Source: Squalus acanthias (taxonomy: Eukaryota). From it: a stretch of DNA of 64,000 nucleotides. Positions within the stretch are counted from its first letter, which is position 1; each line of letters begins with the position of its first letter. The DNA is taken from the NCBI GenBank assembly GCA_030390025.1, contig CM059432.1, forward strand, positions 10,664,001-10,728,000. Reading direction: 5' to 3'. The position numbers and the translations under genes are program-made. The notes under the pieces are model-generated. The model saw only the letters and a list, made by a program, of their open reading frames with translations. It was not told the origin of the DNA and did no database searches. This document shows positions 1 through 64,000 of this stretch, in pieces.

Positions 1-117
1 AAGTATTTGTGGAGGAGGAATATCAATACCAATCAAGGCTCATTTAACTCCATATGTTGAAGAAACGGTCATTTAGAATTTGATAAAAAGAGTGGTGTTT
101 TAAATAGTTATACTTAC

Positions 118-151
118 TTGTAGCCTCCCACTCAGATTTGCTTAACGTTCC
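118..151 (-). CDS. RNMT: RNMT penultimate coding exon (GTLSKSEWEAT); final exon is outside the window
   Basis: Matches the conserved GTLSKSEWEA motif; cag|...|gtaagt; 34 nt. Confidence 0.95.
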
Positions 152-409
152 CTGTAAAACAAATATCACAAGATAAGCAGATCATTTTTGTCGTGACTCA
201 AGGGTCAAATGAAAAATTCATTAATGCATATTCCAGGAATAGTTGACTACCATCCCTCAATATTTCAAATAGTCATTCATCCCTTTTCAAAAAAGGTACA
301 TTGTCTGCTTCCCACAGGTTTGATTCCAAGATGTCTTTCTTTGCAGTTAATTTCAACAACTTTTTAAATATAAAATGGCTATTAATTCTAAAGTAATGCA
401 ATGCTTTCA

Positions 410-966
410 CAGGACTGGAGAATTTGAGCTACGAGGAAAGATTGGATAGTCTGGGGTTGTTTGCTTCGGAACAGGAGGCCGAGGGGAGATTTAATCGAGG
501 CGTATAAAATCATGAGTGCAGACTCGATGGATCATTCATCAATTGTGTACGAGGTCAGTGCCACTTACTTTAGCGCTTTGCCACACTAGGCTCTTGGTAC
601 CTTCAATAAGTTGCCATGAGACTGGGTGGATAGGAAGACACTTTTTAACTTAGCAGAGAGGTCAATAACGAGGGGGGGGGGGGGGGGGGAATAGATTTAA
701 AGTAATTGGTAGCAGGATTAGAGGGGATTGAGGAGAACTTTTTTTCACCCAGAGGGTGGTGGGGGTCTGGAACTCACTGCCTGAAAGGGTGGTAGAGGCA
801 GAAACCCTCATCGCATTTAAAAAGTACTTGGATATGCACTTGAAGTGCCGTAACCTACAGACCAAGTGCTGGAAAGTGGGATTAGGCTGGAGAGCTCCTT
901 TTTGACCGGCAGACACGATGGGCCGAACGGCCTCCTTCTGTGCCGTAAATTTCTATGATTCTATGA
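410..966 (+). mobile_element. CR1 3' fragment containing a 102-bp templated insert
   Basis: CR1 ORF2 C-terminus and 3' UTR ending in TTCTATGA repeats. Confidence 0.88.
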
Positions 967-1758
967 CTCATTTTGACTTATGAACTGCACAAGGTAACGA
1001 CATTTCAAGATGCTGCTGTCCCTCTGCTCCAGTCAAATTATGGTGCGAGGGGGAGGGAGATGTTAAACTATAATCACCCCAGCATTTAAAAACAAACGTT
1101 CAGCATGCGGAATTACCTCGAGGTCTGAATAGCACAAGCACCTTGTCCCAAATGATCAGTAAACCAAACACGTCACCACACAATATTGTGGCAATTCTCC
1201 ATGGCAATTTACATAAAGGGTTAAGGTTGCCATTCATACAATGGATCTGAAATCTTGGGAAATGTCTTGCATTTAATAAATTTGCAGACTCGATGGATCA
1301 TTCATCAATTGTGTACGATGTCAGTGCCACTTACTTTAGCGCTTTGCCACGCTAGGCTCTTGGTACCTTCAATAAGTTGCCATGCCATGCTACGCATGCA
1401 CCAGACAATTACGTTTGGTATTTGATAAGATGTATTTTGACCCAACACCTTTTCTAATTCTTAGCACTCCTCCAGATGAGCTCCTCTTCTTGGGACGGGC
1501 CAACAAGTTAATTTGCCAGCAGCCTTTCCGGTTAATATCTTAAGTCACGTTACAGACTGACCAGAGTCACATTTGGGATAGCTCTGTCAATCTCCACTGT
1601 TTGGGCTTTTGATTGGCAAGGAAACAAAATGTGTCTCTGGAAAAATGCAAGTGGCTTTGCAGCACAAAAGAAAGACTGGGTCGATCAACTAGAAGTCATT
1701 AAGGCAGTGGCATGGTCATTTAATTGCTCGAGATAAAAATGAGCAAGTTCAAACTTAC

Positions 1759-1860
1759 GAGTGGCGCTCTTGCTTGCGGATTCTTCAGGTAATCTTCTGC
1801 ATGTTTGTAATCTTCCTTATTAGACCCAAGACTGCCACTATTCTCTGGCATGGGATATTG
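1759..1860 (-). CDS. RNMT: RNMT exon (QYPMPENSGSLGSNKEDYKHAEDYLKNPQARAPL), lobe region
   Basis: cag|...|gtaagt; 102 nt; phase 0-0; resembles human PYPANE...DDYEHAAKYMKN...LPL. Confidence 0.9.
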
Positions 1861-2098
1861 CTGCAAAATACACACACAAGAAATAGTATTACAAGGTCAA
1901 TTAAATAAAATAGTTCTAACATTTATTACAATTTAAACACACATGATCCAGGTTGATCACTCCTTTCTCTTGACAATTGTTGTTTTGTTTTTCAAATAAA
2001 CAATTTAAAAACTGGGTTCAGAAAACAAACTCATTGGTGAAGCCAGTGACTTTTAACTGCTCAGCACTGATATGGTAGGAAAACTTTCTATTAGAACA

Positions 2099-3275
2099 GT
2101 GAAGCTGAATTCCAGAGTTGAGGTGAGAGTGACTGCCCTTGACATCAAGGCAGCATTTGACCGAGTGTGGCATCAAGGAGCCCTAGTAAAACTGAAGTCA
2201 ATGGGAATCAGGGGGAAAACTCTCCACTGGCTGGAGTCATACCTAGCACAAAGGAAGATGGTTGTGGTGGTTGGAGGTCAATCATCAGAGCCCCAGGACA
2301 TCGCTGCAGGAGTTCCTCAGGGCAGTGTCCTAGGCCCAACCATCTTCAGCTGCTTCATCAATGACCTTCCCTCCAACAGGTGGTCAGAAATGGGGACGCT
2401 CGTTGATGACTGCACAGTGTTCAGTGTCTTTCACAACTCCTCGATAATGAAGCAGTCCATGCCCGCATGCAACAAGACCTGGACGACATTCAGGCTTGGG
2501 CTGATAAGTGGCAGGTAACATTCACGCCACACAAGTGCCAGGCAATGACTATATCCAACAAGCGAGAGTCTAACCACCGCCCCTTGACATTCAACGGCAT
2601 TACCATCGCCGTCAACATCCTGGGGGTCACCATTGACCAGAAACTTAACTGGACCAGCCACATAAATACTGTGGCAACTAGAGCAGGTCAGAGGCTGGGT
2701 ATTCTGTGGTGAGTGTCTTACCTCCTGACTCCCAAAGCCTTTCCACCATCTACAAGGCACAAGTAAGGCATGTGATGGAATACTCTCCACTTGCCTGGAT
2801 GAGTGCAGCTCCAACAACACTCAAGAAGCTTGACACCATCCAGACAAAGCAGCCCGCTTGATTGACACCCCATCCACCACCTTAAACATTCACTCCCTCC
2901 ACCACCGGCGCACCGTGGCTACAGTGTGTACCATCTACAAGTTGCACTGCAGCAACTCACCAAGGCTTCTTCTGCAGCACCTCCCAAACTCGCGACCGCT
3001 TCCACCTAGAAGGACAAGGGCAGCAGGCGCATGGGAACACCACCACCTCCAAGTTTCCCTCCAAGTCACACACCATCCTGACTTAGAAGTATATCGTCGT
3101 TCCTTCATCGTCGCTGGGTCAAAATCCTGGAACTCCCTACCAAACAGCGCTGTGGGAGAAACTTTCACCACAGGGACTGCAGAGGTTCAAGGCAGCGGCT
3201 CACCACCACCTTCTCAAAGGCAATTAGGGATGGGCAATAAATATTGGCCTTGCCAGCGACGCCCACATCCCATAA
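2099..3275 (+). mobile_element. CR1/L2-group LINE, 5'-truncated RT and 3' end
   Basis: DIKAAFDRVWH and GVPQGSVLGP motifs; the same family recurs near 9520-10020(-), 13873-14312(+), 34085-35125(-), 37785-38200(+) and 48410-48920(+). Confidence 0.9.
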
Positions 3276-3601
3276 ACAGAAAAAAAAAATTGCAGCGTCT
3301 ATACCAACCTACATAAACTACCGCAGCATAAAACATCACATGCACCATAGTTGAGAGAAGTGCAAAGGTACAGGACCACGACAATGGATAGTGTGGTGGG
3401 AGAAAAATACTAGAAACCACCTACAGAGGACACAACAAGAACAGTCCATCTAGTTCAGTCATCAAAAATTACGCATAATTTTACATGTACCAACTGTTTC
3501 TATTCTTCTACAAGCTGGACTTTGCGACATGCCACGGCCACGCATTTATAAAGAGGTTCCATCACACATTTCTCACTGGGAATGGTAGTGGTGGGGGAAA
3601 T

Positions 3602-3603
<2 letters not shown>

Positions 3604-3674
<71 letters not shown>
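3604..3674. repeat. (GA)n microsatellite
   Basis: About 35 perfect units. Confidence 0.99.
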
Positions 3675-3676
<2 letters not shown>

Positions 3677-3846
3677 CCCTCGGATTCTCACACTCCCAGA
3701 AGCCAGTTACAGAGGCATTGGCAGAGATCTGGAAACAGGTTGTCCATTTGGACTTGAGCAGGGATGGATGTAGCAAAAGGGAGGCCCAGAAGAAGAAAAA
3801 AACCACAAAATTAACAAAACCAGTCTCACCCTCAAAAGTTAGTAAA

Positions 3847-4258
3847 AGAAAGAGACTTGTATTTATATAGCGCCTTTCACGACCACCGGACATCCCAAAG
3901 CGCTTTACAGCCAATGAAGTACTTTTTGAAGTGTAGTCACTGCTGTAATGTAGGAAACTGGGCAGCCAAATTGCACACAGCAAGCTCCCACAAACAGCAA
4001 TGCAGCAATGTGATAATGATCAGATAATCTGTTTTTAGTGATGTTGATTGAGGGATAAATATTGGCCCCAGGACACCGGGGATAACTCCCCTGCTCTTCT
4101 TCAACATCTCATCCGAAAGACGGCACCTCAGACAGTGCAGCGCTCCCTCAGTACTGCACTGAAGTGTCAGCCTAGGTTTTTGTACTCAAGTGTCTGGAGT
4201 GGGACTTGAACCCACAACCTTCTGACCCAGGGTGCTACCAACTGAGCCACAGCTGACA
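3847..4258 (-). mobile_element. Deu-type tRNA-derived SINE
   Basis: tRNA-like head (GTGGCTCAGTTGGTAGC, GGTTCAAGTCCCAC) and GGCGCTATATAAATACAAGTC tail. Confidence 0.85.
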
Positions 4259-5564
4259 CAATTTATAACAGCACAATGGGTCGAATGGCCTCATTCAGCA
4301 CTGCATCATTCTATGATTCATGAAGTGAATGTTTACAAATGGAACTCCAGCTCGATATCCAGAAAAACAAAATCTCGAAAACAGGAGAAGATTTTTGAGC
4401 TTTGCAGTAGATATACAAACTGTTTTAAATGAAAATCTAAAGGGTCTACTAGAAAGCAGGTTTAACGGCCATGGTTTCAACAAGAGAAATCCCGTCAGAA
4501 CTTAATCAACTAAATTCAACAACAACTTGTATTTATATAGCACCTTTAATATAGTAGAATGTCCCAAGGCGCTTCATAAAAACGTTAACAAAATTTGACA
4601 TCGAGCCACATAACGAGATTAGGTCAGGTGACCAAAAGCTTGGTCAAAGAGGTAGGTTTTAAGGAGCAACTTAAGAGGAGAGAGAGGCGGAGAGGTTTAG
4701 GGAGGGAATTCCAGAGCTTAGGGCCTCGGCATCTGAAGGCACAGACGCCAATGGTGGAGCGATTAAAATCGGGGATGCGCAAGTTATTTCTTTATACAAC
4801 AAATGAACAGAGGTTCACAAACTAAAGTACCTGGTGACTTTGGCAACTAAACCACAAGAAGTGCAATTATCTATACTAAAATATAACACACACAGCTCAT
4901 CATCTTCAGATTTAATACAAGAGTCTGTGGATTTCATAAAGTTCTGGTTTCTGTCAAATTGAGACTGTTTTGTCATGTAAAGCTTTCTGTATTAACTCCT
5001 GGTGTCCCCCAAACAGGGAGTGAAAACGGAGCCTTTCGTTCACCACAGATGTTGGAAAAGTTCTCCAATTTCAACTCCTGATTTTAACCACTCCCAAACA
5101 CTTGTGCTTAATAATAGAGTCAGCGTCACAAAGGCAATGATGCTCATCCAGGGAGAGGTGGCCAATTCACATGTGCACTAGGAACATAGGAATGGCAGTA
5201 TGCCATTCAGCCCCTCGAGCCTGTTCCACCAGTCATTTAGATCGTGGCTGATCTGTATCTTAACTCCATCTACCCACCTCGGTTCTGTAACCCTTAATAC
5301 CCTTGCCCAACAAAAATTTATCTATCTCAGTTTTGAAATTGTTTATACAAAATTAAGTACAATGGAATAAAACCTCTTTCACATCAAAAGGAACAACGCT
5401 GCTAATTAAAGATCAAGGAAACAATTTGCCGCGACTATCTTTGAAGCAAGTGAAGTAGGCAATTTAAACTTCTGCCACTTAGTTTTATCTGATCATCACT
5501 AGAATAGGTCCACCACTGTACCCGCTAATCACTGTAGCCATCATCGTCGCCAGCTACTGTTTCA

Positions 5565-5708
<144 letters not shown>

Positions 5709-6748
5709 TTATGTAGCTTCTAGAACATTACATTGAACGTCATACTAGGAGAAATATGAAAAAGGAGCTGACCAACTGGCTGAGAGAGCAGGCAATATTG
5801 CATGGTGAGGCCTTCATTCCCACAAGGAGCTCAACTGTTACAGTTCAGTTTCCTCACTAACAAGAGGTAGGTTTTAAGCAGCATCTTAAAAGGAGGAAAG
5901 AGAAGTAGAGAAGCGGAGAGATTTAGGGAGGGAATGCCAGAGTTTAGGACCCAGGGAGCTGAAGACGACCGCCAATGGTGGAGCATTTAAAATCGGGGCT
6001 GTTCAAAAGGCCAGAATAGGCGGAGCGCAGAGGTCTAGGGGGATTATAGGGCTGGAGGAGGTTACAGAGGTAGGGCGGGGGGGAAGGCCATGCAGGGGTT
6101 TGAAAACAAGAATGAGAATTTAAAAAAAAAAATGTTTTTACATTTTTAACACATTGAAATGTTCACTTCGGTATGTTTGTTACTAGAATGGATGACTATG
6201 AGCCAATAAAATTCTCTTTAGCAAGTCTTTAATCCAGCCTGAAACAAATTGGAACATTATAACCCCCTTTATATTTCCATAGGTTCAAACAATTACTTCA
6301 ATACAGCAGCTCTGCTAAATTTAAAAATCTCAAGTAAGTCACTCGCATAAAAGGAAAAAATATCCACTACATTAGGAGACTGGATTACTAAATCATTGTA
6401 ATTATTCTTTACATCAAAATCTTTAGCAGAGGGTAAAACGGTTATAGAGATTTTAAAAAAGTGGAAGATGCAAGACAAATAAAGGTGCGTTCTCTCAATT
6501 TTTGACTGAAAAACCAAATAATGAAACAAATTACAAAAGAAAGCAAGAGGAAAAAAATATATAGAAAGTTCTTTTCAAAAGAGACACAAACCACACATGC
6601 ATCTCTTTGGCTCAATTATAAATTGCCAAGAACCCAACAAGAACCCCAAAGCAGCAGCACCCTTGAAATCTCTCACTCAGAGGGTTGTGAATCTTTGGAA
6701 TTCTCTACCCCAAAGAGCTGTGAATGCTGAGTCGTTGAGTATATTCAA

Positions 6749-6887
6749 AAGTGAGAAGTCGCACAACACCAGGTTATAGTCCAACAGTTTTATTTGAAAT
6801 CACAAGCTTTCTGTTGGACTATAACCTGGTGTTGTGCGACTTCTCACTTTTGTCCACCCCAGTCCAACACCGGCATCTCCGCATCAG
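6749..6887. mobile_element. Probable Penelope-like-element-derived hairpin insertion in a CR1
   Basis: Perfect 41-bp inverted repeat (6747-6787 / 6811-6851) and a 12-bp TSD GAGTATATTCAA. The Penelope assignment is from recalled similarity. Confidence 0.7.
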
Positions 6888-7056
6888 GAGTATATTCAAG
6901 GCCGAGATCGATAGATTTTTGGACTCTAGGGGAAGCAAGGGCTATGGGGATCAGGCGAGAAAGTAGAGTTGAGGTCATAGATCAACCATGATTTTATTGA
7001 ATGGCGGAGCAGGCTCGAGGGGCCGTATGGCCGACTCTTTTGCTCCTAATTTTTGT

Positions 7057-7455
7057 ACTCCAGAGACTTGAGAACAAAAATCTAGGCCGACACTCTAGTG
7101 CGGTGCTGAGGGAGCGCTGCACTGTCAGAGGTGCCGTCTTTCGGATGAGACGTTAAACTGAGGCCCCATCTGCTCTCTAGGTGGACGTAAAAGATCCCAT
7201 GGCACTATTTAGAAGAGCTGGGGAATTATCCCCGGTGTCCTGGCCAATATTTATCCCTCAATCAGCATAACAAAAACAGATTATCTGGTCATTATCACAT
7301 TGCTGCTCGTGGGAGCTTGTTGTGCGCAACTTGGCTGCTGCGTTTCCCACATTACAACAGTGACTACACTTCAAAAAGTACTTCATTGGCTGTAAAGCGC
7401 TTTGAGACGTCCGGTGGTCATGAAAGGCGCTATATAAATGCAAATCTTTCTTCTT
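7057..7455 (+). mobile_element. Deu-type SINE, 5'-truncated
   Basis: AAAAGATCCCATGGCACT core and the same tail. Confidence 0.85.
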
Positions 7456-8547
7456 TAATTCATATGTTCTTATGATTCAGACGACTTTGAAGGAAGCCAC
7501 CAAAAAGCTCTGACCCCCCCCCACCCCCCCAAGCAAAAAAAAGTGCGTGGCTCTCAGCTTGAGCTTTACTGTACCAACAACCTCAATGGGTCACTATTCT
7601 CCTGAGTAAAGTAGTGCATAACAATATTTTGAAAATAAAAGTTGTCTGGATGCAGCTCCTAATAACATAACAATTAAGTAACATACAATTAGTGTTCTGC
7701 TACTCCTGGTATTTAGCTACCTTTCACACTGCAAAGGCAGTATTTGTTTTAGCATCGAGTGTACAAATTAAAATTCCCTGGACCTCACGGTCTAAGGATT
7801 AAAGCTTACTGTTTGTGACTGCCCGCTTTCAAATGAAACCTTTTACCGAAGTGGTGCACATAAAACATTCTAATTAAAACACTAAAGGTGAAATTTTAGC
7901 TAACCAAAAAATGTCATATTCTACCAATTAAGGCAATACAATTGTCTAAAGCTTGCATTTAATTTTTTGGAGATGTTAATTTTAGGGCATTGTGGTAGGC
8001 TCTACCTCCTTGCACCAATCCTTGTACGGAATTTCAGGATTTAGCTCACGTGCATCCTAATGTGGAAATCCTGAAGTTGCAGTCATTCACTACTCCGACA
8101 TTGGCTTTTAAAAATATGTAAACGTCTTCATTTTTATTTCAGCTTTACCTTTTCCCTGTGTGAGAGGCCCAATCTTTGTTTTAGTCTCTATAACATTTTT
8201 AAAGAGTTAGAATAAAAAGGAGATTATTCACTTCCTGGTTCCCGGTCAGTGACTGGCTGCATATTGACGTCACAGCAGCTCGCGCTAGGGATTCCCCATT
8301 AACTTATGCCGATTTCAACTGAATGTCTGAAAAGCCGAACTTCTACACAGAAGTCGCGAGATCTTTGCGGGAAGTTTACTTCGGAGCCAGCAGCGAACGC
8401 CTTTGCTTCGCCGCTGACCGCAAATTACAGGCCAATGTATCGAAATTGCCAAAGCAGTAAGTGCAGTGAGCCAACATTGGAAGGCCGGGGTGACTAATTT
8501 TGAATTAGACCTGCTTTATTAACATCACAATCCAATCAGATAACTTA

Positions 8548-8775
<228 letters not shown>

Positions 8776-10524
8776 TTAAAAACCAGCATGCAAATAACGG
8801 TTATAAAAAAGGTCAGATCCTCTTAAAACTAGACAAAGTACCCGCCCACACAATATGCATCGTAAAAGGAGAGAAGGATGGGATATAATCACGCTTCGAC
8901 TGAGATGTTAAATTAACTAAATTCAGGATTGGAAAGTAGCTAACATAACTCCAACGGATCAAGAGCCATAGTTGAAAACTAGAAACATCTGCTGCTGGGG
9001 CGGGGAAAAAAAATCTAAATTTGGAGAGATCAAGTGGGCAAACACTTGGAAAAGTATGATTTGTGGAAGGAGAGTCAAGATGGGTTCAGGTAAGGGTCCT
9101 CATGTCTAACCTGCTAGAGGATTTTTTTTTTTTTTGAAGGTATCACCGACATGATAAACAAGATTCCATGTCAACAATTAATGGGCAAGGTAAGGAGTCC
9201 AGGATTAAGAGACAAAATGTAGTGCTTGACTGAAAACTGACTGAAGGACAGGAAAATGGGAGGTAGACATAAATGCGAACTTTTCAGGTTGGCGAAGGTT
9301 ATAAGTAGGCTCCACTGAGGTCAGTCTCGGGACCCCAGCTACCTTTAAAAATACAGCACCAACTTGGATGGAGCATCAGAAGCAAGATCTCAAAATTGGT
9401 GGATATAAAAATAGGAAGTAGGGCTAATAATGGTGAGCCAAATTGGAGCAAGATTAAGATTTTGCAAATAACTTTGGCAAATGCAATTAAACGTGTCAAA
9501 TAGATGTTCCTTTCATTAGTTTTCAGGATATGGACATCGCTGGCACTTGTTGCCCATACCTCGTTGACTGAGTAAATGGTGGTGGGCCTTCTTTGAACCT
9601 TGTTTGAACAGTGCTGTTAGGTCGGGAGTTTCAGGATTTTTAACCACCGATGAGGGTCCAAGTCAGGGCGGTGTGCGACTTGGAGGGGAACTTGAAGGGG
9701 ATGGTGTTCCCATGCACCTGCTGCCCCTGTGACGTCTAGGTGGTTGAGGTCACTGGTTTGCTGAAGAAATCTTGGCGAGTTGCTGCAGTGCCTCTTGCAG
9801 ATAGTACAGAGTTACAGCTACAGCGAAGGGAGTAGATGTTCAGGCAAGTGCATGGGGTGCCAATCAAGCTGACTGCTTTGTCCTGGATGTTGGGGAGATT
9901 CTGGAGTGCTGTTGCAGCTTCAAGCAAGCGAAGTGTACTCCATCACACTACTGTAAGTGGTGGAGAAGCTTTGGGGAGTCAGGAGGTGAACCACTCGCCA
10001 CAGAATACTCAGCCTCTAATATGGGAACGAACGAACCAAGAAGGCGAATTCAGTACATGGAATCAGGAAAGTTATCAGAGGGTTAGAGTTGGGAAATCTC
10101 TGAACCCATCAGAACAGTGCTTGGATGCAGTATAAGAGACAAACAAGATGCTGGATTGTATTAGCAGAGGAATCAAGTACAAGTCAAAACACATCGTGAT
10201 TAAACAAGGCACTTGTCACACCCCACCTGAAGCCTTCAGATCACCTAATCCGAGAAAGGATAGGAGGACAGGAGGCAGGTACAGAGGTGAGCAACAAAAG
10301 ACGTTTCTGGTAATACAATTTCAATGAGGAAAGGGGTGAGGTAGTTGGGCTTGTTTTCTTTGGGAAAGAAGTAATTTCAAGGTGATATAATTGAAGTGTT
10401 TATGGTTATGAACTAAACTATTCAAAAAAACATGCGTTACCACAGTGAAATACTGAAATACCAATGAACACAAGTTAAAAATTAGCAAGAAGGGAAGCAA
10501 GGCATAATTTCATCGCCCAAAAAA

Positions 10525-13122
<2,598 letters not shown>

Positions 13123-13461
13123 GCATCTGCGAATCCAATTTTAAAGCACTAAATTCCAATTTAGCTTAATTCAAGTTATTGGATAAAGCACTAAAAGTAA
13201 AGTGTGAATCAGAAGCAGACTGCATAAATTGGCATTTATAAAAACAAAAAAAAAGTTATGGGTCACCAGTAATCTGATTATGAAAAAAACAATGGATTAT
13301 CTGAACAAAACTTTGATTCTGCTAGAGTATTTGATTAGAGAGTCATTACTGCTAAATAAAAAAGGGACAATTTTACAGCAACATTATACTTCTAAATGTT
13401 TTTGAAACATCTACGTTTATTAAGATTTCCATAAGATGTAAAAATGTATTATGGTGGATTA

Positions 13462-13698
<237 letters not shown>

Positions 13699-14939
13699 TC
13701 ATTATCATTCAACACCCCTCTCTCCAAATTCCTCAGTAAATTCAGTGCCAGAGACAGCATCTCTCAGACAATAGACCAATGCCCAGTCCAGACTGATATG
13801 GCAATGGACAAATCCTGAACCTAATTTAGGATGAGGTAATACTGAACACAAAAAAGGATGCCTCCTTTGCAAGACACTCAAGAAGCTCGACACCATCCAG
13901 GACAAGGCAGCCCGCTTGACTGGCACCCCATCCACCACCTTAAACATTCACTCCCTCCACCACCGGCGTACTGTGGCTGCAGTGTGTACCCATCTACAAG
14001 ATGCACTGCAGCACCTCCCAAACCCGTGACCTCTACCACCTAGAAGGACAAGGGCAGCAGGCATATGGGAAGACCACCACCTCCAAGTACCCTTCCATGT
14101 CACACACCATCCTGACTTGGAAATATATCGCCATTCCTTCATCGTCACTGGGCTAAAATCCTGGAACTCCCTCCCTAACAGCACTGTGGGAGTACCTTCA
14201 CCACACGGACTGCAACGGTTCAAGGCAGCTCACCACCACCTTCTCAAGGGCAATTAGGGCTGGGCGATAAATGCTGTCCTTGCCAGCGACGTCCACATCC
14301 CATGAATGAATACATTTTTAAAAAACCCTATGAAAATCTTATTTAACAATTTAAATGCTAAAACAGATGCCTTTGAGGTCTAGAAAGACAAAACAAGCTC
14401 CATTACACAAAGAGGTTAATGAATGCAGGAAGAAAGGTATTGAATTGAGTGGTCAAAATTGTTCTCAATTGGAGGATACTGGCTTAAAAGGACCTAAAAA
14501 CCAAAATGATGAGGGAGCACAATGAAAGTGGAAAGTCATTATTCGGTAATCAAATCAATTGAACTATATGCTAATTCAACTTCATTGGACTTAGTAAGTG
14601 CCCAACAGTTCTCGTCATTTAAAGCTCGAGTGCGGATGACTTGGCTTAACACAAATAGCGAAAGCATGTTTAGTTAGTTCTTTGTGACAATTTTTTTTTA
14701 AAGAAAGGATTAACAATGGTAAATTTAAATCACTGTAGTTAGAATTTGGATGTTACTCAAGTCTTAATTTTAAGTTATATTTAATTAAATTTATTTTAAA
14801 AATCTTCAACGTCAATTCATGCACCAACTCAAAAGATAAAAGCAAAAGCTCACGATCCAAATATTTTGTAAACTGCTGGGTTCCGGACCAATTTCCAAAA
14901 CGGAGCAAGTTTCCTCTCTCGCCTCTCCCCCTCAAATTA

Positions 14940-15098
<159 letters not shown>

Positions 15099-15242
15099 TT
15101 ACTTCAAAATTCCTTGGTCTTTGTAGGCTCCCTTTTATTAACTATTAGCCTTGGTTTTTTTTTTTTACCTGCAGGCCGAAGTGGTCTGCAAAGCGCCGTG
15201 ACAGGCACAGCAGAAAATGTTAGACAGGCACAGCAGGAATTT

Positions 15243-16398
15243 TCAGAAGGCCTTTGATAAAGTCCCACATAATAGGTTAGTGTGCAAAATTAAAGCACAT
15301 GGGATTGGGGGCAATATACTAGCATGGATTGAAAATTGGTTAACAGATAGGTAACAGAGAGTAGGAATAAATGGGTCTTTTTCGGGATGGCAGGCAATGA
15401 CTAGTGGGGTACCGCAGGGATCAGTGTTCGGGCCCCAGCTATTCACAATATATATCGATGATTTGGATGAGGGAACCAAATGTAATATTTCCAAGTTTGC
15501 TGACGACACAAAACTAGGTGGGATTGTGAGTTGTGAGGAGGATGCAAAGAGGCTTCAAGGTGATTTAGACAAGTTGAGTGAGTGGGCAAATACATGGCAG
15601 ATGCAGTATAACGTGGATAAATGTGAAGTTATCCACTTCGGTAGGAAAAACAGAAAGGCAGAGTATTATTTAAATGGTGATAGATTGGGAAATGTTGATG
15701 TACAGTCACCAGTCACCAAAAGCAAACATGTAGGTGCAGCAAGCAGTTAGGAAGGCAAATGGTATGTTGGCCTTCATTGCAAGAGGATTTGAGTACAGGA
15801 GCAAGGATGTCGTACTACAGTTATACAGGGCCTTGGTGAGACCATACCTGGGGTACTGTGTGCAGTTTTGATCTCCTTACCCAAGAAAGGATATACTTGC
15901 CATAGAGGGAGTGCAGCAAAGGTTCACCAGACTGATTCCTGGGATGGCAGGACTGTCGTATGAGGAGAGATTGGGTCGACTAGGCCTGTATTCACTAGAG
16001 TTTAGAAGAATGAGAGGGGAGCTCATTGAAACGTATAAAATTCTGACAGGGCTAGACAGACTGGATGCAGGGAGGATGTTTCCCCTGGCTGGGGGCTCTA
16101 CAACGAGGGGTCACAGTCTCAGGATACAGGGTAGGACATTTAGGACTGAGATGAGGAGAAATTTCTTCACTCAGAGGGTGGTGAATTCTCTACCACAGAA
16201 GGCTGTGGAGACCAAGTCACTGAATATATTTAAGAAGGAGATAGATAGATTTCTAGACACAAAAGGCATCAAGGGGTATGGGGAGAGAGCGGGAATATGG
16301 TATTGAGTTTAAGGATCAGCCATGTTCATACTGAATGGCGGAGCAGGCTCGAAGGGCCGAATGGCCTACTCCTGCTCCTATTTTTCCATGTTTATATG
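15243..16398 (+). mobile_element. CR1 LINE, RT to 3' end
   Basis: ORFs 15397..15750 (GVPQGSV, FADD) and 15911..16306. Confidence 0.93.
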
Positions 16399-16499
16399 AA
16401 GCCGGATTTACATTTTAGCTCTAACCTGTGATCTCATTCGAATGAAGTCACATCTAAACTACAGACCCATTTCTCTTTCAGATACTTGCCTTCCTACTG

Positions 16500-17030
16500 T
16501 ATCCTGCAAATCCATTGACAGGATAGGCGCACCAACGTCAGTGTTCTCGCTCAGGCCAACATCCCCAGCATCGACGCTCTGACAACACTCAATCAGCTCC
16601 AATGGACGGACCACATCGTCCGCATGCCCAATACTAGACTCCCAAAACAAGCGCTCTACTCGGAGCTCCAACACAGCAAGAGAGCCCCAGGTGGGCAGAG
16701 GAAACGCTTCAAGGACACCCTCAAAGCCTCCTTGAAAAAGTGCAACATCTCCACTGACATCTGGGAATCCCTGGTCCAAGAGCACACAAAGTGGAGAAGA
16801 AGCATCCGGGAAGGCGCCGAACACCTCGAGTCTCTTCGCCGGGAGCAAGCGGAAGCCAAGCGCAAGCAGCGCACATCAACCCAAGAACCCCATCCACCCG
16901 CACCTTCAACCACTGTCTGTCCCACCTGTGACAGAGTCTGTAGGTCCCGCATTGGACTCAGTCACCTGGGAACTCATTTTTTTAGGGTGGAAGCAAGTCA
17001 TCCTCGGTTCCAAGGGACTGCCTAAGAAGC
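16500..17030 (+). mobile_element. RTE-clade LINE 3' fragment
   Basis: RLPKQALYSEL...GGQRKRFKDTLK and a C-terminal CPTCDR.C.SRIGL..H motif; second copy at ~45710-46105(-). Confidence 0.85.
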
Positions 17031-17882
17031 ACATTTTAATTTCAGATTTCTAGTATTTTCCAGTTTATGGTATAAAATGATACACTTGATGACAACTTTA
17101 CACACACAATATATTTTAGATCAATACAAATCACTCAAACTTGCAGCAATTACACTACAATGACTAAGTCTTCAGTGACACAACAAATCCCTTTCCAATA
17201 CCACCACATCCGAGGAACAAAATCGTCCCTATTTCCATAGTGCACACGATTGTGGAAAAAAAATATATAATGGATAAACAGCAGTGAATTCCAAGCAATC
17301 TGTGTTCAGGTGATGGAAATCAACTGGTTGATCTTCATTCTCATGATTTAGGGTGTCTTCTGAACTCTGCCCGGTAATCACCGAGATATGCATGTAAAAC
17401 CGAATGTAAATAACTTGGCCCAATTCAGGGTTTCAGTTATTGAGTGTTAACATGATAGCCCAAGATTTGGATGCGCGCTGGTGAAGCGCAGATTTGGCAG
17501 TCTATTCCAACATACTCAGCCTCTGCGTATTTTATTTTAAGCGTCCGGCAGATTATTTGCACATCGACATCGGAGTTTCAAACTCTTGAGCTGGACATAA
17601 AAGATCCCACAGCGCCATTTTGAAAAAGAGCAGAGATGTCCTGGCCCCAGTGGCCTGGTCTATATTTATCCCTCAACCAACACCTAAAACAGATTATCTG
17701 GTCATTACCACATTGCTGTTTGTGGGAGCTTGCTGTGCGCAAATTGGCTACTGTGTTTCCTACATTACAACAGTGACTACACTTCAAAAAGCTCTTTGGG
17801 ATGTCCTCAGGTTGTGAAAGGCGCTATATAAATGCAAGTTTTCTTTTTTTCCTGGAGGTAGAAATGCAGTCAGTATAAATCA

Positions 17883-18068
<186 letters not shown>

Positions 18069-18351
18069 TTAATTCAAAAATATGCTTTGCATAATTGTTA
18101 GCAGATCATTGTGAAAAGATTCTTGTGACATGGTTAGAGAAATTAAACAGCAAAAGGAGTATTTTTTTTAAACCATTATCAGTAGATTTAGAGAATACTT
18201 TTTCAAAACCAACCATATGGTCAACATTCCCATCAGTACAAGACTACCAATGACAGTTAGGACTTAGCAAAAGGCTTAAATGTAAAGGAGTGCGTACTAC
18301 CAAAATGTACAGTAGATTTCGCATGCACAGAACAGGAATCTATCAGACAAT

Positions 18352-18981
18352 GGCCCGGATATTCTAATCCCTACAGGTGGGTACGCGCTGTGTACTCACC
18401 CGTAGGGACATCAGAAATGCCGGTTTCAGGCATGCACAGCGCATGAGCTGAAAACCGGCATTTCCGATTAATCAAGAATGGTCTGGACAGATCCTCCGGC
18501 TGCCCTGGAGAAGGGCCTCTGCGGGCAGATAGTTCCGCTTTTTGGAGACCCTCCGCCCGCAGAAAACCCTTACAATTCTTACGCCTGGTAAAAGCAGGCA
18601 TAAGGCCTGCTTTTGCCAGGATAAGAGTTGAAAAAAGTAAAAAAAATAAAAAAAATTAATTTCACTGATTTATCATTTAAAAATACTTTAAAAAAAGTTT
18701 ATTTTTAGCCCTGTTAAATACTTAAATTATTTTTTTCAAAAAATTTAATTTTTGTTTAAAATACTTACTTTATTGTAATTTCAAGTCATTTTAAAAATGT
18801 GATTTTTTTTTCCATTTATTTAAAGTTTTACTATGTTTTTTCATTGATCTCCATTCATATATTTGACAGGTCTTCCTGTCAAATGTATGAAGGGAGATTC
18901 CCTTCTGTGATTGGCTCCCCATGGCCCACGTGATCCCAGGGCCTCTGCCCGTGGGAGGCCTGCGATCGGAAAATACGGGCC
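18352..18981. mobile_element. GGCCC-terminated MITE, related to 55370-56121
   Basis: TIRs GGCCCGGATATT / AAAATACGGGCC; internal palindromes; shares CCATGGCCCACGTGATCCCAGGG with the env MITE. Confidence 0.8.
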
Positions 18982-19714
18982 ATAGTGTTCTCAAAGTGCA
19001 CAACAGTACAGGAAGCACGCACTATCGTTGGAGGTGTGGCGTCTCAAAGGTGTTAATGTACCACTGACAGAGGCTAAAGTCAAGACGTCCCCACATCCAT
19101 TCCTGGCCATCATCGTTCTATGCTGCTTTTCTAGATTAATTCCCAAGTGCTGTACGGAACTCCAGTCAGTGTTGATTTTAGCCAAAAATGTATTGAACGG
19201 AGGGTTTCAAAAGAAAATTTAAGCGAAATCCTGATTTTAATTATTCTTTTTATTTTCAGAACAGGAACCTATTACATCAGGCAGCTGTGGAAATGTGTAT
19301 CTGAAAAAAAAAATCTTACGTTATCTGCGCCAAGATGCCCGCATAGGTTTTGAAATCTTTCTGCAACTCATTTCAGAGAGACGTAATAATCCATGTAGAT
19401 TCTTATTTTGCATAAAATAGGGAGGTTTTTTTTTGCATGTCGGCAGATGCAGTCGATGACATTACTGTTATAAGACTTTTGGCCACCAGTCTTCTTGTCA
19501 TCACGCTCTCCATTTAACTCAGCCCATGAGCAAATCAGATTGCTGTTTCCAGCCTCTGACGCTCATTACGTGCATACTATCCTGTCTTTTGGGGGGGGGG
19601 GGTTGGGGCGGTGTTTTCAACTGTAGCCGCCATGCAGCTGATGTAGAATTGCTTTAAAAAGTTCAAAATTGAAAGCTATTTCAAAAGGACAAATAAGTAA
19701 GGAAACCCAGTACA

Positions 19715-21316
19715 TCCAAAGCAGGGAAGTTATGCTAGAACTGTATAAAGCACTAGTTAGGCCACAGCTAGAGTACTGCGTAGCGTTCTGGTCACCACAC
19801 TACAGGAAAGATGTTATTGCACTGGAGAGGGTGCAGAGGAGATTTACGAGGATGTTGCCAGGACTGGAGAATTTTAGTTTGAGGAAAGATTGGATAGGCT
19901 GGGCTTGTTTTCTTTGGAATAGAGGAGGCTGAGGGGAGACCTAATTGAGGTGTATGAAATTATGAGGGGCCGAGATAGAGTGGATAGGAAGGACCTATTT
20001 CCCTTAGCAGAGTGGTCAATAACCAGGGGGCATAAATTTAAAGCAATTGGTAAAAGGATTAGAGGGAAGTTGGAGAAAATTTCTCACCCAGAGGGCGGTG
20101 GGAGTCTGGAATCCACTGCCTGAAAGGGTGGTAGAGGCAGAAACCCTCATCGCATTTAAAAAGTACCTGGACATGCACTTGAAGTGCCGTAACCTATAGG
20201 GCTACGGACCAAGAGCCGGTAAGTGGGATTAGGCTGGATAGCTTTTTTTCGGCCAGCATGGACATGATGGGCCGAATGGCCTCCTTCTGTGCTGTAAATT
20301 TCTATGATCCAATCTCATTATGGATGAATACATCTCCCAGTGAACTCTCCATGCCCAGTTTCAGGCTATATTTCATTCCAATCAGATACAATTACAACTT
20401 GCAGAGGTCCATAATGAAAATAAGACACGGTGACTCAATCTTTTCCTTTAGTTAAACCTAAATAAAGGCAAGGATATTCTCTTTGTTAATACAAAAGGAA
20501 GAATGCAACAAAATACATGAAGATATTAATAAACTTGCAGAATCAGCATGTTATTGGCAAATTAATTTCAATACAGACAAGTGTAAGGTGGTTCATTTTG
20601 GTAGGAAGAATAAGGAGGCCACATACTGCTTGGATAACAAGAATCTAAATAGGGTAGATACACAAATCACTAAAAGTAGCAACACAGGTTAATAAGGCCG
20701 TAACAAAACCAAGCACTGGGGTCATTTCTAGAGGATAGAATTGAAAAGCAAGGAAGTCATGTTAAACTCATATAGAACATTAGTTAGATCACACTTGGGA
20801 GTACTGTGCACAGTTCTGGTCTCCATATTATAAAGAGAAGGAGCAAAAAAAGATTCCCAAGGACGACACCAGAACTGAGAGGTTATAACTATCATGAAAG
20901 ATTGAACAGCCTGGGGCTCTTTTCTCTAGAAAAGATAAGGCTGAGGGGTGACCCGATGGAAGTCTTTAAGAGGATGAAAGGGTAGATGTGGAGAAAATAT
21001 TGCCACTTGTGGGGGAGACCAAAACTAGGGGCCATAAATATAAGATTGTAACTAATAAATCCAATAGGGAATTCAGGACATATTTCTTTACCCAAAGAGT
21101 GATAAAAATGTGGAACGTGCTACCACAAGGATTAGTTGAGGCAAATAGCATAGATGCCTTTAAGGGGGAGCTAGATAAGTGCACAAGGGAGAAAGGAATA
21201 GAGAGATATGCTGATAGGGTTAGATGAAGAGGGGTGGGAGGAGGCTCGTGTGGAGCATAAATGCCAGCATAGACCAGTTGGGCCTGTTTCTGTGCTGTAT
21301 ACTCGATGTAACTCTA
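19715..21316 (+). mobile_element. Two CR1 3' fragments (~19715-20308 and ~20500-21316)
   Basis: ORFs 19669..19932 and 20988..21227. Confidence 0.85.
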
Positions 21317-21317
21317 T

Positions 21318-22045
21318 GGCCCAGAATTTGTGGTCAGCGGCGAAGCTTACCTCGAAGAAAGCTGCCCACAAAGCTCTTGCGATCTCTGTAGCAAAAATTT
21401 TAGCTTTCACGACCTTAATTTGATTGTGGCGCTGTCAAAAGGGGATCCCCAGTGTACATTAGCAGTGATGTCATCAAGCTGCCTAAGCAGCCAATCACAT
21501 TTAAGAATTCTCAGACAGCAAACCAGGAAATAAAAAGCACCGATTATCATTTCACTTCTTAAAAATTTTACAGAGAACGAAATAAAGATTGGGACATACA
21601 CATGGGGTTAAGGTAGAAGCTGAAATATATACTAACTTCAACAAAAAAAAAAGTATTTAAAAAATCTAGTAATTTATCATAATGGAGAAATTTGACATCC
21701 CACAAATATAAAATTAGTTTTTCAGGGCCAGGATGGTTGTCCAGCAGGCAATATGCCGTTAAAACCCCAGTTACACCTCATTGAACAAAGCTTAACTTTT
21801 TTGGGGGTGTTTAACTGCGTAATTAGAGCAGAAAAGTTTTCATCAGTTCAAGTGATTTCACCGATTGCTGGCTCTGGAGTTCCACAGCGCAGCCTTTGGC
21901 GGAGCAGGGGAATGACTGACCGCAACTTCAGGATTTCTGCGCTTAGCTGCGCAGGCGCTAAATCCTGAAGTTGCTGTCAGTTTCAGAGGGGTAATGACGG
22001 TGAACGCTGACAGTTCGCCGTCATTACAACCGCAAAATCTGGGCC
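21318..22045. mobile_element. GGCCC-terminated MITE
   Basis: TIRs GGCCCAGAATTTG / CAAAATCTGGGCC; related fragments near 8060-8433 and 60540-60868. Confidence 0.75.
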
Positions 22046-22699
22046 TAGGTATTCTGCCCACATACAAATATAAGAGAGAGACTGTAGATCTATACCAAGA
22101 CACACATTATTTGTAATTAAGCTTGCAAAACCTACTTCGTTTTTCACAATAGACTTGTGTGTTGAAACAACAGTTTAAATTAAATATCGGAGTTCGGTTT
22201 AATCTTCATGACCTGCAACTACATGAATCTATCCCAGATAATAACAATGAAAACCTCTGCTGACTTGTGAATCCAACATTAAGTGAGCACAGGCAGTCTT
22301 AAGCCAGTTTCTAGTGATCATAATTTGGAAACAAGTCAGTAACCTTATTCAAAGAAGCCATCTGAATAGCTGCAATGGAAAGTTGAGGGTTGCACTGGTA
22401 CAGCTGGGTTGCTTTTCTGAGGTTGTGATTAAGACATTACTGAGAAAGAACAGAGTACTTCATATATGGCTGTCAAGATTCAGACACTAATGTGAAATTT
22501 GCCCAACACCATTGTGGCAGCACCATCGCCACAAGGACATCAGCAGCAGAGATGCCATGTTTGGCCTCAGCATCTCCAGGTTAAGGCAGTAAAACACAAG
22601 CCAAGATTGTAACTCTTGATCACAATCCTACAATTTCTGCTAGCTCAGCTTTGATGGTTCCCAGAGCCAAACAGCTCTCTGACACTTACTGCCCAAACT

Positions 22700-22700
<1 letters not shown>

Positions 22701-22733
<33 letters not shown>
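22701..22733. repeat. (GA)n microsatellite
   Basis: About 16 units. Confidence 0.97.
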
Positions 22734-22738
<5 letters not shown>

Positions 22739-22929
22739 GACAACTGATGCAAGGCCACAGTGGGGAGCATCACCCAGCAGCATGAACAGCTATCTTCAGA
22801 AGGGAAGAGATGAAAGAGAAAGCAGTCAATTCAGCTGTAAACTAAACAACCCAATGTGTGCATTCAGGAGAGAGATGCGCAAACACTTTGTCAAAACCAG
22901 CTGTACTAATGCGCGTTAAAACAAATGGT

Positions 22930-24053
22930 TTAGAATCGTGGAAATTTGCAGCACAGAAGGAGGCCATTCAGCCCATCTTGTCTGTGCCGGCCCAAAAAGA
23001 GCTATCCAGCATAATCCCACTTTCCAGCTCTTGGCCCGTAGCCCTGCAGGTTACAGCACTTCAAGGGCATATCCAAGAACTTTTTAAATGCGATGAGGGT
23101 TTCTGCCTCTACCACCCTTTCAGGCAGTGAGTTCCAGACCCCCACCACCCTCTGGATGAAAAAAAATTCTCAACTCCCCCCCCTAATTCTTCCACCAATT
23201 ACTTTAAAACTATGCCCCCTGGTTATTGACCTCTCTGCTGAGGGAAATAGGCCCTTCCAATCCACTCTATCCAGGCCCCTCATAATTTTATACACCTCAA
23301 TTAAGTCTCCCCTCAGTCTTCTCTGTTCCAAAGAAAACAACCCCAGCCTATCCAATCTTTCCTCATAGCTAAAATTCTCCAATCCTGGCACCATCCCTGT
23401 AAATTTCCTCTGTACCCTCTCTAGTGCAATCACATCTTTCCTGTAGTGTGGTGACCAGAACTGTACGCAGTACTCTAGCTGTGACCTGTTTCTGTAATTT
23501 GGGCTCCAAATGTTATTTGCATTTATCTGACACTTCACTGCAGTGCCTCAATGCTTCCTTTACACAGTGCTACTGTGCAGGCTTAACTTTCGAACCTATA
23601 TTGGATTCGGTATTTATAGTGCTCACTCTCAGCAGAGCAACTTTTACAGTATTTTACACAAACAGAAACAGTGTGGGCATACTGATCTAATAGCACAATC
23701 CTTTTACCATTCTGTAGCCTCTCAATACTATATACCCACCACCCCTTGCCAAAGTGGTGTGTCCAGGTATCAGACAATGCCGCATCAAATACAGCAAGAT
23801 GTGCAAGAGCAAGGACACAGATTTAAAGCAATTGGTGGAAGGATTAGAGGGGAGTTGAGGAGTGAAAGGGTGGTAGAGGCAGAAACCCTCATCACATTTA
23901 AAAAGTACTTGGATGTGCACTTGAAGTGCCGTAACCTACAGGGCTACAGACCAAGAGCTAGAAAGTGGGATTAGACTGGATAGCTCTTTTTTGGCCGGCA
24001 CGGACACAATGGGCCGAACGGCCTCCTTCTGTGCCATAAATTTCTATGATTCT
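22930..24053. mobile_element. CR1 3' fragments (~22930-23480 minus; ~23810-24053 plus)
   Basis: ORF 23170..23538 and CR1 3' UTR tails. Confidence 0.85.
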
Positions 24054-24619
24054 AACCCTGGAGGGAGGTGTCTGGCCTTTGCCAAGTGTCACAGCCGGGA
24101 TCAGGAATCACAAGTACGGGCAGGAACTTCAACCCCATCACCTTACTTGAACCCCGATACAAACTGGGTCACCAGTCTATATCCCACTGTTCCTTATCCT
24201 AAGGGAGAGTTATTTTTTTTGGCCAGAGCCAAAAGCTCACATCTGTAGAGTCAGTGGCTTTTTCAGTAGACTTCAGCATCACTATGACCTCGAATTAACA
24301 ACAACACGCATTCAGCCATTTATCAGTGGCAACATTCCTTTTCTCAGACAGTTTTACAATGCGTGCTATATGTGCAAGAAGAGAAAACAAAATTCGGCAA
24401 CTTTCTCCACTATAAAGGGCACCAGAGGTTGCCGGGCATCGTCATTGTTTCAGATCTTCGACACAACAAGTTGTTGGGGGGGGGGGGGGGTGGCTGGGAG
24501 AGGATATGCATAGTTAATAGGGATTTTTGTAGATGAATTAATAGTGTATCTGTATTCCTTCCTGACCTAAATCATTTATAAACTGATGGCACATCCCCTA
24601 ACCTTCATAAACTGACATT

Positions 24620-25125
24620 CTTGAGGTCATCCAAAACTCAGCTGCCCGTGTCCTAACTCGCACCAAGTCCCGTTCACCCATCACCCCTGTGCTAGCTGAC
24701 CTACATTGGCTCCCGGTTAAGAAACGCCTCGATTTTAAAAGGCTCATTCTTGTTTTCAAATCCCTCCATGGCTTCACCCCTTCCTATCTCTAATCTCCTC
24801 CAGCCCCACAAACCACCACAGTCGCCACCCGCCCCCCCCAAAAACGATATCTGCGCTCCTCCAATTCTGGCCTCTTGAGCATCCCAAATTTTAATCACTC
24901 CACCACTGGCAGCTGTGCCTTCAACTGCCAAGGCCCTAAGCTCTGGGATTCCCTCCCTAAAACTCTCCACCTCTCTACTTCTTTAAGACACTCCTTAAAA
25001 CCTACCTCTCCAGTACTGATATCTCCTTACGTGGCTCGGTGTCAAATTTTGTTGGATAATGCTCCTGTGAAGCGCCCTGGGACATTTTACTACGTTAAAG
25101 GCGCTATATAAATACAACTTGTTGT
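24620..25125 (+). mobile_element. L2-like LINE 3' fragment
   Basis: HITPVL..LHWLPV-type coding remnant and GGCGCTATATAAAT tail; related pieces near 4520-4780, 5865-6120, 35200-35960 and 37625-38340. Confidence 0.75.
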
Positions 25126-25189
25126 GCTTGGCACATCTCCTAATATTTACAAATTAATGGTGCAAGGTTTGCACAGCAGTAACTTGGTG

Positions 25190-26075
25190 CAAGAAAGACT
25201 CTATTTATATAGCACGTTTCACCGACCACCAGACATCGCAAAGCACTTTACAGCCAATGAAGTACTATTTGAAGCGCAGTCACTGTTGTAACGTAGGAAA
25301 CGTCAATCTGCGCACAGCAAGCTCCAACAAACTGGAACATGATAATGGCCAGATAATCTATTTTTTAGTGATGCCAATTGTAGGATAAATGTTGAGGGAT
25401 AAATAACTGCCCTGCTCGTCTTCAAAATAGTGCAGTGGGATTTTTTTTTTACGTCCGGCAGACTGGGGGACCTCGGTTTAGCGTCTCATCCGAAAGACGG
25501 CGCCTCCGACAGTGCAGCGCTCCCTCAGCACGGCACTGGGAGCGTCGGCCTAGATTCCTGCGCTCAAGTCTCTTGGAGCGGGACTCGAACCCACAACCTT
25601 CTGACTCCGCTGCGGCTCAGTGGCTAGCACCCCGGGTCAGAAGGTTGTGGGTTCACAGTCCCACTCCAGAGACTTGAGCACAAAAATCTAGGCTGACACT
25701 CCCAGCGCAGTGCTGAGGGAGTGCTGCACTGTCGGAGGTGCCGTCTTTCGGATGAGACGTTAAACAGAGGTCCCCGTCTGCTCTCTCGGGCGGAGGTAAA
25801 AGATCCCCCCCCGGGCACTATTTCGAAGAAGAGCAGGGGAGTTAGCCAATATTTAATCCCTCAAACAACATCACTAAAAAAAGACAGATTACCTGGTCAT
25901 TTATCACATGGCTGTTTGTGGGATCTTGCTGCGCGCATATTGGCTGCGGAGTTTCCCACATTACAACAGCGCCTACACGTCAAAAAAAAAAGCACTTCAT
26001 CGGCTGTAAAGCGCTTTTGGGGGGGGGCGTCCGGTGGTCGTGAAAGGCGTTGTATAAATGCAAGAATTTCTTTAT
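25190..26075. mobile_element. Two head-to-head tRNA-derived Deu-type (SacSINE1-like) SINEs
   Basis: Minus copy ~25190-25607 and plus copy ~25610-26075; other copies near 3847-4258(-), 7057-7455(+), 17590-17845(+) and 61720-62040(+). Confidence 0.85.
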
Positions 26076-26099
26076 TTCAGAAGCGAGAGGGTGTTGCTA

Positions 26100-26650
26100 C
26101 CCACCGAGCCAAAGGAAAAGGATGCAAAGTGCACCCCTTGGCGGCTGGGTGGGGTTTCGCCGCTGCTACTACTACAGGCCAGGCCCGGCCTTACCTGGTG
26201 CTTTCTCCCCTCCTCCTGCTCCTCCTCCTCCTCATGTTTGCGCTTCGTGGGGCGTCTCAGCTCGGCTCCGTGCGGCTCGCTGCCCCCGGGGGACTGGCGC
26301 TCCGGCTCCGGCTCCTGCCCCCGGTCCGGTTCCTGCCCCGCCGAGCTGCTCATCTTATCTCCTCCTCCTTTCCCCACCGCAAAACAAAAATGAATCTTCT
26401 CGGTTTAATCACCGCCGACTCGTTTTTCTTCCTCTTTTAACTGATATTTTTTGTTGACGCTTCAAAAACGCAGCCCAGTCCCACTTCCGGCTCACAGGCC
26501 ACCTCTGACCCCCCCCCCCCATTTGCTTTCTCCTTCCGGTTCGTACGCGGCGCGGTAGGTTGCCATGGAGATCGGGGCCGCCCAGGGCCCGCCTCCCCTA
26601 CCAGCGCCTGCCTCTCCTCCCCCCACCCGCCAAGGGCAGGAGGGTGAAAG
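26100..26650. promoter_or_regulatory. CpG-rich RNMT promoter region, possibly bidirectional
   Basis: High GC and CpG density around the first coding exon; ETS-like CTTCCGG sites near 26484 and 26533; X-box-like GTTGCCATGGAGAT at 26559-26572. Confidence 0.7.
26195..26353 (-). CDS. RNMT: RNMT first coding exon (MSSSAGQEP...KRKHEEEEEQEEGRKHQ)
   Basis: ATG at 26353; 159 nt (53 codons) ending at a CAG|GTAAG donor; phase 0 matches the next exon; lies in a CpG-rich region; contains a basic NLS-like RRPTKRK. Low-complexity sequence, so assigned by position and phase rather than homology. Confidence 0.75.
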
Positions 26651-26694
26651 GACATATCGCTCTCTCTCTCTCTCTCACTCTCTGTTTAAAAAAA

Positions 26695-28625
26695 AGACTG
26701 GACTTGCATTTATATAGCGCCTTTCACATCCTCAGGGCGTCCCGAAGCGCTTTACAGCCGATGAAGTACCTTTTTAAAGGTGGCAGGCAATTTGCGCACA
26801 GCAAGATCCCGCAACCAGCAACGTGATCACGCCCAGATAAATCTGTGCGGGATTATAGAATAGCACAACACGGAAGGAGGCCATGCGGCCCGTCGAGTCC
26901 GCGCCGGCTCTTTCGAAGAGCAATCCCATTAGTCCCGCTCTTTCCCCATCTCCCTGCATTCCTTCCAAGTATTTATCCAATTCCCTGTTGAAGGATACTA
27001 TTGAATCTGTATCTACGACTCCATCAGGCAGCGCATTCCAGATCCTAACCACTCTTTGCGTAAAAAGGTTTTTCCTCATGTCGCCTCTGGTTCTTTTGCC
27101 AATCCCCTTAAATCGGTGCCCTCTCGTTATCAACCCTTCAGCCATTGGAAAGAGTTTCTCTTTCTTTACGCTATCTAAATCTTTCATGATTTTAAGCACA
27201 TCTATCAAATCACCTCTTGGCCTTCTCTGTTACAAGGAGAACAACCCCAGCTTCTGTAGTCTAGCTATCTGGTCGTCTTTCGGATGAGACGTTAAACCGA
27301 GGCCCCGTCTGCTCTCTCAGATGGACGTAAAAGATCCCATGGCACTATTTTGAAGAAGAGCTGGGGAGTTATCCCCGGTGTCCTAGCCAATATTTATCCC
27401 TCAACAACACAACAAAAACAGATTATCTGGTCGCCACGCTATAGGAGGGATGTGATTGCATTGGAGAGGGTGCAGAGGAGATTCACCAGGATGTTACCTG
27501 GGCTGGAGCGCTTCAGCTATGAAGAGAGACTGGACAGGCTGGGGTTGTTTTCCTTAGAGCAGAGAAGGCTGGGGGGGACCTGATTGAGGTATACAAAATT
27601 ATGAGGGGCATAGATAGGGTAGATAGAAAGGAACTTTTCCCCTTAGTAGAGGGGTCAATAACCAGGAGGCATAGTTTCAAGGTAAGGGGCAGGAGGTTTA
27701 GAGGGGATTTGAGGAAAACCTTTTTCACCCAGAGGGTGGATGGAATCTGGAACTCACTGCCTGAAAGGGTGGTAGAGGCAGGAACCCTCACAACATTCAA
27801 GAAGCATTTAGATGAGCACTTGAAACGCCATAGCATACAAGGCTACAGACCAAGTGCTGGAAAATGGGATTAGAATAGACAGGGCTTGATGGCCAGCGCG
27901 GACACGATGGGCCGAAGGGCCTCTTTCTGTGCTGTATAACTCTATGGCTCTATTATCACATTGCTGTTTGTGGGACCTTGCTGTAAGCAAATTGGCTGCC
28001 GCGTTTCCCACCTTACAACAGTAACTCCACTTCAAAAGTACTTCATTGGCTGTAAAGCGCTTTGAGATGTCCGGTGGTCGTGAAAGGCGCTATATAAATG
28101 CAAGTCTTTCTTTTATCCATGTAACTAATCCCTCATCCCTGGAACCACTCTGGTAAATCTCTTCTGTACCCTCTCCAAAGCCTTCACGTCCTTCCTAAAG
28201 TGTGGTGCCCAGAATTGGGCACAAGACTCCAGCTGGGGAATGTAATGTAGGAAACACGGCAGCCAATTCGTGCACAGCAAGATCTCACAAACGGCAATGT
28301 TTGATAAAGGAAGATCAACTTGAATTGCTCCTACATGAGAACGCAAAGAATATTCCCATAAACTATTTCAAAAGAACCAGAGGCGACATGAGGAATTTTT
28401 TTTTTTACGCAGCGAGTTGTTATGATCTGGAACGCGCTGCCTGAAAGGACGGTGGAAGCAGATTCAATAGTAACTTTCAAAAGGGAATTGGATAAATACT
28501 TGAAAGGAAAAACAATTACAGGGCTATGGGGAAAGAGCAGGGGAGTGGGATTAATTGGATAGCTCTTTCAAAGAGCCGGCACAATGGGCCAAATGGGCTG
28601 TATCATTCTATACATCTATTCTATA
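26695..28625. mobile_element. Nested cluster of CR1 fragments and Deu-type SINEs upstream of RNMT
   Basis: ORFs 26774..27208(-), 27601..27873(+) and 28125..28346(-); a SINE at ~27270-28113 is split by a CR1 at ~27425-27950. Confidence 0.85.
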
Positions 28626-29533
28626 AGCTGCGGGACGAATCCACTGGGGGAGGAGCATTCTACAGTTAGTGAATCCTCCACTCACTCCTGGAGTTAAGCC
28701 AGTTTTGGATCAGATACTGAGGAAACCATGAGTTAGCACCTTCTGTTCCCCCACCCCACACCCCCCCCCCCCACCCGCATCCCACCCCACTCCGTGTCAT
28801 GATGTTGTCAAAGTGTAATCCCAATATGGTCTCCTGCCACTACTTTCACCTATAAATATCTCTGAGGCTGGATAGTTTTTTTCCTCAACAAGGTATTCTG
28901 TCCCTTATTCCTATATCACCACAGGGTGGCATTAGTCCACTAGCTAAGTTCTGGACAATAATAATCGTTATAAATTAATCGTTTCAAAATTGTAAAAGTT
29001 CAAAATAGAATAGATCAGTAGAAAGTGAAATGTATGCTACTTGCATATTGTTAACTAAATACTAGATGGTCCCCTGTTGGGATTCGGGAAGGGAAGAGTG
29101 GGTGACTTGTAGCGGGCGTCGGGAGATTGGGGCTCACAGAAGGAAGAGAGGAGTGGGGAAAGGGGGATTGGGAGCTGGGGAGTGGGGGATGGGGGCTCAG
29201 GAGAGAGGCCGGGGGTGGGGTAAAGAGGAACACTAGGGAATTGGGCTCGGGAGTGGGGGGGGGGCTTGGGCTGGGGAGGAAGGGAGAGAGAGAGACACTG
29301 GGGAATGGGTTGGGGGTGAGCTTGGGGCCCAGCATTTCCTGAAGAGGCTTCATTATTCCCACTTAATTTCAGTCATTGATATTTAAGTAGATCCCATAAC
29401 AAACTCTACAATGTTTCTGTCCTCTTCGCTCCAGTAATGCTGCTTGCCCATATAAAATGGACCCCTCTGGGCTTCCATGATCTGGTCTTGAGAACTTGAA
29501 TTCTTAAAGGTATGATTAACATTTTTGGGCTAG

Positions 29534-30759
29534 TGTAAGGTTTCCAAAATTTGCAGATCCCCAAAACCTAAAGAAAAAGGACTTTGGAACTACCTCAGAG
29601 TGATAAAAATGCATTTGGGCCTAACATAAGGAATTTAAGACCAAAAAACCAAGTTTTGGCATTTTAAAAACATGTCTGGGCCTGTAAAGGGACAAGGAGG
29701 TGGGCTCGACCTCTGTAAAAGCAGTTTTGGCTATTGCAGTTAATTACACTGTCTGAGGAACCGGGATGACCTCACTCAAGCCCCAGCAGACATTAACATT
29801 TGACAATAGACCCTGGGAGAAGACAGTCCCACCCAAAGACAGGCCCCATCAAGACCGATTACAGGGCCCATCAGAAACATGCATAACAAAACCCACTCAG
29901 GACCATTTCTATAGAAAAGACCGAGTCCAGCCTAGAAACCCAAAACACGAAATCAATCACCAGTGATCAACCAAGGAGATCGACAGGACGCAAGCCATCC
30001 CAAAAACCAGTTAACACGCTAGTAAAGTAATTACTGTTAACGAGGCCTCCAAAATCTTACAATGACCAATTTGGATTTGATTTGGTTTTGATAAGGAAGC
30101 TTCAATTAGTATAATTGAAAGGCTGTTTTCTCAAGAAGTCAGTTCAGCAGTTACAACAGTTCAAGTTCGAGTTCTCCAGTAGAGTTACACAGCAGCAAGG
30201 AATTCAGCAAGCAGTCCGGCAGAAGGCAGTTCCACAGCTCGGAAGAAGACAGTTTAAACAGAGGCAGAGTTCAACAGAAAGAAGTTCAACAAAGAAGGCC
30301 AACAGCTCCAGAAGTAGGCCGACACGCAAGAAGAGACCAGAGCGACCGCCTCGGTGACCATCGGACACCTCGCGGCAACAAGGGCCTTACGAAACTTTTT
30401 ACTCAAAAGACTCTAAACCCTAACTCTCAACTGTCAAGGATTTGTTTGGTGAGCATTATCCCTGGTTCTCCAGAGACCAACCTAGCTAGAGAAGTGGGAT
30501 TGGGAGGGGTGAAGTATTCTTTTAATGTTATTTCCCTCGCTTGTACCGAAGTGTTCCCCACCTTTAGAGTGTTAAGAGTGTTTGTGTTGTGTTTTACTTT
30601 CTTAAATAAAGATCAAGGTTCTTGCATCAAACCCAGTTGTCTGCTGCACTTTTCATCACAACCCCCAAATAAGTCCAGGGTCTAGAACCAAGGGAGTGGG
30701 AGCGATTCAAACCGCTCAGAAGTCAGAGGTGAAGCTGACACAAACCACCACCCCCTACA
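29534..30759 (+). mobile_element. Solo LTR, 1226 bp, a different family from the provirus
   Basis: TGTAAGG...CCCTACA termini; CTAG duplicated at 29530-33 and 30760-63; TATA-like site near 30110; AATAAA at 30605-10. Confidence 0.85.
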
Positions 30760-30924
30760 CTAGTGTTGTAAGTTTGCATTTCTTAAATCTTTTCATACCA
30801 TTTGTACACTATCTTGGGGTAGCATTAATTACTGCTGTTTGACACTGAATTTTGCATAACATTGTTGCTGACAGCAGCTTCTGACTCAGCAGTGACCCCA
30901 GTACTCAACATGGACCTTCCAATA

Positions 30925-31913
30925 TCATAGAATCATAGAATGGTTACAGCACAGAAGGAGGTCATTCGGCCTGTCGAGCCCGTGCCGGCTCTCTGCAAGA
31001 GCACTTCAGCCAGTCCCGCTCTCCCACCCTTTCCCCGTAGCCCTGCAAATTTTTTTCCTTCAGGTACTTATCCAATTCCCTTTTGAAAGCCGTGATTGAG
31101 TCTGCCTCCACCACCCTTTCAGGCAGTGCATTCCAGATCCTAACCACTCGCTGTGTAAAAAAGTTTTTCCTCATGTCGCCTTTGGTTCTTCTGCCAATCA
31201 CCTTAAATCTGTGTCCTCTGGTTCTCGACCCTTCTGCCAATGGGAACAGTTTCTCTCTATCTACTCTGTTTAGACCCCTCATGATTTTGAACACCTCTAT
31301 CAAATCTCCTCTCAACCTTCTCTGCTCTAAGGAGAACAACCCCAGCTTCTCCAGTCTATCCACATAACAGAAGTCCCTCATCCCTGGAACCATTCTTGTA
31401 AATCTTTTCTGCACCTTCTCTAAGGCCTTCACATCCTTCCTAAAGTGCGGTGCCCAGAGTTGGACACAATACTCCAGTTGAGGCCGAACCAGTGTTTTAT
31501 AAAGGTTCATCATAACTTCCTTGCTATGCCTCTATTTATAAAGCCCAGAATCCCGTATGCTTTTTTAACCGCTTTCTCAACCTGCCCTGCCACCTTCAAC
31601 GATTTGTGCACATATACCCCCAGATCTCTCTGTTCCTACACCCTCTTTAGAATTGAACCCTTTAGTTTATATTGCCTCTCCTCGTTCTTCCTACCAAAAT
31701 GTATCACTTCGTACTTTTCTGCGTTGAATTTCATCTGCCACGTGTCCACCCGTTTCACCAGCCTGTCTATGTCCTCTTGAAGTCTATCACTATCCTCCTC
31801 ACTGTTCACTATATTTACAAGTTTTGTGTCATCTGCAAATTTTGAAATTGTGCCCTGTACACCCAAGTCCAAATCATTAATATATATCAAGAAAAGCAGT
31901 GGTCCTAGTACCG
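30925..31913 (-). mobile_element. Relatively intact CR1 3' kilobase
   Basis: ORFs 30962..31513 and 31636..31890; ATCATAGA tail repeats. Confidence 0.93.
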
Positions 31914-31914
31914 A

Positions 31915-32370
31915 TAGATTTGGAGGAAGAAGAGTTCCAGCAGAAGGAAGAAAGGCAGGTGTGTTTACATCTTAGGCATCTGCTGCCAATTTGGAAACTC
32001 CCCAGACCCAAATTTTCAGACCCAGGCACACCTCCTTGGACATCTCTGAGGAGACCTGCCTTCATTGTCTATGCTGCACAAGGAAGGTTGTCACCAAGTT
32101 ATGCCATCTACTGTAGTCCAATCTACAGACAAGATCTGGCACAGGGATGGGTCTGCCCATTGTTATGAAGGTCACCACAGTATTGAATTTTTACACAACT
32201 ACTGGTGGTATTTGCCACATTCGTCAAACTTCAATTCACCAATGCATTAAGCAGGTAGCCTTGTTTGCCGTGCGATACACTTTTATCAAGTTGTTCATGT
32301 AAAAGGAGACAACAGCACATGAGGTCGCAGAACTGTTACCAGGGGGCAGGCAACCCTAAGGTACAAGTCC
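31915..32370 (+). pseudogene. Decayed Harbinger (HARBI1-like) transposase N-terminal fragment
   Basis: Manual translation FRPRHTSLDISEETCL...VVTKLCHLL*SNLQ...LPIVMKVTTVLNFYTT...ICHIRQTSIHQCIKQV resembles the Harbinger transposase HTH region; contains stops and indels. Confidence 0.65.
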
Positions 32371-34084
32371 CCGTTGGATAGGGAAGGCTTTAATTCAGAG
32401 GGTGTCAGACCACAGGAGCAGAACAATGTAGGTGATTGAGCAATACCCCAGCAGTAGCCACGATGGCTGCATTTTGCGGCAGTCCACAGTGCCAGCCCTA
32501 TTTCAAGATGCAGGCAGACTGGACAACCAGCCGCTAGGGACTATCCCCTGGAACCCTCCCTCTACATTCATTTCTCTTTCTCCTCCAAATCCATAATACC
32601 CATTCTATTTCTGAAAAGAAATGCAAGGTGGCTTATGTCTTTACCTTTATTTGGGCGGAACACCCAATCGGCAGGCTGAAACAGAGCTCCCAGTGTCTCA
32701 ACAGATTAGGTAGGGTGCTATCCTACAGCCCTGAAAAAAATGTAACAGCCAAGTAGAGTGATTGACAGGACTTTCTCTTAAAATCTGTAAATGTGCTTCT
32801 GCATGACAGTCCTATGATCTTCATAACTCATAAACAACATGCTCCACCTTGTCCGTGCAGCCTCTACTAATAGCTTTGCCTGCATCCTACTAAATGCAAC
32901 ATTAACATGTCATTCATGACAATAAATCAACCCAGAACTTCTGAAAGAAGGTGTAACATTTATTTTTAACCTCTTGCAGCGTCCTGTATATGTCCAGCAA
33001 TGTTTTCTTCCCTAATGCTTGCCCTTGGTGAGAGTGTATGGTATGTGTCATCTCCTATCTAATATTATGCTTCTGCTAAGCACTCCCTCAGCGGAAGGAG
33101 TAAATGCGGTGGCAACCTACTGCTCCCAGTTGGACCTCTTGACACAGCTCTGACACAAAAGTACTTCTTTGTGCTGAGTCATGTATCTGATGCCAGCACT
33201 TCGGCTCCTGCACAGGCTTGCTGCTTCTTTCCACGAAAAGCCATTCTCCAGTATTCTGAAAGGGACGACTGGATTATGCAAATGTTGCAGCGCACTGAGA
33301 GGCAATTCCATCATATGTGCCTCTGCCACGCCCCAGCTACTGGGTGACACGGGTGACCAGGAATCCGTGTGGGAATCGAACTTCAGCCACACTTAGGAAT
33401 GCAAAGCCTGCCATCCATGTTCTCTCTCTCTCTCGAGCCCATCCCCTAACCTCTCAAGATCAGAAGCGAAAGCCTTCTGTAAATTGGACCCCAAGTCTTG
33501 AGAGCCAGTCACAGCGTGAGCAAACAAAATTGCGTTTGGGTTCAAGGGACTTACCTGGAGATGTGCATGGAGCTGCCATTCGCTCCAAGGTAGGCTGCAG
33601 ATTCCAAATCCATCTCACATGGTGAGATGTCAGAGCTACACCTCTGCAGTGTCTCCAACATACCATGTAGGGAGCTTGGAAGATTCTCAAAGGACTATAT
33701 GGGGTACTCTTCCTTCCTAAAAAAAAGTTCCTTCTGTAAGCAACCCCCAGAAGGTGCAAATCTAAAACAAAGGAATGTTTTTCTCTGCACCTTTCATGTT
33801 GTGGTTGCTGCTCTGCCAACACCTCTTACTCCTCACTGGTGCTGGGTGCCTCATCAGCTGCTCCCTCACACTTTCTATCTGATTCCCCAAAGTGAAAGTT
33901 TCTATGCTGGGAGTTGAGGAGTCTTTGATGGGTGCTTGTGATGGATCAGCTTTCTCTTCATCCCTGGTGCCAGCTGCACCATCTTGTGAAGCCACTTCAC
34001 AAAGGGAAGGGGAACATTGGGCATGCAAAAAATGGCTGTGCACAAAGTAGCAAGACCAATATGGTTCTTTTTCTTAAATTCTTT

Positions 34085-35125
34085 TTATGGGATGTGGGAG
34101 TCGCTGGCAAGGCCAGTATTTATTGCCCATCCCTAATTGCCCTCGAGAAGGAGGTGGTGAGCCGCCTTCTTGAACCGCTGCAGTCCGTGTGGTGAAGGTA
34201 CTCCCACAATGCTGTTAGGGAGGGAGTTCCAGGATTTTGACCCAGCGACGATGAAGGATCGACGATATACTTCTAAGTCAGGATGGTGTGTGACTTGGAG
34301 GGGAACTTGGAGGTGGTGATATTCCCATGCGCCTGCTGCCCTTGTCATTCTAGGTGGAAGAGGTCGCGGGTTTGGGAGGTGCTGCCGATGAAGCCTTGGC
34401 GAGTTGCTGCAGTGCATCTTGTAGATGGTACACACTGCAGCCACGGTACGCCGGTGGTGGAGGGAGTGTGTGTTTAAGGTGGTGGATGGGGTGCCAATCA
34501 AGTTGGCTGCTTTGTCCTGGATGGTGTCGCGCTTCTTGAGTGTTGTTGGAGCTGCACTTGTCCAGGCAAGTGGAGAGTATTTCATCACACTCCTTACTTG
34601 TGCCTTGCATATGGTGGAAAGGCTTTGGGGAGTCAGGAGGTGAGACACTCGCTGCAGAATACCTAGCCTCTGACCTGCTCTTGTTGCCACAGTATTTATA
34701 TGGCTGGTCCAGTTAAGTTTCTGGTCAATGGTGACCCCCAGGATGTTGATAGTGGGGGATTCGGCGATGGTAATGCCGTTGAATGTCAAGGGGCGGTGGT
34801 TAGACTCTCGCTTGTTGGAGATAGTCATTGCCTGGCACTTCTGTGGCGCAAATGTTACTTGCCACTTATCAGCATGCGGGCATGGACTGCTTCAATTTCT
34901 GAGGAGTTGTGAATGGCACTGAACACTGTGCAGTCATTAGCGAACATCCCCATTTCTGACCTTATGTTGGAGGGAAGGTCATTGATGAAGCAACTGAAGA
35001 GGGTTGGGCCGAGGACACTGCCCTGAGGAACTCCTGCAGCGATGTCCTGGAGCTGTGATGATCGACCTTCAACCACCACAACCATCTTCCTTTGTGCTAG
35101 GTATGACTCCAGCCAGTGGAGAGTG
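34085..35125 (-). mobile_element. CR1/L2-group LINE fragment (same family as 2099-3275)
   Basis: ORFs 34133..34828 and 34855..35085. Confidence 0.9.
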
Positions 35126-36656
35126 TGCCGCTGATGGGTTGATGTGCGTGTGTGTTACTCACCAACATACGTAACACGTTAGAGTTGGAATAACACAGAG
35201 TTCTCGGAGGGTGTTGGGATCGGAGGAGATTAAAGAGCGAGGGAGGGCAGAGGTCATGGAGGATGAGAATTTTAAATTTGACGCGTTGGTGGACCGGGAG
35301 CCAATGTGGGTCAGTGAGTACAGGGATGATGGGTGAGCGGGACTTGGTGCTTGTCAGAATATTAGAGTTTTGGAGGAGCCTAGGTTTAAGGAGAATAGAA
35401 GGTGGGCAGCTGATCAGGAAAGCATTTGGAAAATTCGAGGCTGGAAGTACGAAAAGAAGATGGGCTGAGGCAGAGGTGGAGAAAGGCGATGTTACAGAGG
35501 TAGAAATAGGCAGTTTTCTAATGGGGAGGATATGGGTTCAGCGTTCAGCTCGGGACCACGTAGGCTGCAAAGAGTCTGGTTCATCAAGAGACAGTGGCCA
35601 GGGAGGGGAATGGAATGGGTGGCAAGAGAACGGAGGCTGTGGCGGAGGCTGAGGGCAACGGCTGTGGTCTTCCCGGTGTGTAGTTGGAGAAAATTGCAGC
35701 TCATCCAGGACTGGATGTCGGAGAAGCAGGCTGACAACACAGAAGCATGGGAGGAGTCGATAGAGGTGGTGGTGAAGTAGAGCTGAGTGTCATCAGTGTA
35801 CATGTGGAACTGATGTCACGTCTTCTGATGATGTCGCAGAGAGGCAGCGTGTAAGTGGGAATTAGGAGTGGGACAAGGATAAATTCTTGGGTGACTCCAA
35901 GGGTAAAAAGGTGCAGGGGCAGGAAGAGATGCCATGGCAGGAGATGCTCTGGCTACAACAGGATAGGCGAGAGTCAGCATACTATTTTAAGTCTTAATTC
36001 CGATTATATAATTCTACATAATAAAACCAAAATAAATTAATAGATTGTAACAAAATTCTGTACTCTAAACAAATAATTCACAAATTTACTATAAATCAAA
36101 GAGGGAGAGGTTTATGTAGAAAAATCGCAGATACATTCATTATAGACTTTTGTTTGCTAATTATAGCAAAATCTTAAATGTATTTCTTGGGGAAACAAGC
36201 ATATTTATTTGAATATAAGCAAGGACAGTCAAAAGCTTCCTCTAAATAGTTCTCATGTTTTCCTTTAGGAGTTAAGCATGTGAAATAAAAACCGCACAAA
36301 AATGTAAAGATTTTATTTGGAAGATTGTTCATTCAGTAGAATAAATAAATGGAAATGTACATCTCAATATTTGTTGTAGTAACAGATATGATTACACAAA
36401 TATTTACAGCTTGCGTCGGCAAAGTACAACAGTTAATTGCTCATAATAAGAGTTCAGAAACAACTACGTGTGATGCGATCAAAGGAAATGGGGAAAAGGA
36501 ACACGAGGAATAGAAACATTTTTCCCTGATGGCATTCGTCGCAGAACAATGATAAATCATGCATACGTTTCATTATCACGTCCATGTAAATATTATTACC
36601 CAAAGCTACTTTTAAGATGTAATTTTACTGATCTTTAATTACATTTGAACGTTTTC

Positions 36657-37477
36657 TCAGATTGTGCTTAAGTCAATGGTGACGTGTTTGTAGATTTGTG
36701 TATTTCCCTTGAAACTTGAACTGAACATGAACTCACGATTGTCTGTCAACACAAATGTAAATGATCGTGGAGCCTGGATGTTTAGTTCTTGGAACTTTAC
36801 AAATTTGCCTTTCTCGGTTTCCCAGCGGTAGACCTGAGTGAAGGAGTAGTCGCTCCCGAGAATGGCGTACTGCCAGTTGTTTATTCGGAGAGGTTGAAAC
36901 ACCATGGCACCGCGGGACGGAAAGGTCTGTCTCTCCACAAACCTGGAGGTCTCCCATTTCATCATTTTGGAGTCACCTATGAACCTGGTTAGGCAAATGT
37001 AGAGGTCATCCTTGACTCTGAAATGTTTCACTGCGTACACATCCTCCATGTCAGGAATATCGGTGCGCCACACAAACTCCTTCTGGCTCTTGCTCCACTG
37101 GAAGATGACAGGGCGTTGGGAGCTACTTGACAAGATCAAGTGTGGCTTGTTAGCTATTTCCAGGTACTCTGCATCCGTGTCTCTGAACCAAGAATGCAGA
37201 CTCTGGTGGGAGTAGAATCCATTTCCATTCCATTTGTACACAGTGGTTGACCCAGCCTTTGATGTGTCTGCAATGACAAAGTACCATTCTCCTTCTATTT
37301 CAAATGTCTCAATGTCATTCGGTTTTCTGATTTTAACGTTGTCTACATCCTGCATCTTGATGAACTTCTTGGCAAAACTATCCCTTTTGTAGATGTGGGA
37401 GCCGCCAAACAGCTGGGCCACAACGACAAACAGCTGAGTATTGATGATCAGTGGTTTGCAGAACACAGTAGAGCTGC
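36657..37477 (-). CDS. LGI-family (LGI1-like) terminal exon encoding EPTP/EAR beta-propeller repeats
   Basis: ORF 36657..37466 closely resembles the LGI1 C-terminus ([39 protein letters not shown]); acceptor cag at 37480-37478. Paralog identity unresolved. Confidence 0.95.
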
Positions 37478-38411
37478 CTGCACCAGAAGGAATGCTAGTT
37501 ATTAATGTGCAGAGAAAACAGTGCCGTTATCATGGTTAGAGCTGTTAATTTGTCAAATCCAAAGTTGGACAAAAGGCACTGGGGTAGGGTCCAGGGAGGG
37601 AAAAATACTTTAAAAATTATATTAACAACAACTTGCATTTATATAGTGCCTTCATCGCAGTAAAAACATCCCAAGAGCGTTATCAGACAAAATTTGACAC
37701 CGAATCACATAAGGAGATATATTAGGACCTAAAGCTTGATCAAAGAGGTAGGTTTTAAGGAGCATCTTAAAGGAGGAGAGAGGTCCCATCCAGGACAAAG
37801 CAGCCCACTTGATTGGCACCCCATCCACCACCTTAAACATTCACTCCCTCCATCACCGGCGCACCGTGGCTGCAGTGTGTACCATCTGCAAGATGCACTG
37901 CAGCAACTCGCCAAGGCTTCTTCAGCAGCACCTCCCAAACCCACGACCTCTACCACCTAGAAGGACAAGGGCAGCAGGCGCATGGGAACACCACCACCTG
38001 CAAGTTCCCCTCCAAGTCACACACCATCCTGACTTGGAAGTATGTCGCCGTTCCTTCCCTCCCTAACAGCACTGTGGGAGTACCTTCACCACACGGACCG
38101 CAGCGGTTCAAGAAGGCGGCTCACCACCACCTTCTCAAGGGCAACTAGGGATGGGCAATAAATGCTGGCCTTGCCAGCGACACCCACATCCCAAGAACGA
38201 ATTTTAAAAATAGAGACGGAGTGGTTTAGGGAGGGAATTTCAGACCTTAGGGCCTAGGTGGAGGAAGGCACGGCCACCAATGGTAGAGTGATGAAAATCA
38301 GGGATGGGCAAGAGGCCAGAACTGGAGGAGCTCAGAGATCACGCACTGTCAGCACTAAAGCTGGACAGGTTGCAACACCGATCATTGTTTCAGAGAACTG
38401 ACTATCCCTAC

Positions 38412-38576
38412 CAACAATGTTGTCAAAGTTTCTGAAAACCAGCTCCACGTGATCCCATTCAAAAAAGCTGCACTTCCCCACGACAGGCTGTGCGATGACG
38501 ACATTGACATCATTCATGAAAGTGAAGGCTTCGATTGACAGGGACTGAAACGGTAAGGACTGGTCAACGGCAAATT
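38412..38576 (-). CDS. LGI-family exon ([18 protein letters not shown]...[17 protein letters not shown])
   Basis: 165 nt; AG/GT boundaries; first EPTP repeat. Confidence 0.95.
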
Positions 38577-38617
38577 CTGAGAGATTAAAAAGGAGAGGAA
38601 ATGGTTGGGATTAATTA

Positions 38618-39760
38618 ACATAAGAACATAAGAATTAGGGGCAGGAGTAGGCCAAACGGCCGTTCGAGCCTGCTCCGCCATTCAATAAGATCATGGCTCA
38701 TCTTCTACCTAAACTCCACTTTCCCGCACTATCCCCATATCCCTTGATTCCCCTAGAGTCCAAAAATCTATCTATCTCAGACTTGAATATACTCAATGAC
38801 TCAGCATCCACAGCCCTTTGCAGTAGAGAATTCCAAAGATTCACAACCCTCTGAGTGAAGAAATTCCTCCTCATCTCAGTCTTAAATGGCCGACCCCTTA
38901 TCCTGAGACTGTGACCCCTGGTTCTAGACTCTCCAGCCAGGGGAAACAACCTCTTAGCATCTACCCTGTCAATCCCCCTCAGAATCTTATATGTTTCAAT
39001 GAGATCACCTCTCATTCTTCTAAACTCTAGAGAGTATAGGCCCAATCTACTCAATCTCTCCTCATAGGACAACCGTCTCATCCGAGGGATCAATCTAGTG
39101 AACCTTCGTTGCACCGCCTCTAAGGCATGTATGTCCTTTCTCAGATAAGGAGATCAAAACTGTGCACAGTACTCCAGGTGTGGTCTCACCGAAGCCCTGT
39201 ATAATTGTAGTAAGACCTCCTTACTCTTGTACTCCAACCCCCTTGCAATAAAGAACATGCCATTTGCTTTCCTAATTGCTTGCTGTACCTGCATTATAAT
39301 TTTCTGTGTTTCCTTTACAAGGACACCTAAATCTCTCTGAACACCAAAATTTCCCAATCTCTCACCATTTAAAAAATATTCTGTTTTTCTATTCTTCCTA
39401 CCAAAGTGGAATAATCTCACATTATACACCATCTGCCACCTTACTGCCCACTCACTTAACCTGTCTATATCCCTTTGCAGACTCTTTGTGTCCTCCTCAC
39501 AGCTTACTGTCTCACCTAGCTTTGTATCGTCAGCAAACTTGGATACATTGCATTCGGTCCCTTCATCTAAGTCATTAAGATAGATTTAAAATAGCTGAGG
39601 CCCAAGCACTGATCCTTGTGGCACCCCACTAGTCGCAGCCTGCCAACCGGAAAATGGCCCGTTTATCCCTGCTCTCTGTTTTCTGCACGTCATCCAATCC
39701 TCTATACATGCTAATGTGTTTACCCCCCCGCAACCCCATGAGCCCTTATCTTGCGTAGGC
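38618..39760 (-). mobile_element. CR1 LINE fragment in an LGI intron
   Basis: ORFs 38698..39114 and 39154..39432. Confidence 0.92.
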
Positions 39761-39813
39761 GTCGATTAGATTTCACCGTTTTAATCCTGATAAAAGAGGT
39801 TTGCTGCAGTCAC

Positions 39814-39983
39814 CTGTGGTTATGCAGTCGAATTTCTTCAGTAAGCGGTTATTAATTTCATCTCCCTGATACCCCACCGGGCTGGCACAGGAGATCTGAT
39901 CAACCGTTGCGTTTGTGCTGCTTAACCATTCCACCAGCCATTTCAGTTTGCAGTCGCAATGAAAAGAATTCCCTCGAAGATCT
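39814..39983 (-). CDS. LGI-family exon encoding the LRR C-terminal cap ([20 protein letters not shown]...FDCITT)
   Basis: 170 nt; AG/GT boundaries; LRRCT cysteine pattern. Confidence 0.95.
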
Positions 39984-40314
39984 CTGCAAAGGAACATAAT
40001 TCCTATTGAGAAATTGCCTTTGGAGATTCGCAGCTGATTGAGCAACATTTTGGATTTCCAGCATCTGCAGTATTTTGCTATCATTCTTCCTGTTCTTTAC
40101 ACACTTTCAAAATGCCAGACTTAAAAGCTCACAGCTGCAGTATCCTTGCGTTCCAATATCTTAAATAAACTTAAGCTACTTTTCAAAACCTTTCGACGAC
40201 TAAGCCTGCTGCGTCCATTAAAAATACTGCAAAGTCAAAAAAGCAATTCCAAAGCACCTTCTTCGTGTCTTGTTTAACCCCAAATGCTAGTGAACAAACA
40301 GGCGCTGTTTTCTG

Positions 40315-40510
40315 AAACAACAACAGAAAATGCTGGAAACGCTAAGCAAGTAATATCTGTTACTTCTCCAACTTTTTCCAGTTCCGACAAAGGGTCATCG
40401 ACCTGAAACGTTAACTCTGTTTCTCTCTCCACGGATGCTGCCTGACCTGCTGAGTATTTCCAGCATTTTCTGTTGTTGTTTCAGATTTCCAGCACCCGCA
40501 GTATTTTGCT
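40315..40510. mobile_element. Probable Penelope-like terminal-repeat fragment with a partial inverted copy
   Basis: GATGCTGCCTGACCTGCTGAGTATTTCCAGCATTTTCTG tail, inverted at ~40315-40350; related fragments at ~40050-40080 and 59822-59891, the latter flanked by a TATCCAAAGTG duplication. Confidence 0.65.
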
Positions 40511-41207
40511 GTTGTCGGAGCAGTTTTCTGCTTGCCAAACCTGATTACGCCGAGGGAATATTAAATATAAAGATGCATCGACAACACATTCGTAGCCACT
40601 GCAGGAGTCAACTCCTTCTTTTTCGGCAGTGTCTTAACCAAACATCAAAGAAGAAATATTTCTCCTTTTTTGAACTGAAAAGAGCAGGGGTACTAAGTGA
40701 AGCAGTTAGCGTGGACTTCTGCATCATGGTGCCTACATTTTTTCTGTTCAATGGTAGAGAATGTGGCACAATTGCTATTGTTAGGGAATATTCAGTGGGG
40801 AAAACTGAAATAAGTGTCATATAAATTATTCTGTATATGTGTTAAAAATACTTTTTGATGACTCTTTGTGCTCATTGCGCACTCTATTTCCACCCAGTAT
40901 CAGCATCAAGCATTCCTAATTCAGGTCCGTCACAAGTAAATGCAAAGTCATAATCTGCTTCAACAATATGATTTGCCCCTAACTTTACTGCACCATCATG
41001 ACCTTTTCTATCTCCCGTTCCAACCGTCCACCTGACCTCACGGAGTGACATTTTCAATTCAGCGCACTAGACCAACCCCCTATAGTAACTGAGCTGGTCT
41101 CACTTAGTACACCTACGATCTGAAGACAGGGAAGGCGTTTATCCCATTACTGACCTGGGTTTGAACCCAAGTCCCAAAGGTGACAGGACAGTGAACCAGC
41201 CTCCTGC

Positions 41208-42305
41208 AACATAGAAACATAGAAACATAGAAAAATAGGAGCAGCAGTAGGCCATTCGGCCCTTCGAGCCTGTTCCGCCATTCAATATGATCATGGTTGA
41301 TCCTCTATCTCAATACGATATTCCCGCTCTCTCCCCCGTACCCCTTGATGCCTTTTGTGTCTAGAAATCCATCTATCTCCTTCTTAAATATATTCAGTGA
41401 CTTGGTCTCCACAGCCTTCTGTGGTAGAGAATTCCACAGGTTCACCACCCTCTGAGTGAAGACATTTCTCCTCATCTCAGTCCTAAATGTCCTACCCCGT
41501 ATCCTGAGACCGTGACCCCTCATTCTAGACCCCCAGCCAGGGGAAACATCCTCCCTGCATCCAGTCTGTCTAGCCCTGTCAGAATTTTATACATTTCAAT
41601 GAGATCCCCTCCCATTCTTCTAAACTCTAGTGAATACAGGCCTAGTCGACCCAATCTCTCCTCATACGACAGTCCTGCCATCCCAGGAATCAGTCTGGTG
41701 AATCTTCGCTGCACTCCCTCTATGGCAAGTATATCCTTTCTTAGGTAAGGAGACCAAAACTGCACACAGTACTCCAGGTGTGGTCGCACCAAGGCCCTGT
41801 ACAACTGTAGTAAGATATCCTTGCTCCTGTACTCAAATCCCCTTGCAATGAAGGCCAACATATCATTTGACTTCCTAACTGCTTGCTGCACCTGCATGTT
41901 TGCTTTCAGTGACTGGTGTACAAGGACACCCAGGTCCCTTTATACACCAGCATTTCCCAATCTAGCACCATTTAAATAATACTCTGCCTTTCTGTTTTTC
42001 CTACTGAAGTGGATAACTTCACATTTATCCACGTTATACTGCATCTGCCATATATTTGCCCACTCACTCAACTTGTCTAAATCGCCTTGAAGCCTCTTTG
42101 TATCCTCCTCACAACTCACAATCCCACCTAGTTTCGTGTCGTCAGCAAACTTGGAAATATTACATTTGGTTCCCTCATCCAAATCATTGATATATATTGT
42201 GAATAGCTGGGGCCCGAGCACTGATCCCTGCGGTACCCCACTAGTCACCGCCTGCCACCCCGAAAAAGACCCATTTATTTTCTACTCTCTGTTTCCTGTC
42301 TGTTA
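41208..42305 (-). mobile_element. CR1 LINE fragment, very similar to 15243-16398
   Basis: ORFs 41305, 41520 and 41940; ACATAGAA tail repeats. Confidence 0.93.
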
Positions 42306-43369
42306 AGTACGTACTCCTCTCACCACCCCTCCACCCCCGGCCAAAATAAGAGTTACGCATCCTTACATCCAATAAATTAGGGCAAAGTTCCAGGTGAATC
42401 AGACACACCAATATCAACCTCCAGCCAGTGGAAGGTGCCTGGACAAAGCACTCTCAACCAAGAGGTGTATTTGCCCATACTATACTTTGCTTAATATAAG
42501 AATGTTTGATGATGATAATGGGCATTGATGAGTACTCTGGGGCATATCTCAATTCAACATATCCTTTCTTCAAAACTGATTTTTTTTCCCCTGATAGATT
42601 TTGCCTGCCTGCTATTGTCCGAAGCTTGATGTTTACTTTTATATTTTAAAAAAATTACTTCTTTTTTTCCAAAACTGTCATTTACAGAACAATTGATACA
42701 AATTTTATAACTGTAGTTAAAAGCACTTACCTCTATGTTGTTCGTGCCTCAGGTTAAATTCGTCCAGACACTAGAACTACTTGGCTAATGCCTAACGGTG
42801 GGAGGAAGTCTCGCAAGGCCATTCTCAATGCAAAAAGTGATTAGTTCTCAATATCATCAGAAAGATTATATGAGCGAGCTGCACACAGGTCATGAAGAAA
42901 GGCTTACTCAACAGATATTAAATCGACTGAAGCCGAACACTAAAATAGAACGCCACCATTTGTATTGCAGTAGAAGCAAAGGAGTCAGCAGTCAAAGGCG
43001 AGAAACGCATGAGTGAGCCTGACTCAACTCCTTGTCAATTCTCTTCCAAATCTTCCTAAGGACCCCTGGGGAGGTTAAGCCCAGATAAACAGCATTGCGT
43101 AAGGAGCTCCGGCAATTTATGATTTAAATTCAAAAATCATTGGCTGCACAAGTCATCAGTTGACCAGGTACTACTGCGTAATCTTAAAAAAAAAACAGTG
43201 CCTGGGTCAGGAACAGGAACTGAAAACTGCAGCTGCGCAGTCCCGCTGGGTATGTCCGAATGGGAATATAATGGCGGAGGCCTGCGATCTGGAAAAATCT
43301 GCGCCCTTACCCGAGGGCTCCCGGGACGCACACGCTTCCGCTCCTGGGCCTCACCAAACTTGAAATGCG

Positions 43370-43690
43370 CAGGGCAATTTTTTGAAAAAAATAATTAAAG
43401 TTTTTTACAGGGCTAAAAATAAACTTACATTTTTTTAAAGTATTTTTAAATGATTTTTACTTTTTTTCAACTCTTATCCTGGTAAAAGCAGGGTCTCTAA
43501 AAAGCGGATCTATCCGCCCGCAGAGGCCCTTCTCCCGGGCAGCCGAAGGATCTGTCAAGATCATTTTTGATCGATCGGAAATGCCAGTTTTCAGCACATG
43601 CGCTATGCATGCCTGAAACCGGCATTTCCGATGTCCCTACGGGTGGGTACACAGCGCGTACCCACCCGTAGGGATCGGAATATCTGGGCC
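43370..43690. mobile_element. Partial inverted copy of the 18352 MITE
   Basis: The reverse complement matches the left part of the 18352 element. Confidence 0.75.
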
Positions 43691-43698
43691 AATAGGAG

Positions 43699-43779
43699 CA
43701 ATGTTCCCCCTAAGGTGCGCGGCCGCGCTGGGAATTTAAAGGGACCGCGCACGAAAAAGCAACATTAGAGGTAACATTG
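43699..43779. mobile_element. 81-bp hAT-type MITE
   Basis: 15-bp TIRs (CAATGTTCCCCCTAA versus CAATGTTACCTCTAA) and a perfect 8-bp TSD, AATAGGAG. Confidence 0.85.
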
Positions 43780-44339
43780 AATAGGAGCCAATAATAATCA
43801 GCCAACCGGTTCAGTGCTAAGTGCGCCAGGTGACCTGCCAACTCAGCATGAAAGAATGCAGTGGGATCCAAAACAGGCAGCCTATATCCAGCCAGCCATC
43901 CACTGATCTCCGCCCCCCCACTAAAGAGATCGAGGAAGAGGAAATCCCAGCAGATCCAGGCACAATAATGTGCTGAAACTGGTGCAGGCTGCTCCTACTT
44001 CCAGCCCACAACGGTCACCGTCAACTTCCTCCCCAACCTAAGCGAGTCAAAAACTACCAGCAACCCTCTCGCCAAGAAATACCCAGGCTGTCTGCCGGTG
44101 AGCAGCTGACCACACAATACTGACCAATAAAGCGCAAGCACGGACCAAATCAAAGCCTCTGCAAGCAAGCATTACCCAAACCATGAGATATCGTTTACCC
44201 CAAAGCACACTCAGGGCCAGTTGAAAGAAATCCAAGACGTAACAAGCTCAACAGCTAGCTAACATTCCCAGAATATCTCCCAGTCTCTAGGAGCTCACGG
44301 CCTTTGATGCCAAACCATCGCCCACAACAAAACAACCAA

Positions 44340-45650
44340 ACTCAGGGCAGAACTTAAGCAGAACTTTTTGCTACCTTGACCCGAGATCAACAAACTCAAC
44401 AGTATCTTTAAGAATGCCATTGGCATATTACAGACGCAGCTCTGCAAACTCCACATGGTCCACACTCAGACTGAGCACTGCGAGGAGGAGCTAGAGGATT
44501 GTTTCACTGAAGATGATGGAAGTCTATTGGAACTAAGAGCACAAGGGGTAGAAATTAGGTCGCGCCCCATTTGGGGCGCAAATATCGTCCGGACGCAAAT
44601 ATTAGCGCCTGGCGCTAATTATCGGCACTGACGGGAAACTTCACTTTTACCGCCCCGGGAGGTGAGTGGAGCGCTAAAGCAGGGGCTGCACACCTCTCTT
44701 AAGGCGCAAAGGCCGAGCAGTGAGGCGCTAACTCGGAGCGCTGGCGAAGCTCATGTAATGTCAGTCAGCAATGGAACACACACACAATGGCACGGGCCAG
44801 TTCTTAAAGGGGATGGTTAATCTTGCTTTCCATCCACATCCTGTTCATTGCTGCCTTGAATCTCAGCCTGGAGAGACTTGCACATCAAATGTGCTAGAAA
44901 GAACAATGGAGAGCACCAGGCAAAGAGCTCAGAGTGCAGCTCCCACGGTCTCTGCTAAATCGATACAAGGAATGGCAAATCAAAATGAACCTGCAAAGTG
45001 CTGCTCAGTACCCAAAACTCCTTCACACAACGTTGAATCTCTCCAGAAGTCTCTCCCTCTCTCTCTCAGAATGCGTAGTTCAAAAATGCCACCAACAATA
45101 AAAGACAGGAAGAGGCCCCCTTTAAATAGCGCCCCCCCCCAGCCCCACAGCGATTGATAGCGATCCAGTCTTCTGGTCGTTGGAAGCGCCAGGCGGTAAG
45201 GCAGGGGGCGCCACTCAATTTCCGCTACGGGGCGCCCCAAGGGCGTTGCACCATGGAATGACGTCACAATCTGCGCGCGCAGGTGGTCGCAGCGGTAAGT
45301 TTTAGCGCCGCCGCACAATCTCAAGTTAAGTTCTCGAGCGGCGCAAACATCGCTGCGCCCGGGCGTTAGCGGCTTTGCGCCCCATTAGCGCCCTCTTAAG
45401 GTGCTAACGGGTGGCGCAACCAAGTGAATTTTTACCCCCAAGTGTCCTAACTCTTGGCCAGAGACCAGAACTTAACAGCAAAGATAGATGACTTTGACAA
45501 CTGAGGACATCACAACACTATTTGCAATTTTCAGAAAGCTGGAAAAAGCTAAATCCATCTCTTTTATCCAGAACACCCTCTGTTTGACAGTAAAATGGAA
45601 CTAACACTGCACATAGCTGACACAGAGTGGTGAATTGGCTGCTCCATCCT
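44340..45650 (+). pseudogene. Possible very decayed L1-like ORF1 remnant split by the 44545-45438 element
   Basis: Coiled-coil-like text followed by LTAKIDDFDN*GHHNTI, weakly resembling L..K.DDLENRSRRNN. Confidence 0.3.
44545..45438. mobile_element. PIF/Harbinger-like non-autonomous element
   Basis: TIRs GGGGTAGAAATT / AATTTTTACCCC; 3-bp TSD CAA; CpG-rich subterminal GCGCC repeats. Confidence 0.8.
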
Positions 45651-45709
45651 TATCAAGGGCTGAATATCTGGTGAGCTGCAGGCATAGAAAGGATACTGTG
45701 CTTCTTCTT

Positions 45710-46105
45710 CTTAGGCAGTCCCTCGGAACCGAGGATGACTTGCTTCCACACTAAAAATGAGTTCTCAGGTGACTGATGAGTCCAATGCGGGACCTACAGT
45801 CTCTGTCACAGGTGGGGCAGACGGTGGTTGAAGGGGCGGGTGGGTGGGGTGCTTGGGTTGACGTGCGCTCCTTCCGCTGTTTGCGCTTGGCTTCCGCTTG
45901 CTCCCGGTGAAGAGACTCGAGGTGTTCGGCGCCTTCCCGGATGCTTCTCCTCCACTTTGAGCGGTCTTGGGCCAGGGATTCCCAGTTGTCGGAGGGGATG
46001 TTGCACTTTTTCAAGGAGGCTTTGAGGGTGTCCTTGAAGCGTTTCCTCTGCCCACCTGGGGCTCTCTTGCCATGTCGGAGCTCCGAGTAGAGCGCTTGCT
46101 TTGGG
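45710..46105 (-). mobile_element. RTE-clade LINE 3' fragment
   Basis: ORF 45751..46014; AAG-repeat tail. Confidence 0.85.
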
Positions 46106-47157
46106 AGGGATACTGTGCTATACCAGGACTAACTATAGTGAACATAGAGAGAAACCTAGGAAGCTTCTTGAGCACACACTGCAAACAGCAGCAAAAACAG
46201 AGACGTCACATCAGTTCACACAGCAACTGGTGAGACCACCAGCATCCGATCTAAATCAATAAGGACCTCAGAGGTTCAAGCTGCACAGCAGGAAATGAAG
46301 GGCATCTAGCTGCCTTCTCACACCTTCCACTGCCAGAGGAGAGCGCGCACAAGGTAGATGTTCCAATCTCAGCCAATGAAATCCAAAAAGCAGTCAAAAC
46401 CTGCATTCTGGCATAGTCCCAGGGCCAGCTGGATATCCGGCAGAATTTTAAAATCTATTCCACCTGCTGATGAGGATCTTCCACCACATGTTGGAGATAA
46501 GCAATCGAGCAGAGGTGCAATCTTAAATAGCAATAGGCAGGGAGGCAGCCGAGGATACACCTACAGCAGCTATACTTCCCAAGAGAGAAGGCAGCTGAGC
46601 CCCCACTCGTCAGTGCTGGCCAGTACAGCGACAAGAGATGACCACCTGGAGCAAGGACCTCGCCTAAAACATGGGCAATGCAGCACCTGACCGACCCCAC
46701 TGTGCCCCTCCCCATCTCAGATCCTCAGAAAAGACTAGTTGACTTCATTGGAAAGTAAAATCAGGCAGGGTGTAAACATAAGAACATAAGAACATAAGAA
46801 ATAGGAGCAGGAGTAGGCCAATCGGCCCCTCGAGCCTGCTCCGCCATTCAATAAGATCATGGCTGATCTGATCCTAACCGCCAATCTACTATCTACTATC
46901 ACAGAACCATCTCCTGCATCTAACAGAATTGCACACACGAAATAGGAGCAGAATCAGGCTACACGGTCCCTGGGCCCGCTCCACTACCCACAGGGCCATG
47001 ACCGATCCGAACCTAGACTCATGTCCAAATTCCTGCCCGCTCCCCGTAACCCTTAATGCCCTTTACTTCTAAAACAGGCAGTCGATCGATCCTGTCAGGT
47101 ATCCCCCCGGATGGGTTAGGTTAAAATTACCTCCATGGACAAAAAAAACTTGTAGCT

Positions 47158-47945
47158 CATAAGAACATATGAAATAGGAGCAGGAGCAGGCCGTATGGCC
47201 CCTTTGAGCCTGCTCCGCCATTCAATAAGATCATGGATGATCTTTGACCTCAACTCCCTTGATTCCCCAAGAGTCCAAAAATCTATCGCTCGCAGCTTTG
47301 AATATACTCAACGACTCAGCATTCACAGCCCTCTGGGGCAGAGAATTCCAAAGATTAGCATCCCTCTGAGTGAAGAAATTCCTCCTCATCTCAGTCTTAA
47401 ATGGCCGACCCCTTATCCTGAGACTATGCCCCCTAGTTCTAGACACTCCAGCCCAGGGGAAACAACCTCTCAGCATCTACCCTGTCAATCCCCCTCAGAA
47501 TCTTATATGTTTCAATGAGATCACCTCTCATTCTTCTAAACTCCAGAGAGGGGCAACACGGTGGCATAGTGGTTAGCACTGTTGCCTCACAGCGCCAGGG
47601 ACCCGGGTTCGAATCCGGCCTCGGTTGACTGTCTGTGTGGAGTTTGCACATTCTCCCCATGTCTGCGTGGGTTTCCTCCCACAGTCGAAAGATGTGTGGG
47701 TTAGGTTGATTTGGCTATGATAAATTGACCCTTAAATACGTGGGGTTACGGGGATAGGGTGGGATATGTGTCGGTGCAGGCTCGATTTGCCGAAATGGCC
47801 TCTATCTGCACTGTGGGGATTCTGTGATTCTGTGAGAGTATGGGCCCAATCTACTCAATCTCTCCTCATTGGACAACCCTCTCATCCCAGGGATCAATCT
47901 AGTGAACCTTCATTGCACCGCCTCAAAGGCAAGTATATCCTTCCT
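47158..47945 (-). mobile_element. CR1 3' fragment interrupted by a V-SINE
   Basis: ORF 47231..47476; CR1 sequence resumes after 47833. Confidence 0.88.
47551..47833 (+). mobile_element. tRNA-derived V-SINE (HE1-like)
   Basis: A box TGGCATAGTGG; B box GGTTCGAATCC; V-domain GTGTGGAGTTTGCACATTCTCCCC..GTCTGCGTGGGTTTCCTCC; CR1-like tail; GAGAG on both flanks. Confidence 0.88.
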
Positions 47946-49464
47946 TCGGACATCTTCCAAGCAGAGCAGATGATGCCCAGATTGCACGTGGAGTTAGGAA
48001 AGTACCAAGCTTGAATCCCTAATGTGTTACAATCGGCATCTGGAATTTCCGTGGGGCTTCTCCCAATCTCCTATCATAACCACGGTAGAAGATTGGCGCA
48101 AACCCCGGCGAATAGCCGTTTATTCAGTTTCTGCAAGGTCTCCGCTGATCTTGCACTAAAAGTACGGCGGTAGATTGGGAAAACTTCATGAAAATTCTAC
48201 CATCTAGTGAGTCTGTGCGCTGGGAGTGTATGCTCACTATATTGGTATGGTTTTTATTGGTATCTTGCCACACCACGTGTTATATTTGGACCTTTTATAT
48301 TTCAGAAAAAGACTTGTCTAAAACATGTTGGGGTCGAATTTCTACAGGGGTTCTCCTGAGCTCCTGCCATAACTTTGGTGAAAGATTGGCAGAGATCCTG
48401 GTGAATGGAGTGCGATGGAATACTCTCCACTTACTGCATGAGTTGCAGCTCCAACAACACTCAAGAAGCTCGACACCATCCAGGACAAAGCTGCCCACTT
48501 GATTGGCACCCCATCCACCACCTTAAACATTCACTCCCGCCACCACTGGTGCACCGTGGCTGCAGTGTGTAACATCTACAAGATGCACTGCAGCAACTCG
48601 CCAAGGCTTCTTCGGCAGCATCTCCCAAACCCGTGACCTCTTCCACCTAAAAGGACAAGGGCAGCGGGTGCATGGGAACACCACCATCTGCAAGCTCCCC
48701 TCCAAGTCGCACGCCTTCCTGACTTGGAAATATATCGGCCGTTCCTTCATCATCGCTGGGTTAAAATCCTGGAATTCCCTCCCGAACAGCACTGTGGGAG
48801 TACCTTCACCACACGGACTGCAGCGGTTCAAGAAGGCGGCTCACCACCACCTTCTCAAGGGCAACTAGGGATGGGCAATAAATGCTGGCCACACCAGTGA
48901 TGCCCACATCCCATGAACGAATTAAAAAATGAAATGGCATAAGTGACCGTACATTCCGTCTGGCCAGGGTTAGCACCGATCGTTTGTCGAAGTGAAGAGA
49001 TTGGGAGAACCCCTGTAGAAAATCTACCACACTGTCTATGCCCACAAAATACGGCACTCCTTTTAAACGCTGAAAACTCACAATCTCATGGATTCGGCAG
49101 ATGTCCTACATAATGATGGCACGAGGAACCTGGGGGCGCAGGTTGAAATTGGTCTTTGACAGTAACGCAAAGCAGGCAATAGCGAATCGCCAGTCTGTTT
49201 TACACAATGGAAAAGGAAGTCGGGCGGGGTGTAAAACGGGCTGCCTATTTGCTAGCACCCATTTTGTGCCATTGCCCAAGACCAATTTCACACACACCCA
49301 CCCCCCCCCCACCCCCACACCTCCACCCCGCCTCCCCATTGTATCAGAAATTAAGATATGTCAGAGAGCCTTTTAAAGTATTGACCCAGAATTTGCAGTG
49401 AGTAATAGCAGCAAACGAACAGCGCTCACTGTTATTACCCCTTTGAAACTGACCGCAACTTCAG

Positions 49465-50054
49465 GGACCTGGGTGTCCGTGTACATGAGTCACTGAAAGC
49501 GAATGTGCAGGTGCAGCAAGCCATTAGGAAGGCAAATGGTATGCTGGCCTTCATTACAAGAGGATTTGAGTACAGGAGTAAAGAAGTCTTACTCCAATTA
49601 TATAGGACCTTGGTGAGACCACACCTGGAGTACTGTGTACAATTTTGGTCTCCTTACCTAAGGAAGGATTTACTTGCCATAGAGGGAGTGCAACGAAGGT
49701 TCACAAGATTGATTCCTGAGATGGCGGGACTGTCGTATGAGAAGAGATTGAGTAAACTAGGCCTGTATTCTCTTGAATTCAGAAGAATGAGAGGGGATCT
49801 CATTGCAGCATACAAAATTATTACAGGGCTTGATAGGGTGGATGCTGGGAGAATGTTTCCCTTGGCTGGGGAGTCTAGAACCGGGGCCACAGCCTCAGGT
49901 TAAAGGGTAGGCCATTCAGGACTGAGATGAGAAGAAATTTCTTCACACAGAGGGTGGTGAATCTTTGGAATTCTCTACCCCAGAGGGCTGTGGAGACTCA
50001 GCCATTGGGTATATTCAAAACAGAAGTCGATAGATTTCTGACTAGTAAGGGCAT
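49465..50054 (+). mobile_element. CR1 3' fragment hosting the provirus; continues at 57309-57432
   Basis: ORF 49505..49903 (LVRPHLEYCVQFWSP); the CR1 tail resumes exactly after the GCAT TSD. Confidence 0.93.
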
Positions 50055-50626
50055 TGTGGAAATAAAATGGAGGAGTCACCATGTGTAAGAGATAGTGGTC
50101 ATAGGTAACCTCATCAGACACGGGTGAGGTCACTACAGACGCCAGTTAACAAACAATGGGACAAATTGTAGAATAGGATAAACTAATCATCAGGGCACAG
50201 ACCGAACATCTAAAAGGAACAAATGTGTAACCAAAGAGATGGGACAGATTATAGAATAGTATAAACCAGGAGGGAAAACCCCAGATAGCAGCGAGAACAT
50301 GGCAGCGAGAACCTGGCAGCGAGAACCTAGGAGCAACACTCGACAGCAGGGACCTGGTGACAGAAACCCTACGTAGAGGTTTGGACAGAGATTGATCACC
50401 TCGGACCAAATCGGGTAATATCGATATAAGTTGTGAGTCTTATATTTTGGAATTGTACTTTAAACTACGAACGGTGTTTGTTAAGCATTTATTAAAGATA
50501 AATCTTTGTACGCGAAATCTGTTGCATGTGTGTTTGTTCAGACCAAACTTACATTTGAACCCTAAAAGGAAAAATTGCGAACCTATTTGTTCGATCTTTC
50601 GAACATCTAGCGAATTCGGAGCAACA
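50055..50626 (+). repeat. 5' LTR (572 bp)
   Basis: Direct repeat of 56737-57308 with about 7 substitutions counted by eye; TATAAA near 50260; three 12-bp GCAGCGAGAAC repeats near 50288-50328; ATTAAA near 50491. Confidence 0.97.
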
Positions 50627-50628
50627 AT

Positions 50629-50647
50629 TGGCGGACCCAGATGGGAC
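50629..50647 (+). promoter_or_regulatory. Primer-binding site, tRNA-Arg(CCG)-type
   Basis: TGGCGGACCCAGATGGGAC, 2 nt after the LTR. Matches the complement of the vertebrate tRNA-Arg(CCG) 3' end as I recall it (TGGCGACCCAGATGGGAC), with one extra G. Confidence 0.8.
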
Positions 50648-50814
50648 TTTAGAACTTTGTTTTGGACAAAATATACCACAGTAAGGGGCTGAACAAGTGA
50701 CAGACAATATCTGTTAGAGTCGGATAAGGTATATCTGTTAGAGTCGGATAAGGTATAACAGTAAGGGTCTGAACAATATCTGTTAGAGTCAGATAAGGTT
50801 TTAAAGCAGTAACT

Positions 50815-52600
50815 ATGGTGGAACATGACGCGTCTAAAGGGGAGACCTCCCAGGATTGGGAAGAACAGTTTAACCAGTTAATGGTAGGAAAATATAAGGA
50901 CTGGGCGGTGACGATCGCCGGTCCAAGTTTCAAAGGAGGTCAGACCTTCTTTGAGCACAATAATAAAAAGGGAAAAATGAAACGAAAAAACTTTAAATAT
51001 TTTCTGATGGCAGCCTGTTACTCCGAACTAATGAGCGAGCGAGCATGAACACACAGTCAGGGTCAGACCCAAAACCAATTGCAGTCTGATTTAGACCAGC
51101 TCCGGAATCAGGTTAAAAATTTGCAAAAGGAAAATGAGGAATTACGTAGTGATCAAAGATTGCACCCTCTCCATGTGGCCTCCAGTGTGACTGCAGTCGA
51201 AGCAAGTCATCAAAAATTACACCGAATGCAGGAACAACTAGGCGAGTCCACAAGGGACTGCTGTGCCCTAGAGGAAAAATGTCAGGATTTGGAATCAGCC
51301 CTCAAGGTCATACAACAGTCTCACCAGCGGGAAAAATACGATAAAACGAATCATACCCACTGTCGTCAAGAAATAGAAGTATTAAAGTCACAATTATCCT
51401 CACACAAAGGCATAATATGCACTTTCTCCGACGGAAGCGGAGAGGGTATCGACTACTCAAGTCTGGCCAAGGCGCCCCAGAACTATGAGAGGGACCGATC
51501 AGGAGAAGGGGACTACGGCCCCCCCGACCCGTCATGGTACAATCCCCCGCCACCCTATAGAAATAATAAAGGTCCTACTGCCCCAGAGGATGGGCTTGCT
51601 GCCCCAGAGGAGCCGCCACCCCCACTACCCATGAACCCTATGGTCACTGTTCGGACACAGGAAAGGACCGACGGTCAAGTGGTAGACGCTGTGCCCAACG
51701 GACCCATCAATTATGCCACCCCTTTTACTCTCTCCCAGTTGAATGATATTGCCAAAAACGTACCCAAATTCGATGGCAAGATTAATTTTGAATTATGGAA
51801 GGCCGCGGTTCTCCAGGCCTCTGAGACTCAGGGACTAGATGAGGGAGAGCTGAGGAAACTAGTGACTTTGTGTTTGGGACCCGTTATATTCGGGGCCATG
51901 CCCCAAACCCAGAGAACAGGGCAGGGCACCATAGTTGAAATGTGGATCGCCATTAAGGAGGCGGCAGGAGTTAACAGCAAGGATCCCGTTATGGAACTAG
52001 CAAACTTTAAACGAAGAACACCCCCGCACTTATGCGGAACGCTTGTGGGTGGTTTTCTGTAACCTGATGGGAACATTGAACTGCGACAATCTGGATGATG
52101 GTCCTCGTGCCACCTGGTTTAAGTCCCTCATTTCCCATGCCTCCGATTCCGGTAAAAGGGCATGTAAGCTCTTCGACCCCACCGACGACACTCATAATGA
52201 GGCCTGGATCTTAAGGCGTATGACCAGGGCTTGGCCGGACGATCAAAATCAATCCTCTCCCCAACCAAAAGATAAAATCCACGCTTTCCGCTCAGGCCCA
52301 GATAGAAATGACCCACCAGCATGGAGGACTGAGAGATCTCCAAGGTATCCGGTAGCAAACCAGGGAGATAGGGGATATGGATCACTAAGGGGACCCTGTT
52401 ATAACTGCGGAAAGACGGGACATTGGCAAAGGGAGTGTCAGGCGCCAAAAAGAAGTAACCAGTCCGCGCTGTGGGATGCTCTGGGCGAATGGCACCCTTC
52501 CATGAGCAACCGGCACTCGAGCTCGGGGGCCAACAATGACGGGGTCCAACCTCGGAGGTCGTGTGCAAGGCAGGATGTGACAATCATGGACGGCCTATAG
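50815..52600 (+). pseudogene. gag: gag (coiled coil, PPPY/PTAP late domains, capsid-like PKFDG region, CCHC zinc knuckle), disrupted
   Basis: ORFs 50815 and 51079 share a frame across one TGA (51046-48); a frameshift near 52010-52045 leads into ORF 52043; CYNCGKTGHWQREC at 52397-52438. Confidence 0.9.
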
Positions 52601-53520
52601 TCTCAGGTGTCATAGGAGGTCGCGATACCACTTTTTTATGGGACACAGGCGGATCCAGAACGTGTCTGGGAAACCAGCACCCTCTCTCGCACAACGACTT
52701 AACTAATCAAGAAATTCTCCTTAGCGGCTTTACCGGTCATGGGCAGACCGCTACAATCACTAAGCCATTGGAGATTCAATTGGGAAGTTTCAAATTTAAG
52801 CATGCCTGCCTGTCGGTGCCACAGATGCAGGGGGAATCAGCAATAATTGGTATTGACTTCATGAGAATATATAATTTGGCTTATGACCCAGCAAACCGAT
52901 GTATTTGGAGAATGTGCGAAACTTGTGTTGACGGGTTAATACCCACGGGGACATATGACGCGCGCGTATGCTGCATGAAAACTTTTACTTTTGTTCCTTC
53001 TACCATAACAGACGACCCGGAAATACAGGATATTTTAACCCAAAACTCAAATGTTTTTGCCATCCACAAACACGAGTGTGGCCGGATGGCAGGACCGGTC
53101 TCAATCATAGGACCCGATCCCCCGCCCCAGGATCAGTATAAAATTCCCGTAGAGGCAGAAAAGGACTTAGACAATATTATTCACAGTCTCTTGAATCAAG
53201 GCGTGCTCTGACCCATTGCTTCTACCAATAACTCACCCATTTGGCCCATTCAAAAACCCAATAAGTCCTGGAGAATGACTATAGATTACCGAACTTTGAA
53301 TAAGGTTACGCCTTCCGTGGCACCCACTGTTGCCACTGCCTCAGAGACCACTTCAAAACTTTCCCCAACTGCGAAAATCTTTACTGTCCTGGACATCAGT
53401 AATGGATTTTGGTCCATACCCTTAACAAAAGAATGCCAGTACAAATTTGCTTTTACTCACAAGGGACAGCAGTACACTTGGACCCGGTTGCCTCAAGGTT
53501 TCCACAACAGCCCCTCGAAC
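52561..53520 (+). pseudogene. pol: pro-pol remnant: aspartic protease plus N-terminal half of RT
   Basis: WDTGGSRTC active site (DTG at 52642-50); NSPIWPIQKPNKSWRMTIDYRTLN; LDISNGFWSIPL; YTWTRLPQGFHNSP. In-frame TGA at 53209-11. Homology ends before YxDD; no RNase H or integrase core seen. Confidence 0.93.
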
Positions 53521-53651
53521 CCCGTCTTTAATCCGACCCGTCAACTGGACTAGAAACCATCCTCTACCCCCGCCCAGTCCAGGATGACCCAAACGGTTGC
53601 GTCGGGTATCAGAAAAGATAGAACTGTAAATAAGAGCAGTTGCTACCCTGA

Positions 53652-53670
53652 TCTTTCTTTTCCTTTCTAG
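53652..53670 (+). promoter_or_regulatory. Candidate env splice acceptor
   Basis: Polypyrimidine tract TCTTTCTTTTCCTTTCTAG ending 17 nt before the env ATG at 53688. Confidence 0.7.
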
Positions 53671-53687
53671 GTAACTGATTATTGCTC

Positions 53688-56681
53688 ATGGAAATCCCAG
53701 TACCCACCCTCCTGGGGTACTGTGGTCTGGTGTTTGGCTGTATCATCCTCGCTGAGAACTCAGATGTAACTATTACCGCAGACGGACGGAACAGTCAGAA
53801 CTGTGCCCAAGACAACAATGCAGGTTTTCACGCACCTACCAATGGCAACAACGAGTGCAGTTGTAGCAGCCAAGGAAAAACCTGCTATGAGACGGCAACT
53901 GAAACTCAACTGAACTTTGTGTGTATTGCTTGTACGGGAAAAGGTGTTCAGGCTATAGTATGGATAGCTATGCAGCACACAGGGGGCACCCATAGGGTTC
54001 TATTGGGGGCAACTCCTGTTGGTTCAGAGTATGAGATGAATTGTACTAAGATAGATAAACAACTGTGTTGCAACATAAGCAAGACAAGCACCTCCTTACA
54101 GATTATGGTGGGATGTAGCAGCAATTCAACTGTAAGAAACCTAATCAGTAATCCACGGAAGAGCTTAAAACCAACGTGCTCGTGTAAACACCAAGGAAAG
54201 CTAGTGGTTCAGGTATTACTGACACCTACTACCCCCGAGCCAACTACCCCACTCATTGTTCAGACCACCACCCCGATCCCTACCACCCCGGTTCCAGTTT
54301 GGGACTGCCCCGAACACGAGCCGGGACCCAAGGGAGGAGTAATATTAAGAAACACGACCAAAATTGTTTATGATAATATGCAATATGAATTAATACCTAT
54401 AGTGCTGAATATAATCGATGTACAATTGTCCGATTGGTGCCCGGAGGGAACCAAAAGATTGTATCAGGAATTGACTTCGATGTTGCTCAAGGGAGAGATA
54501 GGAGGGAAGCAGGGAAATGAAACAAAGACAGCTAGGAAAAGGAGGAAGAGAGGGTTACTGAATGATGCAGGGACAGTCTATGGAGCAGGAATGGCCACTG
54601 TAAATACTCTTGATATAACTAATTTGAACTCCAAGGTTAAAACTTTAACCCAGCAAGTCAAAACGTTATTGGAGGAACTGAATAATAATCAAAGACAAGA
54701 GTCACAGGCAGGACAGGAAAGTATAGGGATCCAAACACAACAGGTGAAGGTCTCAGATGGACATGCACGGACTATTAATCAACTTATTAACACGGCCAAA
54801 AAGGCGGCGAACGGAACCCAACAACAAACACTGTGCATGACTTATGGCAATTGGATGCTGGACCAGCTGAGAGAAAACTTAATGCTGGCAAAACGTGAAG
54901 AAGTACCCACTTGGATCAACAATACTCAAATCCGGGGTCTGATAAAGCAGAATGTTCCTGCTACTATCAGTGACTGCGAACTACGGAAACTCAGCAGGGT
55001 ATGGTTCAACGAGAAATGTACGGGCCCCCATGGAAGTACTGCTGTAGGGATGGTGATAGGAGTCCCCATGATAGGACACCAGGAAGGAATGCCATTATTT
55101 GAGGTCCAAACCATAGGCACTATATAAAAAGGAGCATGGGTGGCCGTGGCAGGAATGAGGCCATATGCTGTGAAGCAGAACGGTACTCTAGTGGGAGCTG
55201 CATTGGGACAATGTGCCACTACGGAAAGAACAGTAATATGCCCATCCAAAATTTACCCGACCAGCACCGCGCGATGCGGATTTAAGGGAAATACGGCCAT
55301 AAATTGTTCCTTGATCATGGAGAACGCGATTCACAAACCGAAGCGCTTATATGGGTGACGGAACATATTGGCCCAAAAATTCGGCCGAGAACGGGTGAGT
55401 ACTCAGTGCGTACTCACCATATTCATTCCCGAAGTGCCGGTTTCCTGCATGCACTGCGCATGCGCAGGAAACCGGCACTTCCGGTAAGGCGAAGGGGGCG
55501 GTTCCTAGGTGAACCGCGTGCGCACTAGAGGCTGCGCACACGCAGCACACTTAGGTTTTTTTTCAGCTTTCAACGCGAGGGTAAGTATGGAAGATTCTAC
55601 ACAAGTAAAAAGACCTCTTTTGAACAAGGTAAGTAGTTAATTAAGTATAATTTTTAATTTTTTTCAACAGGTTTATCTTTTTTAGAGACTTTAAAGAAAG
55701 GTAAGTTTATTTTTATAACTTTAAAAAAAAAAAAAATTTTTTCAAAAATTTAAATTTTTGTTTAAAGTGGTTAATTTATTTAACTATAGTTATTTTATTA
55801 ATGTGATGGTTTTTTTTTTAATTTATTTGAGGTTTAGCTGTTCTTTTGGGGCCTCTTTCAATTCACAGATTTGACAGGTCTCCTGTCAAATCTATGAATG
55901 AAAGATGGTCTGCTGCCATTGGCTCTCCATGGCCCACGTGATCCCAGGGGTCGCATCGCACTAACTGCGCCCCTGGGACATGCAAGCACTGCGCGCCGGC
56001 ACTAGGGAGAGGCCCAGGACCCGAAGTTCCTATTGGGGCAAACAAGGACGGCAGACGCGGTATGTGATATCGCGCGCGATCCTTACCCCCGCGGCAAGCC
56101 TCCGAGTCAAATTTCTGGGCCAATGTTTTACCACCACCGAAGCTAGTTACCATTATGGGAACAAGGACTGCCCTATCCAAAACCCAACCTTCTGCATGCA
56201 CCCCCTGATACCGATGAGAATAGGAAATGAGGAAATTATCAACATCCAGAGGCATGCAACTGTTAATCTTAATGTGTCAATAGACCTGAAGAATCGCTTG
56301 ACAGAATATTTCGCAAAAATCGACATCAACATCCAGCTAGAGGAAGAACATCTAACGGAAATTAGACATCAGCTTGATCTTGTTCATGAAATCTACGAAA
56401 GGGTGGAAATGAATACCCAGGACATTGACCAAAAGATTAAACAAATCAAAATCAATACTCGGTGGGACGACCTTTGGAATTGGGGCGAAAATGTGAACAT
56501 GCACCCCTGGGTGAGACTCGTGTCCCACCTGACTGTAATTATGATCATGCTGGTGTTCCAATGCCTATGCTTCACCTGGGTAAGCATGAAAAGACTAGAG
56601 AAAAGGCTGAAGGTTCGAGTGGAATCAATGGAAGCGTATCAGGCTTTACAAAGGACAAAGGACACACCCCGACGATGGTAA
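53688..56681 (+). pseudogene. env: env, class I fusion glycoprotein (~745 aa reconstructed), disrupted
   Basis: Signal peptide, Cys-rich domain, Thr/Pro stalk, RKRRKR furin site (54534-51), fusion peptide, heptad repeats, Trp-rich membrane-proximal region and TM. Lesions: TAA at 55125-27, an inferred frameshift near 55340, and a MITE at 55370-56121. Confidence 0.88.
55370..56121. mobile_element. Non-autonomous DNA transposon (MITE, probably PIF/Harbinger-like) inserted in env
   Basis: TIRs GGCCCAAAAATT / AATTTCTGGGCC; AT-rich core; removing it plus 3 bp (ATT/AAT flanks) restores GDGTYCFTTTEASYHYG. Confidence 0.85.
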
Positions 56682-56736
56682 ACAGCTTTATGGTGATCAA
56701 ATCATTTGGTCAAATGATAATGATCAAAGGGAGGAA

Positions 56737-57308
56737 TGTGGAAATAAAATGGAGGAGTCACCATGTGTAAGAGATAGTGGTCATAGGTAACCTCATCAGA
56801 CACGGGTGAGGTCACTACAGACGCCAGTTAACAAACAATGGGACAAATTGTAGAATAGGATAAACTAATCATCAGGGCGCAGACCGAACATCTAAAAGGA
56901 ACAAATGTGTAACCAAAGAGATGGGACAGATTATAGAATAGTATAAACCAGGAGGGAAAACCCCAGATAGCAGCGAGAACCTAGCAGCGAGAACCTGGCA
57001 GCGAGAACCTAGGAGCAACACTCGACAGCAGGGACCTGGGAACAGAAACCCTACGTAGAGGTTTGGACAGAGATTGATCACCTCGGACCAAATCGGGTAA
57101 TATCGATATAAGTTGTGAGTCTTATATTTTGGAATTGTACTTTAAACTACGAACGGTGTTTGTTAAGCATTTATTAAAGATAAATCTTGGTACGCGAAAT
57201 CTGTTGCCTGTGTGTTTGTTCAGACCAAACTTACATTTGAACCCTAAAAGGAAAAATTGCGAACCTATTTGTTCGATCTTTCGAACATCTAGCGAATTCG
57301 GAGCAACA
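56737..57308 (+). repeat. 3' LTR (572 bp)
   Basis: Direct repeat of the 5' LTR, immediately preceded by the polypurine tract AAAGGGAGGAA (56726-56736). Confidence 0.97.
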
Positions 57309-57516
57309 GCATCAAGGGATATGGCGATAGGGCCGGTGAATGGAGTTGAGGCAGAAGATCAGCCATGATCTCACTGAATGGCGGAGCAGGCTCGAAAGGC
57401 TGAATGGCCTGCTCCTGCTCCTATTATGTTCTTATTAGTCCAGCAGCAGGTTTGCAACAATGTACCAAGGACCATGACTTGACTGCCAATTACCAAATTG
57501 GTCTTCCTGTCTTTGT

Positions 57517-60430
57517 TTCTCGGTATCCTCCTCGCAGCACACACGCCCACCCAGCTTTGTGTCATCTGCAAACTTGGAGATATTACATTTAGTTCCCTTA
57601 TCTAGATCATTAATGTATATTGTGAATAGCTGGGGTCCAAGGACCGATCCCTGCGGTACCCCACTAGTCACTGCCTGCCACTCGAAAAAAGACTCATTAA
57701 TTCCTACTCTCTGCTTTATGTCCGCCAACCAGTTCTCTATCCAAGTCAATACCTTGCCCCCAATCCCATGTGCCTTAACTTTACACGCTAATCTCTTATG
57801 CGGGACCTTATCGAAAGCCTTTTGAAAGTCCAAATACACCACATCTACTGGTGCTCCCTTCTCTATTTTCCCAGTTACATCCTCAAAAAATTCCAGTAGA
57901 TTAGTCAAGCACGATTTACCTTTTGTAAATCCATGTTGACTTTGTCCGATCCTGTCACTGTTTTTCAAGTGCTCAGCTATTACATCCTTTATAATGGACT
58001 CTAGCATTTTCCCCACTACCGATGTCAGGCTTACCGGTCTGTAATTCCCCGCTTTCGCTCTACCACCCTTTTTGAATAGTGGGGTAACATTAGCTACCCT
58101 CCAATCCATGGGTACAGTTCCAGATTCCATCGAATGTTGGAAGATGATCAGCAATGCATCTACTATTTCTAGGACCACGTCCTTAAGTACCCTAGGATGT
58201 AGATTATCAGGCCCTGGGGATTTATCAGCCTTCAATCCCGTCAATTTCCCTAACACCATTTCCCTACAAATACTGATTTCTTTCAGTTCCTCCCTTTTAT
58301 CAGACCGTATGTTCTCCAACATCTCTGGGAGGTTATTTGTGTCCTCCTTTGTGAAGACAGAACCAAAATATGCATTTAATTGGTCTGCCATTTCTTTGTT
58401 CCCATTATAACTTCCCCCGCTTCTGACTGCAAGGGACCTACACTTGATTTCACTAATCTTTTTCTCTTCACATATCTATAAAAGCTCTTACAGTCAGTTT
58501 TTATGTTCCCTACAAGCTTACTTTCATATTCTATTTTCCCCTTCTTAATTAATCCCTTTGTCCTCCTTTGTTGAATCCTAAACTGCTGCCAATCCTCAGG
58601 GTTACCGCTTTTTCTGGCCAATTTATATGCCCTCTCCTTGGATCTTATGCTATCCCTAATTTCCCTTGTTAGCCACGGTTGAGTCACCCTTTTTGTTTTA
58701 TTCTTATGCCACACTAGGATGAACAAATTCTGTAGTTCATTCATGCAGCCTTTGAATGTTTGCCATTGCCTATCCACCGTCAACCCTTTGAGTGACATTC
58801 CCCAGTCAATCCTACCCAATTCGCGCCTCATACCATCGTAGTTTCCTTTATTTAAATTCAGGACCATAAATATTGAATACCCCTGGATGTTGAGTTCCCA
58901 GCCTTGGCCACCCTGGAGCCATGTTTCTGTAATCCCAATCAAATCGTATTCATTTACCACTATTTGCGCAGCTAATTCATCCACCTTGTTCCGAATGCTC
59001 CTTGCATTAAGACACAAAGCCTTCAGGCTTGTTTTTTTAACGCTCTCAGACCTATATGAATTATTATTTACTGTGACCATATTTGATTTAAACCGTTGAG
59101 TTCTTTGCCTTCTACTTTTGTTTTTCTCCTTCCTGTCTTTTGCTTTTATCCTTGTTTCCCTTTCCTCTGTCTCTCTGCTCAGGTTCCCAACCCCCTGCCA
59201 CTTTAGTTTAAACCCTCCCCAACAGCACGAGCAAGCACTCACCCTAGGACATCGGTCCCGGCCCTGCCCAGGTGCAGACCATCCCGTTTGTACTGGTCCC
59301 ACCTCCCCCAGAACCGGTTCCAATGTCCAAGGAATTTGAATCCCTCCCCCTTGCACCATTCCTCTAGCCACGTATTCATTTGAAATATCCTCCTATTTCT
59401 ACTCTGACTAGCACATGGCACTGGTAGCAATCTTGAGATTACTACCTCTGAGGTCCTATTTTTTAATTTACCTCCTAACTCCCTATATTCTGCTTTTAGG
59501 ACCTCATCCCGTTTTTTACCTATATCGTTGGTGCCTATGTGCACCACGACAACTGGCTGTTCGCCCTCCCCCTCCAAAATGTTCTGTAGCCGCTCAGAGA
59601 CGTCCTTGACCCTTGCACCAGGGAGGCAACACACCATCCTGGAGTCTCGTTTGCGGCCGCAGAAACGCCTATCTATTCCCCTTACAATTGAGTCCCCTAT
59701 CACTATAGCTCTTCCACACTTTTTCCTCCAAGCCTGTGCAGCAGAGCCACCCATGGTGCCAGGAAGTTGGCTGCTGCTGCCTTCCCCTGATAAGTCATCC
59801 CCCCCAACAGTATCCAAAGTGCCCTGGCCTGCTGAGTTTTTCCAGCGTTTTCTGTTGTTATTTCAGATTTCCAGCATCCGCAGTATTTTGCTATCCAAAG
59901 TGGTATATCTGTTTGAGAGGGGGATGGCCACAGGGGACCCTTGCACTACCTGCCTGCACCTCTTACTCTGCCTGGTGGTCACCCATTCACTTCCTGCCTG
60001 TACACCCTTTACCTGCAGTGTGACCAACTCGCTAAACGTGCTATCCACGACGTTTACAGCGTCGTGAATGCTCCAATATGCATCCATCCGCAGCTCCAGA
60101 GCCGCAATGCGGTCTATCAGTAGCTGCAGCTGGATACACTTCCCACACACATGGTCGTCAGGGACACAGGAAGTGTCCCTGATTTACCACATATAGCAGG
60201 AGGAGCATATCACGGGGCGGAGCTCTCCTGCCATGACTTACCCTTTAATTAATTAATTTAAATTAAATTAAATGAATCCCACCAATTTCACTTCAATTAA
60301 ATGATATACTCAAGGGCCCTTTCTTAACAGTAGTCCCCGCTACACAACAGAGACCCTAGAAACCGCAAAATTTTAAGTTTAGAAAAATTTAGAAGGAAAA
60401 TACTCACCAACCAATCACTTACCTGCTTCT
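57517..60430 (-). mobile_element. Long CR1 LINE with ORF1 (Cys motif plus SGNH esterase) and partial ORF2 (APE with internal deletion, RT); 3' part missing
   Basis: ORF 59239..59817 (IVIGDSIVRG...VVHIGTNDIG); ORF 58376..59371 (LNARSIRNK, GITETWL); ORF 57435..58391 (YRPVSLTS, DFQKAFD, GVPQGSVLGP, FADD). Confidence 0.95.
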
Positions 60431-60947
60431 TGGTGACGTCACAGTTCGATTGTTTTTTGCTTCCCTCTCCCGGACCTGGATTAGGGAAAATCCCCCTAGC
60501 TCACCTTTATATCGCCACTCGCCACTCCTCGGGCTGCCTCCGCTGCTCTCTTTTTACCTTTTTTCCCCATGTGAGAGCCCCAATCTTTGTTTGGCTTTCT
60601 ATAACCTTTTTAAAAAGTTAGAATAAAAGGAGCTTATTCACTTCCTGGTTCCCAGCCCATGAGAATTCTGCATTGTGATTGGCTGCTTGTTGACGTGACA
60701 GCAGCTCGCGCTAGGGATTCCCCATTAACTCACACCGATCTCAACCGTCGAACGTCGGAAACGTCGAACATCTCGCCACAGAGGTCGCGAGATCTTTGCG
60801 GGTAGCTTTCTTCGGGGGGGCCAGCGGCGAGCACCTTTGCTTCGCCGCTGGCCGCAAATTGCAGGCCGTTCTGTCGTATTATTGAGCACAAATGCTTGCA
60901 ATGCCATTAGATCAACAACAACAATCATAATTACAGATCATTCTTAC

Positions 60948-61019
60948 ACAGTAGTCAAAGCGTCCAGCCCTTTGAATACATCCTTTGGAAGTGCCTTAAG
61001 GTTGTTATTTGCCAAGCTT
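60948..61019 (-). CDS. LGI-family 72-nt LRR exon ([24 protein letters not shown])
   Basis: cag|...|gtaag; one 24-aa LRR; phase 2-2 joins the 39983 exon across a ~21-kb intron. No further upstream exons found in the window. Confidence 0.93.
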
Positions 61020-62371
61020 CTGTCAAAACAAAAAATGGAGAAATTCTGTTAATGCTAATTTTTTTAACATTGCATTTAGCTACGACTTGTGGTGTACGGT
61101 CTGATAAGTTCAAGACTGGCCTGCTGTGAGACCAGCTTGGATCCATGCTTTGTACACATTACAGAGGAGCCAACATCAAAGGAACTCTGATCCTGCTCAA
61201 GATGAACACGTATTGATCACATTTTAATCCACGGTCGCTGTAGATTTCAACCCTACTACCCTACTTACCATACCTCAGTAATCTGTTAACCATATCATTG
61301 TGTGAACTTCATGGGTGCAAATCAGGGAGACTCATTTTTCGAAATACAGATAACATCGTAAATTCATTCCATTTATTTGTACATATTCATAACTTTAATA
61401 TATTGTTGGTTCAATGTTTTTAACAAAGGTCGAATGTTCATGCTGCAGCTTTGAGAATGTTTCTTCAGGGTCCTGTGAATCTTCTCCCCGGCGTTACATC
61501 GTAGAGTAATCATAAACATGCAATGCAATGGCTTGATACTTCTAATGCAGCTATGAGATGGTGGGCAAGGTGGTCAGTGAGAAACTGTTTGGGATTTTTA
61601 ATATTTTAGCCTGCAGAGATGCTTTGTGTTATCAGGATCTGACAAATATACCAACCAGCAATCAGTTGCTGGTTCCAAATTGAGATATCATAGTTCTAAG
61701 AAAGTGTTCCAATTTATCAGAGACTTGAGCACATAATCCAGCCTGACACTTCAATGCGGTACGGAAGGAGTGTTACACTGCCAGAAGTGCCGTCTTTCAG
61801 AGATATTAAACCGAGGCCCCGTCTGCTCTCTCAGGTGGACGTAAAAGATCCCATGGCACTATTTCAAAGAAGAGCAGGGGAGTTCTCCCAGTGTCTTGGC
61901 CATCATTTATCCCTCAATCAACATCGCTTAAAAAAAACGTTTAATTGGTCATTGATATCATTGCTTTTGTGGGAGCTTGCTGTGCGCAAATTGGCTGCCA
62001 AATTTCCTTACATTACAACACTGACCACACTTCAATTAAAAGCATTTCATTGCACCCCCCCCCCCCCGCGTGACTGAGGTCACACCTGACCCCACCTTCC
62101 CCTCGCCCCGACACCCCCCACGTGACAGAGGTCACACCTGAACCCCCACAGTGTCTATGATTAGCCCGCCCCCTTCCACCCAGTAACTGTGACTGGGCCC
62201 TCCACCATGTGCCGGGCTCCCAGGCACTTCCACATCCGAGAATCCAGCAGCCCGAGCCTAGCCAGAAACTCAGAAATAGCAACCGGCAGATGCGCAGAAA
62301 GACCACCCAGTCGCGCAAGCCCAGTGAGTCACTCAGGTCATTGTACAAGTTGTTGTTTAAACTGACAGCTC

Positions 62372-62998
62372 AGGGGGTACACCCACTGCCCAGGGGGTAC
62401 ACTCACCGTCCGGGGTACCCTCACTGCCCGGGGGGTACACTCACTGCCCAGGGGGTACACTCACTGCCCAGGGGGTACACTCACTGCCCGGGGGGTACCC
62501 TCACTGCCCGGGGGGTACACTCACTGCCCAGGGGGTACCCTCACTGCCCAGGGGGTACCCTCACCGCCCGGGGAGGGTACACTCACTGCCCAGGGGGTAC
62601 ACTCACTGCCCAGGGGAACACTCACCGCCCCGGGGTACCCTCACTGCCCGGGGGGTACACTCACTGCCCGGGGGGTACACTCACTGCCCAGGGGAACACT
62701 CACTGCCCGGGGGGTATACTCACTGCCCGGGGGTACACTCACTGCCCGGGGGGTACACTCACTGCCCAGGGGGTACACTCACTGCCCGGGGGGTACACTC
62801 ACTGCCCAGGGTTACACTCACTGCCCAGGGGGTACACTCACTGCCGGGGGGTACACTCACTGCCCAGGGGGTACACTCACCGCCCCGGGGGGGAAATCAC
62901 TGCCCAGGGGTACACTCACTGCCCGGGGGGTACACTCACTGCCCAGGGATACACTCACTGCCCAGGGGTACACTCACTGCCCGGGGGGTACACTCACC
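62372..62998. repeat. GC-rich minisatellite, ~19-20-bp unit GGGGGTACACTCACTGCCC(A/G), about 30 copies
   Basis: Directly visible tandem array. Confidence 0.97.
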
Positions 62999-62999
62999 A

Positions 63000-64000
63000 T
63001 ACTTTGGTTCTGTCTTCACAAAGGAGGACACAAATAAACTCCCAGAGATGTCGGGGAACATAGGGTCTAATGAGAGGGAGGAATTGAATTAAATCAGTAT
63101 TTGTAGGGAAATGGTGTTAGGGAAATTGATGGGATTGAAGGCCAATAAATCCCCAGGGCCTGATAATCTACATCCTAGGGTACTTAAGGAAGTGGCCCTA
63201 GAAATAGTAGATGCATTGCTGGTCATCTTTCAAAATTCTATAGACTCTGGCACAGTTCCCATGGATTGGAGGGTAGCTAATGTAACCCCACTATTTAAAA
63301 AAAGTGGTAGAGAAAAAACGGGGAATTATAGACCGGTAAGCCTGACATCGGTAGTGGGCAAAATGCTAGAGTCCATTATAAAAGATGTAATAGCAGAGCA
63401 CTTGGAAAACAATGACAGGATCGGACAAAGTCAACATGGATTTACAAAAGGTAAATCATGCCTGACTAATCTACTGGAATTTTTTGAGGATGTAACTGGT
63501 AGAATAGATAAGGGAGAACCAGTGGATGTGGTGTATTTGGACTTTCAGAAGGCTTTCGATAAGGTCCCGCATAAGAGATTAGCGTGCAAAGTTAAAGCAC
63601 ATGGGATTAGGAGTAAGGTACTGATTTGGATAGAGAACTGGTTGGCAGACAGGAAGCAAAGAGTTGGAATAAACGGGTCTTTCTCCGAGTGGCAGGCAGT
63701 GACTAGTGGGGTACCGCAGGGATCGGTGCTAGGACCCCAGCTATTCTTAATATATATTAATGATCTAGACGAGGGAACTAGATGTAATATCTCCAAGTTT
63801 GCAGACGACACAAAGCTGGGTGGGCGTGTGTGCTGTGAGGAGGATGCAGAGAAACTCCAGTATGATTTGGACAGGTTGGGTGATTGGGCAGATGCATGGC
63901 AGATGCAGTATAATGTGGATAAATGCGAGGTTATCCACTTTGGTGGCAAAAACAGGAAGACAGATTATTATCTGAACAGCAATAGATTGGGAAAAGGGGA
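63000..64000 (+). mobile_element. CR1 LINE ORF2/RT fragment running off the window end
   Basis: Closely similar, in reverse orientation, to 57520-58370; RT motifs present. Confidence 0.93.

Follow-up and report, generated by a model that had tools for sequence, protein, structure and literature searches.

An internally deleted provirus in a shark genome points to a deep lineage of crown Retroviridae with a predicted F-type envelope protein

In foamy viruses, Gag has no Cys-His knuckle, and accessory genes follow env ahead of the 3' LTR. Among the foamy-like elements (FLERVs), a frog element is nested among shark elements, pol alone being detectable, according to the cited part of Aiewsakun and Katzourakis (PMC5512871). 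Lokiretroviruses are described in the cited sections of Wang and Han 2020 (PMC7947760) as sister to the rest of the retroviruses, with an LTR-gag-pol-env layout, a dual RNase H, and an Env with a furin-type site that is, by sequence, similar to the Mononegavirales F protein (PF00523, reportedly 2.2e-7). The RT rows printed in its supplement read ...CPFGY.NSPA.FNIFLHKAMPD..., and its Fig. S1 gives none of six chondrichthyan genomes as positive. F-type Env proteins occur also in foamy retroviruses (PMC11468914) and, in the cited part of PMC13524379, are common among errantiviruses.

We analysed a provirus located at positions 50055-57308 of the window, i.e., the whole 64,000-nucleotide stretch under study; all features given below lie on the plus strand. 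This locus is a dead provirus with an internal deletion, one of many copies of an ERV family in a cartilaginous-fish-type genome. Its 5' LTR (50055-50626) and 3' LTR (56737-57308), both of 572 bp and of the TG...CA type, align without gap and are identical at 565 of 572 positions (K2P distance 0.0123). The provirus is flanked by two copies of GCAT (50051-50054 and 57309-57312). In contigs where the flanking repeat is uninterrupted, position 50050 is joined to 57309 with 4 shared letters, which confirms the provirus boundaries and the 4-bp duplication. The primer-binding site (PBS, 50629-50647) is complementary to the 3' end plus CCA of the genome's own tRNA-Arg(CCG), apart from one extra G, and differs at three further positions in another copy of the family. 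The polypurine tract (PPT) AAAGGGAGGAA (56726-56736) directly adjoins the 3' LTR. The LTRs would carry the promoter and polyadenylation signals, and the PBS and PPT would prime the synthesis of the two DNA strands. Between the LTRs, the genes follow the order gag-pro-pol-env, pol being represented by an RT fragment. LTRs, tRNA PBS, PPT, short target duplication, and gene order are all those of Retroviridae.

The gag gene (50815-52600), delineated by Pfam matches and frame reading, is broken. Its product contains a coiled-coil region (the N-terminal coiled-coil-type matches are weak), a stretch rich in proline, a capsid-like part in which PKFDG is read from the translation (51763-51777), and one CCHC knuckle (52397-52438; zf-CCHC, E 1.9e-7). 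Frame reading and comparison with other copies reveal an in-frame TGA (51046-51048) and, near 52010, a frameshifting deletion of 8 bases. The pro frame overlaps the end of gag by 61 bases and is offset from it by -1, an offset found in 8 of the 11 family copies examined. Pro-Pol would be translated in the -1 frame from this overlap of about 60 bases, probably by ribosomal frameshifting as judged from the frames; the overlap shows no canonical slippery heptamer. The region 52540-53516 codes for the protease (RVP, E 1.6e-5; motif WDTGGSRTC, with the active site LWDTGG translated from 52636-52653) and for the 5' part of RT (RVT_1, E 1.8e-17; about 53116 to 53516; motif LDISNGFW...TRLPQGFHNSP). 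This frame is interrupted by a TGA (53209-53211) that, by comparison of copies, is private to the window copy.

Comparison with fuller copies locates the junction of a pol deletion at 53510-53516, within 7 bases of microhomology. This deletion of about 2.9 kb takes out the 3' part of RT, the tether, RNase H, and integrase; among the 10 copies fetched, four (L012, L013, L015, and L018) hold 2917-3185 bases at this place. The same junction is spanned at 11 other places among the 40 candidates scored. Since it recurs at these at least 11 other loci, the deletion would predate integration, having probably arisen by template switching at the microhomology, and the window copy would have been non-autonomous when it integrated, with RT and integrase provided in trans. 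It would then have gained its private lesions, namely the two stops, the loss of 8 bases from gag, and the transposon inserted into env.

The env gene is indeed split in two. Part 1 (53688-55370, from translation and model) codes for a signal peptide, a variable head that is possibly Ig-like, a linker rich in Pro and Thr (54222-54299), and an F2-like strand region, followed by an RKRRKR motif (54534-54551), a hydrophobic stretch resembling a fusion peptide (54552-54611), HRA, and the beginning of the globular part. From the RKRRKR motif and the hydrophobic stretch, a furin-type cleavage and a role in fusion are predicted. Part 2 (56124-56681) codes for the remaining globular domains, HRB (56337-56459, from translation and model), a membrane span (56520-56582), and a tail ending with a TAA stop (56679-56681), only 55 bases (56682-56736) ahead of the 3' LTR. 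Between both parts lies a non-autonomous element of 753 bp that is bounded by terminal inverted repeats (55371-56123). It is private to the window copy: all 9 fetched copies covering the site are free of it, and contigs join 55368 to 56124. A search with it gave 6236 first-look candidates, and 40 of the 40 scored were full length, with 91-100% identity. This transposon, the pol deletion, the TGA codons of gag and pro, and the 8-base gag deletion do not figure in the earlier note on this DNA. What that note had read from the letters, namely the LTR-gag-pro-RT-env-LTR order, the 4-bp duplication, the Arg-type PBS and the PPT, a Gag with coiled coil, PKFDG, and CCHC knuckle, the lack of room for tas/bet after env, and the fusion-protein layout of Env, is borne out by these data.

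Several searches, whose counts are all lower bounds, gave at least 78 matches from 184 candidates with the LTR, at least 48 from 1401 with the PR-RT DNA, and at least 73 from 11341 with the Env protein; the family is multi-copy. Some copies have kept long open frames. In a full-length sibling of about 9.4 kb, Pfam domains show that Pol comprises the protease and RT, a tether that is a degenerate RNase H, another RNase H after it, and an integrase in which both the H2C2 and the core domain are present. On the natural frames of two siblings, we found RVP, RVT_1, RT_RNaseH_2/RT_RNaseH, RNase_H, Integrase_H2C2, and rve, and a single natural frame of 969 residues carries the dual RNase H (RT_RNaseH_2/RT_RNaseH plus RNase_H), a region that the window copy itself has lost. 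The representative library contains 46 relatives of Env; those that are named come from five shark and two frog species, in line with the chondrichthyan host that had been supposed.

Most of pol being absent from the window copy, siblings were used to place RT, integrase, and Env, and the evidence on these proteins is a composite taken from different copies. Among solved structures, the closest by sequence are the foamy PR-RT (232 bits) and the MLV/XMRV RT (212 bits), followed by Ty3 (133 bits) and HIV (63-76 bits); the earlier impression of retroviral, foamy-like enzymes holds at this level. The best protein matches, 42-43% identical, come from Aquarana, Rhinophrynus, Xenopus, and Latimeria, foamy Pol reaching 31%; the "NYNRIN-like" names that some of them bear are annotation labels only (CGIN1/NYNRIN is what the lokiretroviral integrase comes closest to). 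We built two careful RT trees, rooted on gypsy sequences, with UFBoot/SH-aLRT supports; the set does not extend to labelled SnRV, ERV-L, CmiFLERV, XtrFLERV, or CEFV sequences, nor to labelled alpha-, beta-, delta-, or lentiviruses. In both trees, crown Retroviridae, the element among them, are separated at 100/100 from Loki-type and gypsy sequences. The element's own clade is supported at 88/92 in one tree and 86/93 in the other. The base of the crown is a polytomy, in which foamy-like, epsilon-like, and class II sequences are not ranked as nearest. We conclude, with a probability of about 0.8, that the provirus family belongs to crown Retroviridae as a deep lineage, with its nearest pol kin in frogs and coelacanth, and that it falls in none of the foamy, epsilon, or gamma clades. 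The alternative offered earlier, that of an env-bearing lineage both new and close to the root of the retroviruses, stands insofar as the family branches at the base of the crown, but not insofar as it would lie outside it.

The fold of Env was predicted with AlphaFold from an alignment of 44 sequences. The model has a mean pLDDT of 64.8, with a core at 85-96 and low confidence over residues 1-200. With Foldseek against the PDB, the best 50 listed matches are all paramyxovirus or pneumovirus F proteins (best E 1.3e-10), among 226 matches at E <= 0.001. A second look with VIA gave Z scores of 10-13.1 over 289-333 aligned residues, residues 214-603 of the model corresponding to residues 26-433 of F, and in a Foldseek-independent search of 48161 chains, all 9 matches with Z >= 8 were F proteins. 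On the predicted model, both the fold and the domain order of the ectodomain are those of F, and Env is modelled as a class I fusion protein of the paramyxo/pneumovirus F type; the F likeness suspected from the sequence is thereby supported in fold. At the sequence level, the Env profile found none of the solved F proteins. Moreover, Pfam PF00523 is matched by 0 of 47 Env relatives at E <= 0.01, by none of the window env frames at E <= 1, and by none of the sibling frames at E <= 0.1. The profile does match the Env of a 12,708-nt walleye-type isolate, which carries a cyclin-like ORF 3' of env (hhalign 96.8%, E 2.5e-10, 447 columns), and BFVD returned the Env proteins of WEHV-1 (E 1e-13) and WDSV (E 1.1e-10), then feline foamy gp130 (E 4.8e-6). 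By its sequence profile, Env is a distant homologue of the walleye-type epsilonretrovirus Env.

This Env bears directly on the lokiretrovirus identity first given to the locus. Such an identity would agree with the F-like fold, with the dual RNase H of the family, and with nearest pol matches from frogs and coelacanth, host groups in which lokiretroviruses are known. An F-type Env is nevertheless not diagnostic of lokiretroviruses, because epsilon- and foamy retroviruses have one too, and the Env of the element matches those of both; the sequence similarity to PF00523 reported for Loki Env is missing here. The RT of the element reads LPQGF, where the Loki rows printed in the PMC7947760 supplement have PFGY. 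The only matches with the Loki motif (P0023, P0036, and P0033), a clade named by its likeness to these printed rows and not by labelled sequences in the tree, form the sister group of the crown clade (100/100 in two trees), and uniting the element's clade with them costs 39.7 lnL (p-AU 0.0007). RT phylogeny, which the earlier note had called for, groups the element with crown Retroviridae, and we rejected the lokiretrovirus assignment, to which we give only a very small chance. An env-bearing, errantivirus-like Ty3/gypsy element, i.e., not a retrovirus at all, seems even more remote: beside the F-type Env proteins of errantiviruses, it could invoke a weak Baculo_F match (E 0.004) and the first rank of the Ty3 integrase among solved integrases, but branches at 100/100 part the element's RT from the gypsy rows, a second RNase H domain is present, and the Ty3 RT scores far under those of foamy viruses and MLV.

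The family could also belong to a broad foamy-like group (Spumaretrovirinae), in the same lineage as CmiFLERV/XtrFLERV or the cartilaginous-fish endogenous foamy virus. We consider this unlikely, although it is the alternative to which we give most weight. The foamy PR-RT is the best solved relative, the foamy Env core is F-like too, and the cited part of PMC5512871 gives basal FLERVs the same shark-plus-frog distribution; that these elements are known from pol alone fits a lineage of sharks and frogs whose gag and env are not of the foamy kind. On the other hand, union of the RT with the foamy/foamy-like group is rejected (AU p 0.003), this group having been defined post hoc from the tree with a support of only 67/70. 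In a quick tree of integrases, the element falls in a 33-row clade (SH-aLRT 97) with epsilon and gamma sequences, apart from the 15-row foamy clade. As the earlier note had recognised, its Gag is not foamy-like: it has a CCHC knuckle and no match to the Pfam foamy Gag family. The foamy Env family is likewise unmatched, the hhalign value for simian foamy Env is only 12.9%, accessory genes would not fit in the gap between env and the LTR, and pro overlaps gag in the -1 frame, as opposed to a separate Pol start. Membership in the epsilonretrovirus group, or recombination with an epsilon-type env, appears less probable still. It would account for the homologous Env, for an integrase 40.6% identical to that of the walleye-type epsilonretrovirus (the highest value among the exogenous isolates compared), and for the one CCHC knuckle present in each Gag. 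Against it, the epsilon-plus-gamma RT clade (99/99) leaves out the element, the integrase has no MLVIN_C domain although the epsilon isolate does, pro is not in the frame of gag, as opposed to the epsilon isolate with gag and pol in-frame, cyclin-type accessory genes are absent, and Gag shows no similarity to epsilon Gag.

Beyond the placement of the family in the crown, a wider reading may be proposed, which we hold to be possible but rather doubtful: the shark, frog, and coelacanth lineage would be an undescribed, recently active branch of genus level at the base of the crown, linked with loki-, foamy, and epsilonretroviruses by one homologous F-type Env. If so, the ancestral retroviral Env would have been of the F type, as in scenario 1 in the cited sections of Wang and Han 2020 (PMC7947760), and the short TM subunits of the gamma type and of lentiviruses would have arisen later, by reduction or replacement.

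Among known systems, the F proteins of paramyxoviruses and pneumoviruses (PIV5 2b9b, hPIV3 1ztm, RSV 3rki, and NDV 3maw) share with Env the order F2-like strand, cleavage site, fusion peptide, HRA, globular part, HRB, and membrane span, and the predicted fold matches almost the entire F ectodomain. Sequence identity is only 9-16%, with no match at the profile level, and Env differs in being encoded by a retrovirus and in having about 200 additional N-terminal residues, including the Pro/Thr-rich linker. Foamy viruses have an Env core of the same type (PMC11468914), but the foamy Env 8rm0 fits the model less well than F proteins do (Z 7.7 versus 10-11.5 in the search of 48161 chains), and the additional module is N-terminal in the element, not between the subunits. 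WDSV and WEHV-1 resemble the element in Env, homologous at the profile level and similar in predicted fold, and in the Gag knuckle; they differ in the frame of pro, which is that of gag in the walleye viruses, and in the length of Env, about 1160-1320 residues versus about 745 here. Finally, an exogenous IMG/VR isolate of 10,688 nt (L064) has the RT most identical to that of the element among isolates (46.8%), a Gag likewise with coiled coil and CCHC knuckle, and an Env that is a weak profile match (hhalign 84.9%, E 6.5e-6). Unlike the element, it has gag and pol in one frame, an integrase with MLVIN_C, an Env of 1134 residues, and an additional 3' ORF, and it falls outside the RT clade in which the element groups.

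The provirus at 50055-57308 is an object of an ordinary kind, a defective endogenous retrovirus; the lineage from which it comes is deep and poorly described, and has an informative Env. Its two LTRs (50055-50626 and 56737-57308) are each 572 bp long, start with TG, end with CA and are identical at 565 of 572 positions, without gaps. The target duplication GCAT stands at both provirus ends, the primer-binding site (PBS), TGGCGGACCCAGATGGGAC, begins two bases past the 5' LTR, and the purine run AAAGGGAGGAA adjoins the 3' LTR. The genome holds a tRNA-Arg(CCG) gene whose 3' end, with CCA, complements the PBS save for one additional G in the PBS; no exactly complementary tRNA was found in the genome by a search permitting one mismatch. 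Taken together, these marks bear out the LTR-flanked provirus with a 4-bp duplication, an Arg-type PBS and a polypurine tract that the earlier note had described. Most of the 101 matches to the tRNA T-arm/acceptor motif lie in a single 0.3-Mb cluster of one contig (G000:C27, about 20.86-21.18 Mb), which may be a tRNA-derived repeat array; the two members sampled resemble tRNA-Arg(CCT), with altered anticodons (TTT, CTA).

A LINE-type reverse-transcriptase repeat (49409-50054 and 57309-57360) is interrupted in its 3' part by the insertion; the summed contig word depth over the repeat reaches millions in four runs. Just downstream, on the minus strand (57435-58475), is another LINE RT frame, 346 residues long. 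In contigs from public sequencing runs where the flanking repeat is unbroken, 50050 is joined to 57309 with four letters in common, so that both the ends of the insertion and the 4-bp duplication are confirmed. Contigs skipping 50050-57309 come from other copies of this very abundant repeat and are therefore silent on polymorphism; an empty allele, or insertion polymorphism, was thus rejected as a reading of them. The LTR-LTR distance of the window copy is 0.0123 (K2P), and the LTRs of a second family copy differ at 15 of 574 positions. At 2.2e-10, the rate assumed by Han for the elephant shark (PMC4422223), the divergence corresponds to about 28 My, so that the provirus, previously called young and indeed nearly identical in its two LTRs, is young only in a relative sense.

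The coding features first read from the sequence are present in the open frames. The gag frame shows weak coiled-coil-type matches, PKFDG and a zf-CCHC knuckle (E 1.9e-7); a retropepsin match (E 1.6e-5) includes WDTGGSRTC, and LDISNGFW and TRLPQGFHNSP are seen in the RT fragment (RVT_1, E 1.8e-17). The env frame has the layout of a fusion protein (i.e., signal peptide, RKRRKR site, hydrophobic stretch, heptad repeats and membrane span) and ends 55 bases before the 3' LTR, leaving no room for accessory genes, as had been proposed. We compared this copy with 10 others from the same 3.71-Gb assembly. Its private lesions are a TGA in gag (51046-51048), a gag frameshift caused by the loss of 8 bases near 52010, and a TGA in pro (53209-53211), where other copies and run contigs have a sense codon. 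Moreover, env is split at 55371-56123 by a non-autonomous element of 753 bp whose terminal inverted repeats measure about 13 bases; this element is missing from all nine copies covering the site and belongs to a very abundant family (6236 first-look candidates; 40 of 40 scored were full length, at 91-100% identity).

A larger loss affects pol. Four copies (L012, L013, L015 and L018) carry 2917-3185 additional bases between element positions 3462 and 3456, and since they fill that site, the window copy has a pol deletion, with a 7-base microhomology at 53510-53516. Among the 40 candidates scored in the PR-RT DNA search, 11 other places cross the same junction (two adjacent ones on contig C9, four on C1945 and one each on C1692, C1, C5, C4 and C504); the deletion is therefore older than these copies. 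We infer, bearing in mind that the clustered junction places could be duplications, that the window copy most likely integrated with the RT and integrase of full-length siblings (i.e., other copies of the family in this assembly). Such fuller copies, for which a genome search had been proposed, do exist: the natural frames of two siblings comprise PR, RT, the remains of a gypsy-type RNase H (RT_RNaseH_2, RT_RNaseH), another RNase H (PF00075, E 5.9e-18) and an integrase; its H2C2 (E 8.8e-19) and core (E 1.9e-17) domains were recognised, and no MLVIN_C was found in it. Gag and pro overlap by about 60 bases in 8 of 11 copies, gag ending in the +1 frame with respect to pro; this offset suggests that the passage from gag to pro could proceed by -1 frameshifting, and no canonical slippery heptamer was seen in the overlap.

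Other internal deletions, for instance gag joined in frame to integrase, are carried by L022, L011, L014, L016, L017, L019 and L020, some of which keep 1.1-1.2 kb of pol, and env-retaining deletion derivatives seem common in the family. Between 33 and 42% of the sampled words occur in public runs labelled as other organisms (X6-X14, coded organisms B-H). In one of these runs, X8, contigs differ from the provirus interior at 1-2 positions in 166-266 bases; therefore, either near-identical members are present in related species or the run labels cover close relatives. Transcription was not shown by the low-depth contigs of X16, a run guessed to be RNA. Its many copies, its deletion derivatives, which seem to have spread in trans, and its occasional long open frames make the family suitable for studies of retroviral activity in sharks.

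The earlier note assigned the element to a loki-like lineage, which would have made it the first lokiretrovirus of cartilaginous fish. In the relevant part of the Loki paper (Wang and Han 2020, PMC7947760), six chondrichthyan genomes were screened and Loki was found in none. The supplement of that paper prints RT rows of the form ...QYKLAFSF..G.RQYTWNRCPFGY.NSPA.FNIFLHKAMPD...GAKLSL.KGQWC, and four peptides of the element's clade were not found in its portion consulted (PMC7947760). This signature is present in an eel protein, P0023, one of the best 120 of 162 proteins matching the sibling PR-RT frame (E <= 1e-10), which groups with proteins P0036 and P0033; the label Loki-type, as used here, denotes a motif match to the printed alignment rows. 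We built three RT trees with chromodomain and plant gypsy elements as the root: a quick one of 105 rows, a careful one of 66 rows (LG+C20 PMSF) and a careful one of 64 rows including 13 exogenous IMG/VR isolates. Rows were picked by their coverage of the RT query, and the smaller trees were thinned by hand, mostly within gamma-like clades. In all three trees, the Loki-type rows are the sister of a clade holding all other retroviruses together with the element, and the branch that separates them, 0.9 changes per site long, has 100/100 support in both careful trees. If the 11-row clade of the element is made to join the Loki-type rows, the log-likelihood falls by 39.7 units (p-AU 0.0007). Lokiretrovirus identity is thus refuted by the trees and by the AU test, and with it the claim of a first chondrichthyan record. 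The alternative reading, a new env-bearing lineage near the retrovirus root, held only in part: a distinct env-bearing lineage stands, but it is placed deep in the crown group.

Within this crown, the foamy resemblance of the enzymes was confirmed, foamy PR-RT being the best solved relative by sequence (232 bits, ahead of MLV/XMRV with 212, Ty3 with 133 and HIV with 63-76); for integrase, Ty3 (150 bits) and prototype foamy virus (134) are the top two. Simian foamy Pol is 31% identical to the sibling PR-RT frame. Membership of the foamy/foamy-like group, a group defined post hoc from the tree, was rejected when forced (AU p 0.003), and a quick integrase tree puts the element with the epsilon, gamma and fish side (33 rows, SH-aLRT 97), away from the foamy clade. 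By RT, the element's clade (support 88/92 in the 66-row tree and 86/93 in the 64-row tree) is one of seven branches in a polytomy at the crown base, the others being a 10,688-nt exogenous IMG/VR isolate (L064), the class II group, a turtle pair, two unnamed foamy-like groups (one with a Heterodontus protein), the foamy clade and an epsilon-plus-gamma clade (99/99). Among the best 120 of 162 matches, the nearest PR-RT-tether relatives are "NYNRIN-like" proteins of Aquarana and Rhinophrynus (42-43% identity), followed by Xenopus, Latimeria and unnamed metagenome or run-assembly proteins. In the relevant part of Aiewsakun and Katzourakis (PMC5512871), a frog foamy-like endogenous retrovirus (FLERV) is nested among ghostshark FLERVs, only pol being recognisable. 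Likened by description, the element's lineage may be this FLERV lineage, which earlier surveys saw through pol only, and the shark family may already be described in a paper on cartilaginous-fish endogenous foamy viruses (J Virol 2023). For a deep shark retroviral lineage with its nearest pol relatives in frogs and the coelacanth, the full anatomy can now be described.

Pfam recognised nothing in the window and sibling Env frames, and word-index protein searches with the 471-residue frame or a 32-sequence alignment returned no relative. An exhaustive search gave 46 relatives; among ten whose source we looked up were sequences from the sharks Mustelus, Chiloscyllium, Heptranchias, Heterodontus and Pristiophorus, as well as from two frogs, Pelodytes and Mantella (a single Mantella cluster counts 16 members). 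The cartilaginous-fish host is assigned from these named relatives. None of 47 Env sequences matches PF00523, the foamy Env family or gamma-type TM families. Against solved structures, the only match of the single sequence was unrelated (E 2.2), and most matches of the profile were coiled-coil-type noise, with no real relative among them. Other Env families of the F-type superfamily, 45-60% and 35-39% identical to this one (e.g., loci L051-L056), are also present in this genome, which implies several related retroviral lineages; several of these Envs have long stop-free frames. Six of the 10 matches listed for the 35-39% family are without a stop, as is one of the four near-full-length matches of the element's own family. 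By hhalign, the Env profile matches the Env of a 12,708-nt IMG/VR isolate (96.8%, 447 columns, E 2.5e-10) and that of the 10,688-nt isolate (84.9%, E 6.5e-6); simian foamy Env (12.9%) and MLV-type Env (13.3%) are not significant. In the RT tree, the 12,708-nt isolate, which we take from its length to be WDSV, is a member of the epsilon clade; a cyclin-like ORF lies past its env (Cyclin_N E 8.4e-5, just under the cut-off). For Gag, the similarity to two exogenous isolates is at the level of the coiled coil (E 0.002) or absent.

The single-sequence model of Env was unusable (pLDDT 34.4), and we modelled a stop-free frame from the same genome with a 44-sequence alignment (mean pLDDT 64.8; 85-96 over residues 200-270 and 370-600). 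The fusion-protein character earlier ascribed to Env was upheld: all 50 Foldseek matches listed against the PDB (226 have E <= 0.001) are paramyxo- or pneumovirus F proteins (best E 1.3e-10), and VIA-align superposes 289-333 residues with Z 10-13.1, model residues 214-603 corresponding to F residues 26-433. A search independent of Foldseek, over 48161 representative chains, gave nine matches with Z >= 8, all F proteins, followed by foamy Env (Z 7.7 for 8rm0 and 7.4 for 8rm1). Predicted viral structures matching the model include the Envs of WEHV-1 (E 1e-13) and WDSV (E 1.1e-10), feline foamy gp130 (E 4.8e-6), baculovirus F and many Mononegavirales and chu-like glycoproteins. The N-terminal head, which a Pro/Thr-rich linker follows, may be a beta sandwich of the Ig or ZP-N kind: residues 56-180 of the model (about 53850-54230 in the window) resemble such domains with Z 5.4-5.7, at low confidence, one Env relative matches Pfam V-set and another is named Ig-like.

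The mixture of features that had suggested Loki is real: the enzymes are foamy-like, Gag has both a coiled coil and a knuckle, Env is F-like and accessory genes are lacking. This mixture does not define Loki, though. In a full-text literature search for a link between epsilonretroviruses and paramyxovirus F, the Loki paper (PMC7947760) was the only one among the papers listed to mention both; the part of the Viro3D paper concerned reports F-like glycoproteins in reverse-transcribing viruses, leaving the viruses unnamed. Loki Env is F-type by sequence (PMC7947760) and foamy virus Env is F-type in solved structures (PMC11468914). In the element's lineage and in walleye epsilonretroviruses, Env is F-type by predicted fold and partly by sequence profile; an F-type Env is therefore no marker of Loki. 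Our finding bears on a question raised in the Loki paper, whether the common ancestor of retroviruses had an F-type Env, to which the first of the four scenarios in the part concerned answers yes (PMC7947760). The distribution across Loki, foamy viruses, walleye epsilonretroviruses and this shark lineage fits that scenario, short of proof since repeated capture could also account for it.
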